DNA of 62,876 nt, the filler included. It is 4 parts of 4 records of this genome, joined end to end, with 100 filler letters (N's around TTAATTAATTAA, not from the genome) between each part and the next. Parts side by side here need not be neighbours in the genome. Positions count along the whole stretch, not along the records: positions 1 to 9,499 come from SRR20825019_2222; 3 more parts are not named here. The stretch is one strand, 5' to 3'. Shown in pieces: positions 1 through 62,876 of the stretch. The notes under the pieces were generated by a model. That model did no database searches. It had not been told where the DNA came from and saw nothing but the letters and a program-made list of their open reading frames with translations. Numbering within the stretch: the first letter of the stretch is position 1; each line of letters starts with the position of its first letter. The position numbers and the translations under genes were made by a program.

Positions 1-1512
1 TGCAATAAACATAACCTTAGAAAGGTCGTAGCCCATTTCCAAGAAATTGTCGTAAAATTCTTTATTTTGCTCAGGATCTAAAACTTCTAACATAGCCGAA
101 GAAGGGTCTCCATTATGACTAGAAGAGAGTTTATCTATTTCATCTAAAATAAAAACAGGATTAGAAGTTCCTGCTTTTTTAAGCGACTGTATAATCCTTC
201 CTGGCATTGCTCCTATATAGGTTTTTCTATGTCCACGGATTTCTGCTTCGTCTCGTAATCCTCCTAAAGAAATACGCACATATTCTCTTCCTAACGCCTC
301 TGCAACAGATTTCCCCAAAGATGTTTTACCAACTCCTGGAGGTCCGTATAAACATAAAATTGGCGATTTCATGTCGTTTCTCAACTTCAATACTGCCAAA
401 TATTCTATAATACGCTTTTTAACATCTTCAAGTCCGTAATGGTCTCTATCCAATATTTTCTGAGCACGCTTTAAATCAAATTTATCTTTAGAAAACTTAT
501 TCCATGGCAAGTCCAAAAACAAATCTAAATAATTACGCTGAATGGAATATTCTGCTACTTGCGGATTCATGCGCTGTAGCTTAGCCAATTCTTTTTCAAA
601 ATGTTCTTTTACCTTGGCATCCCATTTTTTCTTATTTCCTTTTATGCGCATTTGCTCAATCTCTTCTTCAGACGAAACTCCTCCCAATTCTTCTTGGATG
701 GTTTTCATTTGCTGATGAAGGAAATATTCCCGCTGTTGCTGATTAAGGTCGGATTGCACTTTAGACTGAATATCGTTTCTCAAATTTAACTTCTGAAATT
801 CAACATTCATAAACTTCAAAGTAGCTAAAGCACGCTCCTGAAGATTTTTTGTTTCTAGTAACTTTTGTTTATCCTTTACTTCCAAATTCATATTAGAAGA
901 AATAAAGTTTATTAAAAACGAGTTACTTTCTATATTTTTAATAGCAAAAGAAGCCTCCGAAGGAATATTTGGACTCTCTTTTATAATCTGTAAAGCCAAG
1001 TCTTTTATAGAGTCTATAATAGTTGTAAACTCTTCGTCTTCATTAGCAGGTTTTTCTTCTGGTAAATCTTTAATTTTCGCATTAAAATAGGGCTCTGTAG
1101 TTGTAATTTCCTCTATTTCAAAACGCTTTTTCCCTTGTATAATTACGGTTGTATTTCCATCGGGCATTTTTAAAACACGAAGAATTCTTGCTACAGTTCC
1201 TGTAGTATTTAAATCGGCTATTTCTGGATCTTCAACGGTTTCATCTTTTTGAGATACTACCCCAATTACTTTACTTCCGTTAGAAGCATCTTTTATTAAT
1301 TTAATCGATTTATCTCTTCCTGCGGTAATCGGAATTACAACACCTGGGAAAAGTACCGTGTTTCTAAGAGGTAAAATTGGGAGTGTCTCAGGCAAAACCT
1401 CATTGTTGATTTCCTCTTCATCTTCCGGAGTCATTAACGGAATTAATTCAGCATCATCATCAATATTTTGCAGTGACAAACTGTCCATATTTAAAAATTT
1501 GTTATTACTCAT
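1..1512 (-). CDS. lon: ATP-dependent Lon protease, 5' part (runs off window start)
   Basis: Manual translation from ATG at 1512: MSNNKFLNMDSLSLQNIDDDAELIPLMTPEDEEE...LPILPLRNTVLFPGVVIPITAGR (Lon N-domain); Walker A YGPPGVGKT near 325-350; HRKTYIGAMPGRIIQ motif. Absent from the ORF track because its stop lies outside the window. Confidence 0.96.
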   Translation of the reverse strand, partial: MSNNKFLNMDSLSLQNIDDDAELIPLMTPEDEEEINNEVLPETLPILPLRNTVLFPGVVIPITAGRDKSIKLIKDASNGSKVIGVVSQKDETVEDPEIADLNTTGTVARILRVLKMPDGNTTVIIQGKKRFEIEEITTTEPYFNAKIKDLPEEKPANEDEEFTTIIDSIKDLALQIIKESPNIPSEASFAIKNIESNSFLINFISSNMNLEVKDKQKLLETKNLQERALATLKFMNVEFQKLNLRNDIQSKVQSDLNQQQREYFLHQQMKTIQEELGGVSSEEEIEQMRIKGNKKKWDAKVKEHFEKELAKLQRMNPQVAEYSIQRNYLDLFLDLPWNKFSKDKFDLKRAQKILDRDHYGLEDVKKRIIEYLAVLKLRNDMKSPILCLYGPPGVGKTSLGKSVAEALGREYVRISLGGLRDEAEIRGHRKTYIGAMPGRIIQSLKKAGTSNPVFILDEIDKLSSSHNGDPSSAMLEVLDPEQNKEFYDNFLEMGYDLSKVMFIA

Positions 1513-1897
1513 AGTTCTTTATAAGTCATTCTGTCATTCAGAATGGGTTTAATTCTTCTTTTTCAGTAGTCCGTTAGCGCCTTAATTTACTGATAGTTTG
1601 TATACAAATTAAGCTTGCCAACATTTTAATCATTCTGTATAGGCAATACCCGTGCCATAATTAACAAATTGTATTTTTACGTTTAACCTCTAGCTATTGT
1701 AGATTTTCATTTCACTTTTATCTATAAGTTTCACTTTTTCTCTTCCAAAACTTATCCGAAGATTTAGTATCTTTCTCCCTTAATTCATTTTCAACACATG
1801 AAAGCCCACAATGGGCATTTAATAGAGAATAATCAACACCAACATAAATAATTTAAATTACTAACAATCAATTCGTTTTTGTAAAAATTTAATATAG

Positions 1898-3796
1898 ATG
1901 AAAAGCATTTTTTTAAGTCTTCTCCTTTCCTTTACCGTTTTTAATGGGTTTTCTCAGGATTTCTCTAAATACTTTATCAATCCGCCACAAGAAATTACAG
2001 TTTTAGATTCTTGCGTTTCTTTAACAAGTACAAATGCTAGTCAGCTTGAAAAACTCCTTACTATTACTACAAACATGGATTTTATTGGGTCTATGGATAT
2101 TGCAGAAAAGATTGGTTTTTCAAAATTACATCTCAATTTTAGTATCGATTCTTTACAGTTAAAGCCTCAAGGATATCGTTTAAAAATAACTACAGACACG
2201 CTGCAAGTTACAGGGCAAAATTTAGCCGGACTATTTTATGCTAAACAAACCCTTTCTCAACTCCTTTCGTATGCTATATCCGAAGGGAAATCGCTTCCTT
2301 GTATAGAAATTACAGATTGGCCAAATTTTGAAAGAAGAGGCGTTATGTTGGATGTTAGTAGAGACAAAGTGCCAACTATGGAAACACTTTATCAACTTAT
2401 TGATAAGTTAGCCGAATGGAAACAAAACGAATTACAACTTTATATTGAGCATACCTTTGCCTACAAAAACCATGAGGAAGTATGGAAAAATGCGAGTCCG
2501 TTTACTGCGGAAGAAATTAAACTCCTCGATGCTTATTGTCGAGAAAGACATATTGATTTAGTGCCGAATCAAAATTCGTTTGGGCATATGGAAAACTGGT
2601 TAAAGCATGATGAATATTTAGATTTAGCTGAATGTCCTGAAGATTGTGAAACTGTTTGGGGAAAACGAAAACGCACTAGTTTAAATCCGACTGACCCTGC
2701 TTCTTTTGAATTAATGAAGAGTTTGTATGAAGAATTACTTCCAAATTTTTCGAGTAAGTATTTTAATATTGGCGGAGATGAAACGGTAGAGCTTTGTTTA
2801 GGAAAGTCTAAAGAAGAATGTGAAAAGCTTGGAAAAGGACACGTATATTTAAACTACCTCACTAAACTCAATGAAGAAGTTAATAAGCAAGGAAAATTAG
2901 CTCAGTTTTGGGGAGATATTATTTTAAATCATCCAGAATTAATAAGTGAAATTCCTAAAAATATGACTGCGGTAGTTTGGGGATATGATGCCACCTACCC
3001 TTTTGATGAAAACTTACCAAAGTTTAAAAATGCAGGTTTAGAATTTTATGTGTGCCCAGGAACCTCTACATGGCGTTCTGAAATAGGAAGAAACACCAAT
3101 GCCTTTGAAAACCTTAAGAATGCTGCAATTGAAGGGCAAAAAAATAATGCAAAAGGTTTTTTAAACACAAATTGGGGAGATTTTGGTCATTTTCAACCAT
3201 TATCTGTTACCTATGCTCCACTGCTTCTTGGCGCTTCTTATTCTTGGAATTATTCAGAAAAATCTGTTGATAACTTAGCTTTTCATTTAAATCATTATGT
3301 GTTTAAAGACGAAACAGCCAATACAGGAAAAGCTATTTTAATGCTAGGTGATGCTTATCTAAAAGCAGATATTCCTGCAGGAAATGCCAATGCTTTCCAC
3401 TTAATGCTCCGAAGGTTTAAATGGACTATGAAAGGGCACTACCAAACAAAACACCTAACCATAAAAGGATTGGAAGCCGCAGAAAATGAGATTAATAACG
3501 CTTTAGCTATTCTTGATAAAGGGAAACCAACTTCTGAGGATGCTGCCATTGTAATTGCAGAAACAAAACAGGCTGCCAAACTTGCATTACATGGAGCTCA
3601 TTTAGGAGAAGCTCGATTAAAAGCAAAAGGATATGCCACGGAAAACATTCCGGAAGTAGAAAAAGAAAAACTAGCGGAAGAACTCGCGCCAATTATAGAA
3701 AATCAAAAGAAAACTTGGTTGCTTAGAAATCGTGAAGGGGGACTTGAAGATTCTACCGATAAATTGAAAGAATTATTAGAGTATTATAAAAATTAA
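1898..3796 (+). CDS. Secreted glycoside hydrolase family 20 (beta-N-acetylhexosaminidase-like)
   Basis: N-terminal signal peptide; GH20 domain-2 motif QGYRLKI...GLFYAKQTL; DWPNFERRGVMLDVSR; catalytic FNIGGDET (Asp-Glu) motif. Confidence 0.9.
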   Translation: MKSIFLSLLLSFTVFNGFSQDFSKYFINPPQEITVLDSCVSLTSTNASQLEKLLTITTNMDFIGSMDIAEKIGFSKLHLNFSIDSLQLKPQGYRLKITTDTLQVTGQNLAGLFYAKQTLSQLLSYAISEGKSLPCIEITDWPNFERRGVMLDVSRDKVPTMETLYQLIDKLAEWKQNELQLYIEHTFAYKNHEEVWKNASPFTAEEIKLLDAYCRERHIDLVPNQNSFGHMENWLKHDEYLDLAECPEDCETVWGKRKRTSLNPTDPASFELMKSLYEELLPNFSSKYFNIGGDETVELCLGKSKEECEKLGKGHVYLNYLTKLNEEVNKQGKLAQFWGDIILNHPELISEIPKNMTAVVWGYDATYPFDENLPKFKNAGLEFYVCPGTSTWRSEIGRNTNAFENLKNAAIEGQKNNAKGFLNTNWGDFGHFQPLSVTYAPLLLGASYSWNYSEKSVDNLAFHLNHYVFKDETANTGKAILMLGDAYLKADIPAGNANAFHLMLRRFKWTMKGHYQTKHLTIKGLEAAENEINNALAILDKGKPTSEDAAIVIAETKQAAKLALHGAHLGEARLKAKGYATENIPEVEKEKLAEELAPIIENQKKTWLLRNREGGLEDSTDKLKELLEYYKN

Positions 3797-3804
3797 TTTA
3801 CAGC

Positions 3805-3869
3805 TGTCAAACTGAGTTTCTGGAAGTTTTTAAAATAATGCAAGATCCTTCGACAAGCTCAGGAGGACA
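3805..3869. repeat. Imperfect inverted repeat of the Bacteroidota REP-like class (TGTCAnnCTGAG...CTTCGACAAGCTCAGGAnGACA)
   Basis: tgtcaaactgagtttctggaag (3805-3826) pairs imperfectly with cttcgacaagctcaggaggaca (3848-3869); lies directly after the GH20 stop. Confidence 0.6.
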
Positions 3870-3881
3870 TTCGACAAGCGG

Positions 3882-4038
3882 ACAAACTGCAAGCCTGATA
3901 TAGCTTACGAAAAGCTCAGGAAACGTACAACAGGTTCAGGATAAACAACTTGCAACCCTAAGAGAACTTAAGGCAAGTTCAGGATAATAAACAGCAAGCT
4001 CAGGATAAACAAACCGCAATCCTAATATAACTTAAGGC
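3882..4038 (+). repeat. Degenerate ~63-bp tandem repeat (2.5 copies); each full unit has two CAAGCTCAGGA-like sub-repeats
   Basis: Units start at 3882 (acaaactgcaagcctgatatagcttacg...), 3945 (acaacttgcaaccctaagagaacttaagg...) and 4009 (acaaaccgcaatcctaatataacttaagg). Confidence 0.75.
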
Positions 4039-4117
4039 TACAGCATACCAAACCTAGGATAACGCAATAAATACAACAAGGATGATAAATGGTGCTTTTT
4101 AAAAAGCTTCCTTTTAT

Positions 4118-4762
4118 TTACAATTTAATATACTTGTTTTTAATTCCGTAGAGTACTAATCCAATACGACTCCTAACTTGGAGTTTATCAAAAAGACTTT
4201 CTCGATAGCCATCTATTGTTTTAGGAGATAAAAACATTTCAGCAGCAATCTCTTTATAAGTCATTTCAGTACAAGCCAATTTTAAAAACTGTATTTCACG
4301 GTCTTTAAGCTCCACTCCATTCACTTTATTTTCTTCTTTTAAAACAGCGTCCAACAACTCATTAGTAATTCTATCTGAGTAATAAAAGCCTTTATGGATA
4401 ACATCGTCTATAGCTTTTTCCAATGTGTCTGGGTGAATATCTTTTAACAAATACCCTTTGGCGCCATTACACAACATTTTAATTATAATCTCCTCGCTAT
4501 CGTCCATAGAAAGCGCAATAACTTTTTGTTCTGGATGATTTTTATACAACCACTTCATTGTCTCCACTCCATTCAAAACTGGCATATTTATATCCATCAA
4601 AATTACATCTGGCATGGGTTTATGCTGTATTGTGTTTATTAAACTTTGACCGTTAACAGCATGGAAAGAAACTTGGTATTTATCAAAAGAATCTATTAGG
4701 GAAGTTAGGGATTTAGCAAATAGCAAATGGTCATCTACAATTGCAATATCATATTTTTTCAT
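4118..4762 (-). CDS. NarL/FixJ-family response regulator (REC + LuxR HTH)
   Basis: IAIVDDH, phosphoacceptor DVILMDINMP, GAKGYLLKD, HTH TYKEIAAEMFLSPKTIDGYRESLFDKL. Confidence 0.95.
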   Translation of the reverse strand: MKKYDIAIVDDHLLFAKSLTSLIDSFDKYQVSFHAVNGQSLINTIQHKPMPDVILMDINMPVLNGVETMKWLYKNHPEQKVIALSMDDSEEIIIKMLCNGAKGYLLKDIHPDTLEKAIDDVIHKGFYYSDRITNELLDAVLKEENKVNGVELKDREIQFLKLACTEMTYKEIAAEMFLSPKTIDGYRESLFDKLQVRSRIGLVLYGIKNKYIKL

Positions 4763-5547
4763 TACTCTTTTGGCTTAGTTGGATACACCAAAGTTACAGA
4801 AACTCCTTCATTCTTTTTACTTTCAATAGAAAAATCTGCTTCAATTAATTTAGCTCGCATCTGCATATTCATAATCCCCGTTCCATTTTGTGCTGCTTCA
4901 ACATCAAAACCAACACCATCGTCTACAACTTTTACATATAAATAAGAAGGGGTATATTTTAATAACACTGCCAAGTTAGCCGCTTTAGAATATTTTACCA
5001 CATTAGAAAAACACTCTTGAAAGATTCTAAAAATAATAATTTCGTCTTTTTTATCAATAGCATAAAAATCGCCTTCAATTGTATAGTTTATACTAATAAA
5101 ATTTAGCCTTTTAAAACGGTCAATTTCTATTTTTAAAGATTCTTCTAAGCCCCTTCTAGAAATAAAATCAGTATTTAATGTATGAGATAATTGTCTTATT
5201 TCACTTACTCCCTGTCCAAGAACATAAACGGCTTCTTCGTAAAATTTTTGCTTTTCTGGAGAGATATCATTCTGTAGCATATTTAATTGCATCTTCGCTA
5301 CCGAAAGCAATTGGCCAACATTATCATGCAATTCCCAACTAATATTTTTAAGGGTTTGTTCTTGAATTTCTGTTTGAGCTTTTGTAAGCTCCTTTTCATA
5401 GTTTTGCTTATCCTCAACTCTTTCTAGTAAAAATTGTGTTTTTTTCTGTTGATATGATAAAAAGTATTTAGTGGCATATATTACAACGATTATTATAATA
5501 AAACTGACATATAAAATTAAACCAACAATTTCCTCTTCGTGTTCCAT
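4762..5547 (-). CDS. HisKA_3-type histidine kinase with one N-terminal TM helix and no sensor domain
   Basis: One TM at about aa 7-30; H-box ELHDNVGQ; N-box QECFSNVVKYS; G1 DDGVGFD; G2 GTGIMNM; stop overlaps the regulator ATG (TAATG). Confidence 0.93.
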   Translation of the reverse strand: MEHEEEIVGLILYVSFIIIIVVIYATKYFLSYQQKKTQFLLERVEDKQNYEKELTKAQTEIQEQTLKNISWELHDNVGQLLSVAKMQLNMLQNDISPEKQKFYEEAVYVLGQGVSEIRQLSHTLNTDFISRRGLEESLKIEIDRFKRLNFISINYTIEGDFYAIDKKDEIIIFRIFQECFSNVVKYSKAANLAVLLKYTPSYLYVKVVDDGVGFDVEAAQNGTGIMNMQMRAKLIEADFSIESKKNEGVSVTLVYPTKPKE

Positions 5548-5586
5548 TAATTAGGATAAGTTTTTCTAATATTTAATTCCTCGATA

Positions 5587-5612
5587 AATCAACTACCTCG
5601 AGGTAGTTGATT
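5587..5612. promoter_or_regulatory. Perfect 26-bp palindrome AATCAACTACCTCGAGGTAGTTGATT between membrane gene and kinase
   Basis: Sequence equals its own reverse complement; 40 bp upstream of the kinase ATG; function unknown. Confidence 0.55.
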
Positions 5613-5709
5613 ATAGTTTAATTTAGGATTCTCTCTCTGTTTATAAATAACATTAAATAATTGTTATAAATAAAACATTTGCTGACAAATTTAAATTTTA
5701 CACCTTCCA

Positions 5710-6429
5710 TTAATAGGGGGCTTTTCCCCTTTCTAAAACACTTTTTTTTGCATTCACTACAAAACCAATAATAAAGCAGCCATAAAGCACTATGTTAGAA
5801 AGCAGTAATATAGAAACATAAATTCCTTGGAAATTGTAAAAAAGCCTAGTGAAAATAGTTATAGGTACTGTTACTAAATAATAAAAAAGAGAGCCTATTA
5901 TAAGCCAAAAAGAAAGTTCTTTATAGATGTTTAAAATTTTATCGGAATCAAAAATCTCATTAAAATAAAAGGTGGTAGCCAATAAGATCGATAAAGTCCC
6001 TGAAATACGAACCCACATTAAGCTTTTAGAAAAGAAACCTTCACTCCTTAAAGTTAAATCTAATATCACAAAAACAGTATAAATTAATAATATAACATAG
6101 ATATACCGCCTATGCTTAAACTTTTTTAACAATCTTAAAAAATAGTATAAATAAAGATAAAAGGTAATTATTCGAAATATATTAAATGCCCAATAATTTT
6201 GTTCTGAAATTACTTCTGGAAGTATTCCCTTAAAAAAAACGGTGAAAGTTGTTTGAGGAAAAAAATGAAAATAGATATAACTATATCCTATACATTCTGT
6301 TCCTAACGTTAATAGTAATAAATACAAAAAGTACCGATTGGGGGTATCTCGGTACTTTTTATAGGTAATACTTGCTATAACAGTAGCAGCTATAATAAAA
6401 AGAAAAATTAAAATTCGTAAATATAACAT
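5710..6429 (-). CDS. Uncharacterised polytopic (about 7 TM) membrane protein, putative receptor subunit for the kinase
   Basis: About seven hydrophobic segments; motifs YFLYLLLLTLGTECIG, NYWAFNIF, FWLIIGSLFYY; co-oriented upstream of kinase and regulator. Confidence 0.8.
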   Translation of the reverse strand: MLYLRILIFLFIIAATVIASITYKKYRDTPNRYFLYLLLLTLGTECIGYSYIYFHFFPQTTFTVFFKGILPEVISEQNYWAFNIFRIITFYLYLYYFLRLLKKFKHRRYIYVILLIYTVFVILDLTLRSEGFFSKSLMWVRISGTLSILLATTFYFNEIFDSDKILNIYKELSFWLIIGSLFYYLVTVPITIFTRLFYNFQGIYVSILLLSNIVLYGCFIIGFVVNAKKSVLERGKAPY

Positions 6430-6452
6430 ATAGCTTCACTAATTTTCTCCAC

Positions 6453-6839
6453 TTAATTAGGAGGCCATCCCATTGATGAATCATTATAAGAATCTACATC
6501 TTCAATCATTTCAGGTGCAGCTGCTTTGGCGCTTTTTGCAACAGTAGGAACGTCTTTAACACCTGTAGGCATAATAAACCCAGAGATATTTCCTTCTTTA
6601 TCGTCGTCATTATATCTTCCTAAAGAAAAACGTAACCCCAAGTCTTTATACCCTTTGTCTTTTGCTTCTTGTTTAAAATATGCAATGTACTCTTCTAACT
6701 CTTCTAAAGACCACCAAAACTGACTAGCAAATTCTTTTCCGAATTCTTTTTTAAGCGCTTTTTCAATAGTTTTAGCGTACTTGTCTTGTAGTTTTATCGC
6801 TTTTTTGTGTGTAATACACTTTTTTGGTTTTTTCGCCAT
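6453..6839 (-). CDS. Uncharacterised 128-aa cytoplasmic protein with C-terminal N-x4-G-x-PP tail
   Basis: Clean ORF, 23 bp from the next gene; core motifs WWSLEELEEYI, GLRFSLGRY, FIMPTG; ends YNDSSMGWPPN; no signal peptide. Confidence 0.8.
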   Translation of the reverse strand: MAKKPKKCITHKKAIKLQDKYAKTIEKALKKEFGKEFASQFWWSLEELEEYIAYFKQEAKDKGYKDLGLRFSLGRYNDDDKEGNISGFIMPTGVKDVPTVAKSAKAAAPEMIEDVDSYNDSSMGWPPN

Positions 6840-7057
6840 TTTGTAGTTGGTTTAATTATTTGTTTTAGGTTAAAAATTTTTCTTTCGTCCACTAAAATAT
6901 ATATTTTAACGTTTATATCCGATGGTTTCCTTATTTTTTTGATGAAATACTTATAACCTCGCACAACGTTACTTATTGAAGACATTTTTAAATAGAAACT
7001 ATTTTGATTATACTAGTTAAAATAAGTAACTTAAAGTGTTCATTAAAAACAACATAT

Positions 7058-7894
7058 ATGAAAGTCCTCAAATACAAATCTTCCGACCCCGCAGTTTATC
7101 TCTTAGAACAAATTCTCTTTAAATTAGGATACTCCATATATATTTCTAATTACTTTGGAAAAGATACCGATAATGCGGTAAAAGATTTTCAGCAAAAAAA
7201 TGATTTAGTTGTAGATGGAATTGTAGGAGTAAAAACTTGGAGTAAATTATTAAGCATAGAAAGAGAGCTTTTTAATAATACCGACAAACTACTTTCTGAA
7301 AAAGACTTAATTAATTTTGCACAAAAGTTTGAGATAGAACTTGCTACTGTTAAAGCTATAAATGAGATTGAAAGTAACGGAAAAGGCTTTCTCCTTTCTG
7401 GTAAAGCTAAAATACTATTTGAAGGACATGTTTTTTGGAGAGAATTAGTAAAAAGAAATATAGATCCAGCCCCGTATGTTAATGAAAATACTAAACATGT
7501 ACTTTACAAGAAGTGGACAAAAAAATATTATGTTGGTGGCGAAGGAGAATACAATAGATTAAGAATTGCTGCAACACTAGAAGCTAATGCAGCTTTTTAT
7601 GAAAGTGCCCACGCAGCAACCTCTTGGGGAACATTTCAAATAATGGGATATCATTACAAATCTTTGGGATATCCATCTATAACAGCTTTTGTAGAGGCTA
7701 TGCAAACCCATGAAAGAGAACATTTAAAAGCTTTTGGAAAATTTCTGGAGGTAAATAATTTAATAGGTTACTTAAAAAATCACCAATGGGAAGCTTTTTC
7801 TCGTGCCTACAATGGCCCTTCTTTTAAACGTAATCAGTACGACAAACAACTAAAGCTTCTATACTTTAAATATAAAAATATTAACTTGCGCTAA
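7058..7894 (+). CDS. Peptidoglycan-binding domain + N-acetylmuramidase (DUF3380/Muraidase-like)
   Basis: PG_binding_1 motif FGKDTDNAVKDFQ...DGIVGVKTW; muramidase motifs EIES, ILFEGHVF, SWGTFQIMG, YNGP; ATG 7058 preferred over TTG 7004; no signal peptide. Confidence 0.9.
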   Translation: MKVLKYKSSDPAVYLLEQILFKLGYSIYISNYFGKDTDNAVKDFQQKNDLVVDGIVGVKTWSKLLSIERELFNNTDKLLSEKDLINFAQKFEIELATVKAINEIESNGKGFLLSGKAKILFEGHVFWRELVKRNIDPAPYVNENTKHVLYKKWTKKYYVGGEGEYNRLRIAATLEANAAFYESAHAATSWGTFQIMGYHYKSLGYPSITAFVEAMQTHEREHLKAFGKFLEVNNLIGYLKNHQWEAFSRAYNGPSFKRNQYDKQLKLLYFKYKNINLR

Positions 7895-7942
7895 ATGCCT
7901 TTTATAAACGTTTTTAGCTCCCATTTGGTCGAAAACGTAACT

Positions 7943-7956
7943 AGGTATTTTCCCCT
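7943..7956. promoter_or_regulatory. Candidate LuxR-type operator AGGTATTTTCCCCT (related copy GGGGCTTTTCCCCT at 5717-5730)
   Basis: Imperfect inverted repeat about 50 bp upstream of ATG 8004, just before a TTATTTTG resembling the Bacteroidota -7 element. Confidence 0.35.
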
Positions 7957-8003
7957 TTTAACTGGCGGATATTTTCTTTATTTTGCTAAAAACAAAAAGC
8001 AAG

Positions 8004-8591
8004 ATGACACATACTACCTCTTATTTGGATGTTTTCCAATGTGTAAACTCCAAAACCACCCATTCTGTAGGGAAAATTAAATACTTAATTGAGAATGACG
8101 ATTTAAGTGCTTCCGATGAATTATACCGTTTTTTAAATGAAATTGAAGATATCTTCCGAAGGAACCAATTGTCGGAATTTACAGCTATAGCAACCTATAG
8201 AATTGAATTATTAGCCTCACGTTGGGCTTTGGATCAACGTATTCCGCAAAAGAGGTTTCAATTAGACAAAGCATCCGCTTTAATTCCTAATATTACAAAA
8301 ACTGTTTCTAACGCCTTAAAACCTATAGAAAACAAAATTAATACGGCTCGTAAAATTATTCAAGAATTGGTTTGTATGGCTTATGACAGTAATATGATTC
8401 ATTACCAAGAAAAAATAAACTTTGCGGATTTTTCAAACGGTTTATGGACACTTTTTCTTACCCATGATAGTTTCAAGGAAAAAGCTACTTTAGTTTCTAA
8501 ATCCTTGAGTAAAAACGACATTATTATTTTAATTTCTGAAGAAATTCATCAAAAAGAAAAGATTTCTCCTTCAGAAAAATCACTCTTTTAA
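8004..8591 (+). CDS. Uncharacterised, probably all-alpha-helical protein
   Basis: 195-aa ORF from ATG 8004; amphipathic helical pattern; no recognisable catalytic motif. Confidence 0.7.
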   Translation: MTHTTSYLDVFQCVNSKTTHSVGKIKYLIENDDLSASDELYRFLNEIEDIFRRNQLSEFTAIATYRIELLASRWALDQRIPQKRFQLDKASALIPNITKTVSNALKPIENKINTARKIIQELVCMAYDSNMIHYQEKINFADFSNGLWTLFLTHDSFKEKATLVSKSLSKNDIIILISEEIHQKEKISPSEKSLF

Positions 8592-9422
8592 TGAAAAAAT
8601 AATTTCTTCATCTGTACGTTTTTGCGCCAACAGCGCTATAGCTTCTTCTGTAAGCTGTAAAATTCTAGGATATCCCCCAGTTGTTTGTGCGTCTTTCATT
8701 AAAATAATAAGTTTTCCAGCAGGGGTAAATTGAACTGTTCCTGGCAGGGTTGACGAGGTTAAAATAGAATATTTATGTGGAAAAAGCTGTTGCTTTAATT
8801 GATATGCCATTCGGCTATTTTCCTTTGCAACATTAAATATTCCGCTTAACACTTGGTTTACTTGGTCTTTAGACAGTAAATTAAATTCTGGACCTTTGTA
8901 AACCTCCAATTCTTTATTATTAAAATCGTGATTCATTCCTGGTAAATGTTCTTTTACCTTATATTCTTTCCGTTTAGCTATTTCCAATGTTTTTCCCCTT
9001 TGCAAATGAGAATAGTTGGTTAAAGAAACATACCACGATTTACTTCCTAGAACAGTTTCGGTTTTAAATCCGCCTTGAACGGCTAAATAACAACGAAATC
9101 CATTTTTTAATTTCCCAAAAGAGATCATATCTCCTTTTTTTATATGATAAACTTCGTCATTATAGATATCATTTCCATTAAGTTTTGGAGAGATAATAGC
9201 GCCACTAATAGCTATAAGCGTTTCTTCATTAAATTCTAATTCAGGTCCCGTCATCGTTATTTCTAAAACAGCCGCTTTTTCTGGATTTCCAATAAGTTTA
9301 TTTGCAAATTTTGCAGAAATCATATCCATAACACCAGAAATAGGCACCCCTTTATCTCGATATTCAAACCGACCTAAATCTTGAATAGAAGAATAAAACC
9401 CGGGTTTATGTATTTGTATCAT
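8580..9422 (-). CDS. pxpC: 5-oxoprolinase subunit C (KipA / allophanate hydrolase subunit 2 family)
   Basis: PGFYSSIQDLGR, GFRCYLAVQGG, PGTVQ, DAQTTGGYPRI motifs. Confidence 0.92.
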   Translation of the reverse strand: MIQIHKPGFYSSIQDLGRFEYRDKGVPISGVMDMISAKFANKLIGNPEKAAVLEITMTGPELEFNEETLIAISGAIISPKLNGNDIYNDEVYHIKKGDMISFGKLKNGFRCYLAVQGGFKTETVLGSKSWYVSLTNYSHLQRGKTLEIAKRKEYKVKEHLPGMNHDFNNKELEVYKGPEFNLLSKDQVNQVLSGIFNVAKENSRMAYQLKQQLFPHKYSILTSSTLPGTVQFTPAGKLIILMKDAQTTGGYPRILQLTEEAIALLAQKRTDEEIIFSLKE

Positions 9423-9498
9423 CTAACTCATATGTTTTTAAATGAAAAATTCCAGCAGCTACTTGAATGGTAATTAGTTCGTGCTCGTCTTTATTAAT
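9406..9498 (-). CDS. C-terminal fragment, probably 5-oxoprolinase subunit B (truncated by contig end)
   Basis: Reads INKDEHELITIQVAAGIFHLKTYELDDTNT* and overlaps the pxpC start; identity inferred from the usual pxpB-pxpC order. Confidence 0.55.
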   Translation of the reverse strand: MNKDEHELITIQVAAGIFHLKTYELDDTNT

Positions 9499-9499
9499 A

Positions 9500-9599
9500 N
9501 NNNNNNNNNNNNNNNNNNNNNNNNNNNNNNNNNNNNNNNNNNNTTAATTAATTAANNNNNNNNNNNNNNNNNNNNNNNNNNNNNNNNNNNNNNNNNNNN
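9500..9599. other. Artificial contig linker (N44-TTAATTAATTAA-N44)
   Basis: Six-frame stop spacer flanked by Ns; genes truncated on both sides. Confidence 0.99.
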
Positions 9600-9600
9600 A

Positions 9601-10650
9601 ACCTACGCAATTCAATTTCACCCAGAAGTTTATCATACAACGCACGGAAAACAGTTGTTAGAGAATTTTCTTGTAAACATTTCTGGCGTTGAACAATCTT
9701 GGACTCCTGCTGCTTTTGTAGATACAACTGTAGCCACTTTAAAAGAGCAAATTGGCGATGGAAAAGTTGTACTTGGCTTAAGTGGCGGTGTAGATTCTAC
9801 AGTGGCTGCAATTCTTTTAAACAAAGCTATTGGAGATAATTTATACTGCATTTTTGTAAACAATGGGTTGCTTAGAAAAGATGAATTTGAAAGCGTGCTT
9901 CACCAATATAAAGACATGGGGCTAAACGTTAAAGGCGTTGATGCTTCGGAACGTTTTTTAAAAGCATTAAAAGGTGAAAGTGATCCTGAAAGAAAACGTA
10001 AAGCAATCGGGAATGCTTTTATTGAAGTATTTGATGATGAAGCCCATCAATTAACAGGTGTAGATTGGCTTGGACAAGGCACAATATACCCAGATGTTAT
10101 AGAAAGTGTTTCGGTAAACGGCCCTTCGGTGACAATAAAAAGTCACCATAATGTAGGTGGATTACCAGACTTTATGAAGCTTAAAATTGTAGAACCACTA
10201 CGTATGCTTTTTAAAGATGAAGTACGTCGTGTAGGAAAAGAAATGGGCATCGATCCAGAATTATTAGGCAGACATCCTTTTCCAGGGCCAGGCTTGGCGA
10301 TTCGGATTTTGGGCGATATTACAGCTGAAAAAGTTCGTATCTTACAAGAAGTTGACGCTATCTTTATAAACGGTCTTAAAAAATGGGATCTTTACGATAA
10401 AGTATGGCAAGCAGGCGCAATTTTACTTCCTGTAAATAGTGTTGGAGTAATGGGCGATGAAAGAACCTACGAAAAAGTAGTTGCTTTAAGAGCCGTAGAA
10501 TCTACCGATGGAATGACCGCAGACTGGGTAAACCTTCCTTATGAATTTTTACAAGAAGTAAGCAATCATATAATAAACCGCGTTAAAGGCGTTAATAGGG
10601 TAGTCTATGATATCAGCTCAAAGCCACCTGCAACCATTGAGTGGGAATAA
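9601..10650 (+). CDS. guaA: GMP synthase (glutamine-hydrolysing), 5' truncated
   Basis: [39 protein letters not shown]-terminal KPPATIEWE. Confidence 0.98.
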
Positions 10651-10701
10651 TTAACTGAATTTGAGACCATGTTTAACAAATCTAAAAAATCGATTATCGC
10701 T

Positions 10702-12606
10702 ATGTTGAAGTATTTCAGCTACGTTACTGTGATCCTGCTTTTCACTATTAGCTGTGGCTCTGTGGCACAGCAACAATATAAAAGTCACGCTGTTCAAAAA
10801 GGCGAAACGGTTTATAGTATTGCTAAAGAATATAATATTTCTGAAGAAACAATATACAATCTCAATCCAGATGCAAAAAATGGACTGAAAGTAAATAGTG
10901 TTCTAATAATTCCTTCAACTAATTTAATAAGCTCTGGAACAAATAATAATAATTTCCGCGAGCATAAAGTAAGAAGAAAGGAAACTTTATACGGAATTGC
11001 ACAAAAATACAACGTTAGTATTGATGCTATTAAAAAGCTAAATAAAGACTTGTATTCCCGCGACCCTAAAAAAGGAGAGCGATTATTAATTCCTAATACA
11101 TCCGCTACAACAGGAACTACTAGTTCTACAGAAATTGGCAGCACATTACCTGGCACTCAAAAATACACAGTACAAGCAAAAGAAACCAAATACGGAATTG
11201 CCCGAAAATTTGGAATTTCAATTGCCGAATTGGAAAGTTTAAATCCAGAAATGGGCGAAAACCTTGCTATTGGTGCATCTCTTGTTGTTCCAGACAAAAC
11301 AATAATTGAAAATGCAGAAATTGACGATGAAAATTTTCAATATTACGAAGTGAAACCTAAAGAAGGGTTTTATAGATTGAAAACAAAATTTGGCCTTTCA
11401 GAAGAAGAAATAATAGCCCTGAATCCTTATGCCAAAGATGGTTTAAAAGTTGGGATGATTTTAAAGTTACCAAAAGAAGGGGTTTTAATTTCAGAAGAAG
11501 GTATTTCAGTAGTTGATCTAGAAAATAGAATAGACAACAAAAAAATGAAAACCATTGCTATGATGCTGCCTTTTAGATTGGTGCGTAGCGTAACAGATTC
11601 AACCAGTAACGACCAAGATTTATTGAAAAAGGACCCAACCCTCCGTATGTCTTTAGATTTTTATAGCGGCGCACTCATGGCTGCTGAATTTGCAAAAGAC
11701 AAAGGAATTTCTGTTACATTGAATGTATATGACACCGAAAAAAGCGAAAGCAAAGTAGCTTCAATCATTTCGGGAAGTGAATTTAAAAATGTGGATGCGG
11801 TTATTGGACCATTACTTCAAAAAAATGTTGAAAAAGCTTCCGCTATGCTAAAAAAGGATGAAATTCCAGTTTTTTCTCCTTTGAGCAATCGAGAAATGGC
11901 TATGAATGATAATCTTTTCCAAACACTTCCTACAGATGCTGTTCTTCAAAAAACGATGATTCGCTTTTTAAAAGAACATGCTCCTGGGAAAAACATTATT
12001 ATTATTTCAGATTCAAAAAGCCAGAAACAACGTGCAATGATTCAAACCGCTATTCCTTCAGCAAAAACTATTACTCCTCGTGAAGGTGGCTACATACAAG
12101 CTAGCGGGATTACTGCTGTAGCATCAGCAACAATGGACAATTGGGTGATTTTAGAATCTACAAACCCTGTGTTGGTAAGTAGCGCGGTAAATGTTCTTGC
12201 TGCAATGCCTGCTAGTTATAAAATTCGCTTATTTACATTAGATAGAAATGAAGCGTATGAGTGGCACGAAGTTTCAAGCAGACGTTTGGCTAAATTAAAT
12301 TTTACGTTTCCATCGGTAAATAGAAATATTTCTGAAGATGATCGCAATCCATTTTTAATTAGTTACAAAAATAAGTACGGGGTTTTACCAAACAGATATG
12401 CCATTCGCGGTTTTGATGTAACGTATGATGTGCTTTTACGTTTGGCATCAGAAAAAGATATTTACGATGCCATAATGCCCGAAAACGAAACGGTTTATAT
12501 TGAAAATAAATTCCGTTATCAAAAAACTAATTCCGAAGGCTACTCTAACGAAGCAGCTTATATACTAAAGTACAATAACGACCTTAAATTTGAAGTAGTA
12601 GAATGA
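10702..12606 (+). CDS. Exported protein with four LysM domains and a C-terminal type-1 periplasmic-binding-protein-like domain
   Basis: Signal sequence; LysM repeats HAVQKGETVYSIA, HKVRRKETLYGIA, YTVQAKETKYGIA, YEVKPKEGFYRL; IAMMLPF, DFYSGALMA, VIGPL, YAIRGFDV motifs. Confidence 0.9.
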   Translation: MLKYFSYVTVILLFTISCGSVAQQQYKSHAVQKGETVYSIAKEYNISEETIYNLNPDAKNGLKVNSVLIIPSTNLISSGTNNNNFREHKVRRKETLYGIAQKYNVSIDAIKKLNKDLYSRDPKKGERLLIPNTSATTGTTSSTEIGSTLPGTQKYTVQAKETKYGIARKFGISIAELESLNPEMGENLAIGASLVVPDKTIIENAEIDDENFQYYEVKPKEGFYRLKTKFGLSEEEIIALNPYAKDGLKVGMILKLPKEGVLISEEGISVVDLENRIDNKKMKTIAMMLPFRLVRSVTDSTSNDQDLLKKDPTLRMSLDFYSGALMAAEFAKDKGISVTLNVYDTEKSESKVASIISGSEFKNVDAVIGPLLQKNVEKASAMLKKDEIPVFSPLSNREMAMNDNLFQTLPTDAVLQKTMIRFLKEHAPGKNIIIISDSKSQKQRAMIQTAIPSAKTITPREGGYIQASGITAVASATMDNWVILESTNPVLVSSAVNVLAAMPASYKIRLFTLDRNEAYEWHEVSSRRLAKLNFTFPSVNRNISEDDRNPFLISYKNKYGVLPNRYAIRGFDVTYDVLLRLASEKDIYDAIMPENETVYIENKFRYQKTNSEGYSNEAAYILKYNNDLKFEVVE

Positions 12607-13007
12607 GCACAGCAAAAGTTACATATTTAGGAAATCTACGCACAGAAAACGAACACCTAAAATCTGGAAATAAATTTATTACAGATGCGCCAACAGATAA
12701 TAATGGAAAAGGTGAAGCTTTTTCACCAACCGATACTGTTGCCACGGGTCTTGCCAATTGCATGCTAACTGTTATGGGTATAAAAGCCCAGAATATGCAA
12801 GTAAATATGGATGGTACTACTGCAGTGGTAACAAAAACAATGGCTTCAGAACCAAGGAGAATTTCAAAAATTGAGGTTGTTTTTAATTTTCCTGCAGGAA
12901 TAGATGCAAAATCGAGAAAAATACTTGAAAATACTGCAAACACCTGCCCTGTGCATTATAGTCTGCATCCTGATATTGAAAAGGATGTGGTTTTTAATTG
13001 GGGTTAA
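12603..13007 (+). CDS. OsmC/Ohr-like (YhfA-type) protein
   Basis: TDAPTDNNGKGEAFSPTD; two conserved Cys (LANC, TCPV). Confidence 0.92.
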   Translation: MSTAKVTYLGNLRTENEHLKSGNKFITDAPTDNNGKGEAFSPTDTVATGLANCMLTVMGIKAQNMQVNMDGTTAVVTKTMASEPRRISKIEVVFNFPAGIDAKSRKILENTANTCPVHYSLHPDIEKDVVFNWG

Positions 13008-13099
13008 AAACACGAATTACATTTTAATGATATAGCCCAACTAAGTATTTTTATTATTTTAGCTTGAAAACTTAGTTATTATTTTGATTTTCAAAAGCT

Positions 13100-13630
13100 A
13101 TGAAATTACTACTCGCCTTTTTATTTATTTTTATTTCAGCTTCTGAAAATGATACTGAAAAAATTCTTTGGAAAGAAAACCAAAAACTCACTTGGGAAGA
13201 TTTCCAAGGAAAACCAGTGCTAAGCGCAGGTTTTGTAGCGAGCACCAATACTGGAATTAGCTTTCAGTACTCGTATTCTATCAAAAATGGGGAAATGGAG
13301 GTCACCTATTCCGTAGAGAGTTTTTTTAAGCCCGACGGCTCTTGGTACATTCCTGGAAAAGTTACTCCTTATATATTAGGACACGAACAAGCACATTTTG
13401 ATATTTCAGAACTTCATGCACGCATGCTTCGTAAAAATCTTGAAGGAAAAAAGTTTTCAAAAAAGATAAAATCTGAAATTGAACGTATTTATAATGCGGT
13501 AGAGCAAAAAAGACGGGCAATGCAAAATAAATTTGATGCTGAAACAGATCATTCTCGTGTAGAAGAAAAAGAAATTGAATGGGAAAAACACATAGCCCAA
13601 CAACTTGCCGAATATGAATCTTGGAAGTAA
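13100..13630 (+). CDS. Exported DUF922-like zincin-motif protein
   Basis: Signal peptide; KLTWEDFQG; HEQAHFDI (HExxH); ETDH. Confidence 0.8.
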   Translation: MKLLLAFLFIFISASENDTEKILWKENQKLTWEDFQGKPVLSAGFVASTNTGISFQYSYSIKNGEMEVTYSVESFFKPDGSWYIPGKVTPYILGHEQAHFDISELHARMLRKNLEGKKFSKKIKSEIERIYNAVEQKRRAMQNKFDAETDHSRVEEKEIEWEKHIAQQLAEYESWK

Positions 13631-13844
13631 CCCCGACCCAAACCACTTAATTGAATTGGCAAACTACAAGATGCCTTTCGGAAAATACGAAGGATATTAT
13701 TTGGCCAATATTCCTGAATACTATTTTGTATGGTTTAAGCAGAAAGGATTTCCAGAAGGAAAACTAGGCCGAATGATGCATGAAATGTATGAGTTAAAAT
13801 TAAACGGACTTGAAGGTTTATTGAAAAAACTAATAAAAAAGTAG
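13614..13844 (+). CDS. DUF3820-family small protein
   Basis: MPFGKYEG...IPEYYFVWFKQKGFPEGKLG...LKLNGLE signature. Confidence 0.85.
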   Translation: MNLGSNPDPNHLIELANYKMPFGKYEGYYLANIPEYYFVWFKQKGFPEGKLGRMMHEMYELKLNGLEGLLKKLIKK

Positions 13845-13879
13845 CGTTGGCTGTTGCAGGGAACGGTAAAAAAACCAGA

Positions 13880-14530
13880 ATGAAAAAAATTCTAAGCTAT
13901 ATATGGCCAACTACCCGACGTTTTTCATCTGAAATTAATGGCACTTTGGAAGTTACGTATAGCAATGGAAAAAAAGTTTTAGACACTGAAAACGCTAACT
14001 ACTCCTACGGATCTCTTCAAAAAATACTTGAAATTGGGCTCACAAAAATTGATTTAAAAAACACAAAAAACGTATTGGTTTTAGGAATGGGTGGCGGCAG
14101 TATTATTAAATCGCTTCGAGAGACATTTGAATATAAAAAAAACATAGTTGCAGTTGAAATTGATTCAGAAATTATAAAACTGGCTAAAGAAGAATTTGGA
14201 ATTGGTACTTCAGAAAACCTTCAAATTATAGAAGGAGATGCGTTTCAATATGTAAATACTTCCAAAGAAAAATTTCAACTTATAGTTGTCGACCTTTTTA
14301 TTGACATCAACGTGCCTCCTATTTTTTATGAAAAAGAATTCTGTAGAAACACTTCACAATTACTTCAAAAAAATGGATTTTTAATTTTTAATGTTGGTGT
14401 TAATCTCGAAAAGGATTCAAAAAACACTGAAAATATTCTTACAAATTTTGGAAGTAATTTTAAATTCCATGTTGAGGAAAAAGTGAATGGTACAAATACA
14501 CTAATTGTGGCCCAAAAACTTTCTACCTAA
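13880..14530 (+). CDS. SAM-dependent methyltransferase (spermidine-synthase-like)
   Basis: NYSYGSLQ, VLVLGMGGGS, AVEID, GDAF, IVVDLF; ATG at 13880. Confidence 0.85.
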   Translation: MKKILSYIWPTTRRFSSEINGTLEVTYSNGKKVLDTENANYSYGSLQKILEIGLTKIDLKNTKNVLVLGMGGGSIIKSLRETFEYKKNIVAVEIDSEIIKLAKEEFGIGTSENLQIIEGDAFQYVNTSKEKFQLIVVDLFIDINVPPIFYEKEFCRNTSQLLQKNGFLIFNVGVNLEKDSKNTENILTNFGSNFKFHVEEKVNGTNTLIVAQKLST

Positions 14531-14598
14531 AGTTTTTTTATTCATATAAGTTAAACCGCAACAATTAACCATTATCTTTTTCCTGCTTTCCACAATAA

Positions 14599-16263
<1,665 letters not shown>

Positions 16264-16394
16264 GACAATTTGGCGGAATCTCAAACTAGGCTTTATTGTT
16301 GCTTTGGGAAGATGAAATAAATTACAAACTAATCATTTCGAAAAATATTTTCGAAAATCATTAAAACGATCGTGGAACAAGTCTGCGGCTGAAT

Positions 16395-18281
16395 ATGGAA
16401 CAAAAGAAATTCGATTTAAACTCGCTTATAGGTTTTTTATTAATTGGTGGAATCCTAATATGGATGCTTTACCTAAACAAGCCTAGCGAAGAAGAACTTC
16501 AAGCAGAAAAGGCAAAAACAGAAGCTGCCGCACAAGAAAAGGCTGCGAACGAAAAAAGCAAGCAAGATATAAGCTTAGCTCAAGCAACTTCTGATACTTT
16601 AGAGGCTGTAAAACCAGGTGATTCATTAGCTTTAGAACAGTTAAAAAACAAACTCGGTTCATTTGCATATTCTGGAACACTTCCTTCTGCAAACGATGTA
16701 ATAACCGTTTTGGAAAACGATGTTCTTAAACTTACAATAAGCAATAAAGGTGGTTATATAACCGAAGCACTTTTAAAGAATTTCACTAAATACGATTCCG
16801 TTCCTGTTTATTTAATTAAAGACGGAAACGCTTCATTAAATCTTGAATTTTCTGCTGAAAACAGAAATTTAAATTCACAAGACCTATTTTTTGAACCAAC
16901 TTTAAGTAGAAATGGTGAAGAGCAAGTACTTTCCATGAAACTTAAAACTTCAGAAAGTGGCTTTATTGAATATCGTTATTCATTGCATCCAGGTGAATAT
17001 ATGATGGATTTTAGTATTACGAGTCAGGGGCTAGATGGTATTTTAAATACTACGCAACCAATTTATTTAGACTGGAATCTTAAAGGGTATCGCCATGCAA
17101 AAAGTATTTCATATGAAAATCGATATTCGCGCCTAACCTATGAATATGATGGTGAAAAACACTCAAAGCTTTCACCTACCAGTGAAGATGAAGAATTAGA
17201 AAAAGACGTTACTTGGATGAACTTCCGTCAGCATTTCTTCAGCTCTATGCTACTTACTGATACTCCGTTCAAGGAAGTAAAACTTACCTCTGTAGACTTA
17301 GTAAAGGATGAGGAAATAGACACAACCTTCACCAAACAATACGGTGCAAAGATGCTTTTAGAGCCAAAAGGTGGTGCAATTGCCTATACTATGAATATGT
17401 ATTATGGGCCTTCAGATTATCAAATATTTAAAAAATACGATCGTAATCTGGATGAAGCAATGCCATTAGGTTGGGGAATTTTTGGCCTAATAAATAAATA
17501 TATTATTATTCCATTATTCGCTTTATTAAGTGATTTTTTACCCGCTGGAATCGCAATTATTGTTTTAACTATTTTGATAAAGTTATTGCTTTCACCAGTT
17601 CAATACAAACAGTATTTGGCACAAGCCAAAATGAAGGTTTTAAAGCCTGAAATGGATGAAATAAAAGAGAAGTACAAAGACAATAAACTGAAGATTCAGC
17701 AGGAAACAATGAAGTTGCAGAACTCTGCTGGTGCCAGTCCGCTAAAAGGTTGTTTACCCGCAATTTTGCAAATTCCAGTCTTTTATGCGCTCTTTACATT
17801 TTTCCCTTCCGCTTTCGATTTACGTCAGAAAAGCTTTTTATGGGCAGAAGATCTTTCAAGTTATGACACTATAGCTGAACTACCTTTCCACATTCCATTT
17901 TATGGTGACCACGTTAGTTTATTCCCAATTTTAGCATCTATCGCCATCTTCATTTATATGATGATGACGACTGCACAAACCATGCAGCAACAGCAACAAC
18001 CAGGAATGCCAAACATGAAGTTTATAATGTACCTTTCACCCTTGTTTATGTTGGTGTTCTTCAACAACTACGCGAGTGGACTTTCATTATACTATTTTGT
18101 TTCAAACTTAATTACTATCGGAATTATGCTAGTAATTAAAAATTTCATTATTGATGAAGACAAAATTCACGCAAAAATTCAAGTGAAAAAAGCGCAGCCT
18201 AAGAAACAAAACAAGTTTCAACGAAAAATGGCTGAAATGATGGAACAAGCAGAACAGCAAAAAAAAGCAGGTAAAAAATAG
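16395..18281 (+). CDS. yidC: Membrane protein insertase YidC
   Basis: N-terminal TM, large periplasmic domain, GCLPAILQIPVF, FLWAEDLS, SGLSLYYFVSN. Confidence 0.97.
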   Translation: MEQKKFDLNSLIGFLLIGGILIWMLYLNKPSEEELQAEKAKTEAAAQEKAANEKSKQDISLAQATSDTLEAVKPGDSLALEQLKNKLGSFAYSGTLPSANDVITVLENDVLKLTISNKGGYITEALLKNFTKYDSVPVYLIKDGNASLNLEFSAENRNLNSQDLFFEPTLSRNGEEQVLSMKLKTSESGFIEYRYSLHPGEYMMDFSITSQGLDGILNTTQPIYLDWNLKGYRHAKSISYENRYSRLTYEYDGEKHSKLSPTSEDEELEKDVTWMNFRQHFFSSMLLTDTPFKEVKLTSVDLVKDEEIDTTFTKQYGAKMLLEPKGGAIAYTMNMYYGPSDYQIFKKYDRNLDEAMPLGWGIFGLINKYIIIPLFALLSDFLPAGIAIIVLTILIKLLLSPVQYKQYLAQAKMKVLKPEMDEIKEKYKDNKLKIQQETMKLQNSAGASPLKGCLPAILQIPVFYALFTFFPSAFDLRQKSFLWAEDLSSYDTIAELPFHIPFYGDHVSLFPILASIAIFIYMMMTTAQTMQQQQQPGMPNMKFIMYLSPLFMLVFFNNYASGLSLYYFVSNLITIGIMLVIKNFIIDEDKIHAKIQVKKAQPKKQNKFQRKMAEMMEQAEQQKKAGKK

Positions 18282-18326
18282 AATCTAAATTTTAGCGTTT
18301 ACTTTTTAAGCAAATGAAATAACGCA

Positions 18327-19019
18327 ATGAAAAAAACAGCTATATTTTTTTTCTTCGGAATAATATTCTGCTTCGGCAAAGCTTTTTCTCAATCTGAAAT
18401 AAACCAATTGGATGCTAATGGCAACCGTCATGGTGTATGGAAAAAAACCTATGAAGGCACTGATCAACTTCGTTATGAAGGTACATTTGATCATGGAAAA
18501 GAAATAGGTGAATTCAAATTTTATTGCGAAACCTGTAAAGATATTCCTACAGTTACCAAAAAATATAATGGTAAAGATGCTGTAGCAGACGTAAAGTACT
18601 TCACAAATAAGGGAAAACTTGTTAGTGAAGGAAAAATGAAGGACAAAGACCGAATTGGAACCTGGGTTTACTATCATAAAGATTCCAAAAATGTAATGAC
18701 CCTAGAAAATTACAGCAACGGAAAGCTTGAAGGAAAAGCAACAACATATTATCCTGACGGAAAAATTACAGAAGAAATACTTTACAAAAACGGTGTAAAA
18801 GAAGGTGAAAACATCTACTATTCACCTGAAGGTGTTGTTTTAAAAAAATTATTTTACAAAGAAGACCAACTTCAAGGTTCTGCCTTTTATTACGATGCCT
18901 ATGGCAATGTTATTATTGAAGGATTCTATAAGGACGACAAAAAACACGGACTTTGGAAATACTATAAAAATGGCAAAGTAATACTTGAGGAAACCTTTCC
19001 GAAACCAAACAAAAACTAA
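18327..19019 (+). CDS. Exported MORN-variant repeat protein (YwqK-like)
   Basis: Signal peptide; repeated YxNGKxEG/GxWxYY units. Confidence 0.85.
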   Translation: MKKTAIFFFFGIIFCFGKAFSQSEINQLDANGNRHGVWKKTYEGTDQLRYEGTFDHGKEIGEFKFYCETCKDIPTVTKKYNGKDAVADVKYFTNKGKLVSEGKMKDKDRIGTWVYYHKDSKNVMTLENYSNGKLEGKATTYYPDGKITEEILYKNGVKEGENIYYSPEGVVLKKLFYKEDQLQGSAFYYDAYGNVIIEGFYKDDKKHGLWKYYKNGKVILEETFPKPNKN

Positions 19020-19069
19020 TCTATTTTTTATAGTAAGGTAGTCTAAAAGCTTCCGACAATACCATTTAG

Positions 19070-19734
<665 letters not shown>

Positions 19735-19834
19735 NNNNNNNNNNNNNNNNNNNNNNNNNNNNNNNNNNNNNNNNNNNNTTAATTAATTAANNNNNNNNNN
19801 NNNNNNNNNNNNNNNNNNNNNNNNNNNNNNNNNN
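19735..19834. other. Artificial contig linker
   Basis: N44-TTAATTAATTAA-N44; abrupt switch from AT-rich to GC-rich sequence. Confidence 0.99.
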
Positions 19835-19860
19835 GCCGGAGAGTAGCGCTACTCTCCGGC
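19835..19860. terminator. Perfect 26-bp palindrome GCCGGAGAGTAGCGCTACTCTCCGGC, likely intrinsic terminator downstream of atoE
   Basis: Self-complementary; 19 bp after the atoE stop; the contig begins exactly at it. Confidence 0.65.
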
Positions 19861-19879
19861 CTTTATATTTGGATGGCAG

Positions 19880-21187
19880 TTAAAGCCAGGTCAGGCCCGC
19901 GCTGATAATGATGCCGGTGACGATCAGCAGCATCAGGCAGTAGCCCATGATGTCCTTGGCTTTCAGCCCAGCGATGGCAAGCACAGGCAGAGCCCAGAAA
20001 GGTTGTAAGAGATTGGTCCAGGCGTCGCCCCACGCAACCCCCATGGCCACTCTGGATATGTCAGCGCCAAGCTCCTGTGCAGCAGGCAGCATAACCGGCG
20101 CCTGAACGGCCCACTGGCCGCCGCCGGATGGCACGAATATGTTGACCACCCCGGCGCTGATAAAGCTCCAGAATGGCAAGCTCTCGGCGCTCGCAATGGA
20201 CACAAACCCTGTTGAGATGCTTGCTGCCAGTCCGGAAGCTGTCATTACGCTCATGATGCCGGCGTAGAACGGAAACTGGATAACGATGCCGGCGCCGCCT
20301 TTCACGGCTTCATTCAGGCTGGCAAGCAGGCGCTTTGGGGTCTGGTGCAGGATGATGGCAACAAACAGGAACATGAAGTTCACGATGTTCAGGTTCAGCC
20401 CGCCACCCTCGATAAAGTATTGGAAGATGAATGCGATACCACTGAACCCGATCAGCCAGGCAAGTGTTCTGCTGTTCTCCAGATAGTCGGCCGGGCGATT
20501 GATAACAACCGAAGTGTCGGGCTCATCGTCCAGGATTTTGGGGTCCGCGTACACGCTGTCTCTTTCGTTGGGCAGCATGAGGCGGTTAACCAGGGGCACA
20601 ATAATAAAAAGTGCGGCGACGATGGCCAGGTTGAAGAAGGCGAAGATGGTTTCACTGGTGCCGATAACGCCGATCACATCTGCAGTGAAGTGGTTCTCTG
20701 TGGCAATCGTCAGTGGGATGGAGCCTGCAAGCCCGCCGTGCCAGACAATGAACCCGGAATAGGCACTGGCAATCAGCAACGGATAGTGTACGCGGATTTG
20801 CCGGGCGAGGGCTTTGGCAAACAGCGCGCCGACCACCAGGCCAAAGCCCCAGTTGATCCAACTGGCGATCAGCGCGATGAAGGTAACCAGTACAATTGCC
20901 TGGCCCGGTGTTCTGGCAAGGCCTGCAATCCGGTTCAGGATGCCACGCACCAGTGGGGTGCTCGCCATCATGAAGCCGGTGACCAGTACCAGCAGCATTT
21001 GCATTGAGAAGGTCAGCAGGTTCCAGAAACCGTCCCCCCACATCTTTACTACCGCCATGGGGCTATGCCCCTGGAACACCATAGCGGCAACGAATGACAG
21101 CAGTGTCAGTATGATGACGAATAGGTAGGGGTCCGGTAGGTATTTGTCTACCAGACTGACCATAGGTTTGGCTGCTCTGTCTAACAC
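19880..21187 (-). CDS. atoE: Short-chain fatty acid transporter
   Basis: KYLPDPY, FWNLLTFSMQM, QFPFYAGI, VPSGGGQWAVQ, WGDAWTNLLQPFWALP; probable GTG start at 21187. Confidence 0.95.
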   Translation of the reverse strand: MLDRAAKPMVSLVDKYLPDPYLFVIILTLLSFVAAMVFQGHSPMAVVKMWGDGFWNLLTFSMQMLLVLVTGFMMASTPLVRGILNRIAGLARTPGQAIVLVTFIALIASWINWGFGLVVGALFAKALARQIRVHYPLLIASAYSGFIVWHGGLAGSIPLTIATENHFTADVIGVIGTSETIFAFFNLAIVAALFIIVPLVNRLMLPNERDSVYADPKILDDEPDTSVVINRPADYLENSRTLAWLIGFSGIAFIFQYFIEGGGLNLNIVNFMFLFVAIILHQTPKRLLASLNEAVKGGAGIVIQFPFYAGIMSVMTASGLAASISTGFVSIASAESLPFWSFISAGVVNIFVPSGGGQWAVQAPVMLPAAQELGADISRVAMGVAWGDAWTNLLQPFWALPVLAIAGLKAKDIMGYCLMLLIVTGIIISAGLTWL

Positions 21188-21419
21188 ATTGTCCCCCAAT
21201 ATTTTTTTCAGCTTGTTTTGTTGCTGGCAAGCTAAACTAAAAGCCTGGGGTAGCACCAACTATCCTTTCGCCGTATTGCATTACTCATTCATTGGGGGAG
21301 GGGGGTACTCCAACCTTCGTCTATTGCTCCCAGATAGCCCGATTTCTATAATCAATCGTTGGTCCGCTGCCTGATAGCGGCACAGCGATCTTCACAATCC
21401 CAATAAAAAGGAAAACCAC

Positions 21420-22430
21420 ATGTTGAAACGTCGCTCTCTTCTTGCTGCCGCGGCGGCTACCCTGCTGTTCAGTGCCGTTGCTCAAGCCGACTACAAGGAT
21501 GAATACACCGTTTCCACCGTACTGCCGTCTGCGTTTCCCTGGGGCCAGGCTGCCGACAAATGGGTGGAGCTGGTGAAAGAGCGCTCCGATGGGCGTATCA
21601 ACATGAAAATCTACAGCAACTCCCAACTGGTTTCCGGTGACCAGACCAAAGAGTTCTCGGCGATGCGCTCCGGGCTGATCGATATGTCGGTGGGGTCCAC
21701 CATCAACTGGTCGCCTCAGGTGCCTGAACTGAACCTGTTTTCCCTGCCTTTCCTGATGCCGGATTATGCCGCCATCGATGCGATCACCCAAGGTGAAGCT
21801 GGCGAGGCTGTCTTTGCCGCGATCAAGAAGCGTGGTGTTACACCGCTGGCCTGGGGCGAGAATGGCTTCCGCGAGCTCTCCAACTCCAAGCTGACCATCG
21901 ATGAGCCGGCCGATCTGGATGGCCTGAAAATCCGCGTAGTCGGTTCGCCGCTGTTCCAGGATACCTTTACGGCCCTGGGCGCTAACCCCACCCAGATGAG
22001 CTGGGCTGATGCCAAGCCGGCGCTGACCACCGGTGCCGTCGACGGCCAGGAGAACCCGTTATCGGTCTTTGACGTGGCGCGTATCGATCAGGTTGGCCAG
22101 AAGTACCTGACCCGCTGGCACTACATGGCGGACCCGCTGGTGTTTGCAGTCAGCAACAGCATCTGGGACCAGTTCAGCGAGGAAGACCAGGCGCTGCTGA
22201 AGCAGGCGGCGATTGATGCAGGCCAGTGGGAAATCGAGAAATCCCGTAGCGAAATCGATGCGACCCTGGCCGCCATCAAGGAACGTGGCGTAGAGGTCAC
22301 CGAACTGACTGATGAGCAGCGTGATGCCTTCATGAAGGCCACCCAGTCGGTTTATGAAACATGGACTCCGCGCATTGGCGAGGATCTGGTCAAGCAAGCG
22401 CAGGAAGCGGTCGCCAACCGTAACCAGTAA
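21420..22430 (+). CDS. dctP: TRAP transporter solute-binding subunit (DctP family)
   Basis: Signal peptide; GENGFRELSN, GLKIRV, VDGQENP. Confidence 0.95.
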   Translation: MLKRRSLLAAAAATLLFSAVAQADYKDEYTVSTVLPSAFPWGQAADKWVELVKERSDGRINMKIYSNSQLVSGDQTKEFSAMRSGLIDMSVGSTINWSPQVPELNLFSLPFLMPDYAAIDAITQGEAGEAVFAAIKKRGVTPLAWGENGFRELSNSKLTIDEPADLDGLKIRVVGSPLFQDTFTALGANPTQMSWADAKPALTTGAVDGQENPLSVFDVARIDQVGQKYLTRWHYMADPLVFAVSNSIWDQFSEEDQALLKQAAIDAGQWEIEKSRSEIDATLAAIKERGVEVTELTDEQRDAFMKATQSVYETWTPRIGEDLVKQAQEAVANRNQ

Positions 22431-22490
22431 GAGCGATCTGTTCAGGCGCCCACCGGAAACGGTAGGCGCTCTTTCCGAACCGGAGTTACC

Positions 22491-22985
22491 ATGCCGTCCC
22501 GACCTCCCAAATTCCGGCTCGATGCCTGGCTGGCCACCATTGCCCTGGTTGCGATCTGCTTGATCAGCCTCGGCAATGTGATCGTGCGCTACGCGACAGA
22601 TGCCTCCTTTGCCTTTACCGAGGAATTCTCGGTGTTCCTTTTGGTGGTGCTTACCTTCGCAGGCGCTGCGGTGGCTGCGCGACACAACCAGCACATTCGC
22701 ATCGAGTTGATCGAGCACTATCTGCCGTCCTGGGCACGAAAGGTGGTGTTTGTCCTGCAATGGCTGGGCGGGGTGATGGTCTTGGGGATCATGACGTGGT
22801 ATGGCAGTACTTTCGCCTTGCAGGAATACCAGTGGGAGTCATTGTCACCGGGTCTGGGATTACCCAACTGGATTTACGTGATTTGGCTGCCGCTACTATC
22901 TGCAGCCATCATCATCCGCATAACCCAGAACCTTGTTGATCGCCTTCGCGGCCGGGAAGACCCGGAGGTGATCCATGAGTCCTGA
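22491..22985 (+). CDS. dctQ: TRAP transporter small permease
   Basis: Four TM; NVIVRY, TEE, HIRIE motifs. Confidence 0.93.
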   Translation: MPSRPPKFRLDAWLATIALVAICLISLGNVIVRYATDASFAFTEEFSVFLLVVLTFAGAAVAARHNQHIRIELIEHYLPSWARKVVFVLQWLGGVMVLGIMTWYGSTFALQEYQWESLSPGLGLPNWIYVIWLPLLSAAIIIRITQNLVDRLRGREDPEVIHES

Positions 22986-24279
22986 TCTGCTGATGATTGG
23001 CAGTTTCCTGCTGGCGTTGCTGTTGGGCATGCCGGTCGCAATTGCCCTGGGCCTGGGCGGGCTGATGGGTATCGTAGCGGGACTGCCGCCCGCGATGCTG
23101 GGCACGTTTGGTACCAACACGTATAACAGCGTAGCCAAATACCCGCTGATTGCGATTCCCCTGTTTATTCTTACCGGCCTGATCTTCGAGCGTGCGGGCG
23201 TTGCTGCCGCGCTGGTGCGATTTGCCCAGTCGATCATCGGCCCCCGCCATGGTGGGCTGACCGTTGTTGCGGTGCTGGTGTGTCTGATCATGGGTGGCAT
23301 GAGCGGTTCTGGTCCAGCTGATGCGGCCGCTGTTGCCATGGTGATGCTGCCAAGCATGCAGAAGGCCGGTTATCCGAAGCCGTTTTCGGCGTCGTTGATT
23401 GCGGCTTCGTCGTCCACAGCAATCCTGATTCCGCCGTCCATTGCATTGATTCTTTATTCCATCGTGGTGCCTGGTGTTGATCTGCGGGCGCTGTTCGCCG
23501 CCGGTATTTTCCCGGGCATCCTGGCGGGTGTGTCTCTGCTGGCGCCAGCGTTGTATTTCGCGAAAAAGTACCGTTGGGAAGACCCCGAAGCGGTCGAACG
23601 CCCGCCTTTCTGGCCCAGCCTCAAGGCGGCCTTGCCCGCGCTGTTTGCACCGGTGATCATTCTTGGCGGCCTGCGCTCAGGCCTGTTTACGCCCACTGAG
23701 GCGGCCGTGGTGGCGGTGGCATACGGCGTGCTGGTCGGTTGCGTGTTGTATCGCAATCTCAGCTTGCGGAACCTCTGGGGCCTGATGACAGACGCCGCCG
23801 TTACCTCCGGTGTGGTGATGTTTATCATTGCGCTGGCGGGCATCTTCGCCTGGGCGGGGACGACGCTGGGTACTTTCCAGCACCTTGCGGATGCCTTGTT
23901 GTCGCTCTCGGAAAACGGCTGGGTGCTGTTGGGTCTGGTGATGGTCCTGGTGCTGATTGCCGGAATGTTGCTGGATGCAATCTCCATCTACCTGATCCTG
24001 ATCCCGATTGTTCTGCCGCTGATGAATCACTTTGGCTGGAACCCGATCTGGTTTGGCATATTGCTGGCCATGAACATCGCCATTGGCCAGTTCACCCCAC
24101 CAGTCGCCGTGAACCTGATGGTCACCACTCGCATCGCCAATATCCGCCTGGAACACACCATCGGTTGGGCCATGGTGTTTGTGGCTGCGATGGCTGTCAG
24201 CCTGGTGCTGGTGATGTTGGTGCCGGGGATTGCGTTGTGGTTACCGGAAAAGCTTGGTTATGTCGTGGGTCCATGGTAA
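22975..24279 (+). CDS. dctM: TRAP transporter large permease
   Basis: LIAIPLFIL, SGSGPADAAA, LIPPSI, FTPTEAA, TPPVAVNL. Confidence 0.96.
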   Translation: MSPDLLMIGSFLLALLLGMPVAIALGLGGLMGIVAGLPPAMLGTFGTNTYNSVAKYPLIAIPLFILTGLIFERAGVAAALVRFAQSIIGPRHGGLTVVAVLVCLIMGGMSGSGPADAAAVAMVMLPSMQKAGYPKPFSASLIAASSSTAILIPPSIALILYSIVVPGVDLRALFAAGIFPGILAGVSLLAPALYFAKKYRWEDPEAVERPPFWPSLKAALPALFAPVIILGGLRSGLFTPTEAAVVAVAYGVLVGCVLYRNLSLRNLWGLMTDAAVTSGVVMFIIALAGIFAWAGTTLGTFQHLADALLSLSENGWVLLGLVMVLVLIAGMLLDAISIYLILIPIVLPLMNHFGWNPIWFGILLAMNIAIGQFTPPVAVNLMVTTRIANIRLEHTIGWAMVFVAAMAVSLVLVMLVPGIALWLPEKLGYVVGPW

Positions 24280-24321
24280 ATAGAGCACCGCTACGCTTCG
24301 CGGCCTCCCCAAGGATTACCT

Positions 24322-25113
24322 ATGAACCAACTTGATCTGCTTTACGGATTCAGCAGTGTCGTTATCGTTGTAATTCTCTTCATGGCGATAGTTGCGCTTA
24401 ATGAAGTGGGATTTAGAGTAGGGCGCTTCGTACAGTCCCATACGGACGATGAAGTTAAAGCGCTTACGAGTTCCATTCAGGCCAGCGTACTGGGTTTATT
24501 GGCATTGTTGCTCGGGTTTACATTCAGCATGTCCATGCAACGATATGATAATCGAAGTATGGCCTTAATAGATGAAGCGAATGCCATAGGAACCGCAATA
24601 CTGAGGGTTCAATTGCTGCCAGAGGAATACAGAGACGAAGCTGGCAATCTATTCCGGCAATATGTTGGTTTGCGTGTAGAAATTGGCCAGTTGGACCTTA
24701 CCAAAACGGAAGAGCGTACTTCCTACAATGATAAAATCGCCGACTTGCAGAATCGGTTATGGGCATTGGCAATATCAGCTACCGAGGTGGACCCCCGCCC
24801 GGTAACAACTGGCGCATTTGTAAAATCACTCAATGACGTTATTGATAGCCAAGGTAAAAGAAATGCATTGCTTCAAATGCAAGTTCCAGAAGTTGTACTG
24901 GTTTTACTGTTTATAGTGTTCGTCTCCTCCGGGGGGATAATGGGGTATTCCGCAGGGTTGAGTGGAAAACGTATGTTCGCGCCGATAGTGTTGGTTTCCA
25001 TACTGATTACCTTGATCGTCTTTATAATAATTGATCTGGATCGACCAAAGCGCGGTCTTATACAGGTGAACCAGAGTGTCATGACTCAACTGCTGAATGA
25101 TCGCAAGGAGTGA
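24322..25113 (+). CDS. Uncharacterised membrane protein (DUF4239 / bestrophin-like)
   Basis: LGLLALLLGFTFS, EANAIGTA, DLDRPKRGLIQV; visibly more AT-rich than flanking genes. Confidence 0.8.
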   Translation: MNQLDLLYGFSSVVIVVILFMAIVALNEVGFRVGRFVQSHTDDEVKALTSSIQASVLGLLALLLGFTFSMSMQRYDNRSMALIDEANAIGTAILRVQLLPEEYRDEAGNLFRQYVGLRVEIGQLDLTKTEERTSYNDKIADLQNRLWALAISATEVDPRPVTTGAFVKSLNDVIDSQGKRNALLQMQVPEVVLVLLFIVFVSSGGIMGYSAGLSGKRMFAPIVLVSILITLIVFIIIDLDRPKRGLIQVNQSVMTQLLNDRKE

Positions 25114-25114
25114 T

Positions 25115-25360
25115 TCATTCCCTTGCCGTTGTCTTGTGCTTAGTCACTTGCGCCCGATATTCTGGCACCGGCAATCCCCCGATTCCCCAGTCCTCAAGCG
25201 CCACTTCATCAATCACGACCATGGTTGAGGCCGGTTTCTTGTCCAGAATTCGAACGAGCAAGTCGGTAACGCCTGCGATCAGTTCCGCTTTCTGTTGCGC
25301 AGAGGGTCCCTTGCCCTCAGGGCCGCCTTCGCGGGTAATTTTGATATTGACGTACGGCAT
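25115..25360 (-). CDS. 4-oxalocrotonate tautomerase family protein
   Basis: Catalytic Pro2 (MPYVNIKIT), QKAELIAGVT, WGIGG. Confidence 0.92.
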   Translation of the reverse strand: MPYVNIKITREGGPEGKGPSAQQKAELIAGVTDLLVRILDKKPASTMVVIDEVALEDWGIGGLPVPEYRAQVTKHKTTARE

Positions 25361-25362
25361 GG

Positions 25363-25752
25363 TCAGTCTCCCTGGCTTGTGATTTCATAGTGAAAGATTT
25401 TGGCCATGATGGCCCAGCGGCCTTGATCGTAGATCAGGGTCAGGAAATCGGTGTAGTCGCGGCCCATCATGGTCATTTCCACTCGCGCGAACGCGAGAGT
25501 CGGGCCTCCCGTTTCGATCGAAATGATGCGCTCGTTGCGGGTTTCTCCGTTGCTTGCTGGCGGCACCCGTTGATCCAGCACCTTCCGGTATTCGTCGAAC
25601 GACAGTACCCGGTAATCCTCTGGTGTCGCACTCACATACTGGGCGTGCGGATGGAACACGCCAGAGAGCATGGCGCTGTCGGCCTTGTGCAGTCCTTCAA
25701 AATAGGTTTCGAGCAGGATCGGGATGGCTTCGTAAGGCTTGGGTGAGTTCAT
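25363..25752 (-). CDS. NTF2-like (putative lumazine-binding) protein
   Basis: YFEGLH...FHP, YTDFLTL...WAIMAKIF. Confidence 0.85.
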   Translation of the reverse strand: MNSPKPYEAIPILLETYFEGLHKADSAMLSGVFHPHAQYVSATPEDYRVLSFDEYRKVLDQRVPPASNGETRNERIISIETGGPTLAFARVEMTMMGRDYTDFLTLIYDQGRWAIMAKIFHYEITSQGD

Positions 25753-26351
25753 TGTGCGACCAGTCCTTCCGACGACATTGCGGCTTTAACGCTCGGCCGG
25801 GCCGAAATGCGATTCCAGAGGGTGTTCAGGAACGGCCAATCCTTGATATCGATCCCGGGCACGGCGGCCCAACTGCAGACTACAAAAAGGTAGGCGTCAG
25901 CAACGGTGAAGGTGTCGCCCACCAGATAGGCTCGACCATCGTCGAGCAGAGACTCCAGGTAGTCGAAATGGCGGGGGATGGTCTCAAGTGCCTGGGCACG
26001 TTGTTCGTCCGTTGCGCTGGCTTTGAAGAAGGGACCAAAGGCCTTGTGCAGCTCCGATGCAATGTAGTTCAGGTGCTCCTGCAAACGGGCTCGCTCAATT
26101 GTGCCTACGTCGGGTATCAATGTAGTTGATTCCGCCAGGTATTGAAGGATCGCAGCGCCTTCGGTCAGTACCGCTCTGCCGGTATCCAGCGCCGGCACAT
26201 AACCTTTGGGGTTGACGGTTTTATAGTCGATACCGGACTCGGTGCGCTGGGTTTGGGTATCAACGGGCTCAAGGGTGAAATCAATACCCAGTTCTCTAAG
26301 TACAATGTGTGTCGCCAGTGAGCAGGCGCCGGGCTTGAAATACAGTTTCAT
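25749..26351 (-). CDS. gstA: Glutathione S-transferase, beta class
   Basis: MKLYFKPGACSLA, NPKGYVPAL, LTEGAAILQYL, SELHK, FTVADAYLF. Confidence 0.93.
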   Translation of the reverse strand: MKLYFKPGACSLATHIVLRELGIDFTLEPVDTQTQRTESGIDYKTVNPKGYVPALDTGRAVLTEGAAILQYLAESTTLIPDVGTIERARLQEHLNYIASELHKAFGPFFKASATDEQRAQALETIPRHFDYLESLLDDGRAYLVGDTFTVADAYLFVVCSWAAVPGIDIKDWPFLNTLWNRISARPSVKAAMSSEGLVAQ

Positions 26352-26493
26352 GGGTAGATCTCCTTTGTGTGATAAGCACTGGGCTTGGACACAGAGGAGA
26401 TTACTGCCTGCAATAAGAATAAAATAATATTGAGTTATTATGATAATGATAATTTAATAGAATCATCTTTGGTTGAAGAAACAAGAGGCGTCG

Positions 26494-27369
26494 ATGAAGC
26501 TGGAGCAATTGCGTGTACTGGATGCCATCGTGACGCAAGGCAGCTTTCGCAAAGCGTCTGAGGTGCTCTACAAATCCCAGCCCGCTTTGAGCCAGGCTAT
26601 CAAAAGCCTGGAAGAGGAAACCGGGCTAACCCTGCTGTCCCGGGAGAGTTACCGCCCGGTGCTTACCCCAGCCGGTAAGGCCTATTACCGCCAGGCACGG
26701 GGTGTACTGGACCAGGTACAGGCTCTGAAGGAGTTGGCCGGCAAGTTGTCGGCCAGCCAGGAAGCGGAGGTGCGGCTGTCGGTATCCGCCACTTGTCCGT
26801 TGGGTAATCTCCTGTCAGTGATCGGTGAGCTCAAGGAGGCATACCCAGCCACGGATATCCGGCTGATGTCGGATGCCATGGGTGGCAGTGCAGAACGACT
26901 CATGGCGGGCGAGGTTGATTTTATCATCGCCACAATGGATGGTCTTTCCACAGAGGCAGTTCATGCTTCGCCCTACACCGCCGTGAATATCATCCCGGTA
27001 GCCCATCCCGGCTATGGTCCGGCAAGCAGTCGCAAGCGGCTGAGCAATGCTGAAATGCGCCCGTACGTTCAGGTTGTGGTGGCGGGTACCGGGCAGGGGC
27101 GATATGACCAGAGCCGGGACGTGGTTCCGGAGAGCCTACGGTGGACGGTGTCGGATTTTGCCGCTAAAAAAGAGATTGTGCTGGCCAGGATGGGATGGGG
27201 CGGTCTGCCGGAGCACTTGATTGCCCGTGAATTGGAGGCCGGCGAACTGGTAACGCTTGACCTGAAAGGTTACCCGATCCGCCGTTCACAGCTTCACCTG
27301 GTGCGTCGTCGGGAAGGCGCTCTGGGGGTGGTTGCCCATGAGCTTTGGGAGCGACTCTCCACCAATTAA
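26494..27369 (+). CDS. LysR-family transcriptional regulator, divergent from the GST operon
   Basis: GSFRKASEVLYKSQPALSQAIKSLEE HTH; GWGGLPEH. Confidence 0.95.
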   Translation: MKLEQLRVLDAIVTQGSFRKASEVLYKSQPALSQAIKSLEEETGLTLLSRESYRPVLTPAGKAYYRQARGVLDQVQALKELAGKLSASQEAEVRLSVSATCPLGNLLSVIGELKEAYPATDIRLMSDAMGGSAERLMAGEVDFIIATMDGLSTEAVHASPYTAVNIIPVAHPGYGPASSRKRLSNAEMRPYVQVVVAGTGQGRYDQSRDVVPESLRWTVSDFAAKKEIVLARMGWGGLPEHLIARELEAGELVTLDLKGYPIRRSQLHLVRRREGALGVVAHELWERLSTN

Positions 27370-27386
27370 CAATCTAGAGGTAAAAA

Positions 27387-28427
27387 ATGACCATCCAGAA
27401 TGTGCTGGGAATTGATCTGCCTGTCATCCAGGCGCCAATGGCCGGCGTGCAGGGGCATGAACTGGCTGTAGCGGTGTCCAATGCTGGAGGGCTGGGCTCG
27501 TTGCCCTGTGCCATGCTCAGCTCTGAGGCACTGCGAAAAGAGTTGGAAGCACTGACAAGCCAGACCAGCAAGCCCTACAACGTCAACTTCTTCTGTCACA
27601 CCCCGCCAGAGCCCGACGCCGAAGCAGAGCGTCATTGGCGCAAGGCCCTCTCGCCATATTTTGACGAGCTGGGTATTGATTCCAATGATGTATCCGCACA
27701 AGCAGGAAGGGCCCCTTTCAGCTCAGAGGCAGCGGATGTGCTGGCGGACTTCAAGCCGCCGGTGGTGAGTTTTCATTTTGGCTTGCCAGCACAAGAGTTG
27801 ATGGCGCGTATAAGAGGGTGGGGCGGGAAGATACTGTCGACCGCCACAACCGTGGACGAAGCGCTCTGGCTGGAGGCGCAGGGCGTCGATGCCATTATCG
27901 CGCAAGGGCTTGAAGCAGGTGGCCATCGCGGATTTTTTCTGTCGCGGGATATCAGCACTCAGGTCGGCACTTTTGCCTTGATTCCACAATTGGTAGACGC
28001 GGTGAACATTCCCGTTATCGCCGCTGGCGGTATTGCAGACTCCAAAGGCGTACAGGCTGCAATGGCGCTTGGGGCGGCCGGAGCGCAGATTGGCACCGCG
28101 TATTTGTTGTGCCCCGAAGCTCAAACCAAAGCAGTGCATCGCGCCGCCCTGAAATCAGAGGCCGGCCGTGTTACCGCACTGACTAATGTGTTCAGCGGTG
28201 GCGCCGCCCGGGGTATTGTGAACCGAATAATGCGTGAACTGGGGCCGATGAGTTCCAAAGCTCCTGCTTTCCCCCTGGCGTCATCCGCCATTGCACCATT
28301 GCGTGCAAAAGCCGAAGCTGAGGGGAGCGGTGACTTTTCGCCTCTGTGGGCGGGGCAGAATGTTGGTGGCTGCAAGGAAGTTTCTGCTGCAAGTCTTACA
28401 CGGGAGATCGGGACTTCTTCGAAGTAA
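27387..28427 (+). CDS. Nitronate monooxygenase / 2-nitropropane dioxygenase family flavoprotein
   Basis: PVIQAPMAG, EAGGHRG, PVIAAGGIAD, AQIGTAYL, LWAGQ. Confidence 0.93.
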   Translation: MTIQNVLGIDLPVIQAPMAGVQGHELAVAVSNAGGLGSLPCAMLSSEALRKELEALTSQTSKPYNVNFFCHTPPEPDAEAERHWRKALSPYFDELGIDSNDVSAQAGRAPFSSEAADVLADFKPPVVSFHFGLPAQELMARIRGWGGKILSTATTVDEALWLEAQGVDAIIAQGLEAGGHRGFFLSRDISTQVGTFALIPQLVDAVNIPVIAAGGIADSKGVQAAMALGAAGAQIGTAYLLCPEAQTKAVHRAALKSEAGRVTALTNVFSGGAARGIVNRIMRELGPMSSKAPAFPLASSAIAPLRAKAEAEGSGDFSPLWAGQNVGGCKEVSAASLTREIGTSSK

Positions 28428-28588
28428 GAAGCCGGAGCCGGTGATGTTTGAGGGCTATTCGACGCTATGATGCAGCGAGAAGCCAAATTAACCTTGTCTT
28501 CGTAGTTGCCTGCAATAGACTGATAACTGCAGCCGGAAACCCGTCTTAGGGTGTTGTTGCGGCTTGATAATCAAAGAAAGGCCAACCA

Positions 28589-29521
28589 ATGAGAGGAATA
28601 ACCGTGCCCGCTATCTCCCCTTTTTACCGCGCAGCGGCTTTTACCCTTGTTCTGATCTCCGGGCCGGCTCTGGCTGCTGATCCGGTGGTGGTGTCGTCCA
28701 AGATCGATACGGAAGGTGCTGTGTTGGGCCAGATGGTCCTGCAAACCCTTGAAGAAGCCGACATTCCGGTTGAGAACCGCCTGCAGCTCGGCGCGACCAG
28801 CATCGTTCGCAATGCTATCAAGGCCGGCGAGATAGATCTGTACCCGGAGTACACCGGCAATGCCGCTTTCTTCCATGATCAGGCAGACCGGGACATCTGG
28901 AAAGATGCCGCCAAGGCCTACGAGCAGGCTGCCAGCCTTGATAAGAAGGCCCATAACATTGTCTGGCTAACACCGGCGAAAGCCAACAATACCTGGGCCA
29001 TGAGTGTGCGGGGCGATCTGGCACGTGAGAACGGCTTGAACACGCTTGAAGATCTGGCTTCCTATATCAATGGCGGCGGCGCCTTCAAGTTTGCGGCCAG
29101 TGCCGAGTTTGTTGAATCCGCCAGTGCCTTGCCGGCGTTCCAGGAAGCGTACGGTTTCAAACTGGGGTCTGACCAGTTGCTGATCCTGTCCGGCGGCAAC
29201 ACTGCTGCGACGCTCCGGGCTGCGGCCCTGACCGACAACGATGTGAATGGCGCCATGACCTACGGCACTGATGGTGGTCTGAACGCACTCGATCTGAAGG
29301 TGATGGAGGACACATTGGGTGTCCAGCCAGTCTATCAGCCCGCGCCTATCGTGCGCGCAGAGGTGCTGGAAACGTATCCGAACATCCGCGAAGTTCTTGC
29401 GCCGGTCTTTGAGTCACTGGACCTGGAAACCCTTCAGCGTCTGAATGGTCAGGTTGCGGTGAATGGTGTACCTGCCGAAGCAGTTGCCCGGGACTATCTG
29501 GATTCCCTGGCTCAGGACTAA
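28589..29521 (+). CDS. yehZ: Osmoprotectant ABC transporter substrate-binding protein (OsmF/YehZ)
   Basis: VVVSSKIDTEG, DLYPEYTGN, ANNTWA, QPVYQPAP. Confidence 0.9.
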   Translation: MRGITVPAISPFYRAAAFTLVLISGPALAADPVVVSSKIDTEGAVLGQMVLQTLEEADIPVENRLQLGATSIVRNAIKAGEIDLYPEYTGNAAFFHDQADRDIWKDAAKAYEQAASLDKKAHNIVWLTPAKANNTWAMSVRGDLARENGLNTLEDLASYINGGGAFKFAASAEFVESASALPAFQEAYGFKLGSDQLLILSGGNTAATLRAAALTDNDVNGAMTYGTDGGLNALDLKVMEDTLGVQPVYQPAPIVRAEVLETYPNIREVLAPVFESLDLETLQRLNGQVAVNGVPAEAVARDYLDSLAQD

Positions 29522-29524
29522 GAT

Positions 29525-30700
29525 TTGGCGATCACCGAGACTTTGCGCCCAAACCGAGTCATTCCAGTGCTTGGGGGAGTGGCCCTGGCACTGGTCTGGT
29601 TGCTGGACCTTGGTACTATCCAACCCAACCGTATTGTTCCGGGCACCGGCCATGGCCTGTTTTCGGCCGTGGGATGGACAGGGGCAGGGCTGGTTACGGG
29701 GATTCTGTTGGCGACCATTGTGCTGTCCACATTGCCGTTACGTCGTCGCTATGAGCTCCTGCTCGGTCTGATTGGGCTTTCACTGGCAACGATGCCGCTG
29801 TTGCTGGATATGTTTGCCGCCCTCCATCTGCCCGAGGGGTCGCCCTACGCCCGTTCGTCGGTCGGGGCAGGGTTCTGGTCTCTTCTGTTCCTGCTTTCGC
29901 TGATGTTGATTGAGACCCTTGGCCGGCTCGAAGCCCGGCGTTGGCTTCAACTGATACTGCTCGTGTTTATCGGTGGGAGCTGGATTGTCCTGCTGCGTGG
30001 CGAGGGCCTGGAAAGTCTGTCGCTGGTGCGGGAGTTCAACGCTCGCCCCGACAAGTTCCAGCAAGCGCTCTGGACGCACCTGGCCCTGGCATTGGGTGCG
30101 GTCACCATCAGTGCGGGCCTGGCGTTCGCCCTGGCGCTTAAAATGATCCGAAGCCCCGCCTGGCAGCGTCCTCTTCTGGGCGCCGTGAGTTTTCTGCAAA
30201 CCATTCCAAGCCTTGCGGTATTTGGTTTGCTGATTGCGCCACTCAGTGCGCTCTCGTCAGCGCTCCCGTTTCTGCAGGATCTTGGCATCCGGGGGATTGG
30301 CTGGGCGCCAGCGCTACTGGCGTTGATCGCTTACAGTTTGCTGCCGATGGTGCGCAACACCTTTGTGGCTCTTACCGAAGTTCCCGAAAGCCTGGCCGAT
30401 GCGGCGCGGGGTATGGGTATGAATGAACACCAGGTGTTTTATCAGCTCAAGCTGCCGTTGGCGCTGCCGGTGATGATTGAGGGTGTACGGATCACAACCA
30501 TTCAGGCAATCGGCCTGACGGCGGTAGCCGCCCTCATCGGCGCGGGTGGTTTCGGTGGTTTTATCTTTCAGGGGTTGGGGCAGGCGGCGATGGACCTGGT
30601 GTTGCTCGGTGCTTTGCCTACGATTGCGTTGGCGCTGCTTGCCGACGCGTTACTCACGATGTTGGCGGCCAGTCTCAAGCCGACACCGGCAACGGTCTGA
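29525..30700 (+). CDS. yehY: Osmoprotectant ABC transporter permease (large)
   Basis: PNRIVPG, QTIPSLAVFG, AARGMGM, IGAGGFG. Confidence 0.88.
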   Translation: MAITETLRPNRVIPVLGGVALALVWLLDLGTIQPNRIVPGTGHGLFSAVGWTGAGLVTGILLATIVLSTLPLRRRYELLLGLIGLSLATMPLLLDMFAALHLPEGSPYARSSVGAGFWSLLFLLSLMLIETLGRLEARRWLQLILLVFIGGSWIVLLRGEGLESLSLVREFNARPDKFQQALWTHLALALGAVTISAGLAFALALKMIRSPAWQRPLLGAVSFLQTIPSLAVFGLLIAPLSALSSALPFLQDLGIRGIGWAPALLALIAYSLLPMVRNTFVALTEVPESLADAARGMGMNEHQVFYQLKLPLALPVMIEGVRITTIQAIGLTAVAALIGAGGFGGFIFQGLGQAAMDLVLLGALPTIALALLADALLTMLAASLKPTPATV

Positions 30701-30720
30701 TAGGGGAAGGAACTGGTCGG

Positions 30721-31668
30721 ATGATCGAACTGAAGAATGTCTCCCGGCGTTTCGGCGATACCGTCGCAGTGGATGGGGTTAACCTGACCATCGAAACGGG
30801 TGAAGTCTGCGTGCTGGTGGGCAGTTCCGGCTGCGGTAAATCGACCACGCTGCGCATGATCAACCGTCTTTTGCCCCACAGCGCTGGCGAGATATTGGTG
30901 GATGGTGAGGACATCACCACCATGAATCCGGAACAGCTGCGGCTGAACATGGGGTATGTGATCCAGGGTACGGGGTTGTTTCCTCACTGGACGGTGGCGC
31001 GCAACATCGCCATGGTGCCCAGGTTATTGAACTGGCCGAGGGAGCGGATCGACGCACGAGTCGACGAGTTGATGACCTTGTTGGATCTCGACCCCAGCGC
31101 CCACGCCAACAAATACCCCCAGCAATTGTCTGGCGGCCAAGCGCAACGGGTCGGTGTTGCGCGGGCATTGGCGGCGGACCCCAACATTCTGCTGATGGAC
31201 GAACCTTTTGGTGCATTGGATGCCATAACGCGGGAAAACCTCCAACTGGAAATGCTGCGGATCCAGAAGCAGGTCCGTAAAACCACTGTTTTCGTGACCC
31301 ACGATATTGATGAAGCACTGAAGCTGGCCACCCGCATTGCCGTGATGGATCAGGGGCGCATCATCCAGCATGACACGCCGGAGAATATCCTCCGCCATCC
31401 AGCATCGGACTTTGTTGAAAACCTGATTGGCAAGCAGGACCGCGGTCTGAAACTGATGAGCCTGCGGCCTGTGCGGGACCTGATGGCCAATCACACCGAG
31501 CCGCGGCAGTCGGAACCCGGGGAGCATGTGCTCAGGGAGGAGGACAGTATTCGCCTGGCTCTGTCCGTGATGCTCTGGCAGGACCTGCGGCAGGTCGCGG
31601 TGTTCAATGCGCAGGGGCAGGAGACAGGTGTGATTACCCGTGAACGCATTATCCAGGAAGGCGTGTAA
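30721..31668 (+). CDS. yehX: Osmoprotectant ABC transporter ATP-binding protein
   Basis: GSSGCGKST, LSGGQAQRVG, LLMDEPFGALD. Confidence 0.92.
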   Translation: MIELKNVSRRFGDTVAVDGVNLTIETGEVCVLVGSSGCGKSTTLRMINRLLPHSAGEILVDGEDITTMNPEQLRLNMGYVIQGTGLFPHWTVARNIAMVPRLLNWPRERIDARVDELMTLLDLDPSAHANKYPQQLSGGQAQRVGVARALAADPNILLMDEPFGALDAITRENLQLEMLRIQKQVRKTTVFVTHDIDEALKLATRIAVMDQGRIIQHDTPENILRHPASDFVENLIGKQDRGLKLMSLRPVRDLMANHTEPRQSEPGEHVLREEDSIRLALSVMLWQDLRQVAVFNAQGQETGVITRERIIQEGV

Positions 31669-32408
31669 TGCGTGTCTGGTTACCTGCCACTCTTTTGGCC
31701 TCACTGCTGCTCGTGCTGAGTGCCGGCATGCCGGTGCTGGAGCCATTGTTTAACTGGGTGCAGCCGGGCAAGCAGCAGGTGATCTATGAACGGGAGAGCT
31801 TTTTATTCCTGCTTCAGAATCACCTGATGCTGGTCGTCGTATCGGCGGCCGTGGGTACTCTCGTTGCGGTGGCTGGCGGCATCTTTGTCACCCGTCCTTT
31901 TGGCCGCGATTTCCTGCCCTTGGTTGGGCAAGTGGCCTCCATTGGCCAGACCTTTCCGCCGGTGGCTGTACTTGCGTTGGCGGTACCAGTGCTTGGTTTC
32001 GGCGAGGCTCCGATTCTTCTTGCGTTGGTCCTTTATGGCTTGCTGCCCATTCTGCGCAATACCCTGGCGGGGCTGGAAGGTATCAATCCGGCTGTACGGG
32101 AGGCAGCACTGGGTATGGGCATGTCGCCAGTGCAGGTCCTTGTGCGAGTAGAACTGCCCCTGGCCGGAAGGGTCATTCTCGCGGGTATTCGAACCTCTGT
32201 TACTATCAATATCGCGACCGCCGCTATCGGCTCAACCATTGGAGCCCGCACCCTGGGCGATCCGGTGATCGCCGGGCTGGTGAACGGCAATACCGCGTAT
32301 GTGCTGCAAGGGGCGATTCTGATCGGGTTGCTTGCGCTGACAACGGATAGCCTGTTTGAAGCACTTGAACGATCCTGGGATCGTCGATTGCAATCCGTAG
32401 GAGTCTAG
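31668..32408 (+). CDS. yehW: Osmoprotectant ABC transporter permease
   Basis: GQTFPPVAVLA, EAALGMGM, GIRTSVTINIATA. Confidence 0.9.
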   Translation: MRVWLPATLLASLLLVLSAGMPVLEPLFNWVQPGKQQVIYERESFLFLLQNHLMLVVVSAAVGTLVAVAGGIFVTRPFGRDFLPLVGQVASIGQTFPPVAVLALAVPVLGFGEAPILLALVLYGLLPILRNTLAGLEGINPAVREAALGMGMSPVQVLVRVELPLAGRVILAGIRTSVTINIATAAIGSTIGARTLGDPVIAGLVNGNTAYVLQGAILIGLLALTTDSLFEALERSWDRRLQSVGV

Positions 32409-33020
32409 ATGGGTAGTTATCTGCTGTTTGTTGTTATCGCTATAGCGACTGTCCTCAGCCCGGGGCCAGGCGTTATGTTGACACTGACCAACGCCATTCG
32501 GTTCGGTGTGTCCGGTGCCTTCGGCGGAATTCTGGGGATTGCCTTTGGTACGTTCATTGTTGCGGGTATTTCAGCCACAAGCCTGGGCATTGTACTGGCG
32601 ACGTCGGCGACGGCATTTAGCATCATGAAGTTTATTGGTGCCGCCTACCTGATTTATCTGGGGGTAAAACTGTGGCGGTCTCCTGTTACGGAAATGGAGG
32701 AAGCGACGGCGGCAGCTCGGAGCAGGAAACTCCAGTTTCTTGAGGGGCTGACATTGCAACTCACAAACCCGAAAGCCGTATTCTTCTTCCTGTCTGTTTT
32801 TCCTCAATTTATTGATTACTCGACTGAATTTGTCGGCCAGTTTGCCCTTTTGGTCGTCACTTACAGCGCCCTGGTTGTCGCCATCCACTTGCTGTATGCA
32901 CGCCTCGCCAGATCAGCCCGTGGCTGGCTTTCATCTGAAAAAGGGGGGCACTTGGTCAATAAACTGGGTGGGGCGACGTTTGTTGGTTTTGGGGTGGGGC
33001 TGGCAACGGCGAGCAGGTAG
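32409..33020 (+). CDS. LysE/RhtB-family translocator
   Basis: LSPGPG, GAAYLIYLG, TNPKAVFFF. Confidence 0.93.
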   Translation: MGSYLLFVVIAIATVLSPGPGVMLTLTNAIRFGVSGAFGGILGIAFGTFIVAGISATSLGIVLATSATAFSIMKFIGAAYLIYLGVKLWRSPVTEMEEATAAARSRKLQFLEGLTLQLTNPKAVFFFLSVFPQFIDYSTEFVGQFALLVVTYSALVVAIHLLYARLARSARGWLSSEKGGHLVNKLGGATFVGFGVGLATASR

Positions 33021-33173
33021 CGGCGAGTCACTTCCAGCGCTTATAGGGGTGATTCAGTCGTCGGAAACTGCTCCATTGTCTGTGGTGTAGACATCGGTTA
33101 GATTCCCCAAACATGTCGGCGATAAAGTCAAAGAAAGTGGTAATGCCTAGTGCATGTCGAGGGGAGGAAAAGC

Positions 33174-33740
33174 ATGGAGCAAAGTGAAACAAACTCTCAG
33201 TTCAACGCGGAATTACTTTGTCCGGCCAAGCCCGGCGAAGGCGCTCCCTGGGCCTTTATTGTTCTGCCCCGGGAGGCAAGCAAAAAGCTTCCCAGGCGGG
33301 GAAGAACAACGGTAGAGGCCAGCCTCAACGGTCATCATTTTCAGGTAACGCTCGAGCCCGATGGTCAATTGAGCCATTGGCTAAAGGTGAGCAAGGAACA
33401 TCTCGAAGCTGCAGGTGTGAGCGTCGGTGATGTTGTTGATTTGGGCATCAGGCCGGTGGACCAGGAACCTGAACCAGAAGTTCCCTCGGACCTGCAAGAG
33501 GCGTTGGAAGCGGCCCCCGAGGCTCGGGTGGTTTGGAATGAGACAACCACCATCGCGCGTCTGGACTGGATTCATTGGATTGTCTCAGCCAAGCAGGCAA
33601 AAACCCGGACGAAGCGAATTAGCGATGCGTGCGACATGCTGGCCTCGGGAAAGCGGCGCGTTTGCTGCTTTGATCCTTCAGGGTATTACAGCAAAGCACT
33701 CAGTGCGCCCAAGGCGGCGGACACACAGGAGATTGGATGA
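33174..33740 (+). CDS. DUF1905 + YdeI/OmpD-associated (OmdA) domain protein
   Basis: EPDGQLSHWLKV; VPSDLQEAL...WIHWIVSAKQAKTRTKRI. Confidence 0.82.
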   Translation: MEQSETNSQFNAELLCPAKPGEGAPWAFIVLPREASKKLPRRGRTTVEASLNGHHFQVTLEPDGQLSHWLKVSKEHLEAAGVSVGDVVDLGIRPVDQEPEPEVPSDLQEALEAAPEARVVWNETTTIARLDWIHWIVSAKQAKTRTKRISDACDMLASGKRRVCCFDPSGYYSKALSAPKAADTQEIG

Positions 33741-35125
33741 GCAAGCCCGTTGTATCAAGCCCCCTGCGGCGAGCTTTCCCGCTTGTCGCAATCCTTTTGC
33801 TCACCGCCTGCGATGCGCCACAACTTCTTCCGCCTGACGCCCGCCTTCCGGACGGCAGTACCTATTCCGGTGATATTCAGGATGGTTACTTTCACGGTGA
33901 AGGCGTTCAGGAATTTGCCAGTGGCATGGTCTACACCGGCCAGTTCCAGGAGGGCTACTGGCACGGCCATGGTGAGCTCGAATCTCCGGCGGGTTGGCAT
34001 TACGAGGGCGAGTTCCAGAAAGGGACGATGTCGGGACAGGGCGTAATCGAAGACGACGGCAGTCGCTACGAGGGGGAATTCCGGAACGGTGAGTTTCACG
34101 GTGAGGGGCGTTACGAAGCCGGTGGCAGTGTCTATATCGCTGAGTTTGAAGATGGCGAGCCCGTGGAGGGAAAACACGTTACGGATTACGGCACCTACGA
34201 AGGGGAGTTCCGTGACTGGTATTACCACGGGGAAGGCAGCTACGCCTTTACCGGCGAATCGGAGGATCTGGGTAGCCTCACAGGAACCTGGGAGTTTGGT
34301 GAGTTCGTCGACCAGGAAGAGTACGTCGCGGAAGCACCTGTCCCGGAAGAACCAGCGCTTTTGACTGAGACTGTTCTCGTCGAAGACCGTCGGCGCCTGA
34401 GCAACCAGATCGAGAGTCTCGCCCCGGAACAGGCGGGGGCGGCAGACGCCTACTTCCTGGCCGTGGGTGGCGACGGTACCGAGTCGGTGTTCATGCGCGA
34501 TATCCAGGTTGCCAAAACTGGCCTTCAGGCGCAGTTCGATGTGGAAAACCGCATCATCATGCTGCTCAATCACCGGGACTATGAAACGTTTCCTCTGGCT
34601 ACCCGGCCATCCATTGCCTCAGCTCTGGAGGCATTGGATGCGCAGATGAACCCGAAGGAAGACCTGCTCGTGGTTCACTTGGTCAGCCACGGTATGCAAA
34701 ACGGACAACTGCTGTTGCAGCAACCCGGTATCGAGTTGCCGAACCTCTCGCCGCAGGATTTTGCGGAAATGCTGGAACCACTGAACGTGCGCCGAAAACT
34801 GCTAGTGATTTCCGCATGCTACTCCGGCCAGTGGATAGAGCCACTCAAGGACGAAGACACACTGATCATGACCTCCGCCCGGTCAGACCGTACCTCTTTC
34901 GGCTGTGGTGATGACTCGGAGATGACCTGGTTCACCAAGGCGGTTTATCAGAGTGTGGGGCTGTCATTGGCCGACCCTGATGCCATGTTCGAGAACATCA
35001 ACCAGCAGATCCGAACCTGGGAAGAAGAGATTGGTATGGAAGAATCGAATTGGTCCTATCCCCAGTCGCACGTCGGTGAGAACCTGCGTAAGTGGTTGAG
35101 CCAGATGTCTCAAACTACGCCATAG
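33737..35125 (+). CDS. Lipoprotein with MORN repeats and C-terminal C13 (legumain-like, clan CD) peptidase
   Basis: Lipobox LLTAC; repeated YxGxFxxGxxHGxG; catalytic dyad HLVSHG and ISACYSG; SFGC. Confidence 0.88.
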   Translation: MSKPVVSSPLRRAFPLVAILLLTACDAPQLLPPDARLPDGSTYSGDIQDGYFHGEGVQEFASGMVYTGQFQEGYWHGHGELESPAGWHYEGEFQKGTMSGQGVIEDDGSRYEGEFRNGEFHGEGRYEAGGSVYIAEFEDGEPVEGKHVTDYGTYEGEFRDWYYHGEGSYAFTGESEDLGSLTGTWEFGEFVDQEEYVAEAPVPEEPALLTETVLVEDRRRLSNQIESLAPEQAGAADAYFLAVGGDGTESVFMRDIQVAKTGLQAQFDVENRIIMLLNHRDYETFPLATRPSIASALEALDAQMNPKEDLLVVHLVSHGMQNGQLLLQQPGIELPNLSPQDFAEMLEPLNVRRKLLVISACYSGQWIEPLKDEDTLIMTSARSDRTSFGCGDDSEMTWFTKAVYQSVGLSLADPDAMFENINQQIRTWEEEIGMEESNWSYPQSHVGENLRKWLSQMSQTTP

Positions 35126-35153
35126 AAAGCTAAAACACCGTGATGAGCTCGCG

Positions 35154-36374
35154 ATGGACCCGATGATCACAGCCGCTGGCCGAGCGCTTGCGATGGGCGA
35201 CCCGTTGGCCGCGCTGAACTGCGTTGCCTTGCGCGACGACGCGCAGTCGCTTGCGCTGCGTGGCATCGCCATGGCTCAGCTCGGAGAACTGGACCGGGCC
35301 AGGGTGTTGATAGGCAACGCTACCCGTGCTTTTGGTTCGCGGGAACCGTTGGCACGTGCAAAGTGCATTGTGGCCGAGGCGGAAATTGCGCTTGCTTCCC
35401 GTGATCTCGGCTGGCCATCCCGCAAGCTTGACGCAGCGCGCGAGGTGCTGGAACAGCATGGCGACCGGGTGAATGCAACGCATGCGCGCTATATCGATAT
35501 CCGGCGCCGGCTGCTGATCGGTCGACTCGATGAAGCTGAGCTCGAACTGGGGGTTATGGACGTAGCCTCGTTGCCGCCGGCGTTGAGAGCCATCCATGAA
35601 CTTATTGTTGCCGGGATCGCTATGCGGCGCCTGGAAACCCAGGTGGCACGCGATGCGCTCCTGCAGGCCGAACGCGCCTCACAGCACGCCGGTATTCCGG
35701 CTCTTGTGGCTGAAGTCGCCAGTAAAGTTGAACTTCTGGGCTTGCCCGCCGCTCGCCTGACCAGGATGGGGAGTGAGCGGTTGCTGCTTCTAAATGAAGT
35801 AGAAGCGTTAATGGCGTCCCAGGCGTTTGTGGTCGACGGATGCCGTTTTACCGTGAAGCACAAGGAAGCTGTTGTGTCACTCGCGACGCGCCCTTTGCTG
35901 TTTGTGTTGCTTCGCATCATGGCTGAAGCCTGGCCCAAAGAAGCATCCAGAGACGAGCTGATTGCACGGGCGTTTCGCATGAAACAGGCTGATGATTCCC
36001 ATCGTGCGCGTCTGCGGGTGGAGATCGGGCGCCTTCGTGAGTTATTGAAGCCGTTGGCAACCGTGGATGCCACCTCACGGGGTTTTGCACTGGTGCCCCA
36101 TGAGGCGTGCGAGGTGGCCGTCCTGGCACAGCCAGTGGAGGAAAAGTACGCGCCTATACTGGCACTGCTTTCCGATGGTGAGTCCTGGTCGAGTTCCGCC
36201 TTGGCTCTGGCGTTGAATATCGGCCAGCGCAGCGTGCAGCGGGCACTCGATACGTTAGCGACAGAAGGCAAGGTTTATTCGTTTGGCCGGGGCCGCAACC
36301 GCCGCTGGACAACGCCACCCATTGCCGGATTCGCGACAATCTTGTTACTCCCTGGTTCACTGGCCCTTGGCTAA
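35154..36374 (+). CDS. Uncharacterised DNA-binding protein (TPR-like helices + two HTH/wHTH domains)
   Basis: GDPLAALNCVALRDD...LRGIAMAQLG; HRARLRVEIGRLR; WSSSALALAL...SVQRALDTL. Confidence 0.8.
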   Translation: MDPMITAAGRALAMGDPLAALNCVALRDDAQSLALRGIAMAQLGELDRARVLIGNATRAFGSREPLARAKCIVAEAEIALASRDLGWPSRKLDAAREVLEQHGDRVNATHARYIDIRRRLLIGRLDEAELELGVMDVASLPPALRAIHELIVAGIAMRRLETQVARDALLQAERASQHAGIPALVAEVASKVELLGLPAARLTRMGSERLLLLNEVEALMASQAFVVDGCRFTVKHKEAVVSLATRPLLFVLLRIMAEAWPKEASRDELIARAFRMKQADDSHRARLRVEIGRLRELLKPLATVDATSRGFALVPHEACEVAVLAQPVEEKYAPILALLSDGESWSSSALALALNIGQRSVQRALDTLATEGKVYSFGRGRNRRWTTPPIAGFATILLLPGSLALG

Positions 36375-36403
36375 TATGGGGACGTGATTCAGTCAACCAG
36401 GAG

Positions 36404-37036
36404 ATGACCATGAAACAGTTTAGTGCAGAGATTCTCAACGAGTACGGCCCCTTCCACGGAGCTGAGCAGATCCATGGGGTTACATTCGATGGGCAGCGCG
36501 TCTGGTTTGCGTCCGGTGACAAACTGAATGCAATCGATCCGGATAGCGGCAAGCCGGTCGATTCCCTTAGTGTGCCCGCACAAGCCGGGACCGCTTTTGA
36601 CGGACACCATATTTTCCAGATTGCGGACAGCCAGATTCAAAAGGTTGATCCAAAAACCGGCGAGGTACTTGGAACCATCCCTGCGCCAGACGGCTGCTCG
36701 GGGCTGGCATGGGCGGAAGGTTCTCTCTGGGTGGGGCAGTATCAGGCGTGCAAGATTCATCAGCTGGACCCGCAAACAGGGAAGGTTCTTCGTAGCATCG
36801 AATCCAACCGACATGTGACCGGTGTTACCTGGATCGACAGCGAACTTTGGCACGCCACCTGGGACGGTGACGACAATGAGATCAGGCAGATCGACCCCCA
36901 GACCGGGGACGTTCTGAAAAGCATTGCAATGCCGTCCGGCGTTGGCATATCGGGGCTTGAGGCCGATGGCCGTAGTCGCTTCTTCTGCGGAGGTGGCCAG
37001 AGTGGGAAGTTGAGGGTTGTTCGTCGTCCGGATTAG
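36404..37036 (+). CDS. Glutaminyl-cyclase/Vgb-like beta-propeller protein, no signal peptide
   Basis: Repeated IDPxTGxVLxSI blades; AGTAFDG, SGLAWAEG, FFCGGG. Confidence 0.78.
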   Translation: MTMKQFSAEILNEYGPFHGAEQIHGVTFDGQRVWFASGDKLNAIDPDSGKPVDSLSVPAQAGTAFDGHHIFQIADSQIQKVDPKTGEVLGTIPAPDGCSGLAWAEGSLWVGQYQACKIHQLDPQTGKVLRSIESNRHVTGVTWIDSELWHATWDGDDNEIRQIDPQTGDVLKSIAMPSGVGISGLEADGRSRFFCGGGQSGKLRVVRRPD

Positions 37037-37098
37037 CTGCCCAAACCATCCATGGACAGGTGGCTCAGTGGGGTTGTTGCAGGCGCATCCTACGCATC

Positions 37099-38343
37099 CT
37101 AGATGTCTCGTGATTCAAACTCTGTATTGCGCGGATCAAGTTCCTCAACCCCCAATCCTGCTTCCGGAGTGACGGTGTAGTACTGCTCCTGCTGCTCCAC
37201 AGTTGGGTGTTGGCGCTTCGGCCCCGCAACCATGAACAGGATCAGCCCTCCCAGCATCAGGGCATTGCTGACGAAAAGGCCCCGCGGCCCCAGAAGGTCC
37301 ATGAACAGGGAACTGACCAGCGGGCCGATGATGCTGCCAATGCCGTAACTCAGTAACAGTGCTGTGCTCGCTGCGGTGATCTGGTGGGTTTCCATCAGGT
37401 CATTGGTGATGGCCACAGCGATGGGGTAGATGGCAGCACTGATGCCCATGTACAACCCGACAAACAGCACCAGGGCCACCATGCTGATGTTGCCAATAAT
37501 GGCCGCAGCCAGACTGCACACGGCAGCGACGATGGCGGCCACCAGCATGACCCGGTATCGGTCGAAGCGGTCGCACAGTTGCCCGATGGGCCAGGCCATC
37601 AGCATGGCAGCCACGATGGCCGAAGCCATGAAGTTGGAGAGCTGCCCGAGGTTCAGGCCAATCTGATTGGCGTACACTGGTCCCATGGCATAGAAGGCAC
37701 TGATGAGCAGCCCGGCGATCAGTGCGCCGAGCGTGCCCGTTGGTGACTTGTTATAGAGTTTACGTAATGACAGGCGTTCACCCTGCGAAACCGACGGTGA
37801 CTCCCGGCGGGTCATTGTCAGGGGGGTGAGGGCGAGCACCACCAGGATGGTGGCCAGGGAAAAGGGAATAAAGCCCGCCGGGTCGGCGACGCGTATCAAT
37901 ACCTGACCCCCGGCAGTGGATAGGAAGAAGATGACCTGGTAAATGGCAAACAGGCTGGCCCGGTTACGGTTGTCGGCCTTGCTGCTGAACCAGCTTTCCA
38001 TCACGATCATCAGGCCGGCCATTACGAAGCCGCCCACGGCCCGCAGGCCACCCCAGAGTCCGGCCTGGACGGCCATTGGATAAATCAGAATCGAGGCAGA
38101 AAGCACCGCGGCGAAAACCGCGAACGCGCGGATGTGTCCCACCTTTTCAATGATGCGCCCGGCATAGAGCGTGCCGGCCACAAAGCCGATGGAGTAGAAC
38201 GCCAGGATCCACCCGATCACACTGGCGCTGAAGTCTTCGATGCTGAGCCTGAGCCCCAGCAGGGTCATGAGGAAAGCGTTACCCGCGATGAGCAGAATGA
38301 TGCTCAGGATCAGTGACGTCAGGCTGATGATGGTTTGCCGCAT
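37099..38343 (-). CDS. MFS transporter (YcaD-like)
   Basis: About 12 TM; VGHIRAFA, VMESW, DRFDR, GSIIGP. Confidence 0.92.
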   Translation of the reverse strand: MRQTIISLTSLILSIILLIAGNAFLMTLLGLRLSIEDFSASVIGWILAFYSIGFVAGTLYAGRIIEKVGHIRAFAVFAAVLSASILIYPMAVQAGLWGGLRAVGGFVMAGLMIVMESWFSSKADNRNRASLFAIYQVIFFLSTAGGQVLIRVADPAGFIPFSLATILVVLALTPLTMTRRESPSVSQGERLSLRKLYNKSPTGTLGALIAGLLISAFYAMGPVYANQIGLNLGQLSNFMASAIVAAMLMAWPIGQLCDRFDRYRVMLVAAIVAAVCSLAAAIIGNISMVALVLFVGLYMGISAAIYPIAVAITNDLMETHQITAASTALLLSYGIGSIIGPLVSSLFMDLLGPRGLFVSNALMLGGLILFMVAGPKRQHPTVEQQEQYYTVTPEAGLGVEELDPRNTEFESRDI

Positions 38344-38517
38344 CAATCGTCGGTCCCCGCTTGTCCGCTAGTCTGGATGTCCGTATAAGTTTGTGGGGTT
38401 GTGCGGAAATACTGTAGTGATGGTCTCGCTTGAATTAAAGGGGCCCATCCGATCCGTCTGTGGTGTGAATTCGTGCGCTGTTGAGAACAGCGCTTCAGAG
38501 GTGAGGTAGAAAGTTCA

Positions 38518-38745
38518 TTGACGCCGGAACAAATCGATACCCTGCTGGAAACCATCCCCGACGCCCGTGACGGTCTCACCCGCACGGAGCGGATCATTCT
38601 CTATGTGTTACACGAAACCCAGCATGAGTTAAAAGGTCGTAACGTGCCAACGGTTATGCTCTATGGCCGGGTGGTGGAATACGTCAACATCAGCGAAGCG
38701 GAGCTCCATGTCTATCTGGACAGGTTGGGTGTGAGGGGCGGCTGA
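38518..38745 (+). CDS. 75-aa mini-protein resembling the GyrA/ParC N-terminal (QRDR) segment
   Basis: TTG start preceded by GAGGTGAGG; IPDARDGLTRTERIILY resembles GyrA LPDVRDGLKPVHRRVLY. Confidence 0.75.
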   Translation: MTPEQIDTLLETIPDARDGLTRTERIILYVLHETQHELKGRNVPTVMLYGRVVEYVNISEAELHVYLDRLGVRGG

Positions 38746-38848
38746 GTTGCCCCAGGTCATTGATTTTCGCCGTTCATTATTTGCGCAAACGCTAATCCAC
38801 TGTTAGGTTTCTAGTCAGGGCTTCATCCTGAATTCATAGGGAGAGCGC

Positions 38849-39265
38849 ATGGCAGACACCGTCACTGACTTGCTGGTCCGCTACTGGGCCACCGGCTTCT
38901 TCATCGTTGCCACATTGGGCCTTTGTGCCTTTATGGTGGGTGCCTCCAGCTTGCTTGGAGGGCGTAGCCGGGGTGTCAGCAAATCCCTCCCTTTCGAGTC
39001 CGGCATCGTCGGCACCGGTGATGCCAGACAACGCTTTTCCGTCAAGTTTTATCTGGTCGCGATGCTGTTCGTGATCTTCGATATCGAAGCCGTGTTCCTG
39101 TTTGCCTGGGCCATTGTCATTCCCGACGTGGGCTGGACAGGATTCTGGGGCGCGGCGGTTTTTATCCTGATTCTGCTGGCCGGTCTGCTCTATGACAGTC
39201 GTACCGGTGCCCTGGACTGGGCCCCGGAATCATCCAGCGGTAGACCTCGTAGTCCGGCAGGCTGA
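38849..39265 (+). CDS. nuoA: NADH-quinone oxidoreductase subunit A
   Basis: [26 protein letters not shown]. Confidence 0.97.
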
Positions 39266-39337
39266 TTCAACGCACCCGATTACGGCGCGGGCCAACGGTG
39301 ATTTCGCTGTTGGGACCAGCGCCCATGGAGGCGCAGC

Positions 39338-40015
39338 ATGTCCTACACACTGACCAGAGCGGAACCTTCGCCGGACGGTGACACGCAATACCCGGTACGG
39401 CAACAGGAACCGTCGGAAGATCCGGTGAAACGCCAGCTTGAACGCAATGTGTTCACCGGCAAGCTGAGCGACGTTCTCAATTCCGCGGTCAACTGGGGCC
39501 GCAAGAATTCCCTTTGGCCCTACAACTTCGGGCTGTCCTGCTGCTACGTGGAAATGACCACGGCCTTCACCGCGCCCCACGACATTGCCCGTTTCGGCTC
39601 CGAAGTTATCCGCGCATCGCCCCGACAGGCGGATTTCATGGTGATTGCCGGCACCTGCTTCATCAAGATGGCACCGGTGATCCAGCAACTGTACGACCAG
39701 ATGCTGGAGCCCAAGTGGGTAATCTCCATGGGCTCATGCGCAAACTCCGGCGGTATGTACGACATCTACTCGGTGGTGCAGGGCGTCGACAAGTTCCTGC
39801 CAGTGGATGTGTATGTGCCCGGTTGCCCGCCCCGGCCAGAGGCCTTTCTGCAGGGGTTGCAGTTGCTGCAGGACTCCATCCAGGAAGAACGCCGCCCGCT
39901 GTCCTGGGTGGTGGGCGATCAGGGGGTCTATCGGGCGGAGATGCCGTCCCAGCGTGAAAAATGGCGGGACCAGCGCATCCAGGCCACCGAACTGAGAACG
40001 CCGGACAAACTGTGA
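39338..40015 (+). CDS. nuoB: NADH-quinone oxidoreductase subunit B
   Basis: [33 protein letters not shown]. Confidence 0.98.
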
Positions 40016-41772
40016 CAAACGCAACGATGACGACAGGCACCGCTGACTTCGAGAGCCTGCTGGGCGATTTTAGAGAGGATGTACTGCATGTACAGCCCAC
40101 GCTGACGGGCATGCCCGTATTCTGGGTGTCTCGTGAGAGCATCGTGGATATCCTGACCCACTTGAAGCGGCAGCCAGCGCCATTTTCCATGCTCTATGAC
40201 CTGTCGGCCGTGGATGAGCGCTTGCGTGGTCACAGGAACGGTCTGCCAGAGGCTGACTTCACCGTGTTCTACCACTTGCTGTCGGTGGAGCGTAATGAAG
40301 ACCTGATCCTGAAGGTTGGGCTGCCAGAGAGCGATTTGCGGGTGCCCACCGTTAGTAACGTCTTTGCCAATGCCAATTGGTACGAGCGGGAAATCCTGGA
40401 CATGTTCGGTATCGCCGTCGCCGGACACCCGCATCCGGAGCGGATCCTGATGCCGCCGACCTGGACAGGCCACCCACTGCGGAAGGATTACCCTGCCCGG
40501 GCCACCGAGTTTGACCCCTATACCCTGACCGTGGAAGGCCAGGATGCAGAACAGGAAGCCATGAGGTTCGACCCGGAAGCCTGGGGCATGCAGCGTGAAC
40601 GCGACGGGGCGGAGTTCATGTTCCTCAACCTGGGGCCCAATCACCCGTCCGCCCACGGGGCTTTTCGCATTGTGCTGCAACTGGACGGTGAGGAAATTGT
40701 TGATTGTGTACCGGACATTGGCTACCACCATCGGGGCGCCGAGAAAATGGCCGAGCGCCAGTCGTGGCACAGCTTTATTCCCTACACCGATCGCATTGAT
40801 TACACCGGTGGCGTGATGAACAACCTGCCTTATGTGCTGGCCGCAGAAAAACTGGCCGGTATTGAGGTGCCGGAAAGGGTAAAGGTGATTCGGGTGATGA
40901 TGGCCGAGATGTTCCGCATCACCAGCCATCTGTTGTTCCTCGGGACCTACCTGCAGGATCTGGGGGCCATGACGCCGGTGTTCTACACCTTCAGCGACCG
41001 GCAGCGGGGCTATGAGGTGATCGAGGGCATTACCGGTTTTCGCATGCATCCGGCCTGGTACCGCATTGGCGGTGTTATGCAGGACCTGCCTCAGGGTTGG
41101 GAAAAACTGGTGCAGGGCTTTCTGGACTGGATGCCCGCACGTCTGAAGGAATACGAGCGGGCGATGATGGAAAACGCCATCGTGCGCGAGCGGACCCGCC
41201 ATGTGGCGGCCTTCAATACAGCCCAGGCACTGGAGTGGGGAGTGACCGGGCCTAACCTGCGGGCTACCGGCTGCGATTTTGATTTGCGTAAGCAGCGGCC
41301 TTACTCCGGTTACGAACAGTTCGATTTTGAGGTGCCGCTGGGTCACAACGGGGATGTGTTCGACCGGGGTCAGTTGCGTATTGATGAAATGCGCCAGAGC
41401 CTTCGAATCATTCAGCAGTGCGTTAACAACATGCCCACGGGTGACTACAAGGCGGATCATCCGCTGACGACGCCGCCACCCCGGGAACGCATGCTCCAGC
41501 ACATTGAAACCCTCATTACCCACTTCCTGCAGGTGTCCTGGGGGCCGGTACTGGAACCCAATGAATCCCTGCAGATGATTGAGGCCACCAAGGGCATCAA
41601 CAGTTATTACCTGACCAGTGACGGCAACACCATGAGTTACCGTACCCGCATCCGCACCCCGAGTTTCCCGCACCTGCAGCAGATACCGGCGGTAATGCGC
41701 GGAGGCTTTGTGCCGGACCTGATCGCCCACCTGGGCAGTATCGACTTTGTGATGGCAGACGTGGACCGCTGA
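40012..41772 (+). CDS. nuoC: NADH-quinone oxidoreductase fused subunit C/D
   Basis: [15 protein letters not shown] (C part); [28 protein letters not shown] (D part); GTG start overlapping the nuoB stop. Confidence 0.97.
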
Positions 41773-42287
41773 TGATGGCAACAACACCGCAGACACACCA
41801 GATTATCGGCACCGACGGGTTCGAACTTCATCCGGCGGACAAGTCCGCGATGCTCGAAGAGGTGGCGCACTACGAGCAGCCCCAGGCGGCGTGTATTGAG
41901 GCCTTGAAAATCGTCCAGCGTCGTCACGGCTGGGTGCCGGACGGTGCCATTGGCGCCATTGCAAAGGTGCTTGGTATTGGCCCCGCATCGGTAGAAGGTG
42001 TGGCGACCTTCTACAGCCTGATTTTCCGTCAGCCGGTGGGGCGGCATGTGGTGCTGGTTTGTGACAGCAGTTCCTGTTTTCTGAGTGGCTTCGATGAGTT
42101 GAAACAGGCGCTGGAGAGCCATCTTGGAATCGACTATGGCCAGACAACAGAAGACGGACGGTTCACTCTGCTACCGGTCTGCTGTCTGGGTGCCTGCGAT
42201 GGCGCGCCGGCGCTGATGATTGACGATGATACCTATGGCCCGGTGTCGCCGGACGACCTGCCGGGTCTACTGGAGGGGTACCCATGA
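41772..42287 (+). CDS. nuoE: NADH-quinone oxidoreductase subunit E
   Basis: [22 protein letters not shown]. Confidence 0.97.
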
Positions 42288-43666
42288 GTGAGTCCATTTC
42301 CAGTCAGCGAACATCCGTGCGTTATCGCAGCCGGCTGTTGCAACCGGAGGCGGACCGTCATCCGGATAGCCATCCGTTGACGTGGCGTCTGCGGGACGAC
42401 GGCGAAGTGATCTGGCTTGACGAATACCTGCGCAAGGATGGCTATCAGTCGGTTCGCAAGGCGCTGGACAACGGTGACCCTCAGGCCATCATTGCCACCA
42501 TGAAAGACGCCAATGTACGAGGTCGTGGCGGTGCCGGCTTTTCTGCCGGGCTCAAGTGGAGCCTGACCCTGCAGGGCGGCAACATGCCCCGGGGCTACCT
42601 GATCTGCAATGCGGACGAAATGGAACCAGGCACCTTCAAGGACCGCCTGTTGATGGAGCAACAGCCTCATTTGCTGATCGAAGGCATGATACTGGGGGCT
42701 TTGGCTAACCATTCCTTTTATGGCTACATCTTTCTACGCGGTGAATACGTGGAGGCGGCTCGAGTTCTGAACCGCGCTCTGGACGAAGCCCGTGAGGCCG
42801 GTTGGCTGGGGGCCGACATCAACGGCAGCGGCTTTGATTTCGACATTGCCGTGCATACCGGCGCAGGGCGGTATATCTGCGGCGAGGAAACCGCGCTGAT
42901 CAATTCGCTGGAAGGCAAACGGGCCAACCCTCGGGCCAAACCGCCTTTTCCAGGCCAATCCGGAGCCTGGGGTAAGCCTTCGGTGGTGAACAATGTGGAA
43001 ACCCTATGCAACGTGCCGGCTGTGATTCTCAAGGGTGCAGACTGGTATCAGGCACTTTCCGGTGACCGCACCGACGATGGTGGCAGCAAACTCTATGGCG
43101 TGTCCGGCCCGGTGGAAAAGCCAGGCCTGTGGGAGTTGCCCATGGGGACAACTGGCGCCGAAATCCTCGAGCGGGCAGGGGGCATGCGTGCCAACCGATC
43201 ACTCAAGGCCTGGCTTCCAGGCGGCGCCAGCACCGGGTTTCTGTTGCCGGAGCATCTGGAGCTGCCGCTGGATTTCGATACCGTGGGCAAGGAAGGCAGC
43301 CGCCTGGGGACGGGGCTGCTGACGGTGGTCCCTCAGGAACAGAGCATGGTGGCGCTGATGCGCAACCTGGAGGAGTTTTTTGCGCGGGAATCCTGTGGCT
43401 GGTGCACTCCCTGTCGGGACGGGCTGCCGTGGACGGTCAAACTGCTGCGGGCACTGGAACTGGGGCAGGGTGAAACCGGCGATGTCGAACTACTGGACAA
43501 GCTGGCGGCGGACTGCGGGCCAGGGCTGACCTTCTGCGCCCATGCGCCCGGCGCTGCCATGCCGTTACAGACGGCCCTCAAACACTTCCGGCAGGAGTTT
43601 GAGCACGGCGTCAGCAAACCCAGGGGTAAGGCCCATCAGGACCCGATTCCGGTGGGAGAAGTCTGA
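42284..43666 (+). CDS. nuoF: NADH-quinone oxidoreductase subunit F
   Basis: [46 protein letters not shown]. Confidence 0.98.
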
Positions 43667-43696
43667 GCGAAAGTCACCGAAGGATAGGCAGGCATC

Positions 43697-46411
43697 ATGG
43701 CGACGATTCACGTGGATGGACAACGCTATACGGTCAATGGAGCCCACAACCTGCTCCAGGCGTGTCTGTCCCTCGGCCTGGATATTCCGTATTTCTGCTG
43801 GCACCCGGCCATGGGCAGTGTGGGCGCCTGCCGCCAGTGCGCGGTCAAACAGTACAAGGACAAGGACGACGACAAGGGCATGCTGGTGATGTCCTGTATG
43901 ACGCCTGCCGCAGACCAGACCCGCATTGATATCGACGATGAGGAAGCCAAAGCCTTCCGCGCCAGCGTGGTGGAATGGCTGATGATCAACCACCCACACG
44001 ACTGCCCGGTGTGTGAAGAGGGCGGGCACTGTCACCTGCAGGACATGACGGTGATGACCGGCCATGATCGCCGCCGTTACCGGTTCCGCAAGCGCACACG
44101 TCGGAACCAGTATCTGGGGCCGTTCATTGCCCATGAGATGAACCGGTGTATTACCTGTTACCGCTGTGTGCGCTTTTACAACGACTACGCCGGTGGTAAG
44201 GATCTGGGGGCCTTTGGTGCCAAGGATAATGTCTATTTCGGTCGCTACGAAGAAGGCATTCTGGAAAGCCCCTTTGCCGGTAATCTCACGGAAGTATGCC
44301 CCACCGGCGTGTTCACGGATCAGAGCCATTCCGAGCGTTACACCCGCAAGTGGGATCTGCAGTTTGCGCCCGGCATCTGCCACCAGTGTTCAATGGGGTG
44401 CAACATCAGCCCAGGGGAGCGATACGGAGAACTGCGCCGTATTGAAAATCGCTACCACGGTGAGGTGAACGGTTATTTCCTCTGTGATCGGGGCCGGTTC
44501 GGCTACGGTTACGTCAACCGCGCAGACCGTCCGCGGCTGCCGGAATGTCGGGAATCGTCAGACGGTAATCCGGTCAGCCTCGAAGTTGACACCGCACTGG
44601 CCCGTATCAGCGATGCCCTGCGTCATTCGCGCCGTGTGATCGGCATCGGCTCGCCAAGGGCGAGCCTGGAGAGTAATCATCAGTTGCAGGCACTGGTCGG
44701 CGTGGATAATTTCTCCACCGGCATTGAGGCTCAGGAGCAGGCCTGTCTTGACCTGATGAATCACCTGCAGCGCCATGCCGGCCTGCCAACATCCACGCCC
44801 CGAGAGGTGGAAGAGCACGACGCCGTGCTGGTTCTGGGCGAGGACCCGGTCCAGAGTGCCGGTCGTCTGGGCCTGAGCCTTCGTCAGGCGGCCCTGGCAC
44901 GTCGCGAAACGCTGGGTGAGACCATCGGTGTGCCTGCCTGGAACGCCGAAGCCCTCAAAACCCTGGCGCAGGATCGTTACCATCCTCTGTTCATCGCCTG
45001 GCCCACCGCCACGGACCTGGACGATGTGGCTGCGGCTCGCTATGCCTTGGCCCCGGATGACATTGCCCGGCTTGGCTTTGCGGTGGCCCATCGGATCGAC
45101 CCGGCCGCCCCGCCGGCGGAAGGCCTCTCCGAGGGCATGGCCGACGCAGCTGACGCTATTGCTGCCGCTTTAATGGCGGCAGAACGTCCGCTGGTGGTGA
45201 GCGGTGGCTCGTTGGGCTCCGAACCGGTACTGGAAGCAGCCGGGAACGTGGCCAGAGCATTGTCCCGGCGCGCCAAACGGGGCGGGCTGGCACTGATCCG
45301 GCGCGAGGCTAACAGCACGGGCGTGTCTCTGATGGGCGGCCAACCGCTGGACTGGGCGCTGGAGGAACTGACAAACGGCCACGCGGATGCGGTGGTGGTG
45401 CTGGAAAACGACCTCTACCAACGACTGCCCGGGCAAACGGTGGATGCAGCACTGGCGCAGGCAGAGATCTGCGTGGTGCTTGATCATCAACGCACGGCAA
45501 CGGCCGGGCGCGCTAACTTCCTGCTTTCTGCGGCCAGTTTCGCTGAGGCGGACGGTACGCTGGTTAACCTGGAGGGCCGGGCGCAACGCTTCTTCCAGGT
45601 ATACGATCCAAGTTACATGCGGCCCGAAAGCCGTATTCACGAAAGCTGGCGCTGGTTGCACGCACTGGCGGTGAACCTGCATGGCGAGAAGGCTGGTGAT
45701 ATCACCCTGGATACCGTCGTCGCAGCGTGTGTTGAGGCTCATCCACAGCTGGCGGGAATGGAGGAGGCTGCCCCTGGCTCACACTATCGCATTGATGGTC
45801 TGCCGCTGGCGCGGGAGCCCCACCGGTACAGTGGCCGTACCTCCATGCGGGCGAACCAGAACGTCAGCGAACCTCGGGTGCCGCAGGACCCCGACTCCGC
45901 GTTTGCCTATTCCATGGAGGGTTACAGCGGTTATCACCAGCCCCGGCAACAGGTACCGTTTGCCTGGGCGCCCGGCTGGAATTCTCCCCAGGCCTGGAAC
46001 AAGTTTACCGACGAAGTAGGCGGGCATTTGCGTGGCGGTGACCCCGGCGTGCGTTTGCTGTGCCCGGTCCCGGGCCAGGGCGAATACAGCCTGCCGCCTC
46101 AACGGGAGGGAGACTCCCCAGGTTTACGGGCTCTGATTCTGCCGCGGCTGTTTGGTGGCGAAGAGACGTCCTCGTTGGCTGCACCCATACAGGAACGTAC
46201 GCAAACGCCCAGTGTCACCCTGAGCCGGGAGGACGCTGAACACCTGTCGGTCCGGGGCGGTGACACAGTGACCATTCTTGGGGAAACGCTATCGGTGGTT
46301 CAGCAGAATGGCTGGCCCAAAGGCTGGATTGGTCTTCCCGCCGGGCTGTTTGCCGGGCTGCTTCCGGGAGAGCCAGTCACACTGGATAGCTCCGCCGGAG
46401 GTGAGCCATGA
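43697..46411 (+). CDS. nuoG: NADH-quinone oxidoreductase subunit G
   Basis: [42 protein letters not shown]. Confidence 0.98.
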
Positions 46412-47385
46412 GTTGGTGGACTCCGCAACTGGCTGCCATCGCCTGGGGGATGTTCCAGGCCCTGGTGATTCTGCTTGGCGCCGTGCTGCTGGGTGCGGCA
46501 CTCACGGTCGTTGAGCGCCGCCTGCTCGGGCTCTGGCAGGACCGTTACGGGCCCAATAGGGTCGGTCCGTTTGGCACGCTGCAACTGGTGGCGGACATGA
46601 TCAAGATCTTCTTCAAGGAGGACTGGATACCACCGTTTGCCGATCGTCCGCTGTTTGTCCTGGCGCCGGTAATCGCCTTTGCCTCATTGCTGCTGTCGTT
46701 TGTCATTATACCCATCACCCCCGGTTGGGGCGTGGCGGACATGCACATTGGCCTGCTGTTTTTCCTGGCCATGGCCGGCATCAACGTCTACGCGGTGTTG
46801 CTCGGGGGCTGGTCCAGCGGTAATAAATACGCGCTGCTGGGTGCCATGCGGGCGACGGCCCAGACACTGTCCTACGAAGTGTTCATGGGATTGTCGTTGA
46901 TGGGGGTGGTGGCCATGGCCGGATCGTTCAACCTGCGGGATATCGTCAACGCCCAGGAAGGTTTCTGGTTCATCATTCCCCAGTTCTTCGGTTTTGCCAC
47001 CTTCCTGATTGCCGGTATTGCGGTGACTCACCGCCACCCGTTCGACCAGCCGGAAGCGGAACAGGAACTGGCCGACGGCTACCACATTGAATATTCCGGC
47101 ATGAAATTCGGCCTGTTTTTCATCGGTGAATACGTGGGCATGGTGCTGGTATCGGCGCTGATCGTCACACTGTTCTTTGGCGGCTGGCACGGCCCGTGGC
47201 TGCCGCCAATCCTGTGGTTTGCGCTCAAGACCGGCTTCTTCCTGATGCTGTTTATCCTGCTGCGGGCATCGTTGCCCAGGCCCCGGTATGACCGGGTGAT
47301 GAGCTTTGGCTGGAAGGTGTGCCTGCCCCTCACGCTGATTAACTTGCTGGCCACGGGGGCGGTCATGCTCCTGGTGGCCGAATAG
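46408..47385 (+). CDS. nuoH: NADH-quinone oxidoreductase subunit H
   Basis: [41 protein letters not shown]. Confidence 0.98.
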
Positions 47386-47394
47386 GGAGGACTT

Positions 47395-47964
47395 ATGGAA
47401 AGACAAACAGTCCCGATTATCAAACATATGCTCTGGCTGGTGCCCGCCACCTGGTCGCAATTGCGCACCCTGGGCATGGTGTTCATGCACAGTTTTCGCA
47501 AGCGTGAGACGGTGAACTACCCGGAACAACAGGTTTATCTGCCACCGCGTTACCGCGGCCGCATCGTGCTGACCCGCGATCCGGACGGGGAAGAGCGTTG
47601 CGTGGCCTGCAACCTGTGCGCGGTGGCCTGCCCGGTGGACTGCATTTCCCTGCAGAAGGGCGAGCAGGAAGACGGCCGCTGGTACCCGGAGTTTTTCCGC
47701 ATCAATTTCTCCCGCTGCATCTTCTGCGGCATGTGCGAGGAAGCCTGCCCGACGTCAGCCATCCAACTGACACCGGACTTCGAGATGGGCGAGTACGATC
47801 GCCAGCAACTGGTCTACGAAAAAGAGGACCTGCTGATCAACGGTCCCGGCAAGGACCATGACTACCACTTCTACAAGGTGGCCGGCATGGCGATCGGTGG
47901 TAAAGACAAGGGGCAGGCCCAGAACGAGGAGGCGCCGGAAGATGTGCGTTCGCTGTTACCGTAA
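47395..47964 (+). CDS. nuoI: NADH-quinone oxidoreductase subunit I
   Basis: Two 4Fe-4S motifs: [12 protein letters not shown] and [12 protein letters not shown]. Confidence 0.98.
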
Positions 47965-47982
47965 GCCGGAGGAGGGTGCCTG

Positions 47983-48525
47983 ATGGAGCTGGCCTTCTAT
48001 GTCAGCGGACTGGTGGCGGTGTTGGCGACCATTGGCGTGATCACCGGTACCAGCCCGGTTCATGCGGTGGTCTATCTGATCGTGTCGCTGATCGCCGTGG
48101 CACTGGTGTTCTTTGCCCTGGGGGCACCGTTTGCCGGCGCCCTGGAAATCATCGTGTATGCCGGGGCGATCATGGTGTTGTTTGTGTTCGTGGTGATGAT
48201 GCTGAACCTGCGGTCGGACGCAGAGCGGGAACCGTCCTGGCGGAATCCTCGCCACTGGGCAGGACCATCGTTGCTAACGTTGCTGCTTCTGGGTGCCCTG
48301 GCGGCCCTGATCGGTCAGGGTGGCATGGGGCAGATGATCGGTGGTGAGCTGCTGACCGCACGTGCCGTGGCCCTGACCCTGTTCGGGCCCTGGCTGATGG
48401 TGGTGGAGCTGGCCGCCATTCTTTTGCTGGCGGCCCTGGTGACAGCCTCCCATGTGGGGCGGCGCTCAAACCCCCTTCGAAAGCAGACGACATTGGACAA
48501 CCGCAACCAGGGAGGCCACTCATGA
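47983..48525 (+). CDS. nuoJ: NADH-quinone oxidoreductase subunit J
   Basis: [21 protein letters not shown]. Confidence 0.97.
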
Positions 48526-48830
48526 CGGGAATTCCCATGGAGCATGGGCTGATCCTGGCCGCCATCCTGTTCAGCCTGGGGCTGCTGGGGCTGATGCTGC
48601 GTCGCAGCATGCTGTTTGTGCTGATGAGCCTGGAAGTCATGCTTAATTCGGCGGCTCTGGCATTTGTGGTGGGAGCCACAGCCTGGAATCAGCCCGACGG
48701 GCAGGCCATGTTCCTGCTGGTCATTACCCTGGCGGCGGCGGAAGCCAGTGTCGGGCTGGCGCTGATGATCCAGCTTTATCAGCGGTTCCGCTCCTTGAAT
48801 CTGGATGCCGTTAGCAGGATGCGTGGATGA
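48522..48830 (+). CDS. nuoK: NADH-quinone oxidoreductase subunit K
   Basis: [19 protein letters not shown]. Confidence 0.97.
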
Positions 48831-50695
48831 TGGCGATGGCAGTGACTCTTTCGTTTCTGTTGCCTCTGGCGGGCACACTGATCCTGGCGTTCAGCGGCGG
48901 ACGCCTGGGTGCCTTGGCCAGTTCCGTGGTGGGTGTCGGTAGCGTCGGGCTGGCGGCGCTGGCCACGGCGTGTGCAATGATGGCTCATTCCGGCGGCAGT
49001 GAAGGTATAACCCTTTGGACCTGGATTGCCGTAGAGGATTTCCAGCCCACCATCGGCCTGGCAGTGGATGGCCTGGCACTGGTGATGATGTCAGTGATTA
49101 CCGGTGTGGGTTTCCTGATTCATCTGTTCGCCGCCTGGTACATGACCGGTGAGGAAGGCATTACCCGCTTCTACGCCTGGATGAACCTGTTCGTGTTCAG
49201 CATGATGCTGCTGGTGCTGGGAGACAACCTGCTGCTGTTGTTCCTCGGCTGGGAGGGTGTTGGCCTCTGCAGCTATGGCCTGATCGGCTATTACTACCAG
49301 GGCAGCGCTAATGGCTGGGCGGCTTTCAAGGCGTTCGTGGTAACCCGCATTGGCGACGTGTTCCTGGCGCTCGGGCTGTTCCTGATCTTCATGGAGCTGG
49401 GCACACTTGATATCCAGCAATTGCTGGCCCTGGCACCGCAGCAGTGGCAGGAAGGCAGTACCACCGCCAACCTGGCGGCGTTGCTGGTACTTGGCGGTGC
49501 CCTTGGCAAGTCGGCCCAGGTGCCGCTGCACACCTGGTTGCCCGACGCCATGGCTGGCCCTACGCCGGTGTCTGCGCTGATCCACGCGGCGACCATGGTT
49601 ACGGCGGGCGTGTACCTCATTGCCCGGCTCAATGGCCTGTTCCTGCTGGCCCCGGATGTGCTCCTGCTGGTTGGCGTGATCGGGGCAGTGTCTCTGCTGC
49701 TGGCGGCCTTTGCGGCACTGGCCCAGACCGATATCAAGCGCGTGCTGGCCTACTCCACCATGAGCCAGATTGGCTATATGTTCGTGGCGTTGGGGGTAGG
49801 TGCGTTCGATGCTGCGATTTTCCATCTGGTGACTCACGCCTTCTTCAAGGCACTGCTGTTCCTGTCAGCCGGGGCAGTGATCATCAGTTGCCACCACGAA
49901 CAGGACATGCGGCGGCTAGGCGGGCTTTGGCGCAAGCTGCCCGTGGCTTATGGTGGATTCCTTGTGGGCGGTGCGGCGCTGGTGGCATTGCCACTGGTGT
50001 CGGCTGGTTTTTTCAGCAAGGACGAAATCCTGTGGCAGGCAATGGCGGCTGACCAGACCGGCCTGTTGATCGTTGGATTGCTGGGCGCGGTGTTGACCGG
50101 CATCTATACGGTTCGACTGATCCTCGGCACCTTTCATGGAGCCCCGGAAAGCGATAACGCACGTCATCCGGAGCCCGGCACCAACCCACTGACTCATCAC
50201 CTGCCGTTGATGATGTTGGCGGTGCTGTCCACCTTTATCGGCGCCTGGCTCTATCCGGGCCTTAGCGGACTCTTTCCGGACGCACCCGGAGAAGCAGTGG
50301 AAACCGGCCACACCCTGCTGCAGGTACTGGCCATAGGCGCCGCTGTCGCGGGTTTGCTGCTGGCAGCATGGCTGTTCCTGTGGCGGCGTGACTGGCTTGC
50401 AAAACAGGTCGGGCAGGGCATAGGTGCTCGTCTGTGGACGCTCTGGCACCATGCGTGGGGTTTTGACGCCCTGTTTGACCGGGTACTGGTGCAGCCCTGG
50501 CAGTGGATGGTGAAGGTTCTGCGGGTAGATCTGGTGAACCTGGTGATGAATCTGCCAGCGCTATTGGCGCGTGCGCTTAACGCCGGGCTGGTGAAAAGCC
50601 AGAACGGTCGCGTGCGCAGCTACGCTCTGGTGATGGTGTTGGGCGCAACAATCATCCTGCTGGCTCTGGCGGTGTTGCCGGGAGGGCTAGCATGA
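48827..50695 (+). CDS. nuoL: NADH-quinone oxidoreductase subunit L
   Basis: [52 protein letters not shown]. Confidence 0.98.
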
Positions 50696-51066
50696 TCCTG
50701 GTGTGGTTGATCCTGATCCCGTTTGTGGGTGGGCTGCTGTGCTGGCAGGCGGACCAGTGGGGCGATAGGGCGCCTCGCTGGATAGCGCTGGCCACCATGT
50801 TGTTTGTTCTGATCATCAGCCTGGTGCTCTGGGTAACCGGTGATTTTGCGTTGCCGGGTGAGGTCACCAGGCATTGGCTGCTGGAATGGAGAACGTCCTG
50901 GATCCCGCGTTTCGGTATTGAGATTCATCTGGCGATGGATGGCCTGTCGCTGATCCTGGTGGCGTTGACCGGCTTCCTCGGTGCACTGGCCGTGCTCTGT
51001 TCCTGGCACGAGATTGACCACCGTGTAGGCTTCTTCCACCTTAACCTGCTGTTCATTCTCGGTGGT
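50692..51066 (+). CDS. nuoM: NADH-quinone oxidoreductase subunit M, 3' truncated
   Basis: WIPRFGIEIHLAMDGLSL; follows nuoL. Confidence 0.95.
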
Positions 51067-51166
51067 NNNNNNNNNNNNNNNNNNNNNNNNNNNNNNNNNN
51101 NNNNNNNNNNTTAATTAATTAANNNNNNNNNNNNNNNNNNNNNNNNNNNNNNNNNNNNNNNNNNNN
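51067..51166. other. Artificial contig linker
   Basis: N44-TTAATTAATTAA-N44; bacterial operon before it, intron-containing genes after it. Confidence 0.99.
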
Positions 51167-51190
51167 GGGGGGGGGGGGGGGGGGGGGGGG
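51167..51190 (+). repeat. G24 homopolymer at contig start
   Basis: Read directly from the sequence. Confidence 0.9.
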
Positions 51191-51255
51191 TTGACCCACC
51201 ATGGTCTGGCCAAGTATCTTCTTAGAACACTGCAAACACAACGCCACCATTCTCC

Positions 51256-52415
51256 TCACACCGCCTTCACCGCCTCAGCACCCATGCCATCCGATTTTTC
51301 AGGCTCACTCGGGTCGTAAGAACCAGGCGAATCAGGAAACATCAGTGGCTCGTCCAGTCGCCGCAGCGGCCTTCTGCTGCTCTTCACCCTCTCAAATACT
51401 GCTGGCAGCTGAGCGGCTGGAGCGGGCAACGGCTCTGACACAAAGTATGGGTGCTTCATGGCCTCCTCGGCTGTGATGCGCTTGGTGGGTGAATACACAA
51501 GGAACTTTGACAGCAAGTCAATAGCCTGCGGGGATGCATCCGGAATGATGTCCGCGAGACGCTGAACCTCACAGTCTGCATTGGGATAGGTCAGGCCTGC
51601 CCAGGCATCGTTGTTACTGCACTTCACCTGGAAATGATATCTTATTGTAGTCAGGCAGCTCGCTCACGCCGGGCCACCGTTCCTCGGTCGGATTCCCCAT
51701 TACCTTGATAACACGATATAGTTGATCAATGTCATTTTCACCCGGAAAGAGCGGCGAATTCAAGAGCATTTCCGCAAATATGCACCCCACTGACCACATG
51801 TCAACTTGCTTTGAGTACCGCCGTGCACCATAAAGGATTTCTGGGGCCCTATACCAACGTGTTTGCACCTGGTGCGAATACAGCGCACCCGGCTCTTTGC
51901 TCTCCATTCTCGTTAGCCCAAAGTCACCTAGTTTCAATTCTCCATTGGAGCTCATCAGTAGATTGTGCGGCTTTAAGTCCCTAAATCACTGGTGAGATGA
52001 AATGAAATTACATATACCTGGTGGCATTTTGCCATACTCACCTGTGCATGAGGTTGAGTCCGTGGATGTATCTCACCCCTCGAAGCAACATGAGCAAGTA
52101 CGCCTTGATCTCAGCTTCGACAAGAGGGCGCCTCCCCTCACCAAGCAGCATCGACAGGTCCCCTGGAAGATACTCGAACACAAATACCAGGCATGTCCCG
52201 CTCGGGAATACATCCATTAATCTGACAACAGAGGGGTGGTCCATCAACTGAAGTGCCTTCATTTCTCGAAAGGCACTGGTTGGAATGCCGTCTTCCACAC
52301 GTTTGAGACGAATCTTCTTAAGTGCCACAGTGCGACCGGTCTCCACACACTGGGCGCGCATGACTACACCGAAGGTCCCTTCCCCGACCCGGTCCATCAC
52401 CCGATACTGCTCCAT
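51256..52415 (-). CDS. Eukaryotic cyclin-dependent kinase, CDK20/CCRK-like; exons 52415-52042, 51980-51628, 51575-51256
   Basis: GEGTFG, VALKK, PTSAFRE; HR|DLKPHN restored across GT-AG intron 51981-52041; DFG; YSHQVQTRWYRAPEILYGAR; second intron 51576-51627. Confidence 0.9.
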
Positions 52416-53264
52416 GACAGCACCGTGTTGAGGCGGGCTTCAGCTCGGTCTTGTCTTGGACCGATGTGGGCTCTCAATATATATATGTTGAGTGGCTTCC
52501 GCATCAATCAATCGCGCGCGACACTGTTAGGCCGGGGGCTGGTCCGCCGTGCGCGGCGGTCTGGCCCGTGTCTGGCCCATCGGGCCTCGACCCACCGCGC
52601 GCGTCACGGCCGCCCGGCGGCCCCGGCGGTGCTGCCGCGCCGCCCGGGCGGCGGGCGCGCCCACTGGGCCCCGGCAGCACCGTGAGTGCGCCGGCCCGGC
52701 CGCCGGGATTCAAAATGGTCAAGGATAATACGTTTCCAACAAATGACTTTATTTAAACATTCACCAGCCGAAGTTCGTTGTGAAGAGATAATCGTCCTGG
52801 AATTTGTATTTGAATATGATTTCGAGGTTGATCATTGTCTTGTGGCCAACACTGGAGCCGCCCGACTAGCACTGTGGTGCTTCCGATGCGGCGACCGGGG
52901 GTCCCTCAGACGCGCTCCGCTGCGCCCCCGGTGGCGACTCAGCACCACTGCGTCACCCTCGCAGTTCCGTCCGGCTCACCGCCAGGGGACGATGGTGTGT
53001 CAGGCCATGCCAACCCCGGGCCAGGCTCAAAAATTTCGGAAGGACCGGCCCCAGGTGCACTGACCAGACTCTCACTGAGGCAGTGTGGCAGACTCCCCAC
53101 GACAGTGCTTGATGCTGGTTCAGCGGTTGTGTTTCACGAAACGGTCCTCACCCCCACCCCAGCCTCCAAGAACGAGAAACCTTGCTATGGTCTATCCACG
53201 TCCAATCAACAGACTGCCTAGATATATTACTGAACTCATCCCAGTTTGTAAAATCAAAACAAAG

Positions 53265-54108
53265 ATGTCAAAGAATTTGTTGTTCATCCTTGGTCTTCTT
53301 GTCCTTGCTGAGGCCACTATGGCCATTAACCTCCGCGCTAACCCCGCTGAGACCGAAGAGGAGGTTGCCGGTGAGGGTGTCGAGAACTCTGCTGCCGCGG
53401 AGGAGGAGCCCGCCCACAATGAAGAGTCCGAGGAACACGAGAGCAAGTACCACGTAGTGTCCAGCACTGAGAACGAGGAGAAGGAGAGCGCTGGCAAGAA
53501 TGTTGAAATCGTCTCCGAGGGCGAGAACAAGGCCGGGATGGGTTTCAGGTATGGCTAAGTATACAAGTTGCTGTTCTGTACTGACTCTCTTCCAACCCAA
53601 GTGACGAGATCACTAGCCAGCTGAAGGAGTCCAGCGACAAGCTCAACGAGCTCGAGAAGGTTGTGATGAAGAGGGTCGCCTCTCTCCGCAAGGATGCCAA
53701 GCTCCTCCGCAAGAAGTGTGAGTTTTCGGTCCTTCGGGACTCGCGTGTTAAGGCCTTCGTTGACATTTTGTAACAGCCAACAGCCTGGAGGAGGAGGGCA
53801 CCGTTCTGTCGAAGAAGGCGGACCGCCTTGAGAAGACCATCATTCCTTTGATCCGCCAGGCGAACAGCGCCCTCTCCGTTACCCAGAAGGCCACGCAGGC
53901 CGCTGGCAAGAGCATGGAAGAGGAGGAGGCTGGCTCTCCCAGCAAGCCCGAGGCTACCGAGGCACCAGCCGAGGGATCTGTGAACTCAGTTGCCGCCGAA
54001 GTTGCCGAGAAGGAGAAGGCCGAGGTTGAGAACGTGGAGAAGAAGCTTGCCAATGAAGAGTCCGCTGATGCTGCCATCGAGGCCGAGGCCAAGCAGGAGG
54101 ATGCCTAA
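53265..54108 (+). CDS. Secreted acidic Glu/Ala-rich coiled-coil protein; exons 53265-53548, 53602-53717, 53777-54108
   Basis: Signal peptide MSKNLLFILGLLVLAEATMA; GT-AG introns 53549-53601 and 53718-53776 join the frames exactly; strong C/G-ending codon bias. Confidence 0.8.
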
Positions 54109-54371
54109 ATCCATCTGGATTCCCTGATATGTCGCAAGACATTATATCACCGTTCGGTGCGCGACCCCATATACAATATCTAATAAATTACCAAAATACA
54201 AAACACCCAATACTAGTGGCAGCCGGAAAGGATGAAGTACAATTTATGTCGAAGAATATACAACGTGCCCGCGCATGGAGCGCGTGAAGACGCGGCTCCT
54301 GCGCCATGGGAGAACGGTTCCCAACCAACATTGCTGCTCTCTCAAGGGGTTCAACAGGCCTCAAGAGATCA

Positions 54372-56681
54372 TCAGCACGTGTCAAGGGTCACCAGCGAAT
54401 TGTTGCGCTTTCGCAACGATGACATACACTCTTCAGTCACAGAGGCATCCACGCCAAGCCAGCGGAGTCCCGGGAGGCCAAGCAGTGCTGAAGCCCCAGC
54501 GTCAGTAACAGAATCGCAGTACTGAATATTGATGCTCTCGAGAGAGGTACAAGAGAGTAGAGACTGGACTCCGGCATCGGACAGCTCCATACATCCAAAC
54601 ACATTCAGAACTTTGAGGCTGGGACATTGCGCGACGGCATGGAGGGCACTGTCTGACAGAGCAATACAGCAGCTCATGTCGAGTTGCGACAGCGCCGGAC
54701 ACCGGGACGCCAAGGCAGCAACTCCATCATCGGAAACCTTGATCAACTGGTGGAGGACCACTCTCTCCAAAGCGCGACAGTTGTCCGAGAGAGCAATGAT
54801 GCCGCGGTCAGACACCTCGTGGCAGCGGGAGAGGCACACATTCGTTAAGCCAGGACACCCTGAGGCAAGCGCCTCCACTCCAAGGTCCGTGATCGCTGCG
54901 CAGTCATCCAAGTTAATATGTGACAATGGAAGACTTTTGAGTTGAGACAGGCCAGCATCCGTTATTCCAGAGCACTTCTGAAGGTTCAGTTTGTGGAGGC
55001 TGCGCGTCCCCAGTGCAAGCTGCTCCAATGCCTTGTTGTCAACCTTTGGGCAAAAGCTAACATCGAGCTCTGACAGACTGGGGCAATGTTGGGCCACAGC
55101 TGCGATGCCGACCGAGGAAATAGAGCGACACTTGTACAGGCTCAGTGCCTTCAGACTCGGCCCCACTCCCATCAACAAGTCGGCGAGGCTGACATCATTC
55201 ACTGAGGTCCCACAGCCCCGCAGGCTGAGAGACTCCAGGCATCTTCCTCCGGTAGCCAGGTGGCTCATGGCAGTGGGGGTTAGACGCACGCACTTGGCCA
55301 GTGATAGCGAGCGGAGGTTCTGGCACAAACTGAGAATTGCGGCGAGACCGTCGTCGGTCAAGCATTGCAGAGCAAGCTCCATCTCCTCCACGGCCGCGCC
55401 ATGCCTGCCCAGGGCATACCTGAGCGCGCGCGGGGGCAGTGTTTTGCCGGAGCCCTTGTCCGCCGAGCTGATATGATGCCATAAACTCGCGTCATCTGCC
55501 AGGGACCGCCATGACTTACACACTCCTCGGATTCGCAGCACGGTGGGCTGGTCCAAAAGCGACATCACGTTCAACATAATATCATCCGGCATATCTTCAA
55601 TGGTCGGTGCCGCCGGCTCCGACGACTCTCTCCTTTCCAACAAATTCTGGATGGACTGGCGCACCCTCTGCACCACCGGTCCCTCCGACTGAGACACCTC
55701 CTCTACAAATTCACGTAGCTTCACTGGCACGATGCGAATGAAGCTATCGGTGATGGTTCCGAAATCATCCGCGCGATGACTAGTGATGTGCAGTTCCGCC
55801 GAGACAGCCGCGCCGTCCCCGTCGCTAGCACTAGCATCTTCGTCACTCCCACACCGCCCCCTGCTCCCCGTCTCCAGTACAGACTCCAAATGCGAGTACC
55901 TCACATCCATCGAGATTGGGGGCGACACCGAGCCTCCAGTACCTGTCTTCCCTTCGGCGTCATCTTCCGATCCAGTATCCGCGGAGCTATCCCTCCTCAA
56001 CCTGTTGTATATATAGGATACTGCCGCCACTGGGGTCGTTCCTGACATGCGCCGGTGTTGCTCCACATTCTTGACAAAGTCCTTTATGGCAGCCATTCCA
56101 TTCGTTTGAATAGACTCCATCACCGTGTGTTTCACAAGTTCTAGTCTTGCCTGAACGGACTCAGTAAGTATTCCCTCCTTCTTCCTGGTCTGTTCTTCCG
56201 AGTCCGAACCCGACTCGGCGCCGCTCCCCGTTTCCTTGGCTTCGTCCTTCGCGAGGACCTCTTCACCAGACGATAAGCCAGACAGTGGCGCAGCCTTGGC
56301 GCTCGCCCCGGCAGAGAACAAGGTGAAAAACCGCGACCTGAAGAACAGCCTGATTCTCACGTCCAGCGCGTCAGGCCCCGCCACTCCGTCCTCCCGCGAA
56401 CACTTTCCTCCGTACTCCCCTGAGCTCACTCCCGAGTTGCTATTATCGTCGTCATCGTACACTGGGACCTTTCGAGCCTTCAAAATAGGAAGGTGCTCCT
56501 GAAGGATGGTATCGGCCACTGTTTTCGAAAACTTGATCTCGGGAGGCTCCTGGTCCATAAACTCGTCAAGGTCACAGCAGGGCCTTACAGGGGCCCGCTT
56601 AGCCAGCTCCTCCTGGGTGATTGGGATGTAGTTTGATAGGATATACATCTTCTCCCTCCCAGCAGTGCCCTTGCGCCCTTC
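54372..56681 (-). CDS. F-box + leucine-rich-repeat (FBXL-type) protein; large final exon, upstream exons probable
   Basis: F-box IEDMPDDIMLNVMSLL...VCKSWR; more than ten LxxLxLxxCxxITDxG repeats; candidate intron 56682-56744 joins it in frame to the upstream ORF. Confidence 0.85.
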   Translation of the reverse strand, partial: EGRKGTAGREKMYILSNYIPITQEELAKRAPVRPCCDLDEFMDQEPPEIKFSKTVADTILQEHLPILKARKVPVYDDDDNSNSGVSSGEYGGKCSREDGVAGPDALDVRIRLFFRSRFFTLFSAGASAKAAPLSGLSSGEEVLAKDEAKETGSGAESGSDSEEQTRKKEGILTESVQARLELVKHTVMESIQTNGMAAIKDFVKNVEQHRRMSGTTPVAAVSYIYNRLRRDSSADTGSEDDAEGKTGTGGSVSPPISMDVRYSHLESVLETGSRGRCGSDEDASASDGDGAAVSAELHITSHRADDFGTITDSFIRIVPVKLREFVEEVSQSEGPVVQRVRQSIQNLLERRESSEPAAPTIEDMPDDIMLNVMSLLDQPTVLRIRGVCKSWRSLADDASLWHHISSADKGSGKTLPPRALRYALGRHGAAVEEMELALQCLTDDGLAAILSLCQNLRSLSLAKCVRLTPTAMSHLATGGRCLESLSLRGCGTSVNDVSLADLLMGVGPSLKALSLYKCRSISSVGIAAVAQHCPSLSELDVSFCPKVDNKALEQLALGTRSLHKLNLQKCSGITDAGLSQLKSLPLSHINLDDCAAITDLGVEALASGCPGLTNVCLSRCHEVSDRGIIALSDNCRALERVVLHQLIKVSDDGVAALASRCPALSQLDMSCCIALSDSALHAVAQCPSLKVLNVFGCMELSDAGVQSLLSCTSLESINIQYCDSVTDAGASALLGLPGLRWLGVDASVTEECMSSLRKRNNSLVTLDTC

Positions 56682-58007
56682 CTATTAACTATTGCAACCC
56701 CGCCCCAAAAGTAGTCTCAGGTAGCCTTCTCAACACAAGCGAACTAGTTTGAGATCAGGTCGACATATATCCTGCAAGTTCACCTCCACCAGGCGCTCGG
56801 AACCTGGCAAGTAAGAATAGTTGTGGGCGTCATGGCTGTGGTGCTCCTGAGTGACTAACCCCGCGTCTGGGCCCCTTGCGACCACAGACCACCACGAGGG
56901 ACTGGCAGTGGTACTCAGGGTGGGGAGAATGTGACCTCTGAGCTTGCGAGAGAGATGTCTGAGGGCAGGCAGGGTGCCACTTGTGCAACAGGGTGTCCTC
57001 ATTAGCCGGTGAACCAACCGCATTGGCTTCACACTGGTGGTGGTGGCCCGCCGGCCGGCAGCTGCTTGCAATGTTGTTGTGGGCTCGGGTCGCCTGACCT
57101 GATGCGACTAAGCAAGCAGTGCACGGCGGGTGCCGGCGGTCGCCCCGGACGACACCAGGCCGCTCCCGTCACGGACTCAAGTTGCAAGCCGGCTTGGGCT
57201 TCACAAGTCGTCATCCGGGATGCTCCGATGTCTCTATGCAAGTTGCGCCAGCACGACCACACCATCATCGTCGCCTGGAAACCGTCAGGTGCGCGGCGGT
57301 GTTAGTCGAAGGTCGGCAACCCGACGCCGCATGGTGAAATCACCATGGTCTTTGCCCACACCGACGATATTTTCTTGGGGAAAACATTTCCACCTAATGG
57401 TGCGAAAACCCATCATCCCAGGCCCCTGCTGCTGCAAGCTTGTGTGGTTCGCGCGCCCAAGAAACTTGAGGAGGGCCTGGAGATCTGGAGTCGTTTTTTG
57501 GTGTCACAGGGAATCTTGTTGATTCGAAAGCCTGTGTTGTCGATGCCCCAGACTGTGAGTGTCGACATGGAACCACCCGGTCATCAGTTTTCAACCAGTT
57601 TGGGCACGAGTGCGCCGCGCCGGGCCCTCGGTTGGCGGGGGATCCCCAGTGCGCCGCCGGAGTGCCTCCGGCAACGCGGCGCCAACGCGTCACGGACGGA
57701 GGCCGGTGCGGTGGCGGCTGTCGTTTTAGCCACTCTGCGAAGCTGACGAGGAGTGAGTAGTTCGCCGCCCGCCCGCGCTGACCGGCCGCGGGCCACGCCA
57801 ACTGAGCCGCGACTCACGGTGATCTGTCAGGGCCCGGCCCGTCACGTCTGCCGGCCTGGCCCCGAGACACTGCGCTCACCTTCACGTCTGATTCGGACGT
57901 GTCATCGGTCCATGCCGCCAGTTATCGTGCAACCTTGCTGAACCCACTGCAGGACACGCCTCAAGTACCTCGCCCGCCCGTAATACTGCCTAATTAGAAG
58001 TTCTGCA

Positions 58008-59584
58008 ATGCTGCGCTCTGTGGTTGTCGTCCTTAGCCTCGCTTCGGCGGTGTATGCCCTTGACAATGGCCTGGCCCTCACTCCTCAAATGGTAGGTGTC
58101 TCAGAAAAGTTGCCCGCTCGAAACTAAGCTAGGCGCAGGGCTGGAACTCCTGGAACAAGTTTGGCTGCAACATCGACCAAGACTTGATCAAGGGCAGCAT
58201 CGACGCCCTCGCTGACAGCCCTCTTAGGAAGGCCGGATATGACTACATCAACATGGGTATGACGCGGCTGCGTTCGGCGCGAATATTGCAGCGGTATATA
58301 CTGACACAGAGTTCCAGACGACTGCTGGATGCAGCTCGGTCGTGACAAGGACGGAAACCTCGTTCCTGACCCCAAGACCTTCCCTGATGGTATCAAACCC
58401 CTGGCCGACTACGCCCACTCCAAGGGCATCAAGTTCGGCCTTTACAGCTCTGCTGGACTGAAGACTTGCGGTATCTGATGGTGCCCGCGGGCTGTCATGT
58501 GTGGCTAACGGAGAACGCAGCCGGTCGCGAGGCCTCCTTGGGCCATGAGGAGGCGGACGCCAAGCTCTGGGCCTCCTGGGGCATCGACTACCTCAAGTAC
58601 GATAACTGTGGTGTACCTGATAAGTCCACCCCCGAGGTCCGCTACCCTCCTATGCGTGACGCCCTTGCCAAGTCCGGCCGTTCGATCCTGTTCTCCATGT
58701 GCGAGTGGGGCGTTGACAAGTGCGTTGCTGTGTTGTTCTTGTTGGTCGCGGAGGCTAAGTCCACTCAGGCCGTGGGAGTGGGCGGCCAAGGTCGGCAACT
58801 CATGGCGCACGACTGGCGACATCAGCGCCAACTGGAAGAGCGTGATGTCCAACATGGACCAGCAGGTTGGCATCGGTCACTATGCCGGGCCCGGCGCGTG
58901 GAATGGTGGGGAGTTGGTCAATGCCTGCGGGAGATGTTCTGACCGGAGTGTTGCTGCAGACCCTGACATGCTTGAGTGTGGCAATGGTGACCTTACCATC
59001 ACCGAGAGCAAGAGCCACTTCTTCCTGTGGAGCGTGATGAAATCGCCACTTCTCATTGGAAATGACATCCGCGGCATGCCCCAGGACCTCATGGATATCC
59101 TCACTGCCCCCGAGGTCATTGCTGTCAGTCAGGACAAGAAGGGTGTTGCGGGTGACCTCGTGGATCGCCACGACAACATCGATGTCTGGGCCACAATCAA
59201 CGAGGACGGAAGCCGCGCGGCTGTCCTGGTATGTAGCGGTTGTATCTTCCTCCCGCGTTTCGCAACTAACTCCGCCCTCAGCTGAACCGCGCCGACAACA
59301 CCCAGGACATCACTATTGATTTCACCAAGCTTGGGTTTGCCGCCACTGACTCTCTTGTGGTCCGTGACATCTGGCTGCGCAAGGACATGGGCACATTCAC
59401 CGGATCGTACACCGCCAAGGCCGTTGCCTCTCATGATAGCGTCTTTATTCGTGTTGCCCCTTCATCCGCATCTACTCACGTCAACCATGACTGGCGCCCT
59501 GTCGTCCCCATGGAGCCCGCTCTCCAGGCGAGCTTCCTTCGGGCCAAGTCCCGTGCCGCTAACGACACCCCGACCATGATCTAA
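58008..59584 (+). CDS. Secreted GH27 alpha-galactosidase, seven exons
   Basis: Signal peptide, [43 protein letters not shown]; restored by introns 58092-58138, 58257-58317, 58471-58520, 58720-58768, 58906-58959, 59229-59281. Confidence 0.93.
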
Positions 59585-59591
59585 GCGCAGC

Positions 59592-60881
59592 TTATAAAAT
59601 TGTGACTCTTTCGGCTTGTTTCGGGGTGAACTTGAATGTGCGACTGTGGCCAGTACCGTCGATGCCCACTGAGAATTCATCGCCTGCCTTGTGGACGGCA
59701 GTGGGGTCTGCGGGGGCGTGGGTCCACAAGTCACGGACATCGAGCTCGGACCCGCTTGCCACTCCAGTCTGAGCCTCTACCTTCTCCCAGCACGCGGCGT
59801 CACACTTGACATCCACCCTCCACGGGTGATTGTTGATCATGACCATGACGAAGCCTCCTCCTTCCACTTGGCGCGCAAATACTGGCGTGAGGCCGAAGGG
59901 CTGGTCGTACGCCACCGCGACGGCCTGCTTGGCGAGCGAGTCCTGGTTGATGGCAATCAGCTCCTTATTGAGGAAGGTCTCCTTATCCTCGGCGCTCAGG
60001 TCCGCAAGTGGGGCGCCGATCATCAGTGGGGCGGACATGATGGCCCACAGAGAGAACTGTGTGCGCGTCTGATAACTGGTGAGGTGGTGCGCAGCCTTGG
60101 TGTTGCTCCCCAGAAGCATATCTGGGTCGTTCCACCCACCGGGACCAGCGTACTCGGAGAGGTCCATGTTACGAGCGATGGAGTGGCGGGCAGTGGCCCA
60201 GCTGAGGCCCAGGGGCGCGCCCACGTCGGCAGATATCCTCCACGCGTTCGCCACGGCGCCGCCGAAGGGCGGCCGGGCATACCACGTCAGGTCCGATATG
60301 AATGGTATATTTCCTCCGCCGGCGCACACGGAGTAGAATATGGGACGCCCAGTCGCGTTAAGGCCATCTCTCATCGCGGTGAACCTTAGCAGCGCCTCCT
60401 TATGGTTATTGGCGCCGCCGGGGGCGTGGCAATTGTCGTTTTTCAGGTAGTCGACCTCCCACTGCGCGAATGTTTCCGCGTCCTGCTTCTCGTGGCCGTA
60501 GCTTCCGGCACGGCCGGCGCACGTCAGCGTGCCTCGGTCTGTGTATATGCCTAGTTTGAGCCCCTTATCGTGCACATAGTCGGCCAGAGCCTTGATGCCA
60601 CTCGGGAAGGCCGCGGGGTCGGGCTGAAGCTCGCCCGTCTCAGGGTGCCTCTCCTTCAGTGACCACCCGTCGTCCATATTCAGGTATTCATAGCCGGCCT
60701 CCAAGAACCCCTCAGCCACCATGGCGTCTGCGCGGGCACGCACCAACTCCTCCGAGATCTTGGGGCCAAGGTCGTTCCAGGTGTTGTATCCCATCGGTGG
60801 TTTCAGCCCCAGGCCGTTATCCAGCGCCACAGCTCCGACCACCAGTACGCTCACCACCGTTGTCAAGTAAGCAAGTGCCAT
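59592..60881 (-). CDS. Secreted GH27 alpha-galactosidase, intronless
   Basis: MALAYLTT...LDNGLGLKPPMGYNTWN, MDDGW, YLKNDNC, WRISADV, GWNDPDML in one uninterrupted ORF. Confidence 0.93.
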   Translation of the reverse strand: MALAYLTTVVSVLVVGAVALDNGLGLKPPMGYNTWNDLGPKISEELVRARADAMVAEGFLEAGYEYLNMDDGWSLKERHPETGELQPDPAAFPSGIKALADYVHDKGLKLGIYTDRGTLTCAGRAGSYGHEKQDAETFAQWEVDYLKNDNCHAPGGANNHKEALLRFTAMRDGLNATGRPIFYSVCAGGGNIPFISDLTWYARPPFGGAVANAWRISADVGAPLGLSWATARHSIARNMDLSEYAGPGGWNDPDMLLGSNTKAAHHLTSYQTRTQFSLWAIMSAPLMIGAPLADLSAEDKETFLNKELIAINQDSLAKQAVAVAYDQPFGLTPVFARQVEGGGFVMVMINNHPWRVDVKCDAACWEKVEAQTGVASGSELDVRDLWTHAPADPTAVHKAGDEFSVGIDGTGHSRTFKFTPKQAERVTIL

Positions 60882-61495
60882 GTTGAAAGGGGTTGCTGTA
60901 TGGTGGGGATGTGTGGCCACAGAACTTTATGTACGTTGACGACCGGCGGCCGGGTGGAGGCGGTGAGTAGCGTGCGAGACGACCGGCCCCAGTGGTGCGT
61001 GCGGCTTTCACCGGCCTGAGGCGGGCCGGCCTCCGGAGGGCGGCGCGCCCAGGGAGCCGGCCAGCGCCGGCGCGGAGGGCGTGCGCGAGGGCCGGGGCTT
61101 CCGTGGGGGGCGGCGACGTTGGCGGCCCCAAGTCGGAGGCCTGCCCCCAGTGGGGCGCGCGCCGGGCGGCCACCCGGCAGCCGGCTCGGCGGCGCTTCGG
61201 CAGTCGCGTGACCCGGTTTGGGATCGCGAATATTCCCGGACGGGATTATGGACATATGTATACTTAGTTCACCGCTGATCGTTCTTGCGCCGTGCGGAAA
61301 TTTGCTCCAAGGCTGTCTTTCTCACTGGCATCGAAGAGAAACGGTCATGGTTTCACGTTTTAGTCAGTTAGCCGGGTGACAACGGCAAAGCCATGACTGA
61401 CGGATTGGGGCACCCGGAATGCCCGCCAGGCCAGGCGCCGGATATGTTGCACACACGACCGCGGGTCAACCTGAAATGGCGTGCAAGGATTGCAT

Positions 61496-62798
61496 TCACG
61501 GTGACCCTTGAGCAGGGGTTACACGTGTCAAGGAGCCTTGTCTCACCATGAGTGAACGCGCCGCCCGCGCCACCTTGTCCGCCCCGCTACCATCACCATT
61601 ATTATGCGACTTCATCATCTCGGTGAGGGCCCCAATCGATGCCTCAAGCCCGTCAAGACGGTCAATCACCGAGTCAACCTTGCTGTCCAGCCCCTTCACC
61701 TCCTTCGCCAGGCCCTGACTCTCCCCGACAAGTGTGGTGTCCCCCGCCATCCTGCGGCATGACGGATCGTTAACACCGTCCCCGATAAGAGGGAATCCAT
61801 CACGCCTACCTTCCAGCAGTCTCGATCGAGTTGCATTTGCCCACCGGGAATGCCGAGAGATCCATTGACACCAGCTTGGCGACAAGGTACTTCTCATCTC
61901 CGGTCAGTTCCAGCGGGTCCTTGCTGCTAGCATACGAGAGGAAGTACATATAGTGCCTGCGTAGGAGTCAATGCAGATGCGGGGGAAGCGCGGGCGTGGC
62001 ATACCAGAGATTGTGTTCATGGCGGATGTGATGATCAAAGTCCTGCTCCGCCTCCTCAAATGCTTGGCGTGTCAGCCCACAAATGTAGCACTTGTGCTGG
62101 AGATTGTCCATCTTGTTCTGCATCTCATCTCGGAGCTGTCCGAACGAGTCGATGATGATACCACTGATGATTGCCAGCAAGATAAGGATGAACAGCATAC
62201 CGAACGCAGACTCAAAAACCATTCTGTCCGCATCTTGTCAGCCCGCACCGCCCCCGGAGGAACAGAAATCAATACCTGGTTAGCAGCGTGAACTTGGCGC
62301 GGCTTTGAATCACATCCATGAGTGTTTCTGGGATCTGGAAATCTGCAATGCCATCCTCGATGGGCTGGCCCACCGCCCCAAGGTACAGTAGACCTACAAA
62401 GCAACTGAAGGGGGAGTTGCACTCGGGGAGGTCTCCGCCAAAGAATTGGAACGCAACCATAGAAAAGATGTACACTAGTAGAATGGCGAGGATGGCGGTC
62501 TTGTACAGGCGATCAATGTTCTGCGACACGGACTTGATGACAAGAGCGATAGTGGGATCACTCAGAATCTCCAACATGTGGTAGAGATAGAATGCCGGGG
62601 AGATGAACAGTCCCATAACACTGCAGATGGGATAGAACAGGTAATAGAAAACAGGGACATTGACCGCGCCGCCCTGTGGACACGCCGTGAGCCTCGCCCG
62701 GCACCCCGACCATAAGTATCCCCTTACCTGCCAGAACTTAACGATCTTGCTCATTCTCAAGCTCCGGCTTCGCTCATCCATCGTGATCATACGCTTGT
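61496..62798 (-). CDS. IP3-receptor/ryanodine-receptor-like Ca2+ release channel, C-terminal part (5' truncated)
   Basis: S6 GIIIDSFGQLRDE; zinc finger CYICG...FDHHIRHEHNLWHYMYF; LTGDEKY; FPVG; introns 62674-62727, 62224-62275, 61957-62004, 61752-61809. Confidence 0.9.
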
Positions 62799-62851
62799 CT
62801 GCCACGGACCACCGCCTGGCCAGGGTTAAGCACATGATCGACAGCTGCGCT

Positions 62852-62876
62852 GGGGGGGGGGGGGGGGGGGGGGGGG
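62852..62876 (+). repeat. G25 homopolymer at window/contig end
   Basis: Read directly from the sequence. Confidence 0.9.

Follow-up and report, generated by a model that had tools for sequence, protein, structure and literature searches.

We describe a four-gene cassette of the Bacteroidota, located at positions 4118 to 6839 of a 62,876-nucleotide stretch of DNA (hereafter, the window), in which a two-component kinase lacking a sensor domain is encoded together with a seven-helix membrane protein (7TM) and a small protein of 128 amino acids (p128). The conserved cassette points to a sensing system that depends on accessory proteins rather than to peptide quorum sensing. Taken as a whole, the evidence is best explained by a widespread Bacteroidota cassette in which the 7TM feeds or gates the kinase and p128 is an accessory, a reading that we hold to be probable, though not by a wide measure.

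All four genes lie on the minus strand, as the first-pass annotation of this DNA had stated and the ORF list bears out. The p128 gene comes first (6453..6839), with an in-frame stop four codons ahead of its ATG, and the window p128 has no hydrophobic stretch and no signal peptide, in keeping with the soluble protein described earlier. An intergenic gap of 23 nt (6452..6430) leads to the 7TM gene (5710..6429; 239 aa), for which about seven membrane helices had been claimed and for which the AlphaFold2 model has seven long helices. A spacer of 162 nt (5548..5709, minus strand) separates it from the histidine kinase gene (4762..5547; 261 aa), and the response regulator gene (4118..4762; 214 aa) completes the cassette; the kinase stop and the regulator start overlap at base 4762 (TAATG), which agrees with the translational coupling proposed for this pair. 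Because the 162-nt spacer splits the 7TM from the kinase, tight coupling does not extend over the whole cassette in the window. RNA-library contigs from three studies, all of them short, overlap part of the p128 gene, of its junction with the 7TM gene and of the regulator gene, a weak sign of expression.

In Pfam, the kinase matches HisKA_3 (9.1e-08) and HATPase_c (7e-08), with no sensor domain and no HAMP domain. Its N-terminus consists of a six-residue acidic stub (MEHEEE) followed by one hydrophobic membrane helix, and it is because only these six or so residues precede the helix that the kinase was, rightly, said to have no input domain. This architecture is shared by all 54 partner kinases collected. 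The regulator, of NarL/LuxR type, as had also been claimed, has a receiver (Response_reg, 3e-23) and a GerE helix-turn-helix (1.5e-11), not LytTR; in PADLOC, it gave a single weak row (Cas6b, E 0.011).

The 7TM profile matched 191 of 301 genomes in a sample of the Galbibacter family (centred on G202, the genome that holds L001) and 58 of 401 genomes in a sample of the phylum Bacteroidota. A single-sequence 7TM search of 201 genomes around another genome, G001, gave 0 matches, and window DNA from 1500 to 9500 had no match to G001, which is evidently poor kin. Gene neighbourhoods were compared in 58 loci fetched from other genomes, 30 from the family sample and 28 from the phylum sample. In 53 of them (29/30 family, 24/28 phylum) the kinase is the next gene after the 7TM or after a 7TM array, and in 46 of those 53 the two ORFs overlap or are at most 10 nt apart. 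A p128 relative is found directly upstream of the 7TM in 51 (29/30 family, 22/28 phylum). Homologs of the two upstream genes are, as the first-pass annotation anticipated, strongly enriched beside kinase-regulator pairs, and a chance arrangement is ruled out because the layout is conserved in loci of other genomes. Five of the 28 phylum-sample loci hold the 7TM, kinase and regulator with no detectable p128 upstream; in L051, also from the phylum sample, a kinase gene precedes the central 7TM. Outside the cassette, synteny is shared only at the family level, with housekeeping genes.

Across the 301 genomes of the family sample, with the short kinase scored as present at E<=1e-55, the 7TM and the kinase occur together in 153, the 7TM only in 38, the kinase only in 3 and neither in 107; no P value is given because related genomes are not independent. 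The L001 genome has two short one-helix HisKA_3 kinases, each adjoining 7TM-family genes. Tandem arrays of two to four 7TM genes lie ahead of one kinase in L033, L046, L041 and L005, and L003 and L005 have arrays with no kinase next to them; in these last two genomes the 7TM and kinase are unlinked, yet each has one short kinase-regulator pair elsewhere. A toxin-immunity or defence reading of the tandem pairs was dropped, PADLOC being empty for p128, the 7TM and the kinase. There is also a kinase-less subfamily, in which a lipoprotein-type p128 and a 7TM adjoin an S20 gene; such pairs sit at a fixed chromosomal place (L055, L066, L111 and L112), and the genomes of the subfamily have no short kinase at E<=1e-55. 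This subfamily shows that p128 and the 7TM can function as a pair with no kinase beside them.

No Pfam entry matched the window 7TM at E<=1 or any of 82 relatives at E<=0.01, and NCBIfam, PADLOC and PHROGs gave no match to it; p128 likewise belongs to no family in these four resources. Neither upstream protein matched a known enzyme in the databases searched. The automatic name ‘phage terminase small subunit’ (score 0.91) was set aside, PHROGs being empty. A view of the two families as rare, from word-based protein searches that returned 4 relatives of the 7TM and 10 close homologs of p128, was corrected by a full HMM search: the 7TM family has 492 cluster representatives at E<=1e-3. The fetched loci contain 67 distinct ORFs of the p128 family. 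Profile searches of the two families against PDB sequences yielded 0 and 1 (E 0.96) matches, Foldseek comparison of both models with the PDB gave none at E<=1e-3, and the Atlas returned unnamed Bacteroidota clusters only.

The 7TM is predicted with high confidence to form a seven-helix bundle (pLDDT 95.6, pTM 0.90). In structure comparison, the best 50 rows are all 7TM receptors or rhodopsins (Z 9.8-12.0), although for helical bundles GPCR-like scores of 10-12 are too low to be trusted as a sign of relationship. Neither a catalytic motif nor a transporter fold was recognised, and a search for the retinal lysine in helix 7 found none before K228, at the cytoplasmic end, in the window protein and no helix-7 lysine in the consensus of 82 relatives. 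On the basis of K+R bias, the N-terminus is predicted to be outside and the C-terminus inside. The outer face is less conserved (outer helix halves 0.386, periplasmic loops 0.338) than the inner (inner helix halves 0.467, cytoplasmic loops 0.405). E158-IFDSDKIL lies in the cytoplasmic loop that joins helices 5 and 6; the strict pattern of this motif is present in 24 of 34 kinase-coupled 7TMs, with 5 of the 10 misses near-matches, and in 0 of 9 kinase-less 7TMs, a contrast that may reflect one evolutionary split.

Complex prediction of the 7TM with kinase residues 1-130, run without custom alignments, lends weak support to a contact between them. The three runs (0.48, 0.52 and 0.50) agree in >=97% of contacts, the partners have pLDDT >=80, the best control scored 0.00 and no interface was reported. 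Of 78 solved complexes, 51 attain the pass mark, as do 2 of 108 mismatched pairs, and the score obtained here, 0.50, falls in the range up to 0.60 that contains only 5 of the 78 solved complexes and all 4 passing mismatches (of 180).

The AlphaFold2 model of p128 (pLDDT 83.6) has two helices, a beta-hairpin and tail strands, and predicts a folded alpha+beta domain with a conserved C-terminal tail that packs back onto the fold. Tail residues 111-120, modelled as strands against the domain, have a pLDDT of 92. The tail is among the conserved parts of the family rather than hypervariable, and a variable linker at about residues 96-109 lies ahead of it. No fold relatives were found by structure comparison (best Z 4.3). 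The idea of a pseudo-catalytic domain, raised by many kinase ATP-binding domains at Z 2.8-3.5 (VIA rows), was rejected as these are at noise level. Many p128 relatives are membrane-anchored or lipoproteins and are therefore not diffusible. Of 61 p128-7TM pairs, 40 have a p128 without a signal peptide and 21 an exported one, with no difference in 7TM charge bias between the two sets, which leaves a single mode of p128 binding unexplained.

Upstream of p128 lies a divergent intergenic region (6840..7003), followed by an N-acetylmuramidase gene on the plus strand (7004..7894), divergent from p128 and with a peptidoglycan-binding domain (Muramidase 8.3e-58, PG_binding_1 1.4e-14). Muramidase homologs stand beside p128 in at least 7 genomes (window/L001, L005, L013, L042, L056/L093, L057/L095 and L059), and a GH20 hexosaminidase gene adjoins the cassette in some. 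We infer only that the divergent muramidase is a possible regulatory target. In the intergenic region, a TATTTTAG motif is located at 6892-6899, 52 nt ahead of the p128 start, and 23 of 61 loci have TATTTTAG or TATTTTTA no more than 100 nt from the p128 start; the Bacteroidetes -7 consensus is TAnnTTTG. A scan for sigma-70 promoters and terminators gave nothing above shuffles. The repeat GG-W(5-7)-CC is present in 26 of 61 p128 upstream regions versus 40 of 313 control upstream regions, and in two or more copies in 11 of 61 versus 10 of 313; it is absent from window positions 3797-7200.

The 7TM-kinase spacer contains a perfect 24-nt palindrome at 5588-5611 and a TAAATTTG motif at 5686-5693, which together make a separate promoter for the kinase and regulator possible. 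The window 7TM and kinase genes, 162 nt apart, may thus be transcribed separately. The same spacer has a GC-stem hairpin plus TAAATTTG-type motifs in L004 and L006, and a weaker hairpin with a TAATTTTG-type motif in L007. The palindrome was rejected as a regulator site, being present in L001 only and not conserved beyond it; its 12-mer half-site has 12 matches in the window against 3.1 expected.

We propose that the one-helix, sensor-less kinase would depend on the stand-alone 7TM encoded just upstream. The 7TM would touch the kinase inside the membrane, and probably also by way of the conserved helix 5-6 loop on its cytoplasmic side, and would thereby supply or gate the kinase input. The kinase would then phosphorylate the NarL/LuxR-type regulator, changing transcription, and the regulator probably also controls its own cassette. 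In this scheme p128 would be an accessory partner that modulates the 7TM, not the precursor of a secreted signal. The first-pass annotation had called the cassette a split-receptor analogue of agr/com systems: the 7TM as partner of the sensor-less kinase is still the best reading, and the agr/com analogy is unsupported.

A more specific version of the proposal, which we put forward tentatively and consider somewhat doubtful, takes the 7TMs to be true ligand-binding receptors of GPCR-like fold that signal in trans, through the helix 5-6 loop, to the one-helix kinase. Diverged tandem receptors would converge on one kinase, and p128 would be a co-receptor on either side of the membrane, depending on lineage. 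Stand-alone seven-helix proteins with a separate partner are known from SRII-HtrII and from the Anabaena sensory rhodopsin with its 14-kDa soluble transducer. Like the sensory rhodopsins, the 7TM is a stand-alone seven-helix protein without an output domain, with a small soluble protein co-encoded, and it shares with microbial rhodopsins (matches at Z 9.8-10.5) a seven-helix bundle, the likeness being at bundle level only (Z ~10). It differs in having no retinal lysine in helix 7 and in an output through a histidine kinase instead of a chemotaxis transducer. The 7TMR-DISM and 5TMR-LYT proteins, seven- or five-helix receptors fused to kinases, similarly use a polytopic helical bundle as histidine kinase input, whereas here the bundle is a separate polypeptide, and their Pfam models matched neither the window 7TM (E<=1) nor its 82 relatives (E<=0.01).

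The closest known layout is that of SaePQRS, followed by LiaFSR; in class, the Sae kinase and regulator differ from the HisKA_3/NarL pair of the cassette. The cassette kinase also differs from the Sae system in having one helix and no HAMP domain, and the window p128 has no lipoprotein signal. As described in the available parts of PMC5083920 and PMC3748130, SaePQRS resembles the cassette in combining a small auxiliary (lipo)protein (~130-150 aa), a polytopic membrane protein, a sensor-less kinase with almost no extracytoplasmic part and a regulator, with auxiliary proteins of no known family and two possible promoters, one outer and one immediately ahead of the two-component genes. By the same partial accounts, SaeQ has 4 helices against the 7 of the GPCR-like bundle, and the sae regulator gene precedes the kinase gene, the reverse of the cassette order. 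The available text of PMC5083920 reports that a weak internal promoter serves the two-component genes only and an autoinduced outer promoter serves all four; that SaePQ and SaeS form a ternary complex in which SaeS phosphatase activity is induced; and that no protein of known function is homologous to SaeP or SaeQ. It also describes the SaePQ pair as dispensable for activation, raising phosphatase activity only, and for this reason the accessory proteins of the cassette may be modulators and not sensors. LiaFSR and VraTSR, in the available parts of PMC3543457 and PMC7191749, share with the cassette a HisKA_3 kinase without a real extracellular sensor, a NarL-type regulator and an accessory membrane gene directly upstream. 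These are Firmicutes systems and, unlike them, the cassette comes from a different phylum, adds a fourth gene, p128, and has a 7TM without a LiaF-type match in Pfam or NCBIfam; the LiaS NCBIfam model scores the kinase at 78.4 bits, against a cut-off of 450.

These parallels suggest a rival explanation that we regard as unlikely but worth serious attention: the kinase would sense the membrane or envelope through its own helix, and p128 and the 7TM, induced by the system, would inhibit it or shift it to phosphatase and so set gain or shut-off, leaving detection of the stimulus to the kinase. The saePQRS-like layout, the promoter-like motifs before p128 and within the 7TM-kinase spacer, the many p128 relatives that are lipoproteins like SaeP, and LiaF as a negative accessory of a HisKA_3/NarL-type pair (in the part of PMC3543457 available) all fit such feedback. 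However, the likeness to SaeP, SaeQ and LiaF is at the level of layout, as the auxiliary proteins have no Pfam match, and a six-residue stub with one helix leaves the kinase very little to sense with. The tandem expansion and variable outer face of the 7TM fit diversifying receptors better than a phosphatase activator, and in most genomes the 7TM and kinase ORFs overlap, suggesting that the two proteins must be made together. Alternatively, p128 and the 7TM could have an enzymatic, carrier or protective task of their own, with the kinase monitoring their state or being merely co-inherited; flux-sensing by BceAB-BceS is a model for a kinase that monitors a membrane module. We think this improbable. 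The kinase-less pairs at a fixed place, the 38 of 191 7TM-positive genomes without a short kinase and the arrays without an adjacent kinase in L003 and L005 speak for it, and the muramidase or hexosaminidase neighbours hint at cell-wall biology, but the 7TM is coupled to the kinase in 53 of 58 loci, a conserved cytoplasmic loop is peculiar to the kinase-coupled subfamily, and the fold matches are to receptors and rhodopsins only, with neither a catalytic motif nor a transporter fold.

Least probable by far is the scheme closest to the first-pass annotation, in which p128 would be processed and exported, its C-terminal peptide would be the autoinducer and the 7TM its receptor. Agr (AgrBDCA) and ComQXPA do likewise encode a small protein, a polytopic membrane protein, a kinase and a regulator in one cluster, and ComP/ComA belong to the same HisKA_3/NarL class that Pfam assigns to the cassette pair; the pairing of the p128 and 7TM genes and the variable linker ahead of the p128 tail can be counted on the same side. 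Agr and ComQXPA, however, have a polytopic sensor that is part of the kinase protein itself, and both also encode a processing enzyme, AgrB or ComQ. Pfam found no AgrB-type enzyme among the four cassette genes and four neighbours, no ComQ prenyl-transferase among the window genes scanned, and no gene for processing or export in the cassette or scanned neighbours. The kinase is a one-helix HisKA_3 protein rather than a fused polytopic sensor, the regulator carries GerE and not LytTR, and, where an agr precursor is short, hypervariable and exported, p128 is modelled as a folded domain whose tail is conserved and packed in strands. The claim that p128 supplies the signal is thus unsupported, in view of the predicted fold and conserved tail of p128, its lack of a signal peptide in the window, relatives tethered by a membrane anchor or lipid, and the five phylum-sample cassettes without a detectable p128.

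A literature search, covering material other than supplementary files (which possibly hold transposon or expression data), found no description of the cassette; PMC10197871, in the part available, concerns an unrelated LytTR system. The cassette ties a sensor-less kinase to two protein families that are named in no database, and it is present in about two-thirds of the genomes sampled from a major family of marine and soil bacteria (191/301) and in 58 of 401 across the Bacteroidota. To our knowledge, many two-component kinases have no sensor domain, and the input of most of these is not known, and we are aware of few characterised signalling systems in the Bacteroidota. If the p128/7TM pair is a SaePQ-like brake, the same design would have arisen independently in an unrelated phylum. 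If the 7TM is a receptor, a free-standing GPCR-like bundle would drive a histidine kinase in trans, and a reporter for the cassette promoter combined with the receptor arrays would offer a direct way to the stimulus. Should this reading in trans be true, the cassette would represent a receptor-plus-transducer system of bacteria with a two-component pair at its core.

On the minus strand, the cassette consists of p128 (6839..6453, a 128-aa ORF), 7TM (6429..5710, 239 aa), the kinase (5547..4762, 261 aa, Pfam HisKA_3 and HATPase_c) and the regulator (4762..4118, 214 aa, Pfam Response_reg and GerE). The p128 and 7TM genes are separated by 23 nt, and the kinase stop overlaps the regulator start as TAATG. 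The kinase begins with MEHEEE, followed by a single hydrophobic helix and then basic residues, and 54 of 54 partner kinases from other genomes have the same architecture. Kinase and regulator match NarL-class models in NCBIfam, far under the equivalog cut-offs. The first-pass annotation had described the four ORFs, the 23-nt gap, the kinase stub with one helix and the coupled regulator, all correctly according to the ORF list, Pfam and NCBIfam; absent from its description was a 162-nt spacer between the 7TM and kinase genes of the window. This spacer holds a perfect 24-nt palindrome (5588-5611), present in L001, a locus whose proteins are 98-100% identical to those of the window, and absent from the same spacer of L002, L004, L006 and L007.

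Judging from sequence comparisons, p128 and 7TM are real protein families. For both proteins, Pfam gave nothing above noise, NCBIfam no match, PADLOC and PHROGs nothing usable, PDB sequence profile searches nothing, and the ESM Atlas only Bacteroidota clusters without names. Few relatives were found by a word-based protein search (4 for 7TM, 10 for p128). A 7TM profile run against 1.84 billion representatives retrieved 492 clusters (E<=1e-3), of which 159 remain at E<=1e-10 and 20 at E<=1e-30; the best 150 of the 492 are stand-alone proteins, mostly of ~200-250 aa, with the shorter ones covering only part of the profile. When compared with Pfam, 82 diverse 7TM members had no family common to more than one of them, and 42 p128 relatives had no match.

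The arrangement of the genes is conserved. In the eight loci found with p128, from Galbibacter, Joostella and other family members, p128 and 7TM are adjacent in 8/8, with kinase and regulator next in 6/8. The 7TM profile has matches in 191 of 301 genomes from the GTDB family to which G202 (the genome carrying L001) belongs and, in a phylum-wide sample, in 58 of 401. Enrichment of upstream-gene homologs beside kinase-regulator pairs had been set as a test of the earlier proposal, and it is evident: a kinase lies directly downstream of the 7TM gene or array in 29/30 of the best family loci and 24/28 further loci from the phylum sample, p128 directly upstream in 29/30 and 22/28, and the regulator next in 22 and 20, both sets being the top-scoring matches of each search rather than a random sample. 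Departures include a p128 side cut by the contig end (L039), three 7TM genes running up to the locus end (L041), no kinase (L050, L055, L066), a kinase between two 7TM genes (L051) and no detectable p128 (L065, L069, L072, L074, L075). Of 53 kinase-bearing loci, 46 have the 7TM ORF overlapping the kinase ORF or no more than 10 nt from it; overlaps are possibly overstated because each ORF was started at its first start codon. Among family members, the synteny around the cassette is conserved and made up of housekeeping genes, those for LamB/YcsF and carboxyltransferase-domain proteins at one end and those for ketopantoate hydroxymethyltransferase and a pseudouridine synthase at the other; beyond the family, only the four cassette genes are common to the ±8 kb flanks of 28 loci.

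Scoring the short kinase at E<=1e-55, we find 7TM and kinase together in 153 of the 301 family genomes, 7TM only in 38, kinase only in 3 (in one of these the kinase sits right where its contig begins) and neither in 107, given as counts without a probability because related genomes are non-independent. G202 has only two short one-helix kinases, both adjoining 7TM genes, and its second 7TM has its 5' end cut beside a DDE transposase gene. This second cassette (L077, G202:C2:369579-373316) comprises a regulator, a kinase and a 194-aa 7TM without its N-terminal part; no p128 was detected among the L077 ORFs, and the overlapping locus L014 has a p128-like ORF (144 aa, 8e-11) at its far end. L003 and L005 carry p128-7TM arrays with no adjacent kinase, and each genome has one short kinase-regulator pair elsewhere.

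The p128-7TM family is not uniform. Type A, as in the window, has a short p128 without a signal peptide, one to four 7TM genes, a kinase and a regulator. Type B (L038, L043-L049) has a p128 with an N-terminal membrane anchor, then 7TM and kinase; no regulator occurs in the flank past the kinase (~680-750 nt; only 2 nt in L046), making these kinases orphans at their loci. Type C pairs a lipoprotein-type p128 of 210-250 aa with a 7TM and lacks a kinase; it is found upstream of type A pairs in L005 and L007 and otherwise by itself at a fixed site. That site adjoins the ribosomal protein S20 gene in L055, L066 and L111, and in L066, L111 and L112 an ATPase-domain gene, rho-like by reading, lies on the other side; both genes were checked with Pfam in L111 only and by eye elsewhere.

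The seven-helix description of 7TM is upheld by its predicted model, which shows seven long helices (pLDDT 95.6, pTM 0.90). Foldseek gave no match to the PDB at E<=1e-3, and in an exhaustive VIA search all of the top 50 rows were GPCRs, designed GPCR-like folds, LYCHOS or microbial rhodopsins (Z 9.8-12.0, rmsd 3.7-6 Å, ~190-230 residues). Since helical bundles below Z ~13 in VIA may share arrangement only, we describe the model as a GPCR/rhodopsin-like bundle and claim no homology. Helix 7 has no lysine in the window protein or in the consensus of relatives, and a retinal protein is therefore ruled out. K+R counts over 82 sequences indicate that loops 1, 3 and 5 (3.55, 3.13 and 2.20) and the C-terminus (3.18) are inside, and that the N-terminus (0.30) and loops 4 and 6 (0.77 and 0.27) are outside. 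The outer face is less conserved (0.386 and 0.338) than the inner face (0.467 and 0.405). The cytoplasmic loop between helices 5 and 6 bears a motif, E158-IFDSDKIL in the window, whose strict pattern occurs in 24 of 34 kinase-coupled 7TMs, five of the ten misses being near-matches, as against 0 of 9 kinase-less 7TMs, where the loop is basic and unconserved; this contrast may come from one evolutionary split.

We propose that the kinase would do little sensing of its own, that 7TM would act as its input subunit and that tandem 7TM arrays would feed one kinase. A physical 7TM-kinase partnership is probable in our judgement because the tight joining of the two genes in most genomes, the arrays, the outer-face variability, the loop-5 motif and a complex prediction point the same way when taken together; the input role itself we favour by a smaller measure. 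The complex prediction, suggested with the first-pass annotation, gave 7TM with kinase residues 1-130 a score of 0.50 against 0.00 for the best control, with at least 97% contact agreement between runs and partner pLDDT of at least 80, which weakly supports contact. Of 78 solved complexes, 51 attain its pass mark, as do 2 of 108 mismatched pairs; scores of 0.60 or below came from only 5 of the 78 solved complexes and from all 4 passing mismatches (of 180), and the prediction ran without the supplied alignments and returned a score with no interface. The main rival, which we hold to be rather unlikely, is a SaePQ/LiaF-like brake on the kinase. In saePQRS (PMC5083920), a sensor-less kinase is joined in a ternary complex by a lipoprotein together with a membrane protein of four helices; this auxiliary pair increases kinase phosphatase activity and is dispensable for activation, and an internal promoter serves the two-component genes only. 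The 7TM-kinase spacer of the window is comparable to that internal-promoter arrangement. In the Galbibacter/Joostella clade a hairpin follows the 7TM gene within the spacer, which also has a TAAATTTG-type motif that we liken to the Bacteroidetes -7 consensus. The kinase-less type C pairs would fit a p128-7TM unit with its own envelope function that the kinase merely monitors, a reading we consider more doubtful still.

Least probable by far is the agr/com-like peptide signalling of the first-pass annotation, in which p128 supplies the signal. Such systems need a signal that is variable, exported and processed, as well as an enzyme to process it, whereas the window p128 has no signal peptide (an in-frame stop lies four codons before its ATG) and Pfam revealed no processing or export gene in the cassette or scanned neighbours. 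Few parts of the p128 family are as well conserved as its C-terminal motif, which the model builds into the fold: the prediction (pLDDT 83.6) sets two helices against a beta-hairpin, to which the tail adds strands (residues 111-120, pLDDT 92), with the variable linker at low confidence and no fold relatives (best VIA Z 4.3; Foldseek no match). Many relatives of p128 are membrane-tethered, and some cassettes lack p128 wholly. Among 61 p128-7TM pairs, p128 has no hydrophobic N-terminus in 40 and is exported in 21, and the inside-positive bias of the partner 7TM is unchanged (40/40 and 21/21), so the p128 domain appears from these sequences to lie on opposite membrane sides in different lineages.

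Divergent from p128 lies a plus-strand gene for an N-acetylmuramidase with a peptidoglycan-binding domain (7004-7894, Pfam), and such a gene adjoins p128 in at least seven genomes of different clades; the regulator may have it as a target. With the GH20 hexosaminidase gene past the regulator in the window, it offers a lead, and nothing more, towards cell-wall or amino-sugar sensing. The p128 upstream regions of other genomes are enriched in a GG-W(5-7)-CC element, which 26 of 61 carry as opposed to 40 of 313 control regions. It lies 66-205 nt before the p128 start (L018-L070), often paired in inverted orientation ahead of a T-run, and may serve as a binding site for the regulator or as a leader hairpin; the window has none. 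In RNA libraries from three studies, short contigs partly span p128, the p128/7TM junction and the regulator, and one over the 7TM gene has adapter-like and poly-T ends and comes from a run whose RNA label is guessed; they are weak signs of expression from which operon structure is not readable. Further along the window, a plus-strand 202-aa ORF (7983-8591, neighbour cluster c13) has no Pfam or NCBIfam match and is kept as a neighbour in six loci, and a masked stretch at ~9550-9600 gives a run of X in a translated ORF just before a GMP-synthase-like gene (9655-10650). In three genomes (L081-L083), a T4 gp19-like tail tube gene (PF06841, 4.1e-49) and a 291-aa protein without a name lie beside p128, which suggests a contractile injection system locus.

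Searches of the main texts of papers found no description of the cassette or of either family. Two-component systems that depend on accessory proteins are a known kind. What is new here is the pair of families, a free-standing GPCR-like bundle as the putative kinase partner, receptor-like tandem 7TM arrays and the wide distribution of these genes in Bacteroidota.

Follow-up and report, generated by a model that had tools for sequence, protein, structure and literature searches.

A 75-codon open reading frame (ORF) 5′ of nuoA encodes a conserved, stand-alone and non-catalytic paralogue of the GyrA and ParC winged-helix domain (WHD) core. The ORF lies in the window, by which we mean the whole stretch of 62,876 nucleotides (filler included) that was analysed. 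A first-pass annotation had described its product as a free-standing copy of the GyrA/ParC N-terminal winged helix that lacks the catalytic residues, and profile searches, profile-profile alignment and a confident three-helix model all bear out that description. The family to which the protein belongs descends from the first three helices of the gyrase/topoisomerase IV A subunit, without the catalytic parts. From the sequence comparisons, we regard the protein as a truncated form of the winged helix of type IIA topoisomerases, one that constitutes a family of its own. We are highly confident that the ORF is a real gene and that it is homologous to the GyrA/ParC WHD core.

A short gene in the intergenic region 5′ of nuoA

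The ORF occupies a 502-nt intergenic gap between an MFS transporter gene and nuoA (Table 1). The first-pass annotation had assigned it a ribosome-binding site and a stop codon of its own, and we found the stop codon, a TTG start and, preceding that start, a purine-rich, Shine-Dalgarno-like element, GAGGTGAGG. An in-frame TGA at 38482-38484 stands 11 codons 5′ of the ORF, and the TTG is the first possible start past it. Close orthologues share this start position, where they carry either ATG or TTG. A simple scan of positions 38200-39000 found no sigma-70 promoter and no terminator, and a search of Rfam returned nothing above threshold. Two studies provided RNA-seq libraries whose assembled contigs cover the ORF (identity of 99% or higher), and two such contigs, spanning 37900-39513 and 38406-39357, bridge the ORF and nuoA. 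These contigs are a weak sign of expression, with a single transcript unproven and DNA carry-over possible. The nuoA neighbourhood is found in just 2 of the 18 related loci examined. Within the nuo operon, the fused nuoCD ORF has a predicted start at 39961 that overlaps the end of nuoB at 40015 by 55 nt (window 39961-40015), and the true nuoCD start is probably a downstream codon.

Table 1 Positions in the window of the 75-aa ORF, its sequence elements and its neighbours
Feature	Position	Strand	Remarks
Stand-alone homologue of the GyrA/ParC winged-helix three-helix core	38518..38745	+	75-aa ORF, TTG start, TGA stop
Shine-Dalgarno-like GAGGTGAGG	38498..38506	+	Purine-rich, 11 nt 5′ of the TTG; read from the sequence
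PDARDGL, codons 14-20	38557..38577	+	PDxRDGL motif in common with GyrA 35-41
Predicted helix, codons 22-37	38581..38628	+	Equivalent to the GyrA helix from residue 43; invariant R25 (GyrA R46)
Predicted helix, codons 45-52	38650..38673	+	Equivalent to GyrA helix 66-77; invariant G50 (G71) and R51; V52 (V73)
Predicted helix, codons 60-70	38695..38727	+	Equivalent to GyrA 82-92, the quinolone-resistance helix; preceded by VNISE
MFS transporter, divergent 5′ neighbour	37099..38346	-	No conserved partner
nuoA, 3′ neighbour	38849..39265	+	First gene of the nuoA-B-CD... operon; followed by nuoB and fused nuoCD
406-aa ORF	35154..36374	+	Two genes 5′ of the 75-aa ORF; no Pfam family at E ≤ 1e-5
210-aa beta-propeller-like protein	36404..37036		Flanks the 406-aa ORF
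Peptidase_C13 + MORN protein	33737..35125		Also beside the 406-aa ORF

The first-pass annotation had suggested a check for purifying selection. Over the 60-codon core of 78 sequences, the median dN/dS was 0.055, calculated from the 2205 of 3003 pairs with dS > 0.1 (median dN 0.095; median dS 1.58, which is near saturation). The gene is under strong purifying selection. Of the 25 same-genus genomes that were sampled, 22 carry it, and none of the 16 genomes from other genera of the same order had a match to the 75-aa query. The three same-genus genomes without a match are 100%, 88% and 77% complete. In a fourth, complete Marinobacter-genus genome, a startless 27-codon C-terminal remnant (L017; G020:C19, 1528-1611, minus strand) is 91% identical over residues 52-74, indicating that the gene can decay. 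The gene is dispensable in some relatives: a match is missing from one complete genome of the genus, and another has just this remnant.

The nearest genome carries a full gyrA and a parC besides the small gene. Its parC matches PF00521 in two consecutive pieces of 327 aa and 469 aa, which do not share an open frame (L020/L021, G001:C1:106949-108257), a split that is a frameshift or an assembly error. A window-wide tblastn with 571 residues of GyrA and 311 of ParC detected nothing near the 75-aa ORF other than the ORF itself.

A short ORF with a TTG start, placed in an intergenic region just 5′ of nuoA, could be a non-functional leftover: a fragment of a gyrA or parC gene, or else an ORF that arises spuriously within the nuo leader. 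We regard this reading as almost certainly wrong. The low dN/dS argues against it, as do the thousands of same-length homologues across several phyla, the differing genomic contexts of the members, the flanks without topoisomerase-like sequence and the confidently predicted fold. Likewise, the first-pass annotation had contemplated an orphan sequence amid decayed gyrA or parC flanks, and what we found instead was thousands of conserved short homologues and clean flanks.

Relationship to the winged helix of GyrA and ParC

BLASTP against the N-terminus of GyrA from the nearest genome aligned residues 12-53 with GyrA 33-74, ungapped and with 11 of 42 residues identical, which agrees with the gapless alignment to the P35 region of GyrA drawn in the first-pass annotation. 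ParC of the same genome matched over 22 residues. In Pfam, PF00521 (DNA_topoisoIV) matched residues 13-53 on profile positions 3-42 of 432 (E 0.005; 16.2 bits against a cut-off of 31), and the NCBIfam model TIGR01063 (gyrA) scored 11.3 bits against a cut-off of 877; all of the topoisomerase family matches lay below the curated cut-offs of these two collections. PF00521 was matched by 25 of the 25 members of the family alignment, with a best E of 4.4e-5, and other families by at most two members each. When a profile of the family was compared with PDB sequences, 31 of the 37 matches at E ≤ 10, including the top 24, were GyrA or ParC (best E 0.005). Of 59 members compared with PHROGs, 16 matched phrog_551 (best E 5.5e-8) and 17 matched phrog_20354. 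Both are families named "DNA topoisomerase II", and every other PHROGs family was matched far less often. The profile searches give a specific GyrA/ParC signal, and not the generic winged helix-turn-helix match that the first-pass annotation had named as the outcome that would speak against it. A match to gpW, the phage lambda head-tail joining protein (PF02831; E 0.13; score 12.6 bits, cut-off 22.5), was present in 2 of 25 members and was set aside as chance, as was a weak match to KipI.

Profile-versus-profile alignment, which we take to be the decisive test of homology, was performed with hhalign on 59 diverse family members and 10 GyrA, ParC and phage topoisomerase II N-termini. The two alignments matched with 96.2% probability (E 2.3e-9) over 66 columns, and the neighbouring 406-aa protein, used as a negative control, reached 0.2%. 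Residues 6-71 were placed on GyrA 27-93 with a single one-residue gap after V53, the gap with which the first-pass annotation had paired Y55 with Y77 and R69 with R91. Two longer family members, P0268 (95 aa, from a 14.9-kb contig) and P0221 (101 aa, from a 582-bp contig), have an additional helix before PDVRDGL that matches GyrA/ParC residues 8-34 (hhalign probabilities of 98.0% and 98.9%, respectively). These proteins may represent intermediates of an ancestral-like form; alternatively, they may be chimeras that arose at the motif in common.

Compared with the WHD of GyrA, ParC and phage topoisomerase II (CAP-like, PF00521), the small protein has the same PDxRDGL cap followed by three helices in register. 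P14, D15, R17, D18, G19 and L20 are invariant in 25 Marinobacter-type members. Paired with P35, D36, R38, D39, G40 and L41 of GyrA, they vary little or not at all in either alignment, which also holds for R25/R46, L28/L49, G50/G71 and V52/V73. These kept residues form the skeleton of the WHD fold. In GyrA, the glycine of helix 66-77 sits where the two WHDs touch at the DNA gate. The family also has invariant residues without a GyrA counterpart, namely P44, R51 and E54, and a near-invariant Y49.

The 75-aa protein differs from the GyrA/ParC domain in what it lacks. K42 and P43 of GyrA are replaced by T21 and R22, R47 by I26, and the HPHGD loop by VNISE. R32, R47, H78 and H80 of E. coli GyrA are implicated in breakage-reunion. 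At these positions, at K42 and P43 and in the loop, the aligned residues are E11, T21, R22, I26, V56, I58, S59 and E60, and R46 alone is kept, as R25. The protein ends at approximately GyrA 97, ahead of R121 and Y122, which are invariant in the 10-sequence GyrA/ParC alignment, and everything from the beta-wing onward is absent. On these points, the claims of the first-pass annotation that the chain stops short of the Tyr122 equivalent and that the HPHGD loop is replaced hold. The tower, the coiled-coil (C-gate) and the beta-pinwheel C-terminal domains are missing as well, the ORF being 75 aa long and its flanks containing no GyrA-like sequence. Because its scores fall below the cut-offs and it has neither Tyr122 nor the other domains, the protein is not GyrA or ParC proper.

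The two domains also differ in charge. The 60-residue core of the family is near-neutral, with a median net charge of -1 and a pI of 6.1 in 397 sequences, and a charge of -2 in 120 Marinobacter-type sequences; by contrast, the same region of 10 GyrA, ParC and phage sequences has a charge of +3 to +5 and a pI of 9.5-10.3. A near-neutral domain set against a strongly basic GyrA equivalent would lean toward protein binding over DNA binding, although it proves nothing.

AlphaFold2, run with the family alignment, predicted helices at residues 3-11, 22-37, 45-52 and 60-70 and no strands (pLDDT 83.7), a model whose predicted fold is a generic winged-helix-type three-helix core. The first-pass annotation had called for profile and structure searches against the topoisomerase domain. 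The profile arm gave the GyrA/ParC match described above, but the structural arm did not: Foldseek against the PDB returned nothing at E ≤ 0.001, and its best hit was Fur at E 0.43. An exhaustive VIA-align search gave Z scores of 5.2-6.8, a range common for small helical domains, over 49-66 aligned residues, with winged helices of ORC/Cdc6, YceH, MCM and MarR type at the top. GyrA was not among the best 50 rows, from which no exclusion follows. A low-confidence model of the GyrA N-terminus built from 10 sequences (pLDDT 54.9) has helices at 43-54, 66-77 and 83-92 that, under the hhalign mapping, are in register with helices 22-37, 45-52 and 60-70 of the small protein.

Generic winged-helix and helix-turn-helix (HTH) proteins (Fur, MarR/SlyA, ORC/Cdc6, the MCM C-terminal winged helix and YceH) resemble the protein in being the best structural neighbours of its model, and differ in having no significant sequence relationship to it. 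Several of the best neighbours of this three-helix, winged-helix-type model bind DNA (Fur, MarR/SlyA, LexA, MecI and ORC/Cdc6), the parental GyrA winged-helix domain itself contacts DNA, and, outside Marinobacter, some members are basic when the whole chain is counted (median pI of 7.9 in 145 representatives). The protein could on these grounds be a small HTH DNA-binding protein, a transcription or nucleoid-associated factor that is probably a dimer and is built on the inherited GyrA WHD scaffold. We consider this unlikely, if well short of far-fetched. The core is near-neutral to acidic where that of GyrA is positively charged, the model has no beta-wing and no wing strands, and each of the Pfam HTH families was matched by at most one of 25 members. 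Across the family, conservation within the domain is lowest in helix 3, the would-be recognition helix. Furthermore, the upstream regions hold no conserved operator-like motif, with no common k-mer beyond clade-level synteny and a LexA-like box in one of 79 regions, and no divergent target gene is conserved.

Distribution and genomic contexts of the family

Of the 588 candidates of a single-sequence search, 587 reached E ≤ 0.01 and are close homologues; the 120 matches listed are 70-96 aa long, and those with names are mostly Marinobacter "hypothetical proteins". HMMER with a Marinobacter profile against 1.84 billion cluster representatives found 418 proteins at E ≤ 1e-3, of which 316 were at E ≤ 1e-10. 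These are clusters at 50% identity, and the 150 listed range from 57 to 176 aa. In a profile search of 90% clusters, at least 5,669 of the 8,000 candidates scored were family proteins, with source names that included Gammaproteobacteria MAGs, Polyangium and Myxococcales; JGI names 4 of the 120 members listed from this search "DNA gyrase/topoisomerase IV subunit A". Contigs from one genome per species, searched with a query alignment of 18 sequences, gave 602 pattern matches; relatives are encoded by 569 of them, and the best 80 of these 569 come from Marinobacter, its kin Halospina and Halovibrio, and a few MAGs. Members from soil metagenomes form an abundant subfamily (584 of 601 matches). 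The family spans Marinobacter, other Gammaproteobacteria, Myxococcota and soil metagenomes, and all 58 other members of the diverse alignment are at least 44% identical to the window protein. Cultured lineages seldom have it: of 401 genomes spread evenly over the phylum, five matched, three in Marinobacter, one in another family of the class and one that was GyrA itself.

Nearly all members are stand-alone, and longer forms are rare, a search limited to 133-2000 aa having returned six proteins. In three of these (P0405, P0406 and P0407), DUF6929/DUF6910, a domain of unknown function, is N-terminal to a soil-subfamily domain, and this fusion is the only multi-domain architecture seen more than once in that search. 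P0404 has the family domain with a 70-residue leader. P0162 is a 176-aa fusion to, or read-through into, a PAS domain recognized by Pfam. At one locus (L018, 693-1871, plus strand), no stop interrupts the frame of the small gene over 392 codons upstream, where it runs antisense to a neighbouring gene; antisense read-through of this kind makes spurious "long" database entries such as P0403, another of the six. A SEC-C zinc motif is N-terminal to the domain in two metagenomic proteins (P0147 and P0247), and 2 of the 80 Marinobacter loci (L045, ~5960; L077, ~5837) place a SEC-C ORF directly 5′ of the small gene, the stop of this ORF overlapping the start of the small gene in L045. The SEC-C association is recurrent but rare.

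The 80 Marinobacter-type loci (L023-L102) have no universal neighbour and fall into several clade-level arrangements. The commonest neighbour cluster occurs in 30 of the 80, at varying positions, and the next ones in 16, 14 and 11 loci. The members of the commonest cluster are large, multi-domain signalling paralogues within three genes of the small gene; the group was judged GGDEF/PAS-like by eye, and PAS was confirmed by Pfam for P0162 alone. In 80 soil-metagenome loci, the largest neighbour cluster was present in six. Neither set of loci showed an operon partner.

A phage origin was considered and rejected: there were 11 weak viral-contig loci, and the seven examined all encode full-length topoisomerase II A subunits of 719-929 aa. 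A small stand-alone gene of the family was not found among these seven. PADLOC defence models gave nothing meaningful, with two single-member matches at E ~0.01 among 59 members.

These contexts bear on the idea that the protein is a sponge for an attacker of the GyrA/ParC winged helix, such as a toxin, a bacteriocin or a phage gyrase inhibitor, and protects the enzyme by titration while leaving the topoisomerase untouched. The protein keeps a GyrA-like surface motif without the catalytic residues, the family is patchily spread and the gene is occasionally lost, and a 2024 review describes small gyrase-targeting proteins as widespread, some of them binding GyrA (PMC10886550). We nevertheless judge a sponge to be improbable. 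No toxin, immunity or defence gene is adjacent and no neighbour is conserved in the two sets of 80 loci, the PADLOC matches and the seven viral loci examined gave no sign of such a role, and the very high sequence conservation is unlike that of typical arms-race proteins.

A candidate topoisomerase-directed microprotein and known gyrase modulators

We propose that the small protein may act as a protein-protein interaction module, or "microprotein", whose retained WHD surfaces would dock on a partner of the parental domain. The likeliest partner would be the TOPRIM-tail region of GyrB/ParE or the WHD-WHD contact of the DNA gate. Docking would modulate or protect gyrase or topoisomerase IV, and the small protein itself would neither bind nor cleave DNA. 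A protein-protein role with a conserved universal partner is suggested because basic and catalytic residues have been lost, conservation across phyla is strong and there is no dedicated partner gene. The very high cross-phylum conservation would fit such a partner, and the lack of a conserved neighbour would fit one encoded elsewhere, for instance the essential topoisomerases. The first-pass annotation had suggested a decoy that could bind GyrB/ParE or soak up a gyrase-targeting toxin or phage inhibitor; a role as decoy or modulator is plausible.

Several observations count against this mechanism. The model fold is a generic winged helix, the family scores lie below the cut-offs, some invariant residues are specific to the family, and the gene is dispensable in some relatives. 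The residues held in common could be purely fold-stabilising, and the function could have drifted away from topoisomerases. In addition, a 60-residue domain would cover a small part of the GyrA-GyrB interface, and its competition with GyrA may be weak. Weighing both sides, we hold a topoisomerase-directed mechanism for the proposed microprotein to be a real possibility that falls short of probable. More specific, and in our view rather unlikely though worth stating, is the proposal of a new class of endogenous regulators that act on type IIA topoisomerases. In this view, the family would consist of GyrA-derived microproteins, made of the WHD core alone, that dock on the GyrB/ParE TOPRIM-tail or on the contact that helix 66-77 makes between the two WHDs at the DNA gate, and that tune, cap or protect gyrase or topoisomerase IV. 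Beside this mechanism, the DNA-binding protein and the sponge, the rest of the probability goes to some unrelated function.

Gyrase and topoisomerase IV are essential enzymes and major antibiotic targets. If the small protein is a regulator, it would be the first gyrase modulator to have evolved through truncation of the enzyme's own subunit, and it would serve as a naturally occurring probe for the surface that surrounds the quinolone-resistance region. Contact with a topoisomerase would amount to a new regulatory principle and would provide a natural ligand for the DNA-gate/TOPRIM surface. If there is no such contact, the family would still be a clean case of an essential-enzyme domain spun off for a new use. 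Databases name its members "hypothetical protein" or, automatically, "DNA topoisomerase (ATP-hydrolyzing)", and the family merits a domain entry of its own, which would end the latter naming. A search of full-text literature, with most subscription journals outside its coverage, found no publication on the family.

The 2024 review, which deals with protein inhibitors of gyrase, lists ParE, CcdB, TsbT, microcin B17, Gip and Igy (both phage peptides), FicT, Qnr/MfpA, YacG, MurI and GyrI (PMC10886550). No modulator that it lists derives from GyrA or is related to the enzyme in sequence, and the words "decoy", "GyrA-like" and "winged" each occur zero times in its text (PMC10886550). The families of the known gyrase modulators were absent from the Pfam matches of 25 members and from the NCBIfam matches. 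Like GyrI/SbmC, YacG, MurI, the Qnr/MfpA pentapeptide proteins, CcdB, ParE, Gip and Igy, the 75-aa protein is small, and like many of them it stands alone. These modulators act on gyrase by direct binding, and regulation or protection of the enzyme in this way is the role that we propose for the 75-aa protein. They differ from it in origin: the 75-aa protein descends from the GyrA/ParC domain, whereas none of these modulators derives from GyrA.
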